Assembly (NCBI RefSeq): GCF_036321535.1
Contig: NC_087436.1
Coordinates: forward strand, 14,756,001-14,820,000
Length of the DNA stretch: 64,000 bases
Direction of reading: 5' to 3'
From: Camelus dromedarius
Lineage: Eukaryota
Translations under genes and position numbers: made by a program
The notes under the pieces: model-generated
What the model saw: the letters and a program-made list of their open reading frames with translations, nothing else
What the model was told of the DNA's origin: nothing
Databases searched by the model: none
Shown: piece by piece, positions 1 through 64,000 of the stretch
Position numbering within the stretch: the first letter of the stretch is position 1
How the letters are laid out: every line of letters begins with the position of its first letter

Positions 1-1057
1 ATAACCCTTGCAGACTTCAGACAATACTACAGAGCTACAGTAATCCAAACAGCATGGTGTTGGCACAAAATCAGACACTTATGGCTCAATGGAGCAGAAT
101 GGAGAGCCCAGAAATAAACCCACACACCTATGGTCAATTAATCTGAGAGACAGAGGTAAGAATATACAATAGAGAAAAGACAGTTTCTTCAGCAAACAGG
201 TGTTGGAAAAGCTGAACAGCTGCATGTAAATCAGTGAAGCTAGAGCACCCCCTCACACCACACACAAAAATAAACTCAAAATCGCTTTAAGTCTTAAACA
301 TAATACAAGACACTGTAAACCTCCTAGAAGAAAACACAGGCAAAATATTTCTTGATATAAACCTTAGCAGTGTTCTCCTAGGGCAGTCTACCAAGGCAAT
401 ATAAATAAAGGTAAAAACAAATGGGACCTAATTAAACTTAAAAATTTTTGCACAGCAAGGGAAGCTATAAACAAAACAAAAAGACAACCTATGGAATGGG
501 AGAAAATATTTGCAAATGATGTGACTGACAAGGGTTTAATTTCCAGAATATACAAACAGCTCATACAACTCAATAACAAAAAAAAACAAACAACCCAATT
601 GAAAAATGGACAGAAGACCTAAACAAACGCTTCTCCAGTGAAGGCATACAAATGGCCAATAGGTACATGAAAAATGCTCAGTATTGCTAATTATCAGAGA
701 AATGCAAATCAAAACTACAATGAGATATCCCCTCACACCAGTCAGAATGGCCATTATTCAAAAGTCCACAAACGATAAATGCTGGAGAGGGTGTGGAGAA
801 AAGGAACCCTCTTATGCTGTTGGTGGGAATGTAGTTTGGTGCTGCCACTATGGAAAACAGCATGGAGATTCCTTTAAAAACTGAAAATAGACTTACCATA
901 TGATCCAATAATTCCACTCCTGGGCATATATCTGGAGGAAACGCTAATTCAAAAAGATACATGCACCCAAATATTCACAGCAGCACTATTTACAATAGCT
1001 AAGACATGGAAACAACCTAAGTGTCCATTGACAGATGACTAGATAAAGAAGATGTGG

Positions 1058-1117
<60 letters not shown>

Positions 1118-1589
1118 GAATACTACTCAGCTATATAAAAAATGCCATTTGCAGTAACATGAATGGATCTGGAGATTGTCGTACTAAACAAAGCCAGAAA
1201 GAGAAAGATATCATATCATACCATATGTTATCACTTGTATGTGGAAATCTAAAAAAATGACACAAATGAACTTATTTACAAAACAGAAATAGACTCACAG
1301 ATGTAGGAAACAAACTTATGGTTACCAGGGGAAGGGGAGGGTGGAGGGATAAATTGGGAGTTTGGGAGTTGCAGATACTAACTACTACATATATATTATA
1401 TATATATATATATAATAGATAAACCACAAGGTCCTACTGTATAGCACAGGGAAGTATATTCAATACCTTGTAGTAGCCAATAATGAAAAGAATATGAAAA
1501 GAAATATATGTGTGTATAACTGAACCACTGTGCTGTACACCAGAAATTAACACAACATTGTAAACCGACTGTACTTCAATTAAAAAAAA
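1..1589 (+). mobile_element. LINE-1, 3' part of ORF2 plus 3' UTR and A-tail (young artiodactyl/camelid-type, truncated by the window start)
   Basis: ORF 684-884 reads '[39 protein letters not shown]', the L1 ORF2 C-terminal cysteine-rich region. It carries stops and frameshifts and ends in 'gactgtacttcaattaaaaaaaa'. Confidence 0.95.
1066..1115. repeat. (AC)25 microsatellite inside L1
   Basis: Perfect AC dinucleotide run. Confidence 0.97.
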
Positions 1590-2519
1590 TAGATTGCAGT
1601 AAAATACTGGAAAAAAAATTAATTTTCTCAGTGGCTTTTAAGACATTTGAACCAAGAATCACTTGTTGAAACACTGATGGGGGTGGAGGCAGGGGAATGA
1701 AATAGAAAGAGATGAGACTAAAAGTCCTTTCTCCCAGTTCTATAAATGAATCATTTAAAAAAATTCCCAAAGCAGTAATAGATCTGCCGGTTGGCGTGGG
1801 AACAGCGGTACCCGGCACAAACGAGCTGTTTCCCGGGCTGGTCTGTCAACGCCCAGATTCCTCAATTAATATTTCTGAAAGGCCGCACAGTGTGGCTGAT
1901 GAGGATGCTCCGTTTGCTGTCCTGGGCATCAGTCAGGCAGCTGGTCCATAATATTTTGTAAAAGAAATCAGTCCTGCAGCAGTGGTTGAGCAGAGATAGG
2001 ATGTGCCTTGGACATACAGACGCCAGACATTCAGAGATTTCCAGGACTGATCTGATTCCTATTATTTTTTTCAGTAAGGATGTACCAGCATTTCTGCTCG
2101 GTCCTCATATATACATTGCTAAAAACCCTGAGCTTCACAAAATGGCACACTAAAAAATAATAGGTCATATGGGAAAAATAGAGTTGGGGCAGTCCATAAA
2201 AATCTCTGGAAGTTGGTACCCAGAGCACTAGCAAAAACAATCACAGCCCTAATAAAACACGAGCCTGGGTGTGTGTCTCCTGGCGTTTGCTCTCAGCATC
2301 ACTGGCTGTGAATTCCTCTCAGCCTTCAAGCCCACCCCCAGGGCTCTCCATTCCGTCCTCTAACTGCGGGTCCTGCAGGGTGCTCACTTCCACTGGAGAT
2401 CAGTTCCATCAAAGTTAAAAATCTGATTCAGGGTGAAGAAGTCCTTATTAGTGCCTTTAGGGGAAAATATAATCCAGCTCCTAAATCTAACTCTAGTTTT
2501 TAAGAAACATTGAAGATAG

Positions 2520-2870
2520 ATGGTCATCTTAAATACATGAAGATACAATTAGCCAAATCCAGTGTAAACCTGATTTGAACCAACTGTAAAAATTGTTTTT
2601 CTTTTTTTTTTAAATAGAGAAAAATAAACACTGACTCGTAAGAGGGGATATTTAGGGATTAGTATTCACTTTGTTGGGTGCGATCGTGATATTTTGGTTA
2701 TGTTTTTAAAATCCTAATCTGTTAGATATAAAAATAAAAACAAAACAGGTAAGGTAGATATGTCACAAATGTTAACAGTTGTTAAATCTAAAAGATAAAT
2801 GTGTGAAGTTTTTTTTATACTGTTCTCTTCTTTTTTCTGTTTGATTGAGATTTTTTTTGTAATAAAAAAA
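2520..2870 (+). mobile_element. Old L1M (L1MD/L1ME-like) 3' UTR fragment
   Basis: 'gatatttagggattagtattcactttgttgggtgcgatcgtgatattttggttatgttttt' resembles old L1M 3' ends and is followed by an A-rich tail. Confidence 0.55.
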
Positions 2871-2889
2871 CAGTTTCTCATCTTGTACT

Positions 2890-3795
2890 GCCAGAAAGTA
2901 TGGAAGGGCTCAGACAAACAAAACACAACACAACACTATTAATTATGGGAACAGGCCAACCGAAAGAGCTGCCTGTGGCCGAAATTGGAAAAATTTGAGA
3001 CACACACACAAAAAAAAAGTAGCATTGTAACTGAAAGTATATAATTGAAAGTTTAAAATGAGTGTCTATAAGTCCATATCGATATTTTAAAAATGATCTA
3101 TAAATAAATAAATGGGCGAGGAAAGGCAAATCTTCTGTGTGGAAGAATTCGAGATAATTCTTGTTCTTATGTAGACTCTGTCCTCCAGGAAGTGGAGCAT
3201 AACCCCCCCTCCTTAGTGTGAGCTGCACAGAGTGACTTCCTTCCAAAGAGTGCGGCCCAGAAAGGGGGAACGGAGTAATTTCCAAAAGGAGAAACCTTGA
3301 CACACACAGTGCCGCAGCCTGGTAGTGACGCAGACCTATCACTGTAAGTCATGTGGATAATGTATGCCCTTGATAAACGGTTAAAAAATGGCACTTTCCC
3401 TCTGTGATCTTCCTCCAAAATCCTATAACCACAGCCTAAACATGAGAAAAACATTGCACGAATCCCTGTAGAGGGACATTCTACAAGACCCCTGACCAGT
3501 ACTCTTCAAAACTGTCCAGGTCACCAAAAGCAAGGAAAGTCGAAGAAACTTAGCCTAAGAGACTCGATGACTAAATGAACTGTGGGCTCCTGGAAAGGGA
3601 AGTAGATAGGGAAACCTGCACCAAGGACAGACTTGAGTTAGTAAGACTGTATCCATATGGGTTCATTAACTGTGACAAATATACCATACTGATTTAAGAC
3701 GTGATTAAGATGTGCAGGGTAGATGGGAACTCTACTATCTTCACAATTATTCTATAAATCAAAAACTGTTCTAAAAAATAGTTTACTTTTAAAAA
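2890..3795 (+). mobile_element. L1MC3/L1MC4-like 3' UTR
   Basis: Typical L1MC segments: 'atggcactttccctctgtgatcttcctccaaaa', 'gagggacattctacaagacccctgaccagtactcttcaaaactgtc', 'ggttcattaactgtgacaaatataccata', ending 'aaaactgttctaaaaaata'. Confidence 0.8.
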
Positions 3796-4044
3796 TAGGG
3801 GCAGATGAATTAGTAAGATATAATTGGTCCCTTAATTATATTTTGATTTTAAAAAATGTCCCAAAGCACTAGGACAGTTAAAGGGATTCAGACCAGTGGA
3901 CCAGTGGACCAACTGAAGCAGGATGGGACCCCCATCTTCTCACCTCCACTCAATTTTATCTATTCCCAGCCCCTCCTACACTTGCAACCTCAGCATCTCT
4001 GGAAATGCCCTCTGTTCACTCCTACATTCTTTTACCACTGATTT

Positions 4045-5520
4045 CTTTATTGTTGATTTGTTTTTTATCACCATATAATTCATACACAAAGAAGTTCATC
4101 CTTTTAAAATGTACAATTCAGTTGTTCTTAATGCATTCACAGAGTTACACAACCATCACCACTGTCTAATTTTAAAACATTTTCTCACTCCGAAAAGAAA
4201 TCCCATACCCATTAGCAGTCACTCCCTCCAGCCCTCACCCCTTGGCAACTACTAAGCCACTTTCTGTCTCCATGGATTTGACTGTCCCGAACATTTCATA
4301 AACACGGACTCATACAATATATGATCTTCCTTGACTGGCTTCTTTTACCTAGCATAAAGTTTTCAAAGTCCATGCATGTTGTCATATGTAGGTATCAGCA
4401 CTCCGTTCCTTTATGGCTGAATAATAGCCATTGTATGGATAGACCACATTCTGTGTATCCATTCATCAGCTGTTGGATGTTTGGGATGTTGGGCTATTGT
4501 GAATAATGTTACTATGAGCATTTGTGTGCGAGTTACGTATAAACATATGTTTTCTTTTCTCTTGGGTATATACCTAAGTATGGAATTACTCGTCCATATG
4601 GTAACTCTAAGTTTAACTTTTTGAGAAACTGCCAAACTGTTTTCCAAAGTGCTTGCCTTATTTTATCAGCCCACCAGGAACGTATCAGGGATCAAGTGTC
4701 TCCTCACCCACACTTGTATTGTCTGTCTTTTTTATTTTAGCCATCCTAGTGGGTATGAATCAAATTGTGATTCTGATTTGCATTTCCTTAATAACTGTTG
4801 ATATTGAATACCTTTCCTCTTTTTTTCCAGCTTTATTGTGGTATAATTGATAAATAAAATTTTTATGTTTGTAACATGTACAACTTGATGTTTTGGTGTA
4901 TGTGTACATTGTGAAATAATAGCCACAATCAAGCTGATGAGCATATCCATCATAGTAGATGTTGAGTACTTTTTCATGTTCATCTTCTTTATAAAGATGT
5001 CTACTCAAATCCTTTGCACATTTAAAGATTGTATTATTGTTTTTTTATTGACGAATGATAAGAGTTCTTTATATATGCTGGATATAAATCCTTTATCAGA
5101 TACACAATTTGCAAATATTTTCTCCAATTCCATGGGTTGTCTTTTTACTATTTTAATGGTGTCCTTTCAAGCACAGAAGTTTTAATTTTGATGAGGTTCA
5201 ATTTACTTATTTATTTATTCAGTCTCTTTTGCTGTCTATGTGTTATCTAAGAAATCATTGCTTAACCCAAGGTCATGAAGTTATGCTTATGTGTTCTACT
5301 CAGCATTTTATAGTTTTGGTTCTTACATTTAGGTCTATGATCTATTTTAAGTTAAATACATTTTTATGTATGGTGTGAGTTAGGAATCCAACTTCATTCT
5401 TTTGCGTGTGGCTATCAAGTTGCCCCCAGCAGAATTTATTAAAAGGACTATTCTTTTTCCTATTGAATTATCTTGCCAGTGTTGATGATCAACTGACTAT
5501 AAATGTGAAGGTTTATTTCT
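4045..5520 (-). mobile_element. L1MB-like LINE (3' UTR and ORF2 end), interrupted by a nested L1 fragment
   Basis: Antisense L1MB 3' end 'aaaatgtacaattcagttg...cacaaccatcaccactgtctaatttt', then antisense ORF2 'gatataaatcctttatcagatacacaatttgcaaatattttctcc'. Confidence 0.85.
4817..4957 (-). mobile_element. Short L1MA-like 3' end nested in the L1MB element
   Basis: T-tract, then 'cagctttattgtggtataattgataaataaaa...cacaatcaagctgatgagcatatccatca'. Flanked by a degenerate direct repeat at 4800-4816 and 4958-4975. Confidence 0.7.
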
Positions 5521-5530
5521 ACTTCCTTGG

Positions 5531-6022
5531 GTTTTTTAAAATATTGAAGTATAGTTGATTTATAGTGTTGTGTTAATTTCAGGTGTACAGCATAGTGATT
5601 CAGTTTTTTTATATATATATGTGTGTGTGTGTGTGTATATATATATGTACATATATATACACACATACACACACATATATTCTTTCTCAGATTCTTTCTC
5701 ATTATAGGTTATTACAAGATACTGAGTATAGTTCCCTGGGCCATATAGTAGGTCCTTGTTGTTTATTTTCTATGTAGTAGTATGTATCTGTTAATCCCAA
5801 ACTCCTAATTTATCCCTTCCCCCATTTCCCCTTTGGTAACCGTAAATTTGTTTTCTATGTCTGCAAGTTTATTTCTGTTTTGTAACTAAGGTCATTTGTA
5901 TTACTTTTTAAATTCCGCATATAAGTGATACCATATGACTTTTGTCTTTCTCTGTCTGACTTACTTCACTATGATAATCTCTAGGTCCATCCGTGTTGCG
6001 ACAGATGGCATTATTTCATTCT
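5531..6022 (-). mobile_element. Young L1 3' end, 5'-truncated
   Basis: Reverse complement of the same 3' UTR as 1100-1589 ('attgaagtatagttgatttatagtgttgtgttaatttcaggtgtacagc'). Possible TSD 'tacttcctt' at 5520-5528 and 6023-6031. Confidence 0.92.
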
Positions 6023-6261
6023 TACTTCCTTCTTTTTTTAAAATAACTATTACTTTCTTGCTATAAAAGAAATACCTGTTTATTGCAAAAGTTTTGGAAA
6101 ATATGACAAACAACAAAAGAGAATATATTTAAAACATGCTGTTATCTCATCATCTAGAGCAAATCAGATTTTTGAAGCCTGATTTCAAAATACTTTTGAA
6201 GAATTTTTTCTTGTAAATGAAAAACCTGGGTCAGTGGGTAGAGGTGTTGAGACCGGCTGTA

Positions 6262-6315
6262 CATCCTAAAAGCTCCATGGTTGATTCTGATGTGCAGCCA
6301 GAATTGAGACCCATG
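6262..6315. mobile_element. MER5-like hAT-Charlie MITE end fragment
   Basis: 'aaaagctccatggttgattctgatgtgcagccagaattgagacc' resembles the MER5 terminus. Confidence 0.55.
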
Positions 6316-6711
6316 CTGATAAAGGGCTGTGCAGAGGTGCTCAGGTGAGCTCTGGAGATAAGGGCTGTGTAAGCATCCGGGGGAGTAAGCCACCGGGGAG
6401 GGCAGCCCAGCAGCCCAGCTGTTAGGGGAGCCAGGGTGTGTGAAGTGTTGGGTCCCCTTCACCCGCATGCATACCCTCCAGCTCCTGTCAATCTTAGGAA
6501 AGCATATCCATGCTGCTGCTACTCGGGTGACCCACCAGACTCGGGATTCAGCCTCCCTCTGTCTGCACCACTACTGCTTCTGCCTCTGTTTTGATTTCTT
6601 CTTAACGTCTCTCTTTTCCTAGGTCTCAGATTCACAACCCTCCAAGAGAGGATCTAGTTGGTGTTTCACAGTTCAACATGGAGAAATATGGAATCCTCAG
6701 TCTAGGTCACT

Positions 6712-6845
6712 GGAGGGGACCATATAATTTGTCATTCAGGTTGGGACCCTCTTGAGAGTGAACACGAGGGCTGATCATAATTGAGCTGGAGCCGCAGGTA
6801 CAAACTAAGACTGTGCCGGGCAGACTGGGACGTATGGTCACTCTA
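6712..6845. mobile_element. MER94-like hAT-Blackjack MITE
   Basis: About 134 bp with terminal inverted repeats 'ggggaccatata...' and '...cgtatggtcactcta', and internal 'cttgagagtgaa' and 'gactgtgccgggcagactgggacg'. Confidence 0.7.
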
Positions 6846-6985
6846 CTTATAGGCTACTGATCTGCCTTAGATTTGCTCTAGCATTTTCCAGATGTGCTGT
6901 GTGTGAAACACTACGTAACATATCCTCCCTCTTTCCACCTCTTTCTTGGTGGTTTATGGTGTGCATTAGAATATTAAAGGCCGGT

Positions 6986-7075
6986 GGGGGAGGGTACAGC
7001 TCAGTGGTAGAGCGTGTGCTTCGCATGCGTCAAGGTCCAGGGTTCAATCCCCAGTACCTCTATTAAAAAAAAAAA
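6986..7075 (+). mobile_element. tRNA-derived SINE (camelid Vic-1-like), short form
   Basis: A-box 'agctcagtggtagag', B-box 'ggttcaatccc', A-tail. TSD agaatattaaaggccg (6968-6983) / ggagtattaaaggctg (7076-7091). Confidence 0.92.
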
Positions 7076-7199
7076 GGAGTATTAAAGGCTGAAAAGAAGT
7101 CAGATTAACATTTTCCATGTTTATTTGATTACTTTTCTTTATGTAATTTGTGTTTGGTGGACTCCATTTCAGTGTGGATTCTTCCTTTTACCTCTGGTG

Positions 7200-7720
7200 A
7201 CCTGGCTCTAGCCAACTGGGGCATCCCATCTCATCCCCTTGAATTCAGTGATTGGGTCAGGGATGGTCATGTGATAAAACTTGGGCAAATGAAGGCCTTG
7301 ATCCCAGAACTTGCACAGAAGCTACCGAAGGTTTTCTCTCTCCTCCTCTGGAAGTTAGGAGGTAAAGATGAAACTCCTGCAGCCATAAAGTGAAGATAAA
7401 CCTATGCCATCAGCTCCCTGGAAGGTAGAGAAGAAAGCCTCTGTGTCCTGCTCAATCTAAGGGGTAATGAAATGAGGGGGCAACTCCAGCCGCCTCCCAG
7501 CAGAGACTGAAACACACCAATTACCCTTGTCAGTGACCAACTCAGAGGCCATTCATGAGGGAGACTGGGGAGAGAGATAAATACGGCCCTAGAAAGAAAC
7601 CAGGTGACATCATTGAACTACTGATGTTTTCTCAGCTGAATCCAGCCCTGACTTGGGTTATTAGCCAATTAAATACCTTTGTTCCTAAACTTGTTTGGTT
7701 TGGGTTCTCTTTCACCAACA
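7200..7720 (+). mobile_element. MaLR (MLT1-type) solo LTR, degraded
   Basis: 'cagtgattgggtcagggatggtcatgtga' and the terminal 'gtttggtttgggttctctttcacc' are typical of old MLT1 LTRs. Confidence 0.6.
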
Positions 7721-7929
7721 GTTTTTAAAAAGGCCAGCAGGGGAAAAGTGATTTTTGTCTTAGTTTTCTAGACCACAGACCTCTGGACCAGGGCAGAAGG
7801 AGGTGTCACATGTCACGAATGCAAGCGGCTGTTGATGACGACTTGCTCAGGAGAGGGCTGTGGTCCCAGCAGGCTGGCTGTACTCAGTAATTTATTTGAC
7901 AATTTACCACGAACGATTTCCTATGTAAC

Positions 7930-8370
7930 CAAATAGACGTCTGTAACACAATTTATAATCACTGCACAGTATTCCGTTATATACATTTATTACCCATTTA
8001 CTTAATCAATCCCCTATTGTCATTCCTTTAAAAATAATATAAATAAAGCTATAATAACAAACATCCTGAGCATAATTGTTCATGTCCATCTCTGATTTAT
8101 TCTCTTAAGTTAATCACCGGAAGTGGAATTGCTAGGTCAAGTGGTACGCTGTGGTCTGAAAACTTTTTATAACTTTGCCAATTGCCCTCCTGGAACATTT
8201 CATTAATTTACACACCCCATACCAGTACATGAGAGGATGGATGCCCAAGACTCCACATGTGGTCCTTTAAAAATCTTTGTCAATTGATAGATTGGAGATA
8301 AGCTCCTACTGTTCTAATGCGCTGTCAGTTTTGATGGCCATCATTGACTTGTATAGGTGATCTCTAGTCC
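7930..8370 (-). mobile_element. Old L1ME-like fragment
   Basis: 'ttacttaatcaatcccctattg', 'ggaagtggaattgctaggtcaa', 'tgccaattgccctcc' match antisense L1 ORF2 end/3' UTR. Confidence 0.65.
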
Positions 8371-10063
8371 AAGAATTAGGAAAGGTCACAAAGAATGCTG
8401 ACAATACCCGGGGGAAGGTGAGCCCAACCGTGAAGCCTGCAGTGTGTGAGAGGCACCTGCGGGCTGAAGAGGTGAGTCACGTAGCAGCATCGTCTCCCAG
8501 GGGTCTGGAGCCGGGCCTGGACGTGCAAGGGAAGAGCCAAAGAGAGAAGGGCAGGACCCGGAGGAAGGGGAGACTTCACAGCATTGGGAATAATTCCTCT
8601 TTACAGGGAGCTGCGGAGAGGACAGGAGAGGAGGAGAGAAAGAAGAGGAAAAGAAACTCAGTCCTTTCCGGAGAGGAGAGAGCCAGGGCTTGCTTCAGCA
8701 GTCGTGGGAATCCAGTCGCCAGGCTCCTCATCCCATGTCCCTGGAGGAAGGTGAGGGCCCTGTGGCCCCGGGGTGAGGACACAGGGCGATCCTGGAGTAC
8801 AGAAGGTGTCTCTCGCCCACTGCACCCCTGCCCTCCGTTAATTGAACGCTCCGCACCTGCCTCTTCTTTCTCCTGGATTAAAGATCAGTTCTGATTTCAG
8901 AAATAAAATTGTATGCATTTTTCTTCGAATCAGCCGACACCCATTTCCTCAGACTTCCCTGGATGGCAGCCCCTCTTCCCTATTTGAATTTTTCTCTCTT
9001 GTCACCATTTGCCTGTGGATTTGGGCTGCTGTACACACACTGCACCCCAGAGACATTGGGACCTAAGATTGGTTTTAAAAACATGCTTTTTTTTTTAACT
9101 GCAAAATACACACAAGAGCAAGGAATAAATAAAGACCACACCTAATTCCACCACCAGAAATGGCAACAACATGATATTCCACATGCTTGGTGGCTTGCTT
9201 TGGCTACATACATACACAATCTTCTCAAATGCCATTTCTAAAGAAAACTTCTTCCCAAGCCCTCCCTCTTCCCTTCCCCGTCCTTTACCCATTTGCTCCA
9301 AATAAAATGTGCGCAGCAGATTCATGAGCTTATTGGAGAAAGAGAGAACACGATTGCTTTAGAAATTCTCTGTGATAAACCGGAAGGAAATGATCACCTT
9401 AACATAGACATTTCTTTTGTACAAATACGACCTGTCTGATGGCCCCTGCTTCTTAAGCTTCTGGGAGGTTTTTGTGAAAGATTTTTTATCTTTCTTTAAT
9501 AAGTGGAAAATAAGACCCAAGCTGGGGAGTCCAGAGGCCAAGCCCTCCCTGGGAGAATGAGATGCTCACAGGCGCAGAGAGCCAGGTGGTCTCCCCTCCG
9601 CCAGCAGCGAGCAGGGCGGTTTCCGGACAGGCTCAGGGGGTCTCCACCAGGCGCAACTTTGTAGTCCAGACCCAGGACTGGTTCTGGTAACTTCTTTGGC
9701 GCCCTCTAGCCTCCTGGGTGCGAGAGGTGTTTAAGTGCAAGTTTACTAGTGACGCCCTGAGGATGGAGGGCCTCATCCCAGCTAGAGTGGCCGTGAGAAC
9801 CGCTCTGTCTCAGGGCACCCCACCTCCTGCCCCGGGTGGCTCACAGGCTCCTGCCCAAAGGTATTCTCTACTTAGTAGACGAGCTCTGGGTCCAACTCGG
9901 TCATTTGAAGCCTGGGAATTTGGGAGAGGTGGAGTCCTGGAACTTCAGTTGGCTCATCTCATTTGATGAGATTTCTTTAAAAAGAACAATAAAGCTGTTA
10001 TCCTGACAAAACAAACGTAGTTTTTACTCAGATGCTTTAGTGGCCTCTTTAAGAAGACTTCAG

Positions 10064-10220
10064 AGCGGTGTTTCTCAAAGTGTGGTCCCAGACTAGCAGC
10101 ATCAAATTGCCAGACGGACAAATCCTGGCCCCTCAGACCTTCTGAGTCTGAAAATCAGAGTGTGCTGGGTGGCCAGCAGCCTGCGACTCTGGTGTCTGTT
10201 AAGGACTGAGAACCATTGCT
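10064..10220. mobile_element. MER5A-like hAT-Charlie MITE
   Basis: Termini 'gcggtgtttctcaaagtgtggtccc...agcagcatca' and 'tgagaaccattg'. Confidence 0.75.
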
Positions 10221-10277
10221 CAGAAAATACACACACAGGTGGATGTGACTAAGAGTGACTGAAAGCAAAAAGCATTC

Positions 10278-10500
10278 TTTTTTTTAATTTTATTTTTTAT
10301 TGAAGTGTAGTTGATTTATAATGCTAGTTTCAGGTGTATATAGCAAAGTGATTCACTTATTCATATACATATATATACTTTGTTTTCATTTTTTTTTTCA
10401 TTACAGGCTATTACAAGGTATTGAATCTAGTTCCCTGTGCTGTACAGTAGGTCCTTGTCGGTTATCTATTTTATGTATAGTAGTGTGTATCTGTTCATCA
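10278..10500 (-). mobile_element. Young L1 3' end, strongly 5'-truncated
   Basis: T-tail, then 'tattgaagtgtagttgatttataatg'. TSD caaaaagcattc (10266-10277) / caaaaagctttc (10501-10512). Confidence 0.92.
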
Positions 10501-11904
10501 CAAAAAGCTTTCTGATGGCACTCCATTTGGGGAAGACTTGGGAGAAGAACTCTGCTGACCCCTCCCGTCCCCAGAGACCCAAGCGCACAGGGTACAAAGG
10601 CCAGAGCAAGTGGCAGCTTTAATAGGTTTATCTTGCAAAACACGTCCTTGCCCAGACTCTTGGTCCCGCCTCCCTCTCTCTCCCAGTTCCCCGTTCTTCT
10701 CCCATCCCTCTCCTCCCGCCCTGACATTTTCTTCTCTTGTCCTGGAGTTCCCTGTCACAACTTAAAAATGCCCCCTTTCGGGACCGGCTCCCCCTCCAGG
10801 AGGCCATCCCTGAACCTTCCCAGCAGGAAGACCCGTTCCCTTGGCTCAACTCCCACGACATTCTGTCCAATTCCTGTTCCAAGCCCCTGGGGCACCAGGA
10901 AAGGAGATCTGGTTGGGAGTCACCCTTGCCGCCTGCCCCGTGGTGCCTGCATGGAATGGACAGCCCCCGTGAGCAGTGCCTTGATTACTGGAGCAGCGAA
11001 TAAGAAATCACAGCGAAGAGGGTTGGGGAGGACTCTCAGGGAGGGAGAAAGAAAAAGAACAAAAATCAATCAGCATCTAAATGGTGACGTGACTGACCAA
11101 GACAAATCGGCCCCCTAGTTTCCAGTTTAAAGACTGATTATCACCTTAATGTTAAATTTTTATTTAAATGAGCCTATTTCTTCACAGTGGGTATTCAATA
11201 AAATACCCCTCCGGACCAGCACGTTAGGAGAAAAGAACAGAGTCTCAGTGAAGAGGGGCATCGCTAACGGTGAACCCTCCCAACTGCATCCGTGCAAATC
11301 CCTCTTCAAGGCTCACGTCCCTCGTCTCCAACGCTCATCCCTGTGCTTTTTTGTTTTATTGGTATTTTTCTCTGCTACTGGTGCAGGTGGCTCCTTTGTG
11401 TGATTGATTAACAGCGAGTCCTTTAATTTTCTGCCGCCTGACCTTGTGCGTCCTTATTTCCCCAGCCTTCTTGGACACTTTTACATTTCATTTCAGGAAA
11501 GTAACTGTTGAAAGACAGCCCCTGAACCCCACAAATCTAGAACAACCTTCCTTCTTGTAGGCTCTGCCTCACTCCCCTGTTTTGTCTCCCCCGATCTGCT
11601 GAACTTAGTTCAACGCCAGAACATCCACAATGTCTCACGCAGACTTGTCGGGAGGCACGACCTCAGAGAGCTGGTTCAGTGCTCAATGAGCAGATGCTGG
11701 ATGGTTCCATCCTTCCGGTCCAGCCCGATCTCAGCTGCCCTGGATCCCAGGCTCTGTGAGAACCATGCATTCAAATCGTAGTTCCTCCCACCGGAGCAGG
11801 TGGGGACCAGAACAGCTATGCTTCTAGATGCCCGTGGACCTAGGCGGTCCACGAGCGCCTCCCTGACCTGGGTGGGTCCCACCTGAGCATTTGCGGGCTG
11901 TGGG

Positions 11905-12028
11905 CCACTGACTTGCAGCTTTACCTCCCTCCTGGGGTGGTTGTGAGGATTAAACGAGAAGAGCACAGGGAGTGCTTGGCACAGTGTCCAATACCTAGTA
12001 AGGGCTCGATAAAAGATAGCTTTTAGCT
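11905..12028 (+). mobile_element. MIR SINE 3' part
   Basis: 'ggttgtgaggattaaacgaga...gtgcttggcacagtgtcc...tagtaagggctcgataaa'. Confidence 0.8.
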
Positions 12029-14329
12029 AATAATTCTAATGATAAAAGCAGATGTCCTAACCGACATGCTGCCTGGGGTCCCTGGTACCTGTTTGTTGAT
12101 GTTGTTTGCCGGTCACCTCTCTCTGACCTGCTCCTGTGGGATGGTGCTGGAGCCCAACCAGGATCCCAGCTGGCCCACTTGGGAGTCACCCCATCACACA
12201 ATTCACGTCTATTTCATGAGGCCAGACACTTCCTCTGTGTCACCTCATGTAGAATCAGCCTGATGGCCAGACTCCCTGGCTTTCAACAACTCAGAACAGA
12301 GACAATGCCTTTTAGTTCTTGCTGAAGGAAGGAATGAAGGAATGAATGAATGCAAAAATGACCCTGCCCCAGGTCCGGGTGTACTTCCACATCCTCTCTA
12401 ACTCCTGCTGGGTCACTGCTCACTCTGCCCTCCCAGGGCTCTGGCTCCTCCTGGGAGAGGGGTGCTCTCCTCTCCTGCTCGCCCACTGCACCTCTCAGCT
12501 TCCCACTGGGCCCCATGCAGTGGGAAGGACCAGTGGAAGCCAGGTGGATGGACGGGCTGAGCTTAGTGATGGCAGGGGGTGTTCCTGTAATGGGAGACGG
12601 CTGCTCTGTTTAGACTGGAGAAAGAAGGGCAGTAACCCAGAGCCCTTCTTTCTCCAATCTAACCTCACACAGAAGCAAACACTTTTATTTGAAAGAGCTT
12701 TGATTTTTAAACATTATCAATCAATGTGCTTTTAAAAGCACCAGATATGTGTAAGAAAGTTGGACAGTATCATTGTGAATATCAAGGCTGTTTCCTTTAC
12801 AATTTTAAAATAAAACATGCATGTCTGCTCCCTGCTTTACCGGTGACCTCAGCTCCCTTATACACTTGAACTTCATCTCCAGGAAGGAAGCCAGGGGGTC
12901 AAAGGGTATTGGAGTGGGAGGGTGTGATCAGAGCACACATTGTTCTACTCTGAGCAACATTTTCTTAGCAACTCAAGTCAATAAACATGACACGGCATTT
13001 GGGTAAATAACAAACATATAGGTACAAGTTCAATACAGTTCAATCTAAATTTAAGCTGTTGTCACTTTAACTCTGGTTTCCTTTTTCATTTTAAGAAAAA
13101 TATTTTCACCCTTCGTGTTGGTCGGGCCAGGTTCCAGGCCTTTCAGCTTCCTCTGTGTGAGTTGATGCAAGGAACAGAGATGCTGGAAAGCTACCTCCCA
13201 GGGTGGCTGGGGAAGGCTGCAGGGGGGAATTAAAAAGACAGGACCTCCCAGGAGCACAGGCCAGGCCTTGCAGAGCTTGGGACAGAGTGTAGGACATGGA
13301 AGGATCCAGCACAGCTCTTGAGACAGGGTCCTCTCAGTGCCTCCTTAGTAGGAGTTTCTTGATTCTCTGCCCTTACTGACTCAGCCCCCTCTGCCCGGGC
13401 TTTGTTCCGGCCTTCCCAATGAAGTCCCCCACCCTCTGGCCAGGGCATTCGTCCTATATCTTGTTGATTGCATGTCTTCTCTTTATGCCTAACTTGGGTT
13501 CTCTCTGGGCCCCTTGGTCTCTGCTGTCTGATGTGCAGGTGAGTCTTTTCTGCTTCTGGTTCTGTGAATCCACTGATAAATTATCTCACTTTCCCCTCAG
13601 TTGAGTCCTTGGAAAGAGAGAATCAGATTTCAGCAGCTGATCACTATTGTCTCTGCCCAGGCCCAGTGTGGCTCCGTGCCGACTCGGAGGTCACTGGCCA
13701 GCATGTGGATTAGCTGTCCTCAGGCCAGTGCCACTCCACAGCTAGGGGAGGGGAGAAGACAGCAAGGCCATCTCTGGCATCTCCCCCAGCACAGCGCCGT
13801 GATGTCCTGTCCACGTCAGGGACACTTGGCCTCCTAGAGATGCTTGTAGATTTCCTCTTGCTGCCCTGGCCCGGGGTCCCTCAGGACCAGGCACGGGCCC
13901 GCTGGTCACAGCTGCTCCTCACTCAGAGCACGAGGCCAGCTGGTTCACATTTACTGGCATAGTTTTTGGGATGTTGAATGTCACTGGAAGGTTTTTTCCC
14001 TGCACTTCTTTGCTTGGCTGAGTCCTCCTCAGTCGAGGCCCAATTCAGCAGATTAACTTCCATGCTGCCCCTGTCATGCATGGTTATTTAAACGTCTCTG
14101 TAGTCCCAAAGCATTCTGGGTACACATCAGCCACATGGTTCGCACCTGCTACCGGAGTGGTTTATTTAATTATTGTAGTGAACTATTGTCATTCACAGCA
14201 ACCTCAGATCTTTGGAACAGCTTCTCCATGTTCTGATGGCTCCCCATGGTACAAATCTCAGATTCCCTTCGAAGAATGCCTTACATTTCCCAGCCTCTTG
14301 CCCTTGAGTCAGATATTGATTTATAGTTT

Positions 14330-14665
14330 GCCAGTCAGATACGCTCCTGCAGGACTTGAGTCAGATCTAACTTTCACGGGAAAAGAAGCAAGAAGTAGGC
14401 CATTCATTCTGCTGGCTCGGATAATGGCAGATGTGATGTGGTTCCGGCGCCAGCCAGCCGTGGTGGCGATGGCTTCCTAACTCAGAGGTTCCTGTCTGTA
14501 GCAACGACAGCTTGTCTTTTGGCAAGCTATCCTGGTGGAGTCTTGGAAGCCCAGCCTGAAGCTTGTTTCTTCCCATGATTTTGTGAGATATTTATAAACC
14601 TCAATTAATCCCTTTCGGCTTAAACTAGCTACAGTGGATCATATTGTCTGCAACCAAGAACCTGG
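14330..14665 (+). mobile_element. ERVL LTR16-like solo LTR
   Basis: The 3' end 'aatccctttcggcttaaactagctacagtggatcatattgtctgcaaccaagaacct' resembles the LTR16 terminus. The 5' boundary is uncertain. Confidence 0.6.
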
Positions 14666-14679
14666 ACCTTATTCCTGCC

Positions 14680-14770
14680 GGACTGAGCCTCGTGAAGCAG
14701 GAACCCTGCCATGCTTGTTTTTGAATCCCTAGCACTTAGCACAGCTGTAAGGCTTTCAATGCATGTTATG
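14680..14770 (+). mobile_element. L2 3' end fragment
   Basis: 'gactgagcctcgtgaagcaggaaccctg...atccctagcacttagcacag'. Confidence 0.6.
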
Positions 14771-15704
14771 GAAGTGCTTTCCCCTCTACAACTCTTTCTA
14801 ACTAGTTAGTTACTTTGTTGAAGGCAAAACTGTTCTTTGGATAAATCTTATGTTTATCCACTTATATAGATTATTATCTGTTCCAGCAACTGTGCTGGGC
14901 TATGCATGTAGTGTGGAATAAGACACAGTCCTCATTCCTCTGTCAAACCTGTGGGGAGATTTGTCATTTTACTATATAAATGTGATTTGTACTCATGCTT
15001 GGACTGAGAAAGAAAGCAGGTGGTATCTGGTCATCCTAAGACGAGGTATGATCGAATGCTAAACATACAGTTTCTGGTGTTTCTAAGCTATTCCCCATTT
15101 TACCAGCATCAACTCGATTCTTTTCTCCCTGATGGCGAAGAAAACAGCTTTGACTGTCTTCAAGAAGCTGATCAGCCAAATAAAATTTATATGGGGATTT
15201 GGGGCTTTTTTATTTTCATGTGGCAAAATCTTATGTTCTGGGAATTTATTTCAAACAACACAATGAAGCAGAACTGGAAGGATTTGACGCGATTGGATCT
15301 GGGAACCCGTCCAGTTCTGCTAGCCTGCCCCTCTGTTCGAACCTCTCCTCCAACAGTCTGGATGCGGGGGATAGATTCTTCATCCAGCGGATTAATGCGG
15401 AGCAGCACCCACAGCAGAGCTGCCCTTACTGAAATCCTTCTAAAAGTTGGACATGTCATTAAGTGTTTCATTTCCACAGGGTTTATAGGAAATCAGAGCA
15501 ACACGCAGTTGAGATGACAATAAGGAGAGAGGAGAGAGAAAATCATCAGTGGCTGGAAAGCAGAAAAGACAGAGAGAGCCGAATCTACTGACAAATTTCA
15601 GATAGTTTTTATGTGTCTGTTTTCTCCATTGCCTTAAAAAAAATGACTTTTCTTTAACTAGTCTGAAAGCTCAAGTTTCCTCCAAAGATAGCTATTTTTG
15701 GCTA

Positions 15705-15875
15705 ACAGCTTTCCCTGCATCCTCTCGTTGAACCCTCACACTAACGCTCCCTGGTATGTGTTTGAATTTCAGTGTTACAGATGAGGAAACCGCTCGGAGG
15801 AAAGAAATATGCAGAAGACCAAATTGGCAAGGATTCAAACATTGGCTGTTCTGGTTCCAAAACCTGTGCGCTCAC
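15705..15875 (-). mobile_element. MIR SINE
   Basis: 'ttacagatgaggaaac' core and 'ggattcaaac...tctggttccaaaacctgtgcgctc'. Confidence 0.75.
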
Positions 15876-16199
15876 AACTAGTCTACAGCCGTCCAACCAC
15901 AAGGAACACAAGGGCAAGTTCCAAAACTTCCTCTGGTCCTTTTCAGCATTTAGAGGGATTCAAAACTTTTGCATCCTTATCTACTTCAGAACTGGGTCCC
16001 TTCTGATTCTTTTCCATGGATAAGCCCTAGGGTGTAAAAGTTTACCTGCTACATTTTTAATAAACTTATTGCATAATAGAAAATCACATTCTCCCCACAT
16101 ATAGCTGGTTTTTTGGTGTGTTTGTGTGTGAATATTTACTATGTGGCTTCTGAAACACAACCTTAGGGGTCCGCAAAATAACATCTCTTGTGTCTTTGG

Positions 16200-16365
16200 T
16201 GCTTTTCTGTTTACAAAGGGATCATGAATCTATTACCTACTTTTAATCTCGACCACAAAGCTATGAAGTAGGTATTAGCAGTATATTTTACACAGAAGAA
16301 AAACCAAGGCTCAAAAAAGGATCGTCAAGGTGCCATGATCACAGCTGTAAGTGACAGGGCTGAGC
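16200..16365 (-). mobile_element. MIR SINE, degraded
   Basis: 'ctatgaagtaggtatta...ttttacacagaagaaaaaccaaggctca'. Confidence 0.65.
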
Positions 16366-17514
16366 TGGCCACAGGCATCCTCAGTCCACGGGCCCCACAC
16401 GGCTGCTAATACAGCCCCGCGGCCTCAGCTCCGTCGGCTCACCTGAGGAGGAAGACCTTGCTGAAGTGATAGACTACCAAAAACGGGGCTTGGAAAACCC
16501 AGCTGCAATCTCCCACCAAAGGGTACGTCTTTAAAACAGGGCACAACTAAGTTTCCAGTGGCATCAACGCTCCTTACGGTGAGTTTCAAAGACACAGTAG
16601 TAGCCAAACAGCAGCTCTCTGGAGCCGGCGGAAGAACAAAACGTCATTTCATCATTTAGACCTCACTTCGCGCATCCCTGGAGTAGCTTTGTGGGAGGAT
16701 CTGTGCATTTTTGGGGTGCCTGGTGCTGATATGTTCTTCTGGTAATTTACAGCCCCCTAGGACAGTGAGGAAGGGCGGGGGCTAATGCTTCCCCTTCCTT
16801 GGCTAATTGCTGCCCAAGTTCACACTCTCTGCAAACAACTCAGAACCAAAGCCCCAAAGAAACTCTCAGAGCTGTAACTGTCCTCATCAAGGGGAGTTAA
16901 CATACCCCCATCCACGTGCTCCAGTCTGAGGCTTCGTTTGCATATTTTATTGATTCTCTCACACACGTGGTTTTCTTTCAAGAATGCGTCCACCCAGTGG
17001 CACTTACCTGCCTCACTGTAAACACTTAGACTGGTTTGGAAACCCCTGGGAGGCCAAGTAACACTGCGAGACTCGGAGAGTAGTGTTTGTTTTATATATA
17101 GCCTTCTCGACAGCCTTCCTAGTCCTTGGACTCAAAATTTCCCCAGTAAAATCAATCTTCTTATCATAAGCATCCAGCAATGAAGAGGCCCTCTACACAG
17201 TCTTTTTTTTGGTTCTGAAAATTCTCTCCTAGGTTTGAGGAAACTCAATCAAAGAAAAGGGCAAGAAGAGTATTTATTCCATTTTCTTGGGTTTGTTGTC
17301 TGACTTTTTTAGGTAGACAGTTTCTGAACAGGACTTACATAGATGGGAAAAACATATACGTACATACGCACATGTGTGCGCGCGCGTGCGTGTGTGTGTG
17401 TCCTTCCCTATGTACTTATTTTCATTTAAACTCTTGGGAAGAGGAGACGGACTCCACCCTCCTTTGGTCTGGCGTTGGGAATTAAGGTAAATCAGGACTT
17501 GAAGACTTTAGGAA

Positions 17515-17830
17515 CACATGTTGGGAAACCCAATTCAGACCAGTTTAAATAATAATGAAAAGCAAAGGTTAGATTTCTTTAGCTCATTTAGTTGGACAGT
17601 CTAAAAGTAGAGGAGCTTCAGGTGTGGCTGGATCCAGGGACTCATAATCATACAGTGTCATCAAGGCTTGGGCTCCTTTCTCTGTCTTTTGGTGTTGATT
17701 TCATTCTTAGCCAGACTTTCTTTATCTGGTGGCCCTGGAAGATCCAAGCTGATAACTTACCAGCTTAGCCATTCCAGTGAAAGGAGACTGTCCATTTTAA
17801 TAGATTCTTAGTAAAAAGTCCTGGGTCCTG
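17515..17830 (-). mobile_element. MaLR (MLT1K/L-like) LTR fragment
   Basis: 'gaaacccaattcagaccagtttaaa...gcttcaggtgtggctggatccagggactca'. Confidence 0.7.
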
Positions 17831-18249
17831 CCAGGCTCTTCCCATACCATCTTCACTGTCCTCATATGAGCCAGCTTTTAGATCTTACATTTTGTAGGTG
17901 AAGGAACTGAGAGCTGATGAGGTTCGTGTACTATTTGTGTGACTAAAAGAAAGGAGAGGAAAATTTTGTTTAAATTTCCGGGATTTGTTAAACCAGGCAA
18001 GTAAAGGAATAAACCTTTACATGAAGACAGGTGGATATGTGCATACCTTCCATCCTAGAATGTCTGAGAAAGAATAGATTCAAGGACTATAGCATGAGAC
18101 AGAAACTCATGCTTGACCATGGACTGGTCCATTCAACCCCAGATCCAGATCCAGATCCCACAACAGAAGGGGAAGACCCCGTATGCCCTGGACTCCAGGG
18201 TCGGGAGTGGGTGGTCCCTCAGCCCCAGGAGTCCAACCGCTCAAGCTCA

Positions 18250-18435
18250 CATCCTCATCTTGTGAACTCTGTATGCTACAGCAAGCCCCTTGACCTCTGC
18301 TTCAGTTTCCTCATCCGTTTAAGAAAAGATGGTAATGACAGTATCCACATCCAGTCTTTAAGGATTAAAAGAGGTAACATATACAAAGCACTTTGTAGGG
18401 TGCCTGGTACCATAGTACCATGGTATTAGCTATTC
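18250..18435 (+). mobile_element. MIR SINE
   Basis: 'cttcagtttcctcatccgt...aggattaaaagaggtaacatatacaaagcactttgtagggtgcctgg'. Confidence 0.8.
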
Positions 18436-19199
18436 TAATAATTAGGGAGCATGTTGTACAGTCTAAAAGAGGTAACTGTAGATGAAAAGAAAGCTGACTT
18501 CACAGGTGGGAAGTAAACTCGCAAAACTCACTGTCCCCGAAGGCGGCACAAACTGAAAATATCAACAGAATAGAAAAGGGTTAGATCATGAGTGGGTAAT
18601 CTGTTCTCTACCATTAAGCCAACGACACATAGGGAAAAACATCCATTTCTGGCCCTGGTAAGTCAGAGAAGCCACCATGGACTGTGAAGGAAGTTCAGTG
18701 AGTCGCCGGTTGCCATGCCAACACCAACATCACCCTTCCGCCCACTCCCCCGTCAACACATGTGAATAAGTAACGATGATGATAGCATGAACTAAAAATG
18801 CTATTTTTTTAACAAGGTTTAATGTACTTCTGTCAAAAGTCTGGCTTTCAGAAATAATGGCTGTAGGCCAGATCAAGATTTGCCAGAATCCCTAAGATGG
18901 GTCCAGTATAGTCACAAAAGAGAAATCTTCTATAGATCATTATGGGACTCTTCGGATCTGGAGCAGGGGTTGCTGAGGGAGATGGGGTCCACCTAATTCC
19001 AAGCTTGAGGAACTGCCCCTTTGTGGTATCAGAAATTGAGTCAGTGTCCTCAGTCTACACCGCCTTCTCCACCCCCTGATGCCTGGTGTGGATCTCTGGC
19101 CTTCATCTGCCTTCTTCGAGCACTACTTGAATATTCACACTCTGGTGATGTGTGTCTAAAACTTACAAAACAACAACTTTGACCTAAGAATTTAACTTC

Positions 19200-19625
19200 C
19201 CGTAATCATAATGGAAGTGCAACAATATTTATAGTAGCAAAATAAAATAAATAAACAAAAAATAGAACTAACCTAAACGTCCAAGTTAAATTGTTGTGCA
19301 TCCTTACATGAAAATGTGCTGAGCTATTAAAAATGAGATGATCAAAGGCCCTCTGACGATGTGGGAAATTATAAGGTGTCATTAAGTGAAGCAAGCAGGT
19401 TACAGAGTAAGGATTTGGTAAAATCCGAATTTGATATATGCAAATATATGCAAATACATGCATAGGTAAAACCAATAGTGTGTTACTGTAAAATGTTAAT
19501 GGTTATTTCAGGATGATAGGATTACAGGTGGCTTTCAGTCTTCTTTTGTGCCATTCTCTATCTTCAAAAAACACTTTTTATGACAATTGTCTATTTCTTC
19601 TGTACTCGGGAAAAAAATCCAATAA
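19200..19625 (+). mobile_element. Old L1ME-like 3' fragment
   Basis: 'caatatttatagtagcaaaa...aacctaaacgtcca...attaagtgaagcaagcaggttacagag...ggattacaggtggctttc'. Confidence 0.65.
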
Positions 19626-20439
19626 ATATGATATACAGAGAACCAAGGACCTGCCCTGTGTCCAGTGCAGGAGAAGGAGGGACGTCAGGGAGGGCTGCAC
19701 TTGGGCCATCTGTGCCCCACCTTACACAGGGCCCCAGAGGTCACATCTGAGGTGTTGGCCAAGATGACTCAGTTCCAGTCAGAGAGGCCCTGGGCTCTCA
19801 AAGGATCTGTCAGCTCCCCGAAGAAGCATTTCACACTTCTTGAGCTTGGCTTTGCCCAGCCGCACTATTAATAGTCTTTCCATGTCTCCAACTGGTCTGC
19901 ACATTCTGGTCCCAGAGATGCTTCTCAAACGGGAGCCAGTTTTCTCATGAACGCTTTTTATCTAGAGGAGGAAACTGAGAGTAAGAGAGTTTACTGACAC
20001 TCATAGAAAAGTCCTTTTATTTGAATGTGACCCCTGTAAATTGCCCCTTGTCTGTCTCTCCTGTTTTCTCTTTTCTCCTTCCCCCAAACTGAAACCTAAT
20101 ACACTCTCCTTGGCTCAAATAGATAAAGTGTTTTCTCTGAGATGAAACTCCCAAGGCTCTCCCATGCCGCTGGCCCCGGGGGGTGTCCTCTCTCCCAGGT
20201 CCGGTCCCTAAATGTTTACCCTCCATGCTTTTGCAAGTGGGAGGTCCGGCTGCATAACTGTACTGTGTATAGTGCAGGGCCGAGTGTGGATTCAGCAGAG
20301 GGTGGGCTTGTACTGGGTGAGCACTGGGTCCCAGTCTCCTCACTGGCTCTGCTGCAGGGAGGGCCCAGGCCACCATGTTCCACCACGCAGGCCCTCTGGG
20401 TTCTCCCTGCTTCCCATCACCATGACTGACCTGCGTGCA

Positions 20440-20795
20440 CCCAAGACAGCTGCTTCCCTCCCACTGACTGCCTAGCAAAGAGACATTTTCTGGGCAACTT
20501 TGAAGCCAGGCTCAGTTACGTGGATAAATTCTGGCCATGGGAGTGGAGGTGATGCGTGCCATTTCAGGGCTCCTGCAGTGCAGAAGTGGTGGTGAGCGAT
20601 CTTGGACCATTTAGGCAAAGTCGCCACCCTTGGCCAACAGAGCAGCAAGATGGGAGGAGCCTAGATCTCAGACAACTTTGCAGAGCAGAGCTGCTGCGGC
20701 AGACAGACTCTCCCATCTCCCAAGAGAGAAACAAACGCTCTTCTTTAAGCCAACCCTTATTTGGGGTCCCCTCGCTGAAGTCTTCCAATTGATAG
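20440..20795 (+). mobile_element. MaLR (MLT1I/J-like) solo LTR
   Basis: 'ttctggccatgggagtggaggtgatgcgtgccatttc', 'aagatgggaggagcctagatctc', 'gagagaaacaaac...tttaagcca...atttgggg'. Confidence 0.7.
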
Positions 20796-21180
20796 CCAAA
20801 CAAATGCCCGGAGCCCACCAACGTTCTTTCCCAGGAATTTGGAATGGAGACCTTGGGAACTAGCTGTGGGAGGGCCCAAAGGTCATGGCCACAGTCCAAG
20901 CCCTGGCCAGCCCAAATGCAGACCCCGGGGAAGAAGAGGAAACTAAAGAGAGGAGTGTGGAGCCAAGTGCAGTGAGAAGGATGCTGAGAAGGCAGATCCT
21001 GGGGAGGGGGATATGCTGCCGCCCTCAACGGCACCCTAGTCCCAGCACAGTTCCCACAGGGTCCAGAGGTGTATCTGGCCGTTCACTGTCATAAAACTGC
21101 TGCATGGCCTTGCCCTTGAGCCTCTGTGACCGTGTTTTTCTTCTTTGCAACCAGGAGGTTGTAATAAAAATAAAGTGCCC

Positions 21181-21410
21181 TTTATTATTATATTACTATC
21201 TCTGTTACTTTATATTATATATTATTGTATGTTATACACTATATATAATATATAATATATATTGTTGTTATATACTACATATCATTATGTATACTATTAT
21301 ATATTATTATATGTGGTATATCACATATATTATATATAGTATATATTATATATTATATTATATATTTATATTACATAGTAATAATATATTACTGTAAATT
21401 ATATTATAGT
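21181..21410. repeat. AT-rich low-complexity (TA/TAT)n tract
   Basis: About 230 bp almost entirely A/T, built of degenerate 'tattata' units. Confidence 0.9.
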
Positions 21411-23094
21411 TCTTCAGATCTCAGATGCACATTTCCCCCCAAAATTTAATATTTCTGAAAATGGGATGCACTTTTCCCTCACTTTTTACTTCCTTATGTA
21501 TGTTTGGTGCAGTAAATGTCTTAATTTTCCTCTCAAAGTGGGTGGTCAGTGAGGGCTTCATCTGGGGACCACTCTCTTCCAAGGGTATGGAAGCTGCCCC
21601 GGAGAAAGGCTTTGTTTTAGGGCCAGGACCGAGCTGGACGCACAGATGCTCAGTAACTGTTTGGTGGAATGAGTGACCCGGTTGTCCCGGCTGTTGCTGA
21701 ATCAGGAATTATCACATCGGATAATTGTCACGGGATGAGCTGCCCAGGACACAGCTTCCAAGCCCAGCTTATTCTCCTCCGGACCTGAGCTCACACTGCC
21801 TCCGGCCACATGGGTGTTTCAGCCCAAGCTCATTCCAAACCCTGAGCTGTTCTCTCTTCTCTCTTCCTTTAACTCCCACTCCAACGTGTAAATCTCCACT
21901 CCACTCTCCCTCCTCCAGGGGCGTTCTTAAAGAGACCCACTCTTCGATGCATAAATATCTCTGCTGCCTCATTGCCCTCACCCTGCAGCCACGGTATCAC
22001 AAAACCAGGCAAGGCCGGTCCTGGTGTATCTTGTCAGCTAGACCATCGGTGTCTTTGGGGGCAGCAGCAGGACTTGTCTGGGCTGTCTGGCAGGGCACAC
22101 AGGCCTGCTCACTCCCTCACCATCAGCCTGTCCTGTCTGTCTCTAGGCACGGGGATGGTGGGGATGGCCCAGAGTGGCCTCTGCCTCCCAACACACTGCT
22201 CCGGGCTCTGGGGACCCAGGAAGGATACAACATTTCAACATTTACTGTCAAGGGCAGTTATTACTGATTAGGTACTGAACGTGGGCTGAACTCTTCAAAG
22301 GCACTTCTCTCCAGCATATGAGGCAGGCCCTGCCATGCTGGAGGCTCAGGCACAGAATCTATAATATCAGGTCCCTGTCTTCCTAGACCTTGAAGCATGG
22401 GAGTGAGGGATGCAGGCAGAGATGAAGGCTAGTGGGTGGACTGAAGGGCCGACTGCAGGACCGGGCTGGCTGGGAACTGCCCCTGGGGACTTTGTCTGAG
22501 ATGCTCCTCCTCTCCCTTCTCGGCTGTGGGCCCTGGGGGCAGTGTGAGCGCAGGCTTCAAGGGCCACTTCTTGCCCCTCACCCCAAGTCTGTGGTCTCAG
22601 GCCTGGAAGGCCCAGGTCGTCCAACCCTGCAGGAGAACCCTAGGCTCCTGGTTACCCCCACTGGAGGCTGGCCCTGGGTGATCTGAATGGTACAACGGGA
22701 AGCTCAGGTGGGGCCCTGGCACATGCTCAGGAGAGCCCCACCCCCGCATCAGAGCGGGCTCGCCCTGACCCTGCAGCTGTGCTGGGTCTTGCCTGGACAG
22801 GGAGGGTGGAGCAGAGGCCTCGCATTTGAAGACACTGCTGGGGCGGGGTGATGGGCGCTGCGATGCACAGCCAGGAACTCTCCCTGGTGGGAGGAGCACG
22901 AGCTCAGACTCAGAAGGGGCTTTGACCTGAGGAGTCCTGGGGCAAGCTGGTGTCACCTGAGCCTGCCACCTGGTCCTGGCGTGGGAGCCCTCCTGCAGTG
23001 GGGGCAGGACCAGAAGGGGGCTCCAGCTGCCCTTAGAGCTGGCCAGACAGGTTTACAGAATAATTACAGCGGCTGGGTGTGGAGGTGTGGGGCT

Positions 23095-23130
23095 GTTTGC
23101 ATATGATTTGCATATGATTTGCATATGAAT
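23095..23130. promoter_or_regulatory. Tandem POU/octamer motif array (candidate enhancer)
   Basis: (g/a)tttgcatatg x3 with perfect ATTTGCAT at 23106-23113 and 23117-23124. Function is inferred only. Confidence 0.45.
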
Positions 23131-24374
23131 AGCCTGCACTTTCTGTTCCCAGGCAATTTTCAAGTTAAATATTAATTGTTGCTGCCCTGAGGGTTTCATT
23201 TCGTGATTCTGCTTTCTCTGTTTCTTCTCACCCACTTGCTGTCAATGACTCCGACTTCCATGTGGTAAAGTAGGGGGAGGGGAGGGAGCCGCCAAGTTGG
23301 GGGAGGGCTGCGGGGGAAGGTTCACCCAACCTGGTGTGGCGGATAAGGTATCTACCACCTGCAGAAAGCAGTAGGCACACAAAGCAACAACCAGCCAGTG
23401 ATGCTAGAGAAACTTCCCAGAGCCCTCCTGGGCCCGGCAGGGTCTTCTTTCGCTGTGATGGAGGGACATGTGGTCCTCAACTACCTGCCAACCTGCCCAC
23501 CCCGGCCACCGCCTGCTCCTCAGGTCTGCTGGCTCCTGTCCACTCTGTCACCAGAAACCCTGGCCACAGGTAGCACGGAGATGGGGAATGGCCAGCCCCT
23601 CCTCGGTTGGAGCCGTGCGGAGTGGTGGTCAGCTCACAGGCTCTGAAGCTGACCATGCTGGATTTGGATCCTGGCTCTGTATTCTAGTAACTGCAACTCT
23701 GGGCAAGTGACTTACCACCCTTGCGCCTGTGTCCTCTCCAGAGTGCCTGTCGGTGTAGTGGGAACAGAGCCAGTGACTGTGTGTGGAGTCCTCGGCCCTG
23801 GGCCTGCCTGGCACTCAGGCTGTGCTGCACGCAGTTGAGCTGCAGACGTTGTGCTCCAGGTGTGGGTCACCTGGCTCCAGCCTGGCTCCGTGCAGGGCAT
23901 CCAATGCCGGCACTGCACCATTGCTTCCCACTTCGGCTCCAACCTTCCCTGAGGCAAAGGTTCACTCCTTCTGTTCTCCTGAGGGTTATTTACTTGAAAA
24001 CCACTTTAAAGAAGAGAGCTCAGAGCTTTTCCGGGCAGCACCTGCCCTTGCTCGGCCCTCATCAGGGGAAAGGACTTCCCTGGGCTGCTGCCAGTGTCTC
24101 CCTGCAGGCGGACTCAAGTCTGATCTCTGGGGTGGTGCAGCCTGAAGCTCCCTGCTCTCTGAGAGCCTGGAAAGATTTCTGGATGTGCTCCCCTCCTGCG
24201 CCTTCTCTTCCCAAGCCACTCAGACCAACCAGAACATGGTAGGGCCACCAGAGTGGTCTCTGTGAGCCCCTGATGCGACTCTCTGGGGTTTCCTCCTTCG
24301 GCACTGGACTGGGTCCATAGAGTCCCCCTGGGAAATGCCTAAGGCTGGCTGACCATCGTCAAGGGTGTCAGGCA

Positions 24375-24555
24375 CTCTGTTTTAAATACGTGCTCTTTCG
24401 ATCCTCATAGCTGTTCTAAGAGGTGAGTGCTAATATTACACCCATTTCACAGCTGTGGGAACTGAGGCTTAGAGAAGCACAGGAATTTGTCTCCAATGGC
24501 TCAGCTTTCATGCAGGGAGACGGGCTACAACCTAGACAGGCTGGCTCCAGCCCCT
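24375..24555 (-). mobile_element. MIR SINE
   Basis: 'atcctcatagc...cccatttcacagctgtgggaactgaggcttagagaag'. Confidence 0.75.
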
Positions 24556-26179
24556 GGCTGTGACCTGCTGCTGGCCTACTTCTCCAAAGGCATTTTTCTC
24601 ACAGCTGAGCTTTCTTTTCTTTTTCTTCTGGAAGATGTGAAGGGCTTAGGAGATGAATCCTTCTAGAATCTGCCTGTCTCCGTATCTGTGTTTGTAAGCA
24701 CTACTAGGGTGTGTAGTAAGCAATGGTCTTTATTTCTGAGGCCCTGAGTTGACCTTGGGGAGCCCTTACCCATCGGATGGCCATGCTGGCCTCTCTTGTC
24801 CTCAGGGACACCCTCAATACCCTTTGTCCCCCTGGTGTCTTAGCACCTCTGTGACAAGGGCACCAACGTCTTCCCTCTTACAAGCTCCAACCCAGATTTC
24901 TCCTCCTCCTCCCACATCAGCATCATAACAACTACTCAAACCTGCTGCACCCCAGGCCCCCTTCCAGCAGCCCAGACGTTGGGGCCCTGACCTCCCAGAA
25001 AAATGCAATTTCCGGAGAGCACTCTGGGCTAGGCTGTCCAGGAGTTTTTTTCCCCCAGGATAAAGAACCAAGGCCTCACTTAAGTCATAAAATCACCTCT
25101 GATACTGTGACCTTATTATAACGGCATCCAAATGTGATACTCTCACCAAGCTCAGCAGAAAAGCCCCGAAATGTCTGCAAAACTCAGCTGTGCACCAACA
25201 CGTTTGGGGGTGGAGGGGGACGCATCATTCGGAAAATGGTGACCAAAGTTGTTATTTTCTTCACAGCTCCAAGGAAACAGCTCTAGAGTACAGTTCTTAC
25301 CCCAAACATCGGGGGCCGGTGAAGTATTAGGAGGCTGGGCTGATTCTGACCATATCAGGAGGCTCCAGTGAATGGCCGACCGAGTTGTCCTCTGTAAATC
25401 CAGGAGATCGCCCCTGGGAAGAGGGGGCACTATTCACACTCTTATTTACCTGGACCGTAGCTACCAGCCAGCGAGGTTGCTGGTGGAGAAGTTAGAAGTT
25501 CAAAAATCGCCCATTCAGGGGCCGTCCGTATCCCATCTGGAGGGATCTGGGAGCAGCCAGTGGTCCAGGCTGACAGGAGAACAGCCACCCTGGGGCCCAT
25601 CACGAATGAGTGGGGAGGGGTTACCAAAAATAGGCCATTATTTCTTGAATTTATTGCCTCCTTTACCTGAGGTACAATGTCAATGTCGCTGGGAGAAATA
25701 TCTTTTAATGTCCTGGATCATTAAAACCCAATAATCACTTTGCAATGGCTTAACTGCTTCCTGCAAGGTGATAAAGTAAATAAAACCGTCGTCTCTGCGT
25801 CTGCTGTCACTGTGTGGACGTGGCATCTCTTTTCCTAATAGCTGCGTTCAGTTGCACCCTGGCCAATGCACTGATGCCATGCTGGTGGTGTATAAATTTG
25901 GTAATTAAATCCTGTTATCTTGACATGATGGGCAGAGGAAGAAGCAGTTGTGATGCTTCACAGCAGAAAAGCACAATGGGGAGAGAGAAGGAGATTTGTT
26001 TCATATTTAAAAAAAAAATCATTTTCACGGAGTCTTTTTTTAGTCCAACTAGTCAACAGATGCCTGACTAACAGCGAACTCCTGTGTAGAGAAACAGCTT
26101 AGTGGATCCTGTAAAATTGTTCTTTCCTTTGTGGTCCACCCCAGCCAAGTAGAAAGAGGATGGTTTTGGTAAATCCTAC

Positions 26180-26950
26180 GGACCTGGAGTTTTATCTAAG
26201 CTTGAGGGCTTACAAGCTGTGTGACCTCAGGCAAGTCACTCACCTTCTCTATCTGTCAACCTGCTTTTGGCTGCAAATAAGAAAAATTCCAACCCAGAAT
26301 GACTGAATAATGTTTAATATCCTCTAATAAGAAGTTCTGATTTAAGGTAACTGCAGGGATGTTGGATTCAGTAGCTCATCACTGAAACTGAAGAGCCCAG
26401 ATTCTGTCCAGCGTTTTTCTCTGCCATCCTCCAGGGACTGGCCTGGGCTCCTAGCAGAGCCCTGTGATGGCCAGATGGCCGCCTCATTTCCAGGAATCCC
26501 ACTCATACCCAACAGTGTGCAATGGCAGCAGAGGGCTTATCTTTTTTACCAGCAAGAAAACATTTCCTGGAAGCTCTCCTGGAGATACAGCATCACATCC
26601 TATTGGCCAGAAGTGTGTCTCATGCCACCTCTAAACCAACTGCTGGCAAAGGGAAGGAAAGGACTCATCATGATTGGCTCAGATAAATCAGAGTCTCCTC
26701 CTCCTCCCTGCCAGGCCGGCAATGGGACCTCTGAAGTGCCTGGCCATGCGGGGAAGAACGGGTACCTAAGTAAAGCCAGGGTTCTATCAGAAAGGGAGAT
26801 GAGAGGTGAGCAGCTGTTGGGTCAGCAACTGACGGTATCTGCTACAACCTCTTTGACTCTGTTTCTTCGTCTGTAAAACTGGGATCACAAATACCTACCT
26901 TAATAATCCTGTTGTGAGGATTCAAAGAAATGAATAATATATAAGCCTTT
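26180..26950 (+). mobile_element. MIR SINE split in two by an MLT1 LTR
   Basis: Left half 'gctgtgtgacctcaggcaagtcactcacct' joins right half 'acctctttgactctgtttcttcgtctgtaaaactggga...gttgtgaggattcaaag'. Confidence 0.75.
26248..26846 (-). mobile_element. MaLR (MLT1-type) solo LTR, near full length
   Basis: Starts 'tatctgtcaacctgcttttggctgcaaataagaaaa', internal 'cctattggccagaagtgtgtctcatgccacctctaaacca', ends 'gtatctgctaca'. Confidence 0.75.
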
Positions 26951-28149
26951 CTGTCATAGACAGAGTGTTAGCAGGATACAGAACTGATGTGGGGTTGGCC
27001 AACTTCTCCAGAAGAGGCTTGTTGGTAGGGATGGGTTGGCTTCTCATTCAGTCCCAAGAGGGCCAGGGAATCAGACTTCCACTAACAATGGAACTTTGCT
27101 CATCTTTGACTCCCGTGTTGAGTCAGCGTTATGATCCTTAGGAAGAGTGAGGCAGGGGAAGCCCAGGCCTTCTTGGAGTCACTCCACCTCTTCATCCCCC
27201 GAACCAGACAGGCAGGAACCCCAGGGAGATAAAAGAAGTTCTCTCCTGATCTGTCAGGAAGTTCTCAGATTAGTAACCAGTATGGCGGACCAGAGGTAGG
27301 AAACTTCCTCAGTGCAATCAGCACCTTTGCTCAACATAAGGAAAGGCCCTTCCAGACCTGAGTCACGGGAGAAGGGTATCCACCACGGATGCTCCTTCCC
27401 ATCCAACTCTCTCTCTGATGCCCCATGCCCATGAAGTCTCCTTTTTCAAGTCGCTTGGTCCGTCATCTTCGTCCTCTTCCCTGGGAGGCCCCAGGCTTCC
27501 TCACAGGAGCAAGAAGTTCCACCCCCATCCCTTCCCATGTCTTGCCGACTCACCCTGGGGAGACGATGGATTCCAGCAGCAGCAGTGAGAGTGATGGAGG
27601 GTGTGCTGATGCTAACTCAGTCTGCAGCGGCTGCTTCCCCAGCAGCTCCCCTAAGAGGTAAGCACAGCTCACCTAGGTAAGGTTTGCCTTGTCTTGGAGA
27701 GGACACGATCTTAACTTACATGAAGGAAATAGCATTGTTCCTAATAGAAAAGCTTTGTTCCTGCCCCTTCCATAACATTAGCCCCTGCCATTATGGTACT
27801 GAGAAGCACCTGGCTTTTTCTGGGATCTGCTATTGTGTGACGTCACAAGAGCCTCACACTGTCAATCAAATGGCCCTCTCTGTGGTCCCCAGGATGGATA
27901 TTCTTTTGGACTTTCCTGATGAAACAACAAGAGGGGGTGGTTACCTGTTTGTTCCACTCCATGCATTTTCGCTCTTAGTCTGTGAATGCACTGTTTCCCA
28001 CAGAAGGTAGAAATGGGGTGACCGTGGGCTTGTTCATCATATTATGGGATACCAGGTAGGAGGTAACACTTGCCATTTGTATGTTAGGACAAATAGATGG
28101 AAATGCTATGCAGTCTACCAGAAAATCAACTCGCCACCTCTTGCTTCAA

Positions 28150-28960
28150 GAGGTGGGAAAATTAAAATTATAAATAGCCTTTGAAAAGATTAAATTTGCA
28201 AACAGTGAGATTATTTACCAGGACCACCCAAAGAAATTAACTAAAAAGATATTAGAATTAATAAAATGATTTCGTATAAAGGTCAGGTAAAAGCAGAGGA
28301 TACACAAGTCAATACTATTCAATAATGTTCCTGTATACTTGGAATGTTCTAGCAGAAAAATACACAGAACAAAGTGGCCGGAACTACCTCTCCTCTCTGC
28401 GGGGCTTTTTCAGGCTGTGAATCAGATGGAACTGTAGACATTAAGCTCACAGAAAGGGTTCCTTAGATCCCTTAGACTGGCCAGGCGCCCCACGTCGTGT
28501 GCTTTCTGAGAACCCCGTTCTTATCTTGTCTGTTGAAATTACCAATTATTGCTTGAGCGTCTCTCTTTCTTTCTAGGCTGCAAGCTTCTCCACCAGACCG
28601 AATCCTGAAGGTAGAGTAGAGGGTGACTTGCTTACTGCTAAATTCCTAGTGCCTTGCACAATATTGTTGAAAGAATAAAAACATTAACAAGACAGAACAT
28701 TACTTAGAAACAGCTCTCTTTAGAGAAATGTGTGTGCCCTGTGTGAAGGAAAATGACAAACTTTATAAAAGGTCAAAGAAAACTCGAGGGAGAGTGGCCA
28801 GTCACGTTGCTCTTGGAGGGACAAGCAGGTGTCGTGCAGTTGTCCCTTCTGCCCAGAATGATGTTTAGACTTAATGTAATGTCAGGTAAAGTCCTCACAG
28901 AGTTATTGGGGAATAATTATAAAATGATTCTGGAAGAAAATGACCATAGAAGAAAGTTCT
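28150..28960 (+). mobile_element. Very old L1 ORF2 fragments (28150-28360 and 28680-28960) around an L2-like piece (about 28460-28680)
   Basis: 'tttgcaaacagtgagattatttacc...tattagaattaataaaatgatttcg...gcagaggatacacaagtcaata' resembles the L1 FADDMI...LLELINEFSKVAGYKIN region. The intervening 'aggctgcaagcttctc...cctagtgccttgcaca...ttgttgaaagaataaa' is L2-like. Confidence 0.55.
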
Positions 28961-30784
28961 AGAAAACTAAACGATGAGCTTCCTGTGTATAGCTTCCCAT
29001 ACCTTTCCCCTTTATGGTCAGGTAGTCTTTTATACACAGCACAGCACAGAAACCACCCCCCCCACCCCCGTCTCCTGGGCCCTGTCAAGGGGCAGGTCCT
29101 CCAAGACAGCAGGAGAATCCAAACGGCAAGTCCCAGGGCAACAGAACCTCTCTCTGGTCTTTCATCCCAGAAAGCAGTGGGTGCTCAGGGCAGACAGGGC
29201 AGGGCAGATTCATGAAGGCACCTCCGGAGTTTGGCACTGATGTGGGCATTCACAGTCTGGGACCGGACAGGATGACACTGGAACTCACAAGGTTCTGTAA
29301 AGCAATTATGTCCCCTGCCATGTCCCTCCCCCGAAAAGACTCCTCCCCAAAGGCTGCTCCGGCCGTATCAGTCCCCCATTGTCCTGCCTCTGCTCATTGT
29401 TGGCTTGATCCTTGTCTCCTTACAGAACGAGCTGGAGCAGCACCCCTCGGGAAGAGGGGGACTCTGTGCCTTGCTCCCGGGGTGTCTCCAGGAGGGTCCT
29501 GCTGCCTGCTGCGGCTCTCCTAGGCTTCTTGCGGGAGTGTCTGTAAATAAAGACCACATCACTGTGAAGCAGGACATCCTGTTTCCCTTTGATAGTCTGG
29601 CTCAGCCGACTTAGCTGTGGTTCTCAGCACAAAGACTCAACAAGAACAATGTGAAGCCTTAGGCAATCAAGCATTTAACTATTCCATTCTTGAACCAAAC
29701 TGTCAAGCAATGTTTCATACCATGCTCCCTCACCTCAAACCTCATCAAATCAAATTCGATTTACCTCCTTATAAAAATACACTCACCATGTCACTTTACT
29801 TTGTCTCTGAAATTGAAACCTACATCATAAGTTATAAAATCTAACTCTATCCTCTCAAACATTTAAACCCACTGGAAGAACTCTCGTAATTATTATGAAG
29901 TCCCATCAGACAATTCCAGTGAATTTCCCACCGGGCACGGGATCACAAATATTCCCACTGGCTGCAATTTTAGTAATATTTGTGCACTAGGCCAGGAAAA
30001 TGATTTCATTTTCCCATTTTTGCTTCTAAATGACTTTAGCTCGGAATGGATGATTACAACAGGAGACTGAAGTTGGGAGTTGCAGGGAGCAAGAAATCAG
30101 GTCGGGGATCGAAGATCTAAGAGGCAGAAGAGGGGAGTCTAGTGGGTTCTGAGGCACAGGGCCCCAAGGAGGCTGCTGGGGTGGGGAACTGAGGAGGAAA
30201 ATGCCAGGAGAAACAGGCAGGGTGCGTCTGGGAAGCGGTCAGGAGCGTTGCCTGAATCTGGTGTTACTGTACGGCTCCTCCTCCAGGCACCAGTCACAGG
30301 TGGGCTTGGGTGCACCTGGGAAGGAATAAACAAGACCCCAGGGTTCAGTTCCATGGAGCCTTGTCTCCCTCCATCTTCCCTCGGGGAGCCGAACCAGGGT
30401 GAGCTCCAGCCATGGACTTAGAAGCACATCTTCTCTCCTTGCTCCTGTGCACTGCGTTCCCCAGAGCTGGCTCTGACATCTATCTTTGAGTTCAGCTTGG
30501 ATAGACTCCACCTTGCAGACCCAGGATCCCATTGTTCATGTCCCACTCTGTCCGGAAGTCCTCACACTGGGCTCTGGGCTGTTTACCTTGGACGTTGGGT
30601 ACCTGAATTGCATCATCGTAGGGGACCGTGGGTTCCTCCCTAAGGAAAGGGGGTTTGCCAGCTGCCCTAGTCGGTTTCCTCCAGCCATTGCTAGCCCCAT
30701 GCCTGACCTCAACTTGCTTTCTTTTCCCCAACTGAAGTTCTCAGAACACTGCGTGGTGGGGGCCGTGCATAAATCAATGACCAG

Positions 30785-31005
30785 CAGTGGTAAGAACGGG
30801 ACTAGGAGCCCTAGAATGCTGGGTTTAAATCCCAGCTCTGCCATCTACTCTCCGGGTGACTTTGAGCGAGGCATGTAGCCTCTCTGAGCTTGAGCTCTCC
30901 CATCCACAAAGATGGAACTTGTCATTCGTACCTCCTGGGGCTGACGTGTGAGGAATAAAGGAGATGCTGTACATGAATGCAGCTAGCATTCGATCAATAA
31001 ATCTT
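30785..31005 (+). mobile_element. MIR SINE
   Basis: 'ctgggtttaaatcccagctctgccatctact...gtgactttgagc...gtgaggaataaaggagat'. Confidence 0.8.
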
Positions 31006-33294
31006 TAATCACATTCAGGAATCTTGTAGGACAGAGCACAATTTATCATCCCCTCCAGAAAAGTCATCCTAGTTTAACCCTGTGGCCAGTGACAGTATCT
31101 CTTTTCCCCATTCTCTATGAGTAGGTGAGAAATTTATTGAAACCCACAAAGTCAATGTCAAAGATTCCTAGTTTAGGACCACATATTCCATGGGAGCCCA
31201 GCCATGCTGCCCGTGTGAGAGCTCCCTCCAATACCGCTGGGGAACGGGCTACCAGACTTAGCGGATTCTGCGTTCACACTTGTGCACACACACAGTCACA
31301 CTGCCAGCAGCCTCAACCTGCAGCCAGAAAACAGCTGCATAAAGAGGATCTACCCCCACCCCCAGATTGCAATTATAGGCCAGTATCTACCTGCTAATGA
31401 AAGGACTAAGCTATTTTCTTAAAAGGATATATTTAGACCTGACAGCAAGTCCCAGTATTTGCCGAGAGAAGGGGCTTGGGTCTGACACCATCGCTTTCCC
31501 ACCTGTGAAGGGCTCATCCTCCTCGATGCCTTCAGGTTCCACGCTCGGCAGAGTTATGGTTTTGACAGGTGAGGCGAGGCCGCCTCCAGAAAGCCTTGTT
31601 AATTTTGGAGGTGAACTAGCAGGACTGACACTTGTGGTGATTCCCCACAATAAGGCTGTTGAAACGGTGTGTTCATGGAAGGGTGATGGAAATGGTTCTG
31701 ATGTCTTCTGTACACAGTGATGATGGATCACATTTAATAAGCATTTTATGCCTGTCTCTCTGGGCTCGTTTCATGGCTTATTCTTCTCTTGATATCAGGA
31801 CACAGCTCCTATTAATCTCAGGGAGAAAAGATGGGGGAGATCTAGGGGAAACTCAGCCTCCAAAGCGAGGTTTTCACTTTGGCTTGAGATTTCCATGGAT
31901 CCAGTGGTTGGTCAGAGTGTTTGCTAGCAATAAAGAGGACCAGGTGGGTGTTTGGAATGGAATCCATTCCACATGCCCCTGACTCTTAATCCCACCACAA
32001 GCAACACAGAATATTCGAAGGTGGGCTTCATAAGAGGGGGTTGGGGAAGCAGAAGTAGCGTAGCTGACAGCCCACACCAAGCTGTTTTACTAGAGGGCAC
32101 ACCTAACTGGACATTTCTTGCAATGTGTGATTTTTCTCTTTTTTTTTCTGGCAGGTGGAAAGATTTTCTACTTGATTTTATCCCTCCTGGCACTGACGGT
32201 TGGGTTGGATTAAGGACCACATTCAGACTTGAGTTCTTTCTCAGTTACTTGGCTTGATTTCTCATGAGTCATGACTTGCCAGGAAGCTCAAAGACACTGG
32301 GCCAAGCATATGTCCTGTTGGGTCTGCCCTCATTTTCTCATTAGTTTACCTTTTGGAGGTCGTGTTGTAGCTTCACCCCCCACTGGTAGCACCCCCGCAC
32401 TGTGAGAAAACGCCGTGTGGGGTGCAGGCAGTGAATAAATAAGGGCAGAGCCCCCTGTTTGCAAAGTCATCATTCTCCAAACCTTCCTTGCAGAACCCCA
32501 GGACCCAGCCTTCCGAAGGACTGCAAATCTTCTCTCTTTCTCCCTCAGGAACTGAGGCAACTTTGCTGTGAGAAACATACCCTGAGACACGACCGGATTT
32601 GGATTTCATCAGAAATGGGTGCCCTGAAGTCATTGCATTACTTTTTAGGACATATGACTCCAATACGTGTGTATATCAGTATGTGTCTTCATTTCCCTCT
32701 GCTGAAGGCGTTCATAGACAATCCTCTTTTCTTTTTTCCCCTCTGGCTACAAGCAGTAGAAGTGAGGAGCCCTTGCTTTTTAAAAAACCTTTAAAGCCCT
32801 GCCACTGTCTCTGGAAAGCGCTAATTCCTGCGTGTCCTGATGAGCCTCACCTCTGTGTGGATCACTCCGCGCTTTGGTGCTTTGGGCTATAATCAGTCTT
32901 ACTTTTCTCCTTTCATCTCTTTCCTGCCTGTGACACACGGTGTTCCCTGCCAGTTTCCGCTTCCTCTATCATCCATCTATCTGTCTACCAGTCTGTCTAT
33001 ATATATCTACCTGTATGTTTCTATCTATATCTCCATCTCCACCCTCAGAGTTGACAAATGCCAGCGAGACCCAGAAAGAAAGAGCCCCTCCCAGTTTAAC
33101 GCACAGTAACCAAGCCTCAGGGTGGACCTGACCTGACCAGCCTTGGACCCTCTGCCACGTCTCCTCAGGAGACGATTATTATCTTTTCTGGTCCTCAGAG
33201 GAGAGATCAGGGAGAGAAGGTGATGCCCGTTTCTGGAGAACTTCTTCAGAGATGGTGGGTCTCTTCTTTTGAAAAGCTGAAGTCTTCTGAAGTT

Positions 33295-33400
33295 CATTGC
33301 TTACTGAGCACTGTGTAGGTGCTGAACACTGTGGCTAGGTCAGAGGTTCACAGATGAACAGGTCATAGCCTCTGACCTCCAGGACTGGCCAGTAAGCCTA
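33295..33400 (-). mobile_element. L2 fragment
   Basis: 'ttactgagcactgtgtaggtgctgaacactgtggctagg...cagatgaacaggtcatagcctctgacctccagga'. Confidence 0.55.
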
Positions 33401-33589
33401 GAGGATGGGGAGTCAAGCTGAAGTAATGGCGAAGTACTGAACTGTTCCCAGCTGTTGCAAATTGATCTCGAGAGAAAACTCAGTGGAAAGAGGACCCCCA
33501 GCCTGCATCATCCAACTCGGAGAACAGAAGAAGGTCAGGTAGGGAGAGAGGAGGAAAAGCTGGCAAAATGGGGATGGAAAATAGAGAGC

Positions 33590-33700
33590 GAGAGCTCAGG
33601 GAACTTGCCTCTCTGGTTCATTGTTGTATTCCTAGGACTGAGAACAATGCCTGGAACATGTCAAATATTCAAAAAATTATTTATTGAATAAAAGGATGGA
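33590..33700 (+). mobile_element. L2 3' end
   Basis: 'gttcattgttgtattcctaggactgagaacaatgcctggaacat...tattcaaaaaattatttattgaataaa'. Confidence 0.7.
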
Positions 33701-34309
33701 TCTCAGCGGCTCAATTCCCTTTCCTTTTTGGCTGGGCCATTTGCTGAAAGGAATCACCCCTCCTCCCCAAGAGAGGACAAGGCCATTGGGCAGGTATATC
33801 TTGGGAATTTGCACCATCTGTTTGGGGCCCCATGGAGAGGGTGCACCAGATGGACCCCAGGTCTATTTTGGTCTTTACTTTGCATGTTTCTTGTTTTTTT
33901 GCATCCCATGCAGATGGGTACTGTCAGGTTATTTATAGCAGGAGTTTGCACACAATAATAGAACAGTTGCTCTAATTCCAATGCCAATGGAATCACTTTG
34001 GCTTTGCATTCTTCAGAGGACCTGTAGCAAGTACAGTGTTCAAGAGCTGTGGGACCAGGACGATTCCCAGACAGCATCAGCTGCCACCCATTTTGACCCC
34101 CTTCCCCAAGACAATGCTCTCTGAAACACGGAACACAGCGATGTTGCCTGCATGCATTTCACAAGTTTTGGAAACTGTCCATGAGAAGATGCAAAACTTC
34201 TGAATAAAATACAGTGCTGGAAAATGTAATTTAAAAGTATATTAAATAATTAATACACAGAGCCAGGAATGCAGAGATGGTTCTCATGTACAAAAAAATT
34301 CACGATTTT

Positions 34310-34695
34310 AGAATCTATAATAGTGAATACTTGAAAACAATCTACATATGAAACAATAGGGGGCTTTTCTAGAAAATGATCACACATTCATATGATATAA
34401 TACTCTATAGTTATCAAAAAATATTTCAAGACAATGATAATAACATGAGAACATGGTTATGATAATGTTAAGTGAAAACCTCCAGTTCATACTGTATACA
34501 CACACACACACACACATGATGTACACTTATAAAATTATACAGGCCTAGGAAAAAAGCCTGAAAGGATATACTGAGAATTTCTCAGTGGGAAGATCATGGG
34601 TGACTTTTATTTTCTCTGCCTGCTTTCCTGTTTTTAGCAAGAATTCTATAGTGAACACTTATTAGTTTTGTATCTAGTAGAAAATATTATTTTGA
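34310..34695 (+). mobile_element. Old L1ME-like 3' fragment with a short (CA)n
   Basis: 'cttgaaaacaatctacatatg...aatgttaagtgaaaa...gatcatgggtgacttttattttctc'. Confidence 0.6.
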
Positions 34696-36879
34696 AGACT
34701 AGTCCCTTTGGTTGCTTCCGGTTGGGGTTTTGTATCTGAAGTTTCTATTAAAGACTAGCTCAGGGCATCTGCCAACAAAGACAACGAAAGGGAACCTAGG
34801 AAGCGTACAGTCATAGTCTTCAAAGTAGGCATTAAAAGCTGCTTTTAATTTAATCTCAGAAGGAAGAGGTAGGAGGTGTTTCCTCTGCAGATACTTACTG
34901 ATGCTGGTTTGTACATTACCCAGGCATCTCGCACTTGCCCTAAAGCCCATCTCTAAAGAACCAGCGGAGGCAGAGCACGCGTTTTCCACAGCCATAAATT
35001 GTGTGTTGCTCGAGGCTGGTCGTCTATCAAGTTTGCCCAGGGACAAAGACCAATCTGCGGAATCTCAGCTTTCAATAAACAGCAGAAAAGCTTTGGCAAG
35101 AGAAGGTTTTCAAGGAGGAGAACTGTGGACTCTGCTTTTGCCTCCATCCTCCTGTTTTCGAATCCTCTGCCTTGGAACTTGGTTCCAGATCAGGCACATT
35201 TGAGCAAACTCATCCCGTGCAAACTCACGTGTAAACCCACCTTGGTTAAAGACACGAGTTTTCTAAAGCCTGGGGGAGGAAGAGTCTGACTCAGCCACTG
35301 TTTTAGCTGGAACAGTCAAACTGTAATAGCCCCACAGCAGGCTGGGATGATCAGCAGCGGTATTTATCTGCATTTACAGCGGTTTGCATTTACAGTGACA
35401 CACTCCGTGTTATCCGCCCAGATACAGCATCTATCAAGTGGGCTGCATCGTGCTCACTGTTTTTAACTATAAAAAGAGGAGCTGTATCTAGTGTAATCTG
35501 TGATAGCACTGTAATTAAGATGCCCTGCATAACGAGGAAATCTAATACATAAAGCACAGCAAGCTTTATGTATCAGAACAAAAAAGCGCAGGGATTTAGG
35601 TCGCCTTAAAACCCAGCTACTGCTAGAAAGCCTCAAAACTTGTCCCGCAGTTGAGAGATGAGTTCCAGCTTTTGACAGCGGAGAAAACAAGATTAGGGCC
35701 AAGCTTTCCAACATGGGATTTGGACAACTGCTGTGGAGAAACAGAGAGCACAATTTACTCGACAAGAACTGGTAATCTAGGGACAACCTGGAAAGATAAA
35801 AAGAAATGGATTGGAGATTGAACCCATCCTGATTCTATTGTAGAATCTGATGATGGCTTTTTAAAAAATAATGATACATCAACAATAAGAACACATATAT
35901 TTTGTTTAGCTCTTTAGAGTCAACCTTACTGCCGTTGCTAACTGTCATTATTGTTCCGTCGCTGCAGTTCTGAGGAAACTCTGGTGGCTGACATTTCCAT
36001 GTGAAATTTGCTTCTGGGAAAACCGTAGATGTTACTGGTTTTGTCTTCTGTCTCCCACACTGTCATTGAAATAGCTCTTGGACAAAAAGAAATACCGATC
36101 CCTTAGCACTATGAGACATCTCACTTTGGAGAGAATGTGGAGAAGATCTTTCCCATTAAAAGAGAGAATGGGAAATACAGTGCATGAGATAGAAAGCCCA
36201 GAGCACAAGCCCAGAGGAAAGCCTGGGGGTGCGCTGTATCACCTTCTAGTCTGAAGACTTGCGGGGTCTCTCGTCCCTCTGAGCAAGAGACCAGTCCCTC
36301 CACTGCCAGTGGAATAGCCGTGGGAAATGGACATCCTGTGATGCCCTGATCACAAGAGAAGCTGAGTTCCGGGCAGCCCTTGGAGATCAGCAACTGGAGA
36401 ACAGACCAGGCTGGCTCAGGATTTCCACTTAGGGGCTGTGAGCTCTGCAGCCTCCATCTGAATATGTCCACATGCCAGATTGAGCATTTACTGAACAAAC
36501 ACATAAATCAATGAACTGCATAATGGGAGAAATGAAGGAAAGCTCCACTAGACCCCGAGGCTACAAAGTTCTCTCCAAGTACCCCTGTCTGCATTCTGTA
36601 AGCTTTAACACGTAGTGTTATTGTTACAGTTCATAATGACTTTCTTACAGTGTCATCACTATTTCATTTTTGACGCACTAATAATCTAGAGGTAAGTTTT
36701 TAGTTTTAAAATGAATGTTTTTAAATGTTTATCTTTTTATTATTCACTTTTAAGCTAATTGCATTTAGTTTTAAAATACAGTCTGTAAACAGAACAGATT
36801 CTTTGAAGTACGTTGAGACTTATATATTGAGCTCTGTTATGAGGTCAGTTTTACACGTGTCTCATTTAATACATGTTCT

Positions 36880-38100
36880 AAAATAAATTTCATTCATGTG
36901 TTTTCTGATTTTTAATCCAGGACTCTCTACATATGTGTTAAATCAAGTTGCTAATTATGTTGCCAAATCTTCTGTACTTTTATTAATTGTTTGGTCTGCT
37001 AGGTGTATCAGTTTCAGAGAGAGGTATGGTAAAGACTCCCACCATGTTTATGGGTTGGTTAATTATTCCTTATAATTCTCTCAAATATGATTTGAATATT
37101 TGATGCTGTATGATTAGTTCATTATTATCTTCCCTAGTGAATCATCATTATGAAGTGGCACTCTAGTATTTAAAAGGCTCAAAGTCTATTTTATCTTTGT
37201 TAATATAACTACATATGATTTCTTTTGGCTAATACCTGTATAATATTCCAAAGTAATTGACTACTTTCAATTCAATCTTTCCATTCCTTTCATTTTAGAT
37301 ATATCTTTTATAGACAGCATACAGCTGAATATTAAAAATATAATCTGACAATCTTTATCTTTAATTAGCAACTTTAGCCCATTTACACTTATTGTGATTG
37401 TTTATATTTAAAAAAATTTTTTTAACCATCCTGGCTATTTGTTTAATTTTTTTGGATATCCTTTTTCTTTATTTTGTTCCTTTTTTGATTGAGAATTTTT
37501 TAATAAAATATTTTTCTATTACTTTTTGGAAATTATGAACTCTCTTTTCATTATTTTCATGGTTACTCTTGAAAGTTTAATTGTACAGCTGACCTTTGAA
37601 TAATGGGTTTGAACTACATCGGTCCACCTACATATGGATATTTTTCAGTAGTAAATACTATATGGTCTGTGGTTGGTCGAATTCACTGATGCAGAGGAAC
37701 CACGGATACAGAAGACTACAAATTATATGCATATTAACCCCTTCAACGTTCAAGGGTCAACTCAACAAAGCCTAAAGTGACACAGTATCTCTTACTCTTT
37801 TTCTTAGATTTTTAGCACATTTAAATCTGATCACCCCCTAACATACATTATTGTTGACTGCTTTTTAAAAAAATCTTTAAACTGTGCACTATTATTGTAG
37901 CTCTATACAGTAACTATTCATTTACATTTATTTGCATGTTTGCCTATTCTTGGCTTATGTATCTTCTTACATCTTAACTCTTCCCTCAGAGATAGTTTTC
38001 TTTCTTCCAAAAGTTTATCTTTTAAAGTTCCTTTTGTGATAGTTTGTTGGCGATAAACTCTGTTTTTATATGTCTGATGGAATTTGATATACCTTGGAAT
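36880..38100 (-). mobile_element. Old L1M internal fragment (antisense), with a Tigger MITE inserted
   Basis: AT-rich antisense L1 segments 'tcagtttcagagagaggtatggtaaagactcccaccatg', 'tagacagcatacagctg', 'aatctgacaatctttatctttaatt...tttagcccatttacacttattgtgatt'. Confidence 0.7.
37586..37763. mobile_element. Tigger2-derived MITE (Tigger2a-like)
   Basis: TIRs 'cagctgacctttgaa' and 'gttcaagggtcaact', 5' TA target site, internal 'gggtttgaact...ggtccacctacatatggatatttt'. Confidence 0.8.
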
Positions 38101-38379
38101 GAGTTGGCAAGGTTTGCTGATGGCTGGAATAGAGGGAGATACTGAGGGGACGAGGGTAGTCAGGAGAGTTTCTGGTAAAGCACTCCCCCATGACAGGCAC
38201 AGAGAAGACACTTACATATGGTGCAGTGGGAAACACCGAGGGGTAGTGTTCTGAACACAATAATGCTGCCCAATAGACATGTAGGTCTAAGGATTAAATT
38301 CGGGACCCCAAGACCTTTATAAACAATTCTGGGTATTTATGAATTCATCAATTCACATTTTGAACTTACCAAATCTACT

Positions 38380-39030
38380 ACTTGTTTATTTGTTCATTAT
38401 TTAATTTTTACTTTGACAGATTTTTAAAGCATCAACTATGTGTTAGGCACAATGTTAAGTGATGAGGCTGTGAAAATGGGCAAATCCTTGCATGGACTCT
38501 GCCTTGTGGACCATACAACCTCGTGGGAGAATAAATGGCAGTCCGGTAATCAATCACATGTATCAGTGTGAACGTGTGGGTGCGGTAAGTGCTGTGAAGA
38601 AAGGCACCTGGTGCTCTGTGAACCTGTGGTGGGAGGTTTGACCCTCAGGAGGTCAGAGTAGGCATCTCTGAGGAAGGAAAATTTGAGCTGATTGCTGGAA
38701 GATGATGGGCTGTTCCATCAGGCGCAGAGTGGGTGACAGAGCCGACCAAGCCAAGAAAATGGCAAGTGCAAAGTCCCCGTGGCAGGAAATGGCAGATACA
38801 AAGGCCTGTGTTGGGGAGATGGGCATGGATGGAGGAGCCAAGGGCTCAGTGTGACTGGAGCAGAGAGAGGAAAGGGAGGAACTTAAGGAGAGTCTGCAAA
38901 ACTAAGGAGGGTACAGACTCTTTAGAGGCCGCTCAGGGAGATGTCCTTATCCTGGGAACAGAGCTGCTGACATGATTTAGGCAGAGGGAGTGACCAGATC
39001 AGATCTGTGTTTTGAAGAGAAACCATACAA
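38380..39030 (-). mobile_element. L2 LINE 3' region
   Basis: 'ttgtttatttgttcatt...actatgtgttaggcacaatgttaagtgatgagg...gcagagggagtgaccagatcagatctgtgtttt'. Confidence 0.8.
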
Positions 39031-39624
39031 GCTTCTTGGCCTTTTTTCTTCCACTGGTTCACTCAGAGGACTGCAGAGTGACTCTGGCTTTTCCCAAACA
39101 GCAAGTTTCTGCCTTTGTGGGAGGGAAGTCTGGGCACTGTCCTGCTGGAGATGCTCATAAAACTTTCAACACAGGTGAAAATGGATGGGGGTGGAGGTGG
39201 GGTGCTTCCTGGAACAGACACCGGGACCGTCCATTTCCCCTTCTGTGCTCTAAGCAAACTCGCAGAAATATGTTCTAAGTGCCTTCAGGAAGCAAAGGTG
39301 TAATTAATCAAGAACAGCCCAAACAGCCCTCATAAACCTTTTTGATCCCAGAGGAATGAGAAGCTGTAGCAGATGAGACCAGGCCAGGGCTGCTCAGGGC
39401 ACTGAGTTCTGTGAGCTCCTCTCCTGGCGGGGCTCTGCTTCATCCTGCTCCCCTCTGAGCCCTCTGGAGCCCCAGTGAGGTTAGGAGGGGGCAGAGCAAG
39501 AGGGAACAAAGGTGCCGCAGTCAATGAAACAGGAGGAAGAGGAAGGGAGGCGAGAGTCAGGAAGGAAAAGGGGGTCACGGTGTCAAATGCAGGGCCCTTG
39601 AGGAAAGAGGGTCCAAGGAGAGCT

Positions 39625-39790
39625 CTGGCACCGATTCCAGGCTTCACTCTGTACCTAACCCACTGCGTGACCTCAGGCAGATGACGCAGCCTCTCTGTTG
39701 GCCTCTGTGTCCTCATCCATAAGGAGGGCTTTCCCAAGGGTGTCCACACACTTGGGGGCTGTGGTCAGGGAGGTTTGTGAATACAGATGA
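39625..39790 (+). mobile_element. MIR SINE, degraded
   Basis: 'ctgcgtgacctcaggcagatgacgcagcctctctg...gcctctgtgtcctcatccataa'. Confidence 0.65.
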
Positions 39791-40347
39791 TGCAACTTCC
39801 TGTGGAGAAGCAACCTTTTTGAGAGGAAAAAAACATGTTATTCTTCTATTAAAACAAATACAGATGCTTTGGCTCAGAATGCAACATTTATATATATATT
39901 TTTAAAAGTGATGCAATAAGCAACGTGAAGAAAATTGGTTCACGTTCTCTCCCTTATTGTTCAGGGTGCCTGAGCAGGGAGGGCTGGGAGGCGCTGGATT
40001 AGATGTGCTCTAAGATGCCCTCCAGCCCCTTGGTCTCGTGACTCTTTGGTTTTATGATGACAGTCCAGGAGAAGGAGGATTAAGCAATCTGGACTAGGAA
40101 AGAATTTAGGCAACGCTTTTAGGTTTCAGGACTGATCATTAATGTGAGCGTTCAGCTGCGCCCCAGGCTCTCTCCTGTCCTGGCTTTGAAACATGCTCCT
40201 TTCCAGGGAAAGACCTTGTCTTTCCAGCCAGCCTGGCTTCCTCCTCCTTGTGCCATCATTGCTGTCTGAGTGGCCCCTCCTGGGTCTCCGTCCTTCCTGC
40301 CTCAGTCCTCCAAACTGTTGACTGAGGCTCTGCCCAGCCCCCTGCAG

Positions 40348-40421
40348 CCCACAGAAATCGCCACACAGCTCAACGTTTGCACCCACAGAAATCGCCACAC
40401 AGCTCAACGTTTGCACCCACA
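40348..40421. repeat. Perfect 34-bp tandem duplication (2.2 copies)
   Basis: cccacagaaatcgccacacagctcaacgtttgca at 40348-40381 and 40382-40415, then cccaca. Confidence 0.97.
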
Positions 40422-41377
40422 CCCCCAAGGTATGCTGGATCCCTGCTTCCCGGCCCATCGTGTTCATCTGTTGTTTAACAGGCCTTCATGTTGTTTGGAG
40501 AACGAAGCCCCAGCGTGCAAACAAGCCCTTCCCCCGTACCCTTGCTGACTTTTGTCACTTGATGTCTCATAACTCACTGAGCTTTGCTCTGGACTGTGGT
40601 TACGCCCAGCAACTCGTAGTTTCTCAAAGTGCCGCAACTGTCCCGTGTCTTTGTTTTCGTTTCCCAGAACGTTGTTTTTCTGGAGTGCTTCTAGCCCTTC
40701 CTATATGAAAAATTTCCCTTTATCCTGCAAGAATCAGTTCAGTTGGCTCCCCTCAGAGAAACCTCTCCTGGCCTCCCATGGCTTCCCTGTGTGACGTCAC
40801 TGCCCCTCAGAAACAGCTCTGCATCACCACCAACCTTATTTCTAAGGTCACATGTTTGCATGTCTCCTGGGTGAACAATAGCTCATGGAAGACCCTGAGT
40901 GTTGCCCCGTATGTAACAGGGTATAAGCCCAGATCAGTGAATCCAGTTGAATGAATACATGCCTGGATGAGAGAAAGGGGGAGGGCAGTGGTCACACTCT
41001 GCTTCCATAAATACCCCCTCGCACCCTCATAAGCCCGAGCAAAGAGGGTGGGTACCACTCCAAGCATGGATGTACTGATCAATTTCATCATTCGCTCATC
41101 CTTTGACTCATCTTACAGAACAGCTACTATTCACTCGTTAATTTATTTGAAATGATTTGCACTGTTGAGAATTAAGCCTGAACAAATAGACAAAGGGAAG
41201 AAACAGACAATAAAGGAAATATTTACTACATCAAATTTTGATGTATGTTTGTCAAGGAAGAAACAGCAAGGCCAGAGGCTAGATCATATAGGGCATCTTA
41301 GGTCATCACTGTTAGGAGCTACTGAGTGACGAGAGGAGTGGCCTGGCAGCTTTCACGTTTAAAAGACTCACTCTGTA

Positions 41378-42370
41378 TTGTGCTCCCTGATTTCAAATGG
41401 TACTACAGAGCTACAGTCATCAAACCAGTGTGGTACTGGCACAAACACACACGCACATCAACAGAGCAGAATCGGGAACCCAGAAATAAACCCACTTATA
41501 AGGTCAATTAATCTATGACAAAGGAGACAAGAATACTGGGAAAAGGCAGCCTCTTCAATAAGTGGTGCTGGGAGAGCTGGACAGCTATATGTCAAAAAAA
41601 AAAAAAAATCAAACTAGACTACTTTCTCATCCCATATAAAAAAATAAACTCAAAATGGATTGGAGACTTACATGGAAGCCCTGAAACCATAAAACTTTTA
41701 GAAGAAAACACAGGTAGTACATTCTTTGACATCAGTCTTAGCAATGTATTTTTTTGGCTATATCTTCTCAGGCAAAGGAAACAAAAATTAAAATAAACAA
41801 ATGGGGCCATATCAGACAAAAAAACTTTTTCACAGTGAAGGAAACCATCAACAAAATGGAAAGGCAGCCTACTGAATGGCAGAAGCTATTTACAAATGAT
41901 ATATCTGATAAGGGGTTGATATCTAAGATATATAAAGAATTCATACAACTCAACGCCAAAAAAACACAATTAAGTTAAAAAATCAGCAGAGGACCTGAAT
42001 AGACGTTTTCCCAAAGAAGACATACAGAGGGCCAACAAGCACATGGAAAGATACTCAACATCATCAGGGAAATGAAAATCAAAATCACAGTAAGATGTCA
42101 CCTCACACCTGTCAGAATGGCTATCATCAAAAAAAGAACAAATAATCAGTGTTGACGAGGACATGGAGAAAAGGGAACCCTTGTACACTGTTGGTGAGAA
42201 TGTAAACTGATGCAGCCACTATGGAAAACACTATGGTGATTCCTCAAAAAATTAAAAATAGAACGACTTTATGATCCAGGAATTTCACTTCTGGGTACTT
42301 TTTCCAAAGAAAACAAAAACACTAATTTGAAAAGATATATGTATCCTAATGTTCATAGCAGCATTATCTA
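41378..42370 (+). mobile_element. LINE-1 ORF2 3' segment, lacking 3' UTR and tail
   Basis: 'LPDFKWYYRATVIKPVWYWHK', '[11 protein letters not shown]', 'ETINKMERQPTEWQKLFTNDISDKGLISKIYKE' are L1 ORF2 motifs, frameshifted. Confidence 0.95.
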
Positions 42371-42869
42371 TTTTCACTTCCACAGAAGAGAGAAAAATAA
42401 AATTTATTTTCATTATTGGCAAGTCAAAAGAAGGACCCCAGTACTCAGTGTGGTCAAATATGGTCTCCAAGATAAAGTCTGCACAGAAGAAAGAAAACTC
42501 ACTTCAAAGTAGCATTCCAGGAATGTCAAACTGCCCGGAAAACCTTCCGTTTGTGTGTGCTGGCCAGAGATCAGAGACCTAACACAAGCCTCAGGGATGG
42601 TGAATGAAGATTAAAAAATAGCTAAGTGCTGCCCAAATTTGTCATAGAAAGTGTGTGAGGTCACACAATGGCCCGGCTCCTCAGGGTTCGCCTCCTCTCT
42701 CTGCACCTTCCTCTCGCCCTGGGTGGGCAGGACTTCCCGCTAGAGGTTGGCTGACTTCTGACTGGGAGCCAAAGCCTTGACCTGGGACCCATTCAAATAA
42801 CACTTAATTCTCCATTAATCTGTCTAAAAATTGCACAGAATATCAACGCTGATGAGAAGGCATCCAGAC

Positions 42870-43214
42870 CAGTATGGTCCAACATTAGGTCACACGTCAT
42901 GTCTAAACATCCAACAAGCCGCACTTGCAAGTCACATTTATAATTTAAATTTTTCTAGTAGGTACACTTAAGAAAAGTAAAAGAAACAGGTAAAATTCAT
43001 TTTAATTTAACCTAATTGTATTTACCCAAATATTATCATTTCAGCATGTAATCAATATTAAAAAAAATTGGGCATTTTACATTCTTTGTATTATACTAAG
43101 TCTTTCAAACCTAGTGTGTACTTCACCCTTGCAACACATCTCAATTCATAATCGTCACATTCCAAGTGTCCAATATTCTCATGTGACTGGTGGCTACTGT
43201 ATTGGATAGTGCAG
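42870..43214. mobile_element. MER33-like hAT-Charlie element
   Basis: 'aatttaaattttctagtag...aaagtaaaagaaacaggtaaaatt' and the terminal 'catgtgactggtggctactgtattggatagtgcag'. Confidence 0.8.
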
Positions 43215-43469
43215 ATCTAGACCACACCCTTCAGTAGACAGATGGGGAGGCTGAATATTAGATGGAAAGGAATGAAATGGCAAAGACCGTTCAGCTTGTC
43301 AGCCCAAAGAGCTGGCTCCTAGTCCAAAGAGTTTCTCAAATGTTCCGCTGTTCGAAAGCTTTGTCTACTTAACTGTCCCTTGGTATCTTAATTTCCACAC
43401 CTCAGTCACAAGAAGCCCATCCTGGTCTCAGCTTTTCAATCCCTTTCTTTGAATTTTGCTTAATGATTT

Positions 43470-43615
43470 TGGGTGCCTCAGAATCACTAAGGGGCATGTT
43501 CATAAAGCAGTTTCCCTGATCCCAATTCTCAGAAATTCTGATTTAGTAGGCTACTGTGGAACGCTGGAACTCGCCTTTTTAAAAAGCCCCTGGTGATTAT
43601 AATGCCATCTGTCCC
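43470..43615. mobile_element. MER5-like MITE
   Basis: 'tgcctcagaatcact...cagaaattctgatttagtagg...ttttaaaaagcccctggtgattataatgc'. Confidence 0.7.
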
Positions 43616-44476
43616 CAGGCCAACTTCAAGAAACAGCCTTCTTAGCTTCTTAGTTGTCATGGAGTCCTAAAGTCCTTAAGGGAGATTTTGAAAAGATTGC
43701 CACAGGGTGTTTAGAAAGTCATATTTCAAAAACTGCTTTATTTTTTCTTCCCATATTCTTTGGGTGTGTAGAACCCTCCCAGCCTTGACTTCTTTCAAAT
43801 TGGAATATTCTTTTTGTTGTATCCTCTGGAGTCTAAGATCCTGGAGGGAAGGATGGGAATCTTGGTTTCGCATTTTCCCCCAGGGACGAACCTAGAGTGG
43901 CAGGAGTGAATGCTTGTTGAATGAATGAAGGAACAAATGAATAAATGACTGAATGTTGTGGAAACTCTCATATCAAAGGTGCAAAAGAACACAGTCATAA
44001 TTCTTCGACTCTTCTACTTTCCTTCGACCCTGTTTTGCACATAGCTGATTTGCTTTGGGTCTTTGTGACTTTGCATCTTGGGGCCAGAAGAAAAAGAAGA
44101 AATGCTAAGAATATTAGGAGAGTGTCTTTAACAAGTACATAGGAGGCTTATAAAGAAGTTAGAAGTTGCTTTCTTGGGTGAAGCCTCCAAGAAAGGGAGG
44201 CTGAGCTCCTGTGCCTGGAGCAAAGTGAGTCTTAGTTTAAATCCTGAAATGACTCTGGCACCTGGAGATATAAAATAATTTATCTTTATGATTTGACCTT
44301 TGAGAGATTGGTTATCCTCTAGGTGCAAAAGGGAAAAACCTGGAAGGCCTGAGGCTAGCTGGTGGAATTTAATCTTTCATTGAGTGCCTAATACTACGCA
44401 TAGGATGTTGTTTTAAAATATTAAAATAGGCCATTGTTGGAACTGATTTCCCTTCCTTACTGCCATGCTTCTGTTA

Positions 44477-44592
44477 CACCATCTCCACCATCACCAGCAT
44501 CACGGCTCTACCACCACCTCCACCATCACCTCCCCAGCCCTACCAATGCATCATCACCACGTCTACCACCATCATCATCCTCTTCATCATCT
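44477..44592. repeat. Degenerate (CAC/CAT)n low-complexity tract
   Basis: 'caccatctccaccatcaccagcatcac...caccatcatcatcctcttcatcatc'. Confidence 0.8.
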
Positions 44593-47368
44593 CTCTCTGT
44601 GAAGAGTTTCTTCTCCTGACCCAAGCCACCCTCCAGAGACATCCTGAGTCTATCTGTAAGGTCTGCGTAGCTAAGTGGGGGTGGTCTGCAGTCCAAAGAG
44701 GCAGGTACATATGGGAGAGCTAAAAATAATTCCCTGTACACACAGAACCTAATTTTATTTTTGTTAATAAAAGAAATGATGGTTAATGGCTGTTTTACAC
44801 CTACTCTTCAAATATCTATAAAGTTAATTAATATTCTTTATGGCTAACAGCACAGACAGCACTATAAAAATATCTTAATACATCAGCAAATATTATTTAA
44901 TTATGAAATCCCTTCATCTCTATCTGCGTAGGATCTCCCACCCCTCTGCTGTCTTCACAAGGCTGCTGGAAGTTATGTCTTGTACAGCCTCCTGCTTGGA
45001 GCATGTTCCTTGCCTCCTGCCCTGTTGCTCCCAGGGGATTTGATAAATCACATGGAGAAAACTGAACTCAGCAGGTGACTAGAGCCAGCAGGGGACTGAG
45101 GAAGCTTTCAGGTCTTGTCCCTGGCCCCTGGCCGGACACAGCTCCCTCTGCCATCCAGTCATGATCACTATGGCCTTTGTAGGAGACTTGGAGCCTCCAC
45201 GTGGAAATTTCAGGGGACTTGCTCCTCTGGAGGTCTTAGGGTGGAGGAAGGGGGTGGCTGTGTAAGCCAGGCCCCTGGGAGTGTCCCAGAGGTGCCCACA
45301 CAGCCCTGGCTTCCTTGGTCTCATGTCCCATGCACAGGGGTAGAGGTTGAGGGGCTGGTAATCAGAACAGGATCTAACACGTTACAAGGCTCAAAAATCA
45401 CGGTGATTGATGAATGTGTCTGCTGGGTCTCTTCCTGATGGTTTGGTCTCTTTCTGTAACTGCTCAGGCAGTAAAGACCTTGCTCCTTCAGACTCACCAG
45501 GATGCTCTTCTGTCTCCATGCCATTATCATCAGGGAAAATGATGTGAAGTTGTGTTGAACTGTGAGGCACCTAAATCTATGAGGTTATATCATGGCTGAG
45601 ACTTGGCATCCATAGATTAACATTGTCACTTTCTGGGTTGGTTTGTCTGTTTTCCAACCCAAAGTTCACTGCATGGAGAGTCTACCATTTCAGTGTGGTT
45701 CTGAATTGAACATCACTGAGGCACTGATGTGGGTGGTGAGCCCACCCGGTTGCCTGGCAACCACATAGTGGCCAGCTTTTTGTTGTCGTTTACTTACTGG
45801 GTTTCTGAGGAAAGATGATGAATTTGGGGATCCCTAAGAGTCTCATAACATAAAAGTTTATTGTACTGTTTCTCAGTGTTTGCAAAAAGCATGGAAGGGG
45901 AAAAAACCCAACCGAACAAGCATATTCCTCCACCCCTCACCCACACCCAAAGGACCCTGAGGTCTTGAATATAAACTATTGAGAGCCTTGGGGCACCTGG
46001 CATGGGTTTGTGCCATGAGCTTGTTCTGGTTCTCTGGTAATAATTTTGGATGGACTCCCAGATCCAAATTCCATTAAATACCCATTATGGTGAGCTGGGC
46101 TGCAGGGAGTGTCCAGTGGGTTGATTTATAAATCTGTGCAAAGTGATGGGCCTGTTAGACAGGAGGCAGAGAGGCAGGGTGAAGTCCCAAGAGTGAGCCG
46201 GGTGATGATGCTACGTGATTAGATCAGACATTTGCTCCAGAAAGTATTTCTTTCTCTCTCTCCCACAGTTCTGTTTCCAACATCTAAACAAGACCTTGAA
46301 AGTTTAAACAGATGAAATTCCTCTGGGCAGAGTTTGCTTTACTGATATTATTTGGATGCATTCTGTTCATAGTGAGCAGCTGGGTATTGATCTGATTAGC
46401 CGAGAGTTAGAAAAGTTAACTCACCCTTCTTCCATCTCCTGGGTGATGGGAACCACGGGTGATGTCTACAAAGGAAATTCACTTTGCCTGGATGAGAGAG
46501 CTTTCCTTTTGGGGTCGTGACGTGGAGAAACTTCAAACTTAACCCAAGGACAATTTAAGTCATTCATTCACTCAAAATTCGTTTATCGAGTAGGTTAGAC
46601 ACAATGGGAATAAGAAGATACAAAGGTCTAAAACCGCTATGAAAGTCTACTAGGGTTCTGTTGAAAATATCACATGGGTCCAAGGATCTATCATGGAAAA
46701 CAAAAATATCTGGACAATCTAGTGAAAAGTCACCCAAAGGGACATTTGACAGTCTGTAGGAAAATTAGTTGTCAGATTGCATTTTATCCTGTTCTCTCAG
46801 CTCCATAGTCTCACTGGCTAGGGCTTGAGGAGGGGTAAAGCAAGATGTTTTCCTGGGAGGGGCTTATTTAATTGAAGGATTTGTTTTTGCTTTTGTTTTT
46901 GTTACTGGTAGAAACCATTCATGGATTCCCTGTCACCTACTCTTCTTCTGCTTACTTGTCCCTCACCTTCTCCTCCATCATTTTCATTGAGAGGGAGAAA
47001 GAGAGGGAAACTGAGGGGAGATGGAGAAAGCTTGGATTGAGCTGAGCTCAAAAAGCCAGTGCCCCAAGCAGGACTGAGCTGGGACTGGTGTCAGACGCGG
47101 GGACGGAGCATCAGGTTGGCTCGGGGCTGCCTATGGCTGGAACTGCTGGACTGGGAGTCCTACGTCCTGTAGGTGGGGTGAGGTGTGGGCAGAGGTGGGC
47201 GGGGATGCATTGGTCCTGAAGGGCATGGAGGTCAAAGTTCAGAAGGAGCCAGATGACACGGAAGAAAGATACTGAGTGTCAAGGGGATGGAGGGATCTCT
47301 GCTCCCTCTTGGCACTGGGACCTGTGCACCCTACTTTCCCCACCTGGGCTGCTTTCCTCTTTGTTTTG

Positions 47369-48258
47369 TGTAATGAAAAAAACAACAGTTTTCCCGTGTG
47401 TCTCCTTTATTCTACCCCCGCTACCACACTCACAGCAGTTCTGACACCAGAAATGTAGGTTTTCTCCCACATCGAGCAATTCTTACAACACCAGCTTTGC
47501 ATCCTATGATTCAACCCAACTCTGGCACTAACTGGAATTAGCGAAGACCCCACAGGTTTAGGGCTCAGCCCCCACCCCCAGATGCCAGTTGCAAGTAATA
47601 GGTTCCTAGGTACCCACGACTTCTCTCTGACTTGGCTACAAATTGGAGGTTCCCATGACCCTCCCCTTAGATTCAGCTATTTGCCAGAACAGCTCACAGA
47701 ACTCAGGGAAACACATTTCCCAGTTTCTTATGTAATAAAGGATGTGATAAAGAATACAGATAAACAGCCAGATGAAGAGATACAAAGGACCCCGAAAGGG
47801 TCCCGAGTGCAGGGGCTTCTGTCCCTGCGGAGCTGGGGTGTGTCACCCCCCCCACATGTGTCAATGTGTTCACCAACCTGGAAACTCTCAGGACGTTGTG
47901 CTTTGGGGCTTTTCCTGGGGTCTTCATCACATAGGCTTGATGGGTCATTAACTCAGTTTCCAGACCTCTTCCCTTTGGGGGTGGGATGGGGCTGAAAGCT
48001 CCATGCTTCTATTCATGGCTTGATCCTTCTGGTGACCAGCCCCATCCAGGAACCATCCAGGGTCACCTCATTAGAACAAAAGACACTATCACCCAGGAAA
48101 TTCCAAGGGAGTCAGGAACCAGAATATTACTGGTTAAATATTAAAACAAAAGACGCTCCTTCTTGGTGACCCCATCACTTACGAAATCAGAAGAATTTTA
48201 AGAATTCTGTGCCAGAAACTAAGGGCAGAGACCAATATATGTTTTCTGTTACGTCATA
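47369..48258 (-). mobile_element. MER21-like solo LTR (about 890 bp)
   Basis: 'ttctgacaccagaaatgt', 'cttggctacaaattggaggttcccatgacc', 'agctcacagaactcagggaaacac', 'cagccagatgaagagatac', ending 'ggcagagaccaatatatgttttctgttacgtcata' (reverse of the MER21 5' end). Confidence 0.85.
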
Positions 48259-50479
48259 TGTTGCTCGAGCCGATTGCCTCTTCTCCCAAGACACCTTTTC
48301 TGACCCCAAAGGCCCTTCCTGTGGGTCTCAGGCATCCGTGCTCCCCCTCACTGTGGTCCTCACCACACACTGCGTGGTTGCTTCTTCCCCGTGGGTACCA
48401 CCCAGGAACCTGAAAGCTTTCCAAGGGAAGGGGTCTCACCCATCGTGGTCTCCACGTTATTCATTATTCCAAGTCCCTGGCTCAGCTCAGGGTGTGGGCT
48501 TGTGAATACTGGATGAGAGAGTGTCAAATAAATGTTAGGCCCTGATGTGTGTTGCTGGAAAAGGAAAGGCCTCAGTCCTTTCCCAGAGAACATAAATTCC
48601 TATCAGAAGACTTCTGCCCCGTAATCCTTCATACAGATGACTGGGGAAGGCGAGCCAGCTATTTCCCATCCACTCTCATTTCTTCACTGACCTGGAGGCG
48701 CCTGCTCCTGCACTGGGCAACCCGCACCGGGTGATCTGAAATGCACTTTGTTGGATTGCTTCTTCCCGGCGTGCCACCCGCAGCCTTCAGACCGTTAACA
48801 GAACATTCTCTAGACGTTCGTCAAACTTCCAACATCAAGCAGTCCTGTTTCAGCCCATGACTTCCTGTAACCGGGTCCTGCCGACTTCTCACTAGTACAT
48901 TAAAAATAAAAAGTACACCCAGAGTGGCTCCTACCCCCCGCTCTCCAGTGACCTCAGCCTCACGACCGGGGAAACTGACTCAAACTCAGGAAAAGCACTG
49001 CTGGTGTCACCAAGAGGAGAACCGAGGAAACTCCTGGGCTGGCGCGGGGATATTAACAAATCCATTAGACTGGATCATCTGCCCTCTTTTCTTTAGGGAA
49101 TTTGAATGTTCAAGTGCTTTAAAGTGGAGATAAAACAACCCAGGATTCATGTCCCTGTCTTTCTGAAGAGTTTCCTTATAGAAACTCCAATAACCTCTGC
49201 AGTTTCTTGAAGGTTAAAACTATTCTTTCTCAAAAAAGGAAAAAACTATCTTTTTTTCTCTTCATCACTTTTCTCCTTCAACACCTGAAAAGGGAGGTGA
49301 ATTTCTGCCCCACTTTGATTCTTAACAAGAGAATCTCTTTCCTACTCTCACTCTCTGGCAATTTGAGCATTTAAAAAAGCAGAGAATGATTTCTTCAACT
49401 AATCCTTCAAGACGACTTTGGGGTCTCTCTCCCCCTACTCTCTTTTTGCTTGTTTTTATTGGTTATTTAATAGGCTAGCAAATTTTGGATTTGAGCACCT
49501 GAGATCCCTTGCTAGCCGCATGCTGAGCTCATTATGCAAAACTCACTTACAGAAGAAAATGCCTTGAACTTCCTGGGTCTCAGCACCGAGAGAGTTTTTT
49601 TTTTTTAAAAAGCTCTGGTTCTGGTTTCTTAACTGGCCTCCTGCAGCTCTGAGATGGCATATTACAGCTGGCATCCGGTCCCACTGGTATGAGGGTAAGG
49701 TCATTGCAAACTTCGAGCACTTCCAGGAAGTCTGAGAGAGACTCAGTCCTGGAACCTGGGAATTAGGCAAGGTGTGGGAATAGGGGTGATCTGATTCAAA
49801 GCGTACCTCCAGAGCACTGAAGTGTTTTACCGGTGACTTCCCGGAGGGACTGGGGACAAATGAGCCCTGCCCTTTCAGCCCCTGCTTCTGCTCTGCTGGT
49901 GGAGAGGTGGGAACAGGGGCAACAAATGCTGTATGAGGCCTAAGGCAGGTTGAAGAGAAATTCCTGCTTCCTGAACCCTTCCACAGGTCAAGGTCTTGAG
50001 GTTTCAATTAAGCCATTTTCTTTGAAGATTTTTGACTTGCATTAATTCCCTGAAGAAGTTCATTGACTTTCCAAAGCAACATCCCTCCTAAGGGTGGTTT
50101 GCTCTCGGAAGGGGAATTTTAATACCATTGTCTGTCATTTATCTCCTACATCGTTTCTGGGAAGACATAGTGTAGAAAAGGCATCAGGAAGCCCTCCGTA
50201 TAATAGTTCCTTCACCCTTGAATCATCTCCGGAGAGGTCAGGGGAGGGGCTGAGAGTTCAGTCCTCCTCCACCACTTGCTCCTTTTTGGAAGCCAAGAAA
50301 TTGAAATGTGTCTGGCGACGGCCAGAAGCAGCCAGCCTCAGGGCTGCCCCCTCCACCTGACCTTGTCCGTTTTCTCAAGATGAGGACCCTCGGCTCCCAA
50401 GAACCCAACTTGTGATTTTCCTTGGTTTAAATCATTCTCATAGATGCCATTTCTATTTATAGCACAAGGAGCTCCCCCC

Positions 50480-51540
50480 ATAAGTCTGTTTTTTAATTAA
50501 AAATGTAATATAGGAACCTGGTAAAAAAAATTATATGAATGAATTTACTGTAAAAAATATTCAAGATGAGTCTTCCAGACTCCTCCTTTCCCAGAGGTGA
50601 CCACATTCTCCTTAATGTCTTTCTAGAAATAGTCTATTTCCAGGCATATAAGTGTTTGTAGGTACACACACACACACACACACACATAGAGTTTACATTT
50701 CAAAGATTGCTTTTCCCACAGAGAGGGGAAAAAGCCTCTGGAGATGTATTTAATAAATTTTATAATTCTTAATGCTGGTTTAGCATGGACAATGATATTA
50801 AAATCTACTACTCATTCTCAATAGGAAAAGTGCTCTTTTTCATATATTCTTTACATAAATATTTCCTTTATTCATATACATATATATCCTTTTGTTTTGA
50901 TATAAATGTTAGCATATTACATAGTTTTTTTCCCTTTTTAAAACTTTGTGATAGTTCTTGGATTTGTACTAATATATAAAAGTTTATGTATCAATACATA
51001 GAAATAAATCTATTTTATTCTTCTTTAACTGTTACATGGCATTCTTTAACTAATTCATAATCTTTGGACCATTCAGCATTTCCCGTATTTTGCTATCATA
51101 ATGCCATGATGAATATCTCGGTACAGACTGTCAACATGTTTAAGTGTATTTGTGAGATGAATTTGTAGGAATCGCCGGGTCAAAGAGCTTGTGCATTTTA
51201 ATATCTGATACACACTGACGAGTTTTGCTCTCCAAAGAAGTTGTTGCATATTAAGCTTCACCAATTACATGAGTGTTTCTTGGTATCTTTACCAGCACAC
51301 TGTATTACCAAACTTTTTGATCTCTGTCAACCTGATAGGTTAACAGTTGTATCTCACTCTTGTTTTAATTATAATTATTTAATTTGAAATAAGAATGGGA
51401 ATCTTTGCTGGGTTGGAAACCCATTTGTATTTCTTTATCTGTGGGCTCCCTTTGCATAATCTGCCCATTTTTTTCCCCTGTTAAACTGTTGGTTATTTTC
51501 TTGATGATTCGTAAAAGTCCTTTATCTACTGAGAAAATGA
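50480..51540 (-). mobile_element. Old L1ME-like fragment(s) with (CA)n at about 50664-50686
   Basis: 'ttcccgtattttgctatcataatgccatgatgaatatc', 'ccagcacactgtattaccaaactttttgatctctgtcaacctgatagg'. Confidence 0.65.
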
Positions 51541-52859
51541 ATCAATGATTCGTGTCATCTAAAGCACCCCCTTCTTTTACTTCTAGTGACCAGTTATTGC
51601 TCTTATATATCACCTCCTCCACTCCCTCTCCCACTCTGTCTCTCCTGGTGCTTTCTTGTATGTTGACTTTATCTTACATACGGCCAAGAAAGAAGGATGA
51701 GAGTCAGGCTTGGAAGGAAGTATACTTTGAATATCCAGAGAGTATATATTTCACAAGATACATACGAAGAAAATCTGAAGCGAAAAAGGCCCTTTACCTG
51801 GCATCTCTATCAGTATAGAAAGACCCCTCTTCCTCTTGGTTGATGGATAGACCCTTGGTAGCCTTGGGTTTTGCTCATTGACTGTAAATGAATGCTCAAA
51901 TTGGACAAACTTCTTAAACATACTGTCCTATTTTTTTTGTTTTTCTTATAATTCTTTCTTCCTTCCAATTTACTTTCAAAGAATGACCATTTGTTTGGTT
52001 CAAATAGTTATCTCTAGACACTTAAGTTTTCACTACCTAAAGCAGGACGATCCACATGGTGAGATTCTGATGGGAAGAGAGAAGACTCAGGTCTTGCCTC
52101 AGGGACTGCTCTGAGTCCTTCGGCCCCTCTTTCCTCTGATTCAAGGGGATGGAGCCCTTGGTGAGGTGGACTCCTCTCTCCAAAGGTTCCTGTTGAGAAC
52201 CCCCTTTTCCAAATCATGTAAAAATCAACTTTAGCTACTGTGGTAATGATTTGTGGGGAGCAGCAGAAATTCCTCTGTAATTACGTGTGAATCAATGTGT
52301 GATTTCCTAATGAGCTTAAGTGAAGAAATCATCGTTTTGTGATAAATGCTTTATATCTTAAAATGCCAGCAACACATAGCTAATAAATTCAATCAAACCA
52401 CACTCATTTATGTAACATTTGCAATTATTATTTAACATGCTGTCTTTCTTTACTGCTTTACTGCTTTGGGTAATTGCAGAGTCTAAAAGTTCCCTTTTCA
52501 TAAACAAGGCCACGGAAACTCATTATGATGGAGTTTTCCTTAATGCGATCATAAATGAGTTCATTTTGAAATGAATCTGCGTGCTCTGCAGGCCAAGACC
52601 CACCCCTGACAGAAGATGTTGTTGCCACTGAATGAGTTTGCCCAGGCAGGGATATTTGTCCCCGGATGAACTAGGTCATTCTCTGACCCTCTATCTTGGG
52701 CACCTACTGATGTCCAGACCAGGTGGGAAAAACATTCACTGATCAAAATTTGGTTCCTCTTCATTGAAGAAAGGATGAGACACAATGAATTAAGTGACAT
52801 GACCAGGGGGTCACAAGGCAGCAATGAAGCCAATGAGTCTCAGCACAGAAGACAACATA

Positions 52860-53095
52860 ACATACTGACTAAAGAGTCAATTCTGGATTCAGATTCCAGA
52901 TGTGCCACATAGCAGTTTGTGACCTTCAACAAACTACTCAGCCTCTCTCAGCCCAGTTCTCCTCATCTGTCAAATAGATACAATGCCTATTGCTGGTGGG
53001 AAAATTAGACGACTTAGAATTATTAGATGGCACGTAGACAAGCTGAGGGCACCCGGCCTGGAGCACAACACATGGACAACAAACTGTAGTTAGTC
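52860..53095 (+). mobile_element. MIR SINE
   Basis: 'tagcagtttgtgaccttcaacaaactactcagcctctctcagcccagttctcctcatctgtcaaat'. Confidence 0.8.
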
Positions 53096-54559
53096 AAATA
53101 ATTTTTGGTGCCCTTAAAAATTGATAAATATCAGAAGGGGTGAAACTGACCCCCCCAATCCATGACCCATGTATTTTTCCCAAGTGGCCAAGACGGTAGT
53201 TTGTTCCATCTGTATCTTCTAAGGAGCTGAGAGAGTAGCAGGCATTGATCACGGTTTTGTTCTTGGGACCCAAAGTCATTTCTTAATGGGTTGCACTGAG
53301 TAGCCTGTCAAACCCTAAATGAATCCTCTTCCTCTTAAGATGAGTGAGAGTTTGGAGCTGGTTAAATGGAGGCCCACATTAGTTTTGAGACTCCTATCAA
53401 AATTAGCAGCTGCAGACCCAGGGTTGGCAGGATGTATGAGAAAGCTCTTCAGTCCTAGTCTTCCCAAGGCTTCTTCAAGGAACCCTGCCCTACCCACAGG
53501 CCCCGCTCAAGGGCCGGTCCCAGGCAGCCATGATGTGTGCCGTGCCACTCAGCCCCGCTCCTGCCCAGGCCACAGCTGACCTTGGGCTGCCCAACAACTC
53601 ATGCAAGCTCGGCCTGCCCAGTCATATTTCCTCACTCAGTAATTGAAACTAAAAAACAGTGGGGAAACTGTAAAGGCATGGCTGTAAGAGGCTCTAATGG
53701 GCCTTCTGTGAGACAAAGTTAAGACTGCAGAGAAACTAAAAGAAAGAAGAGGAAACCAAAGGTGCAGGAGAAGGGACTCTCTGCACAGAGAGAGCAGGGG
53801 CAGTATGGGAGAAGGACAGAGAGCCTGGTTGATTCTGCCCGGGTTCCTGATGGTTTTCTAGTTCCAGACACAGTCTCTCCATACTTCAACAGACCCCCTG
53901 TTCCTTGAGGCACCTTGAGGACAGACTCCCTCAGCGATGACCTCAAGCCCAGTTTGGGCTACTGTGAGAGAGCAGAGGTTGGAAGAAATAGGTAAAATAA
54001 AGGTCAGGAGTGATAAACAGCAGCAACAATAGGGAGCACTGTTAATTATTTCTGCAGGGGATCTTGTTATCCATTTGTTTTTCAGACAACAGTGCAGACC
54101 TTGTAAGTAGAACGTTTGGTTTTTGAACATAAACGAATTAAAAAGATGTAAATTCTCAAGGTATTTAATTCTAATGAAATTCAAAGGCCTTAAACGTCCA
54201 TTCAAAGAGAGAAATCTATTATCTCTTTAGACAATTGCCTTGTTCATGGGGTCCTTCCACAGACATTAAATAAAACACATATGAATGTTCCTTTGTTGGA
54301 GTCTGCATAGATTTCACAGTGGCTGACACTCTTCCTAATAAAGAAACGACTTTCTGTCCCTTTGTTTTCCCTGTTTCCACTGTCACCACCATAATAGGAC
54401 ATTGCCTTTCACCTGAACTCCTGCAGTGTCCCAGGTGCTCTCCCTATGCCATGTATATTGTAAATGCTCATTAAGTGCTTTGTGAGATGCCTCTGCTGCA
54501 CCCGAACTAACCAGAACTCCTCAAAGCTGTTCCTCACTCAAGAAAACACAACTTTAAAA

Positions 54560-57045
54560 AACATATACGTATTTCATTATGGAAAATTCCAAACATAAAA
54601 AAGCAGAGAGAATAAAACAATGAACTCCCATATATCCATAACATAGATTAAGGGGCAATCAACTCAGGACCAATCTTGTTTCATCTCTAGATTCACATAC
54701 GGCCCCTGTCTCCTCTTCTCTCATGCTGATTTGGAAGCAAACCTAAAATATTATCTCTTTTCTTTCACAGGTATTGCTGTGCATGTTTCTAAGGGGAAAA
54801 GCTTTAATGTAACCAAAATACCATCATCACAATGAAGTTCAAATAATGATTGTTATGTAATATTATCAAGTGTCCAGTCAGTGTTCAAATTTCCCTAATT
54901 GTCTTCTCAATGTCTTTTTTTAACTGAAGTATAGTCAGTTACAATGTGTCAGTTTCTGGTGTACAGCATAATGTCCCAGTCATATATGTATATTTACATA
55001 TATCAATTTTCATATTCTTTTTCATTAAAGGTTATTACAAGACATTGAATATAGTTCCCTTACTATACAGAAGAAATTTGGTTTTTATCTATTTTTATAT
55101 GTAGTGGTTATCATTTACAAATCTCAAACTCCCAGATTTAACCCTTCCCATCCCCTTTCCTCCGCTGGTAACCATAAGATTGTTTACTATGTCTACAAGT
55201 CTGTTTCTGTTTTGTAGATGAGTTTATTAGTGTCCTCTTTTTTCTTTCTTTCTTTCTTTTTTTAGATTCCACATGTAAGTGATATCATATGATATTTTTG
55301 TTTCTCTTTCTGGCTTACTTCACTGAGAATGACCATCTCCAGGTCCATCCATGTTGCTGCATATGGCATTATTTTATTCTTTTTTATGACTGAGTACTAT
55401 TCCATTATATAAATATACTACAACTTCTTTATTCAGTCATCTGTAGTTTTCTTATTTGAATCATATTCCAAGTAAATTTAACACCTTATAATGGTTGATA
55501 TATCTTTTAAGTCTCTTTTAATTTATAAGTTTCTCCCCACTCCCTCCTCTCCTGCCTCATTTTTCCCTCCTCTCTATTTTTCATTCCCTTTCTCTCTCTT
55601 TTCCTGCAATTTACTTATTGAAGAGAAAGGGTCATTGTCCTGTAGTTTTCCATAGTCTAGATTTTGCTGACCACATTTTTATGTTGTAATTTAAAATGTT
55701 CCTCTGTCCCCTCTCTTGTCCTTAAATTGGTGTCTAGCTCGAGACTGGAGTCACACTCAGATTCAGGTTCAACTTTTTGGCAGTGCTGTAAAGGCAATGT
55801 TGGGTACCTCCATCAAGCTCCACATAATGTCTTTTGGTCTCCCTTTTGGTGATGTCAGCTGATGATCACTGCCTAGATCCATTTGACCATGAGGAGCTGC
55901 AAAGTGGTGATGTCCTAATTTGATCATTCTTTCTTCATTTATTAACAAGACTGCTTCTAACTTCTCATCATCTAGTTGGTGACCCTAAGCTATAGGTCAC
56001 AGGAAAGGCAAGATAAGTGTTTGATTTAAAATCTGCTTGTTCCCTAGCGTCTGTTAGATGTGACCAAGGAGTTTCTTCATTAAGGGTTATTCTGAACCCG
56101 TGGATTTAAATGTATTCGAGGTGTTTCAATCCACTGCAGTACTATTTTTATTGATGATGCTAACGTTCTGCCTTTGGATACTGGGAACTTCTTCAAGTTG
56201 GCTCCTGAGTGTTTTGACCTGGCTCCAGTGGTCTTTGATGTCTTCCTTGCTCCCTGTTTTTAACAAGATGCTCCAGGAACATCTCACACAGTTCCTACCC
56301 TAGACCTAGAGTCAGCCTTTTCTCCAGGAGAAATCGGCTTTTTCTCCTGGTTCTTTTTAATAGAAATGCATTTAAAGACCACAATCTGGGCACTAGGGAT
56401 GTTCACTGGTACAGGATTGATTTTCATTTCTGGGCCTTTTCAGGATAAATATGTTAATATGTTTTTTTTAAAGATAAAATATATTTTCAGTTCATACTGA
56501 TATTTCTAATTAAAATTCAGGACTACAGGATTTTTACTATTCCATCTCATATTTTTATCTGTGACTTCATTGCAAATATTTTTTTCAGCTTGTCATTTAT
56601 TTCCTTTCTTCTTTATTTTTCTTATGGCGCTTTTTGCTGTACAAAAACAAATAAAATTAAATTGTTAAGGAGTCAGATTTATTAGTCTTTTCCTTACTAT
56701 ACCTGAGTTCTGAGTCATAGTTAGGAAAGCTTCCCTACTGTCGTGTGATAAGAGAATTCATCCATATTTTATTCTAATATGTGTATGGTTTCACTTTTAC
56801 TTACATTTAACTTTCTGATCTGTTTGAAATTTGTCTTCTTGTGTCTCGATAAAGAAAAGATCCAGTTTTATCTTTTTGAAGCATGCCTTTTCAATTACCC
56901 AACATTATTTCTTAAAAAATCCATCTTTTCCCCCTTCATATGCGATGGTATCTTCATTGTAAATTAAATTTCCATATGTGATTGGACCTATTTCTGTACC
57001 ACTGGTCTTTCTGTCTGTTCATGAGCCAATACTACACTGTATTAT
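54560..57045 (-). mobile_element. L1MC4/L1MC5-like antisense fragments, interrupted by a young L1
   Basis: 'ttcattatggaaaattccaaacat', 'tccagtcagtgttcaaatttccctaattgtc', 'gtttcaatccactgcagt', 'agttcatactgatatttctaattaaaattcaggactacagg'. Confidence 0.8.
54915..55445 (-). mobile_element. Young (camelid-type) L1 3' end nested in L1MC
   Basis: 'tttttaactgaagtatagtcagttacaatgtgtcagtttctggtgtacagc...ccaggtccatccatgttgctgca'. Confidence 0.92.
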
Positions 57046-57227
57046 GGAACCTCTATGACAGGCTCTTTGCTTTCAGGGTTTTCCAGGTTATTCCTGCAAA
57101 GACAAAACTATTGAGTGAGTGCCTCTCTGTAACTCTCTTGTCAGGGTCCCAAGCCTGTTTTCTAAGAAGGCACCTCACTGACTTGGTAAATGGGATTGAG
57201 GGGAGCCATGGATGGGCCCCTTAAGAC

Positions 57228-57430
57228 AGGAATTGGCACACTACAGCCCATGGCCCCATTTATTTGTAAATAACATTTTGTTGAAATATACCTTTATTAT
57301 GTTGGCACACTGCCTTCATTCTACAGTGGGAGAGCTGAGTCATTGTGATGAAGACTGTATAACTGGCAGAGCCTAAAATATTAAAATTCTATTTCTAGCC
57401 CTTTACAGAAAAAAAGTCTGCAGATCCTTG
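57228..57430. mobile_element. MER58A-like hAT-Charlie MITE
   Basis: 'caggaattggcacactacagcccatgg...ttgtaaataacattttgttgaaa...gccctttacagaaaaaagtctgcagatccttg'. Confidence 0.8.
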
Positions 57431-57490
57431 CCTTGAGATAACACATTGGCATCCTAATGGGTCTTCTAGAGATAATGATAAGTTCCAAAC

Positions 57491-58278
57491 CAGGTCGGCT
57501 ACATAGTTTGCAGGGCCCAGTGCAAAATAAAAGTTCAGACCCCCATCCAAAAGGCAGGAAAACGTGCTGCAAAAAAGACTCAACTATAAAGCTTTTTCCT
57601 TCTGTGGTTTCTCTCTCAGATTGTCATGTTTTTAACATGCTATTTAATGTCACACTAAGAAAAGAAAAATGAAAAATTTAAACTGTTAGCATGAATTTTA
57701 CCTTTCATCTTCACATTGTACAATATATCTTTTAGATTCAAATATAAGAGCCTTTAATTTGTATGCAGGGTCACTGAAATTGCACAATTCGTATTTCCTG
57801 GCTTATCTCTGGAGGGTGGCTTCAGTTGGCCAGAGGTGACAAACACAGGCAGATTCAGAAAGGAGAAAAAGAGGGTCCCTCAGGCCTAGGGTGTGCCCCG
57901 GGGGAGCAAGGTCAGACCCTCAAGGGGGTCCAGGGGAACACTTCAGGGCAATTAGGTCTTGTCCGTTCCTCCGCCCGTCAGCCGCTGGACCCATGGGGTA
58001 AGTTATCCCTGCAGAGTCACCCGCGAAGGCATTGCATAGTAGATCCAACAACCTGCTGGGCGTTGGGCAGTGGTCACTGGACAGGTCAGAGATTGGGTGC
58101 TGAGGACCTGTCCCAGAGAGGTGCTGAGGGCAGCAGTGTCCCATTAGATTTCACTTCACAAGCACAAAATTCAAAGAGAAAATGATTAAGGATATCAAGA
58201 CAGAGCCTCAGAGCCTTAAACCCCAAGTTTAGGGCCCTGTGCAACTTCACTGCTTGCATGCCCTTGACATTGGCCCTG
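57491..58278. mobile_element. MER45B/C-like hAT-Tip100 element
   Basis: Starts 'caggtcggctacatagtttgcagggcccagtgcaaaataaaa' and ends 'gggccctgtgcaact...gcatgcccttgacattggccctg'. Confidence 0.75.
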
Positions 58279-58439
58279 ATCTCAACTAGTGGTCATGGTG
58301 CTGAGAAATGTCAGTCAACACCACAGATTGAAGGGAATGGGTGGGGGTACAAATATTTTGAGGAGCCCTACAGATGTGTGCTACCTCTTAATGACACCTT
58401 AGAGAGGTTGTCCATCTGCTTAAACCCTACAATTTTCTG

Positions 58440-59125
58440 GTCTTTTTTAAAACATGCATGGTTAAATTGTGGTACAATATATGTAATATAGCATTTACCA
58501 TGTAACTGTTTTTAAGCACTATGCAATTCAGTGACCTTACGTACATTCACAGGATGCAACCATCATCATCATCCACCAGCCAAACTTGTTCCTCCTGGGA
58601 CACTAAAACTCGGTACTCATTGGATGATAACTCCCCACCCTTCTCTTCCCGCAGCCCCTGGCAACCAACATTTTATTTTCAGTCTATGACTTTGACCACT
58701 CCAAGTACCTCGTTTAACTGGAATCGGGCAGTATTTGCCCTTTTGTGTCTGGCTTATTTCACTTAGCATAATGTTCTCAAGGTTCATCCATATTGTTACA
58801 TGTGTCAAAATTTCCTTCTTTTTAATAGTTTATTTATTAATTATTGCATTATTTATTTTATTTTGGTGGGGGGTGTGGGGAAGTAACTAGGTTTATTTAG
58901 TTTTAGAGGAGGCACTGGGGATTGAACCCAAGACCTCTTGCATGCTAAGCATGTGCTCTACCACTTGAGCTATACCCTCCCCTCTAAAATTCCCTTCTTT
59001 TTTGAAGCTGAGTTACACTCCACTGTAGGTATAGGCCACACTTTGTTTATCCAGTCCTCTGCTGATGGACACTTTGGTGGCTTATGTGTTCTCATGCTTA
59101 TGAATAACGTTGCTGCGATGTGGGT
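58440..59125 (-). mobile_element. L1MB-like 3' end, interrupted by a SINE
   Basis: 'cagcccctggcaaccaacattttattttcagtctatgactttgaccactc...ggcttatttcacttagcataatgttctcaaggttcatccat'. Resumes after 59000. Confidence 0.85.
58822..58985 (-). mobile_element. tRNA-derived SINE (Vic-1-like), long form
   Basis: Antisense 'ggggattgaaccc...gctctaccacttgagctataccctcccc'. TSD aaaatttccttcttt (58807-58821) / aaaattcccttcttt (58986-59000). Confidence 0.92.
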
Positions 59126-59269
59126 GCATAATGTACTGCCTCCTTACACTTGGTTCCTGTATCACTGAATGAACCTGCACATAAAATTGCAATGCTGCTG
59201 CAGCTGCTCTTTGGCGACCTGGAGTCACGGGGACATCCCCAGGGTCACACTCGACGTCCCCCCAAGGAT

Positions 59270-60850
59270 TTGGTTTCTAGCCTGCATAGATTGGCAGTAA
59301 CAGGAAAATATTTCAGAAACAGAAAGCACTGAAGCATGATTTTTCTTTGTTCCTGCAAAACAACTTTGGTTTATTTTCTCCCATATGAGGCTTTGTTTTC
59401 ACCTATGCAAATGTGATTCATCTTTCAGCGCCAGAGAAGGGCCTTAAATAACATAATTACTTCACCAATCATCGACTTGGCTACTGGAAATCATCTTTTT
59501 AGTGAGGTCGACTGCAGTTGCTTGAGCTGTAGACAGAACCCAAATAACAAGCAAACTTCTTTTCTTAAAATGCTAATTATTCTCTGAAATGAGTGTTGTT
59601 TAAAAGGGGGGATTTAATTGGATATTAAATCTGCAATTGAAAGATTAAATTATGACATAAACAAACACATCAGTCTAATAGGTCTTTGGAAAAAAATCAG
59701 GAATCCCACTCCAGTTTTTGTTAAGTGCAAATGCATTCAGATATAGATTTCATTCTCTTCCCATTTTGCTGTGCTTTGTAGCTTTCAGCCTGAATTCTTT
59801 CCTGGGCTGGTTCCAAAGGAAATCATCTCAGGAGGCTGAGAAAGCTCAGGATTCTGTGAGCACTGGCCCCAAAGTAACCTTTTGCTTAAAGACTTTACCT
59901 GTATAAATGAAATTCAGGAAATGTTGAGAAACCATTCTGAAATGAATAATATGGAAGCAATTCCAAGGGGTATAATTTGGGATGCATCAAAGGTAGTGGT
60001 TACAGACCACATTTGCCTCACTGTAAGTTTAAAGAAAATCGAAGATCAAAACAGGTACATGTTCGAGAAGGAAATTAAGAAATGAGAAGTACATCATCGC
60101 AGTAGAAAAAAATCCCAAATGATTTTTCAGAAAATTATTTCAAGGCAAAGTAATACCCTTTTTAATAGAAAAGAACGTGACCCCCCCCCCCTCCAAGTTT
60201 ATAAAGCAGGCTTCCCGGGAATAGGAAATAAAGATGAGGAGCTCTCCAACTTTACATTTTAAAAAGGTACAAGAAAGCAGAAGTTTTTTTTCCTCTCCCT
60301 AAAATAGGTACCCATCTGGGAGGGTGAAAATACAACCACGACAGGAAGTCTTTTTAAACACAGATGCCCGGGGCTGGGAGAAATGAAAGGAAAATGCAGT
60401 AGCCTCCGCCACACTTCAGCCAGCTGCCCTAGCCTGAGACAGCAGCATCCCCAGTGCGGGAGTGTCTCCCCACCAAGACGGGAGGTACAAGCCAAAGCAA
60501 GTGATGGCACATTCTTGGTGCTGCCTTCACCTCTTACGAGATCCTTGAAAGTAAAATATTAGATGGGTGTGCGACTTATGGGGAAAATTCTGGTATGTTG
60601 TTTGAGAAATACTGTCCTTCATTGTCAGTTTATCAAACTGCCGTGGTGATCTCTAAATCAGATGAATTTTTAACACGTTTCTTTTCCACGTTTAAAAACT
60701 TGGTAATGAGATTTTCTTAAATGTTTTATTCTGGGAGTAAATTCAGGGAAATAATATTTTTTGTTGGTGAATCTTTTATCCTCATCTAATGAAATTCCTT
60801 GTCAGTCTTTTATTAGGTGACAATAAAGCATTTTAACAGCATAGAGTGAC
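59270..60850 (+). mobile_element. Ancient decayed L1-clade ORF2 fossil (APE endonuclease, linker, N-terminal RT), possibly of non-mammalian L1 type
   Basis: Colinear motifs across frameshifts: RKIFQKQKALKHDFSLFLQ (59302-59358); PNNKQTSFLKML (59540-59575); GD(F)NWILNLQL (59608-59639); SLIGLWKKIRNPT (59672-59710); WPQSNLLLKD (59864-59893); WDASKVVV (59978-60001); EKEIKK; FIKQASRE/GNK (60198-60232); CFILGVNSG..LLVNLL (60722-60778); LLLGDNKAF-NSIE* (60807-60849). Confidence 0.75.
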
Positions 60851-60859
60851 CAGGTCTGG

Positions 60860-61176
60860 ACACTGTTTGAAGTACAGAAAATTTATCTTTATATTGTTAG
60901 TTTTTAGCTGTGATAATGGTAATATAGTTATGCTTGAAAAAAGTTAGAGATATATATTGAAATATTTCCTGAAAAATGTGATCTGTCTTGGATTTGCTTA
61001 AAAAGAAATGTAGAACCTGGGTAGGTGGGGAGGGACCAGGGAGACGTGAGACCGCCCAAGTGCTGATGGCGGTCAAGGCTGGTCCTGAGTGCTGGGAGGT
61101 CAGTATGCTCGTGTCTATCTTGCATATGTGTGAAATTTTCCACAGCAGAAAGTTTTCTTCTAATTAAAAAAAAAAA
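60860..61176 (+). mobile_element. Old L1M (L1MD/L1ME-like) 3' end
   Basis: 'tttttagctgtgataatggtaatatagttatg...gagatatatattgaaatattt...tgtcttggatttgcttaaaa...tgaaattttccaca', followed by an A-tail. Confidence 0.7.
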
Positions 61177-61184
61177 GCTGTCTT

Positions 61185-61333
61185 GGCGGAGAGGGTATAG
61201 CTCAGTGGTAGAGCACATGCCTAGTACGCACGAGGTCCTGGGTTCAATCCCCAGTACCTCTGTTAAAAAAAAGTTAGTAAATAAACTTAAGTAACACCCT
61301 GCCCAAAGTGAAATGATTAAAAACAGTAACAAC
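61185..61333 (+). mobile_element. tRNA-derived SINE (Vic-1-like), long form
   Basis: 'gagggtatagctcagtggtagagcacatgcctagtacgcacgaggtcctgggttcaatccccagtacctc'. TSD aaaagctgtct (61173-61183) / aaatgctgtct (61334-61344). Confidence 0.92.
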
Positions 61334-61473
61334 AAATGCTGTCTCTACATTCCTTAAGAAGCCTCAGCTTGTTTCCTGGAGAAGAAAAGTGAGTGCAAAT
61401 ATGTCATTGTCTCTTGGTGAGAGCAGGTCCCCTACAGGTTGTAGCCATGACCTATTATTTTTTTCCCCTCTCT

Positions 61474-62105
61474 CTTTTTTTTTAATTGAAGTATGTAGTC
61501 AGTTTACAATTTTGTGTCAGTTGCTGGTGTACAGCATCATGTTCCAGTCATACATATGTGTACCTATGTTCCTTTTAATATTCTATTTCATTATAGGTTA
61601 CTACAAGATATTAAATATAGTTCCCTGTGCTGTACAGTAGAAACTTGCTGTTTATCTATTTTATATGCAGTAGTGTGTGTCTACAAATCTCGAACTCCTA
61701 GTTTATCCTTTCAAACCCTCTTCCCCTGTCCCATAACCATAAGTTTGTTTTCTATGTCTGTGAATCTGTTTCTGTTCTGTAAATAAGTTCATTTGTGTCT
61801 TTTTTTTTTTTTTTTCGGATTTCACATATGAATGTTATCATATGGTATTTTTCTTTCTCTTTCTGGCTTACTTCACTTAGTGTGATGATCTCCAGGTCCA
61901 TTCATGTTGCTGCAAATGCATCATTTTATTCTTTTTTAATCACTGAGTAGTATTCCATTGAATAAATATACCACAATTTCTTTATCTAGTCATCTGTTGT
62001 TGGACATTTATGTTGTTTCCATGTCTTGGCTATTGTAAACAGTGCTGCTATGTACTTGGTGGTGCAGGTGTATTTTTTGCATTAGAGTTCCCTCCAGATA
62101 TAGCC
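61474..62105 (-). mobile_element. Young (camelid-type) L1 3' end
   Basis: 'tttttaattgaagtatgtagtcagtttacaattttgtgtcagttgctggtgtacagc...catgtcttggctattgtaaacagtgctgctatg'. Confidence 0.93.
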
Positions 62106-62424
62106 CATTGCCTTCTGTTCCAGCCAAACTGACTGGGGACAATCACCTACTGACATAACAGCCTGTGCAGGGCTCCCTGCAGGCGGAGGCAGAGAGGGTA
62201 GGGTCCTTGCCATGTGACTTGAGGAATCTCGGAGAGCCCCCATTGGGTCCCATTCCCCATTTGCTTGGATTAGAGGCCAGATTCCTATCACTGAGTCCTG
62301 CTTACATCCACACTTTCTTTTCCTTTCTTCTTTCTTCTCTGGATATCAGGATGAAATGGAACACTCTTATCTCCCTACTAATTGCCAATCCTTTGAGGGA
62401 GAAGGGGAATGTGAAAGAAACCAT

Positions 62425-62610
62425 GTACTAAATGCTTATTTATTAAGTGTTAGACAAAGAGCTGGGCACTTACCTCTGGTATTTCCTATAATCCTGTCAG
62501 ATGTAGGTGATTTTAAAATTCCTGTGAAGTGAAGTAATTTTTTAAAAATCCCATTTTACAAAGGAGGAAATTGAGGTTGGGAAGTTCACTAACTTGTGGG
62601 TCTATAGATC
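62425..62610 (-). mobile_element. MIR SINE
   Basis: 'atcccattttacaaaggaggaaattgaggtt'. Confidence 0.65.
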
Positions 62611-62611
62611 T

Positions 62612-63045
62612 TGGAGTATCTTTGGCTGCAAATTAAGAGAAAACTAAGCTTAACATGTTTCAAACAACAAAAAGGATTCTTGGGCTAAGTAACTTGGTGA
62701 ATACTGAGACACAGCGGATTTCAGGGACAGTTCTATCAGGGTTTCGGTTCTGTGTCTCTACATCCTCCATGTGGTACTGGTTTCACCACGGACTGGCTAC
62801 CCTCCTAGCAATAAAAAAGGCTGTCAGGCCTCATCCCTGCATAACACACCCATCAGGGTGAGACAGGCTCCCGTCTTCCCGACTAAGAGCCAAGTCCCGC
62901 AGTTCCCTGGGACTGGACGCGAAGGCCATGGGGCGAGGGGCTCAGGCCCATCCTTTAACCGTGGCTCACAGATGAAATTATACCACGGGGCTGGGCTGTG
63001 GTTAATCTTACCCAAACCACAAGGCTGCTACAAAATTAAATAACT
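62612..63045 (-). mobile_element. MaLR (MLT1-type) LTR, degraded
   Basis: 'tctttggctgcaaattaagagaaaactaagcttaac...aaaaggattcttgggctaagtaact'. Confidence 0.5.
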
Positions 63046-63304
63046 GTTATAAGCAGAGAAGGCTGTTCATCAGATTGCCACAGGAAAATGACTTGAAGGA
63101 ATTAGATGTCCCAGGGGTCTCCCTGCTTATCCTTCCGCAGAGCGGAAGGGCTGGGACAGGTGAAGAGCTCCTCCCCCACCCAGCCTGGGGTGACCTGGCC
63201 TGGGTGACCTGGCCAGTGAGTTGAGCAGAGGGAAGGAAGTGTTGGTGATCATTTCTGGTTTAGGGAAAAACAAAAGGGAAGATGGTGGTAAAGAGACAAG
63301 TAGT

Positions 63305-63450
63305 GGGGGAGGCCATAGCTCAGGGGCAGAGCACACGCTTAGCATGCGCAGGGTCCTGGCTTCAATCCCTACACCACCACTTTAAAAAAAAAAAAAAAAA
63401 AAGACCTAAGAAAATAATAAAATGCTGTTGGGTTCATTAAAAAAAAAAAA
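63305..63450 (+). mobile_element. tRNA-derived SINE (Vic-1-like) with a bipartite poly(A) tail
   Basis: 'ggggaggccatagctcaggggcagagcacacgcttagcatgc...ggcttcaatccc'. TSD aaagagacaagtag (63290-63303) / aaagagccaagtgg (63451-63464). Confidence 0.88.
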
Positions 63451-64000
63451 AAAGAGCCAAGTGGAGAACTTTTGCCTTCCACCTGCAAAATATCAAGGGA
63501 GACTATTACAAAGAGAGAGACTTTGTTTTGTTTGCCCTGTGCTCTTTCCATTAACATTTGCTAGAGAGATGGGGTAAAGAATTGAAGTATTAGTAATTAA
63601 TTTAAATTGTTGGGTTGTGTTTCTCCAAACGTGACACTAAACTAAGAATGAACTGTTAGGTGGTTAGATAAGTGGGGGCACCGGGCAGATAAGGTGGAGG
63701 AGAGGGAGGCTGGTCTGGAAGGCGGAGTTGTGACCACCTGCAGTGCAAAGGGGCTTTACTGCTAAATGAGAGCCAGCAAGAAACTGGTTAGAATCCAACA
63801 GTGCAACCGCATGGTAGAGACAAGGACGTAAGCAGACATGACCCAGTGCTCATTGTAATTTGACTGATGCGGTTTAGACACCCTCCATGGGTTCTTCTGT
63901 GTGCATCATGGGTAAGGACAAAAGGGGACAAACATGACTGAGCGCTCCAAGGGCAAAAGCTGTCAATCAATCAATAGACCACCTCTAAGTGAAGGTATAA

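Follow-up and report, generated by a model that had tools for sequence, protein, structure and literature searches.

Introduction

The closest described systems are the L1 fossils of Frith 2022, who found that the human genome holds 137 L1 and 12 L1-Tx1 fossils of pre-amniote age, plus 5 L1 and 2 L1-Tx1 fossils of pre-tetrapod age (PMC9004415). These were mostly missed by RepeatMasker and often lie in gene deserts; they are conserved, sometimes overlapping regulatory marks (PMC9004415). Here we describe a locus in the dromedary camel which, like them, is a single decayed L1 ORF2 relic with a fish-type best match in a gene desert, non-coding and apparently slow-changing, whereas the camel locus was traced among placentals only. 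Its claimed length of 1.58 kb exceeds that of the five tabulated pre-tetrapod L1 fossils (138-514 bp), and its firm core of 387 bp is of similar size to them (PMC9004415). The available parts of the text and supplement of Frith 2022 make no mention of FBXW7 or GATB (PMC9004415), and there is about an even chance that the locus is already in Frith's complete online fossil list. The class of such relics has thus been known since Frith 2022, and the locus is a further example of it, not a new element type.

Other old elements are comparable in part. In Repbase, X9_LINE is listed under L1 and MARE6 under Tx1 (Kojima 2018, PMC5753468). Compared by listing and not by sequence, the fossil is like both an ancient L1- or Tx1-clade relic in mammals outside the L1M series, but X9_LINE and MARE6 are repeat families and the fossil is single-copy. 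With mammalian L1 (the L1M series and camel L1 ORF2) it shares clade and domain order, and its core is visible to a camel profile; it differs in that the core scores lower with that profile, the non-core segments score at chance, a grouping with mammalian L1 is weakly rejected in trees, and it is not multi-copy. The best profile match and the tree neighbours of the fossil are two teleost L1 ORF2 sets, A and B (Boleophthalmus, Gadus, Kryptolebias, Oryzias), with which it shares tower residues that are absent from mammalian L1. However, teleost L1s are intact ORFs of 1250-1300 aa, while the fossil is truncated, broken and about 25-30% identical to them. L1TD1 and Lyosin are likewise very old L1 sequences retained by the host, but they are derived from ORF1 and protein-coding, whereas the fossil is derived from ORF2 and is without coding constraint. 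ORF1-derived exons have been described (Kitao 2025, PMC12129022), and it has been argued that L1 entered therians by transfer (Ivancevic 2018, PMC6036668). In the literature searched (few subscription papers, Repbase Reports not among them) we found no paper on the locus or its element.

Our data suggest that the camel locus is probably a single old non-mammalian L1 insertion that persists as a non-coding, slow-changing and likely co-opted DNA element.

Setting and extent of the fossil

We analysed a window of 64,000 nucleotides, C1:14,756,001-14,820,000 of a 2.31 Gb assembly (44% GC, CpG ratio 0.27). Searches with gene families placed TMEM154 at C1:14.448-14.456 Mb, an F-box exon at 14.729 and GATB from 15.228, and the last two WD40 coding exons at C1:14,737,738-14,739,315, about 17 kb ahead of the window start. 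From gene order we take the F-box/WD40 gene to be FBXW7 (human 4q31.3). The fossil lies 76 kb beyond its stop and 411 kb ahead of the first GATB match, in the FBXW7-GATB desert. Consistent with a gene-desert position, Pfam recognised no convincing host exon among the window's stop-to-stop ORFs of at least 62 aa, of which 355 out of 357 were scanned (two low-complexity ORFs were left out), and three weak matches fell far under the cut-off. Elsewhere in the window, an AT-rich low-complexity tract of about 190 bp lies at 21211-21402 in GC-richer surroundings.

The features of the fossil are as follows; shuffle counts are with the teleost-type profile described below.

59270..60850, + strand: the entire fossil, corresponding to the 5' half of an L1-clade ORF2 from the endonuclease through the tower into the first part of the reverse transcriptase (RT), as judged by motif order and segment tests
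59270..59450, + strand: presumed endonuclease N-terminus, with a motif at 59302-59358; alone not significant (100-179 of 500 shuffles as good)
59540..59639, + strand: middle of the endonuclease, aligned to profile positions of about 116-153 and equalled by 4-16 of 500 shuffles
59675..59763, + strand: C-terminal third of the endonuclease, aligned to profile positions of about 179-211 and equalled by 8-31 of 500 shuffles; best blocks of the endonuclease (EN) chain
59858..60244, + strand: core, endonuclease end and tower (baseplate and tower helices); best preserved and most clearly common to other mammals
60362..60385, + strand: weak pre-RT motif (166-197 of 500 shuffles as good)
60722..60850, + strand: RT start and last segment that can be recognised, aligned to profile positions of about 560-614 and equalled by 2-11 of 500 shuffles
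59405-59412, + strand: octamer motif, one of 8 in the window, where 3.95 are expected

A sequence-only reading of the window had named a series of L1 ORF2 motifs, and translation of the + strand recovered all of them in L1 ORF2 order, with motif starts at 59302, 59540, 59608/59610, 59675, 59864, 59972, 60062, 60198/60224, 60362, 60722, 60761, 60807 and 60835. The series is joined across 8 frame switches, and stops and frameshifts occur throughout, in agreement with the statement of that reading that this is not an intact gene. The hallmarks of an active element (intact frame, RT active site, 3' poly(A), target-site duplication) are absent from the fossil. The ORF2 signal stops at profile position about 614, ahead of the RT active-site motif. 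We set the 3' limit at about 60850 because an unrelated interspersed repeat occupies about 60890-61010.

Rfam returned only 3 tRNA-like SINE heads from the window, none of them inside the fossil: 58907-58979 (-) and 61191-61262 (+), which flank it, and 6990-7062 (+). We presume that these tRNA-headed SINEs are of the camelid type; visual inspection suggests a similar head at about 63305-63385. Just 5' of the fossil, 58982-59134 (-) is a piece of mammalian L1. When the 124 kb around the site was scanned, a vertebrate ORF1 profile built from 6 sequences gave nothing above 0 bits (the same profile picked up mammalian ORF1 at E 3.7e-40), and no further teleost-type ORF2 pieces were found.

The core derives from L1 ORF2

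We fetched 54 L1 ORF2 proteins, of which 38 sequences of at least 1170 aa made up the teleost-type profile, and built a camel L1 profile from 6 of 15 loci. In many L1 copies of the camel genome (C1 loci), ORF2 is open over 1293 codons. Alignment to the profiles was frameshift-aware. With the teleost-type profile the core scored 52.7 bits, and 150 shuffles gave a mean of 18.3 and a maximum of 23.7; with the camel profile it scored 34.4 bits against a shuffle maximum of 22.1. None of 200 shuffles and none of 282 real stretches of the window reached the core score. The core derives from L1 ORF2, of which we are practically certain. In human ORF2p, to whose residues 249-336 the core aligns, the tower comprises residues 239-440 (PMC10830420).

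Support for the fossil beyond the core is modest. Endonuclease, tower and RT follow each other in order on one strand, with the core firm and the flanks modest. With the teleost profile, neither the EN nor the RT flank was significant when each was taken whole (19-43 of 200 shuffles did as well) or in local and anchored tests; in the anchored EN test the camel profile came out slightly ahead (12 of 300 shuffles did as well, vs 125 for the teleost profile). Block-chain tests varied with block width, such that 0-35 of 150 shuffles were as good for EN and 7-80 of 150 for RT, the latter with the range ended at 60860. An extension of the RT signal to about 61130, as good as which were 0 of 40 shuffles, was dropped, as 60890-61010 is the interspersed repeat. 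In narrow colinear windows, 3 of 5 pieces gave p of about 0.005-0.06, the EN N-terminus and the 60362 motif not being significant; combined by Fisher's method, the five pieces gave p 0.001-0.04 with non-mammalian profiles and 0.67-0.79 with the mammalian profile. The windows were set with the motifs known and several methods were tried, which makes these p values look better than they are. The mammalian profile was matched as well by 325-417 of 600 shuffles of the endonuclease middle, and the camel profile by 104-274 of 500 shuffles of the RT start.

The colinear signal of about 1.6 kb that had been proposed is therefore firm over some 390 bp, while the remainder is modest, and the proposed RCPGLGEM motif near 60362 stands in the correct place but scores no better than chance. 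A frameshift-aware comparison, of the kind suggested with these claims, put the core above every shuffle. Pfam found 0 families in six frames of 59000-61200.

Among 1.84 billion representatives, 7 proteins matched at E<=0.001, of which 6 are mammalian-looking counterparts of the fossil (62-87% identity) and one, P0008, is a teleost-type L1 fragment (25% identity, E 2.5e-4); no mammalian L1 was among these matches. A phmmer search of the PDB gave L1 ORF2p residues 249-336 at E 0.24-0.55, ranked below one ribosomal protein, and a profile of the counterpart peptides matched 0 PDB sequences at E<=1. When the camel translation was used to look for longer relatives by word index, 0 of 733 candidates were confirmed. 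In the ESM Atlas, the peptide P0022 fell in unnamed clusters (0.92-0.93) with a recognition of 2256, under the informative level.

Counterparts in other mammals appear to change slowly

Protein records yielded 31 peptides that are translated counterparts of the fossil. They carry no species names, were found by similarity and include several near-copies. We compared 25 of them, setting aside P0004, P0023 and P0024, which span a different part, and the near-duplicates P0012, P0013 and P0016. Since the locus is single-copy we infer that these counterparts are orthologous, a view that draws on copy number and not on flanking synteny. Over residues 174-226, 19 of the 25 peptides are 81-89% identical to the camel sequence and the other 6 only 62-81%. 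By simulation, 81-85% identity corresponds to about 0.08-0.10 substitutions per site in peptides that were found by similarity. The neutral distance from camelids to other artiodactyls is about 0.18-0.25. The simulated probability of at least 81% identity was 0.018 at 0.20 substitutions per site, and at 0.25 it was reached in 0 of 400 runs. This suggests that the core changes at roughly half the neutral rate, an estimate that is uncalibrated and subject to detection bias, and that part of the fossil is likely to be under non-coding constraint.

The kind of change points to DNA and not to protein. The 77 distinct changes had a mean BLOSUM score of -0.35, compared to -0.36 +/- 0.17 in neutral simulation, and the reading frames of the counterparts diverge past a shared tower motif, with lineage-specific stops and frameshifts. 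Because the changes are non-conservative and the frames diverge, we find no coding constraint today; to judge from its reading frames, the fossil encodes no protein. At the codon after the shared tower motif, 28 peptides have an end (10), W (7), R (5), G (1) or are uninformative (5), as CpG decay would give. The "KQ" signature that had been read as typical of fish, amphibian and reptile L1s proved fragile, one counterpart having W there and another ending there.

In the assembly the fossil DNA matched only itself. With P0022 as query, the fossil locus was found at 1.6e-75 and the next matches were ordinary L1 copies of at most 39% amino-acid identity; both copy-number searches score the best candidates only. 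A metagenome scan for orthologous DNA gave 61 pattern matches and 0 confirmed loci. Of 24 sequencing runs, 14 (from 3 coded organisms) hold at least half of the words of the locus; the share was 0.05-0.13 in 4 runs recorded as RNA and 0.29-0.46 in 2 guessed to be RNA, and this word presence is no evidence of expression.

A second, non-mammalian-type L1 lineage may have lingered in, or been transferred into, stem therians or eutherians and left very few copies, one of them the functionless fossil seen here, still readable through an age younger than apparent or through slowly mutating DNA. That the changes look neutral in kind would be expected of such a fossil. P0004 also fits, with an identity of just 66% across the EN part (matching at 73 of 111 residues from 59264 onwards and at 9 of the 34 before it), and so do the counterparts found, which were traced at placental level only, and the argued transfer of L1 into early therians (PMC6036668). 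Against this, 19 of the 25 peptides are 81-89% identical in the core, which exceeds the neutral simulation at 0.20-0.25, and a late lineage should leave sister copies, whereas none above 39% amino-acid identity appeared among the best candidates scored. We consider this explanation unlikely.

Probable grouping of the fossil with non-mammalian L1

A further 80 loci, 42 of them with enough ORF2 kept, were used for a tree with three teleost-type sets (A, B and C), a mammalian set and an invertebrate group, which we regard as Tx1-like. Scored against these sets, the core gave 45.4 bits with A, 38.1 with B, 37.0 with C, 35.2 with the mammalian set plus L034, 30.8 with the mammalian set and 24.2 with the invertebrate group. 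By these scores (45.4 vs 24.2 bits) the affinity of the fossil is with vertebrate L1 rather than with the invertebrate L1/Tx1-like group. In a 35-row tree it fell inside the teleost A+B set with support of 95/97 and inside the vertebrate L1 clade with 100/100, on a long branch (1.52) and with 16-19% of the tree columns covered. A grouping of the fossil with mammalian L1 was weakly rejected (AU test, p 0.031), and of 15 diagnostic columns 5 favoured fish, 1 mammal and 9 other. The local background served as an internal control. In the 124 kb around the site the fossil was the only L1 ORF2 match with a teleost score above its mammalian score (32.2 vs 16.3 bits), and all other L1 ORF2 pieces, including old ones at 10-55 bits, preferred the mammalian profile. 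Mammalian L1 ORF2 3' fragments in the window lie at 1-1219 (+), 4423-5548 (-), 41350-42329 (+), 55265-55450 (-), 56554-56997 (-), 58731-59134 (-) and 61821-62081 (-).

The composition of the reference sets limits these comparisons. The teleost set was retrieved with a profile that contained the fossil and P0008, and because the fossil was in the query the core comparisons lean to teleost. The mammalian profiles hold 2-6 sequences, young camel L1 and one other mammal, without an L1M or L1ME consensus, and the reference sets are without any identified amphibian, reptile or coelacanth L1. With a profile made from the counterparts only, the medians were equal, 17.9 for 55 non-mammalian and 17.35 for 22 camel loci, the top four being non-mammalian. 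L034, from a metagenome contig, is a divergent L1 ORF2 that is sister to mammalian L1 (98; 88/98 in the 35-row tree).

Could the fossil be an ordinary mammalian L1M copy in extreme decay, its fish look produced by decay and by the broader teleost profile? Such a copy would explain why the camel profile is also above null in the core (34.4 vs a maximum of 22.1), why the medians are equal with the counterpart-only profile, why the AU p is only 0.031 on a long branch, and why adding L034 moves the mammalian profile to p 0.017-0.052. It does not explain why all the remaining L1 ORF2 pieces of the 124 kb prefer the mammalian profile, why the unbiased search of the whole library led to a teleost-type L1 and zero mammalian L1, why the diagnostic columns run 5 to 1 for fish, or why the non-core segments are at chance with mammalian profiles. 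We regard a decayed L1M copy as quite improbable.

Our data therefore indicate that the fossil is likely not mammalian L1, and its descent from a non-mammalian L1 lineage appears likely with the thin mammalian reference set and the long branch taken into account. That a non-mammalian vertebrate L1 fits the fossil better, as the sequence-only reading had proposed, is borne out by set scores, tree, AU test and diagnostic columns. The phylogeny placed the fossil with teleost L1s, but on a long branch and against a mammalian set of young camel L1 and one other mammal. As a separate observation, five teleost L1 proteins (P0129-P0133) are labelled both tilapia and ferret in NCBI nr; this double label is probably a mislabel and could mimic horizontal transfer.

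Possible former coding use

We noticed after the fact that 9 of the 15 motif pieces, over 59540-60778 (1.24 kb), share one frame, and that the reading goes back to this frame after each local slip. Over 59402-60187 the frame runs for 262 codons with 6 stops, and the counterparts have ORFs of up to 178-185 aa. The shared frame leaves a small chance of former coding use. If the locus is a unitary pseudogene, amniote or synapsid ancestors would have kept ORF2's 5' half as a host protein or exon that was dead by the time placentals radiated. Domestication of L1 ORF1 exons is described for sauropsids (PMC12129022). A unitary pseudogene is very unlikely, as the differences among living mammals do not conserve amino acids, stops and frameshifts differ by lineage, the EN catalytic motifs are in different frames, and no intact host-like homologue was found in the 1.84 billion representatives or the longer proteins searched. 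Equally slight is the chance that a domesticated fish-type ORF2 (endonuclease-tower) was held in frame by selection in early amniotes or synapsids and later became a placental cis-element near FBXW7; under the same reading a reptile, monotreme or marsupial may have it open to this day. No ORF2-derived vertebrate host gene of such a kind was found in the literature searched.

Origin and significance

Target-primed reverse transcription is established for L1. The single old insertion that we prefer would have arisen by this route, from a vertebrate L1 lineage that is still active in teleosts and gone from mammals, and would probably have been passed down from pre-mammalian ancestors. We lean towards a Paleozoic age for the insertion. 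Today the element is dead, with only the 5' half of ORF2 recognisable between younger mammalian repeats, and its readability would have been retained through slower-than-neutral change, mainly at about 59775-60100. The slow part would most likely be a co-opted non-coding element, for example a distal cis-regulatory site in the FBXW7-GATB desert. We propose this by analogy with conserved fossils of the same class that sometimes overlap regulatory marks (PMC9004415), and an enhancer-like function of the fossil is accordingly a tentative candidate.

If this is correct, the fossil is one more witness that L1 lineages which are now non-mammalian existed in mammal ancestry. It bears on vertical inheritance (PMC9004415) as opposed to horizontal entry of L1 into therians (PMC6036668). 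Frith 2022 had already made the general point from well over a hundred L1 fossils. Should the full 1.58 kb hold, its length would allow placement in a tree, which is rarely possible for fragments of 100-500 bp. The locus would also provide a candidate regulatory element, open to testing, at a distance of 76 kb from the tumour suppressor FBXW7.

Octamer and TAAT content

The proposal of constraint or exaptation had been accompanied by a perfect octamer and by TAAT-rich segments. The octamer is present as a perfect match, but the number of octamers in the window is at chance level; P0004 has the same residues across it, which is consistent with retention and no proof of it. The claim of TAAT richness failed, with a TAAT/ATTA count of 20 that lies inside the 13-36 of 11 window stretches below 42% GC. 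We therefore rejected octamer and TAAT enrichment as a sign of exaptation, both being at chance level, and what remains of the proposal is indirect evidence that the core may change more slowly than neutral. Two tandem repeats, at 23096-23128 (period 11) and 19434-19462 (period 10), contain two perfect octamers each, 4 of the 8 in the window, and may be better POU-site candidates than the octamer of the fossil.
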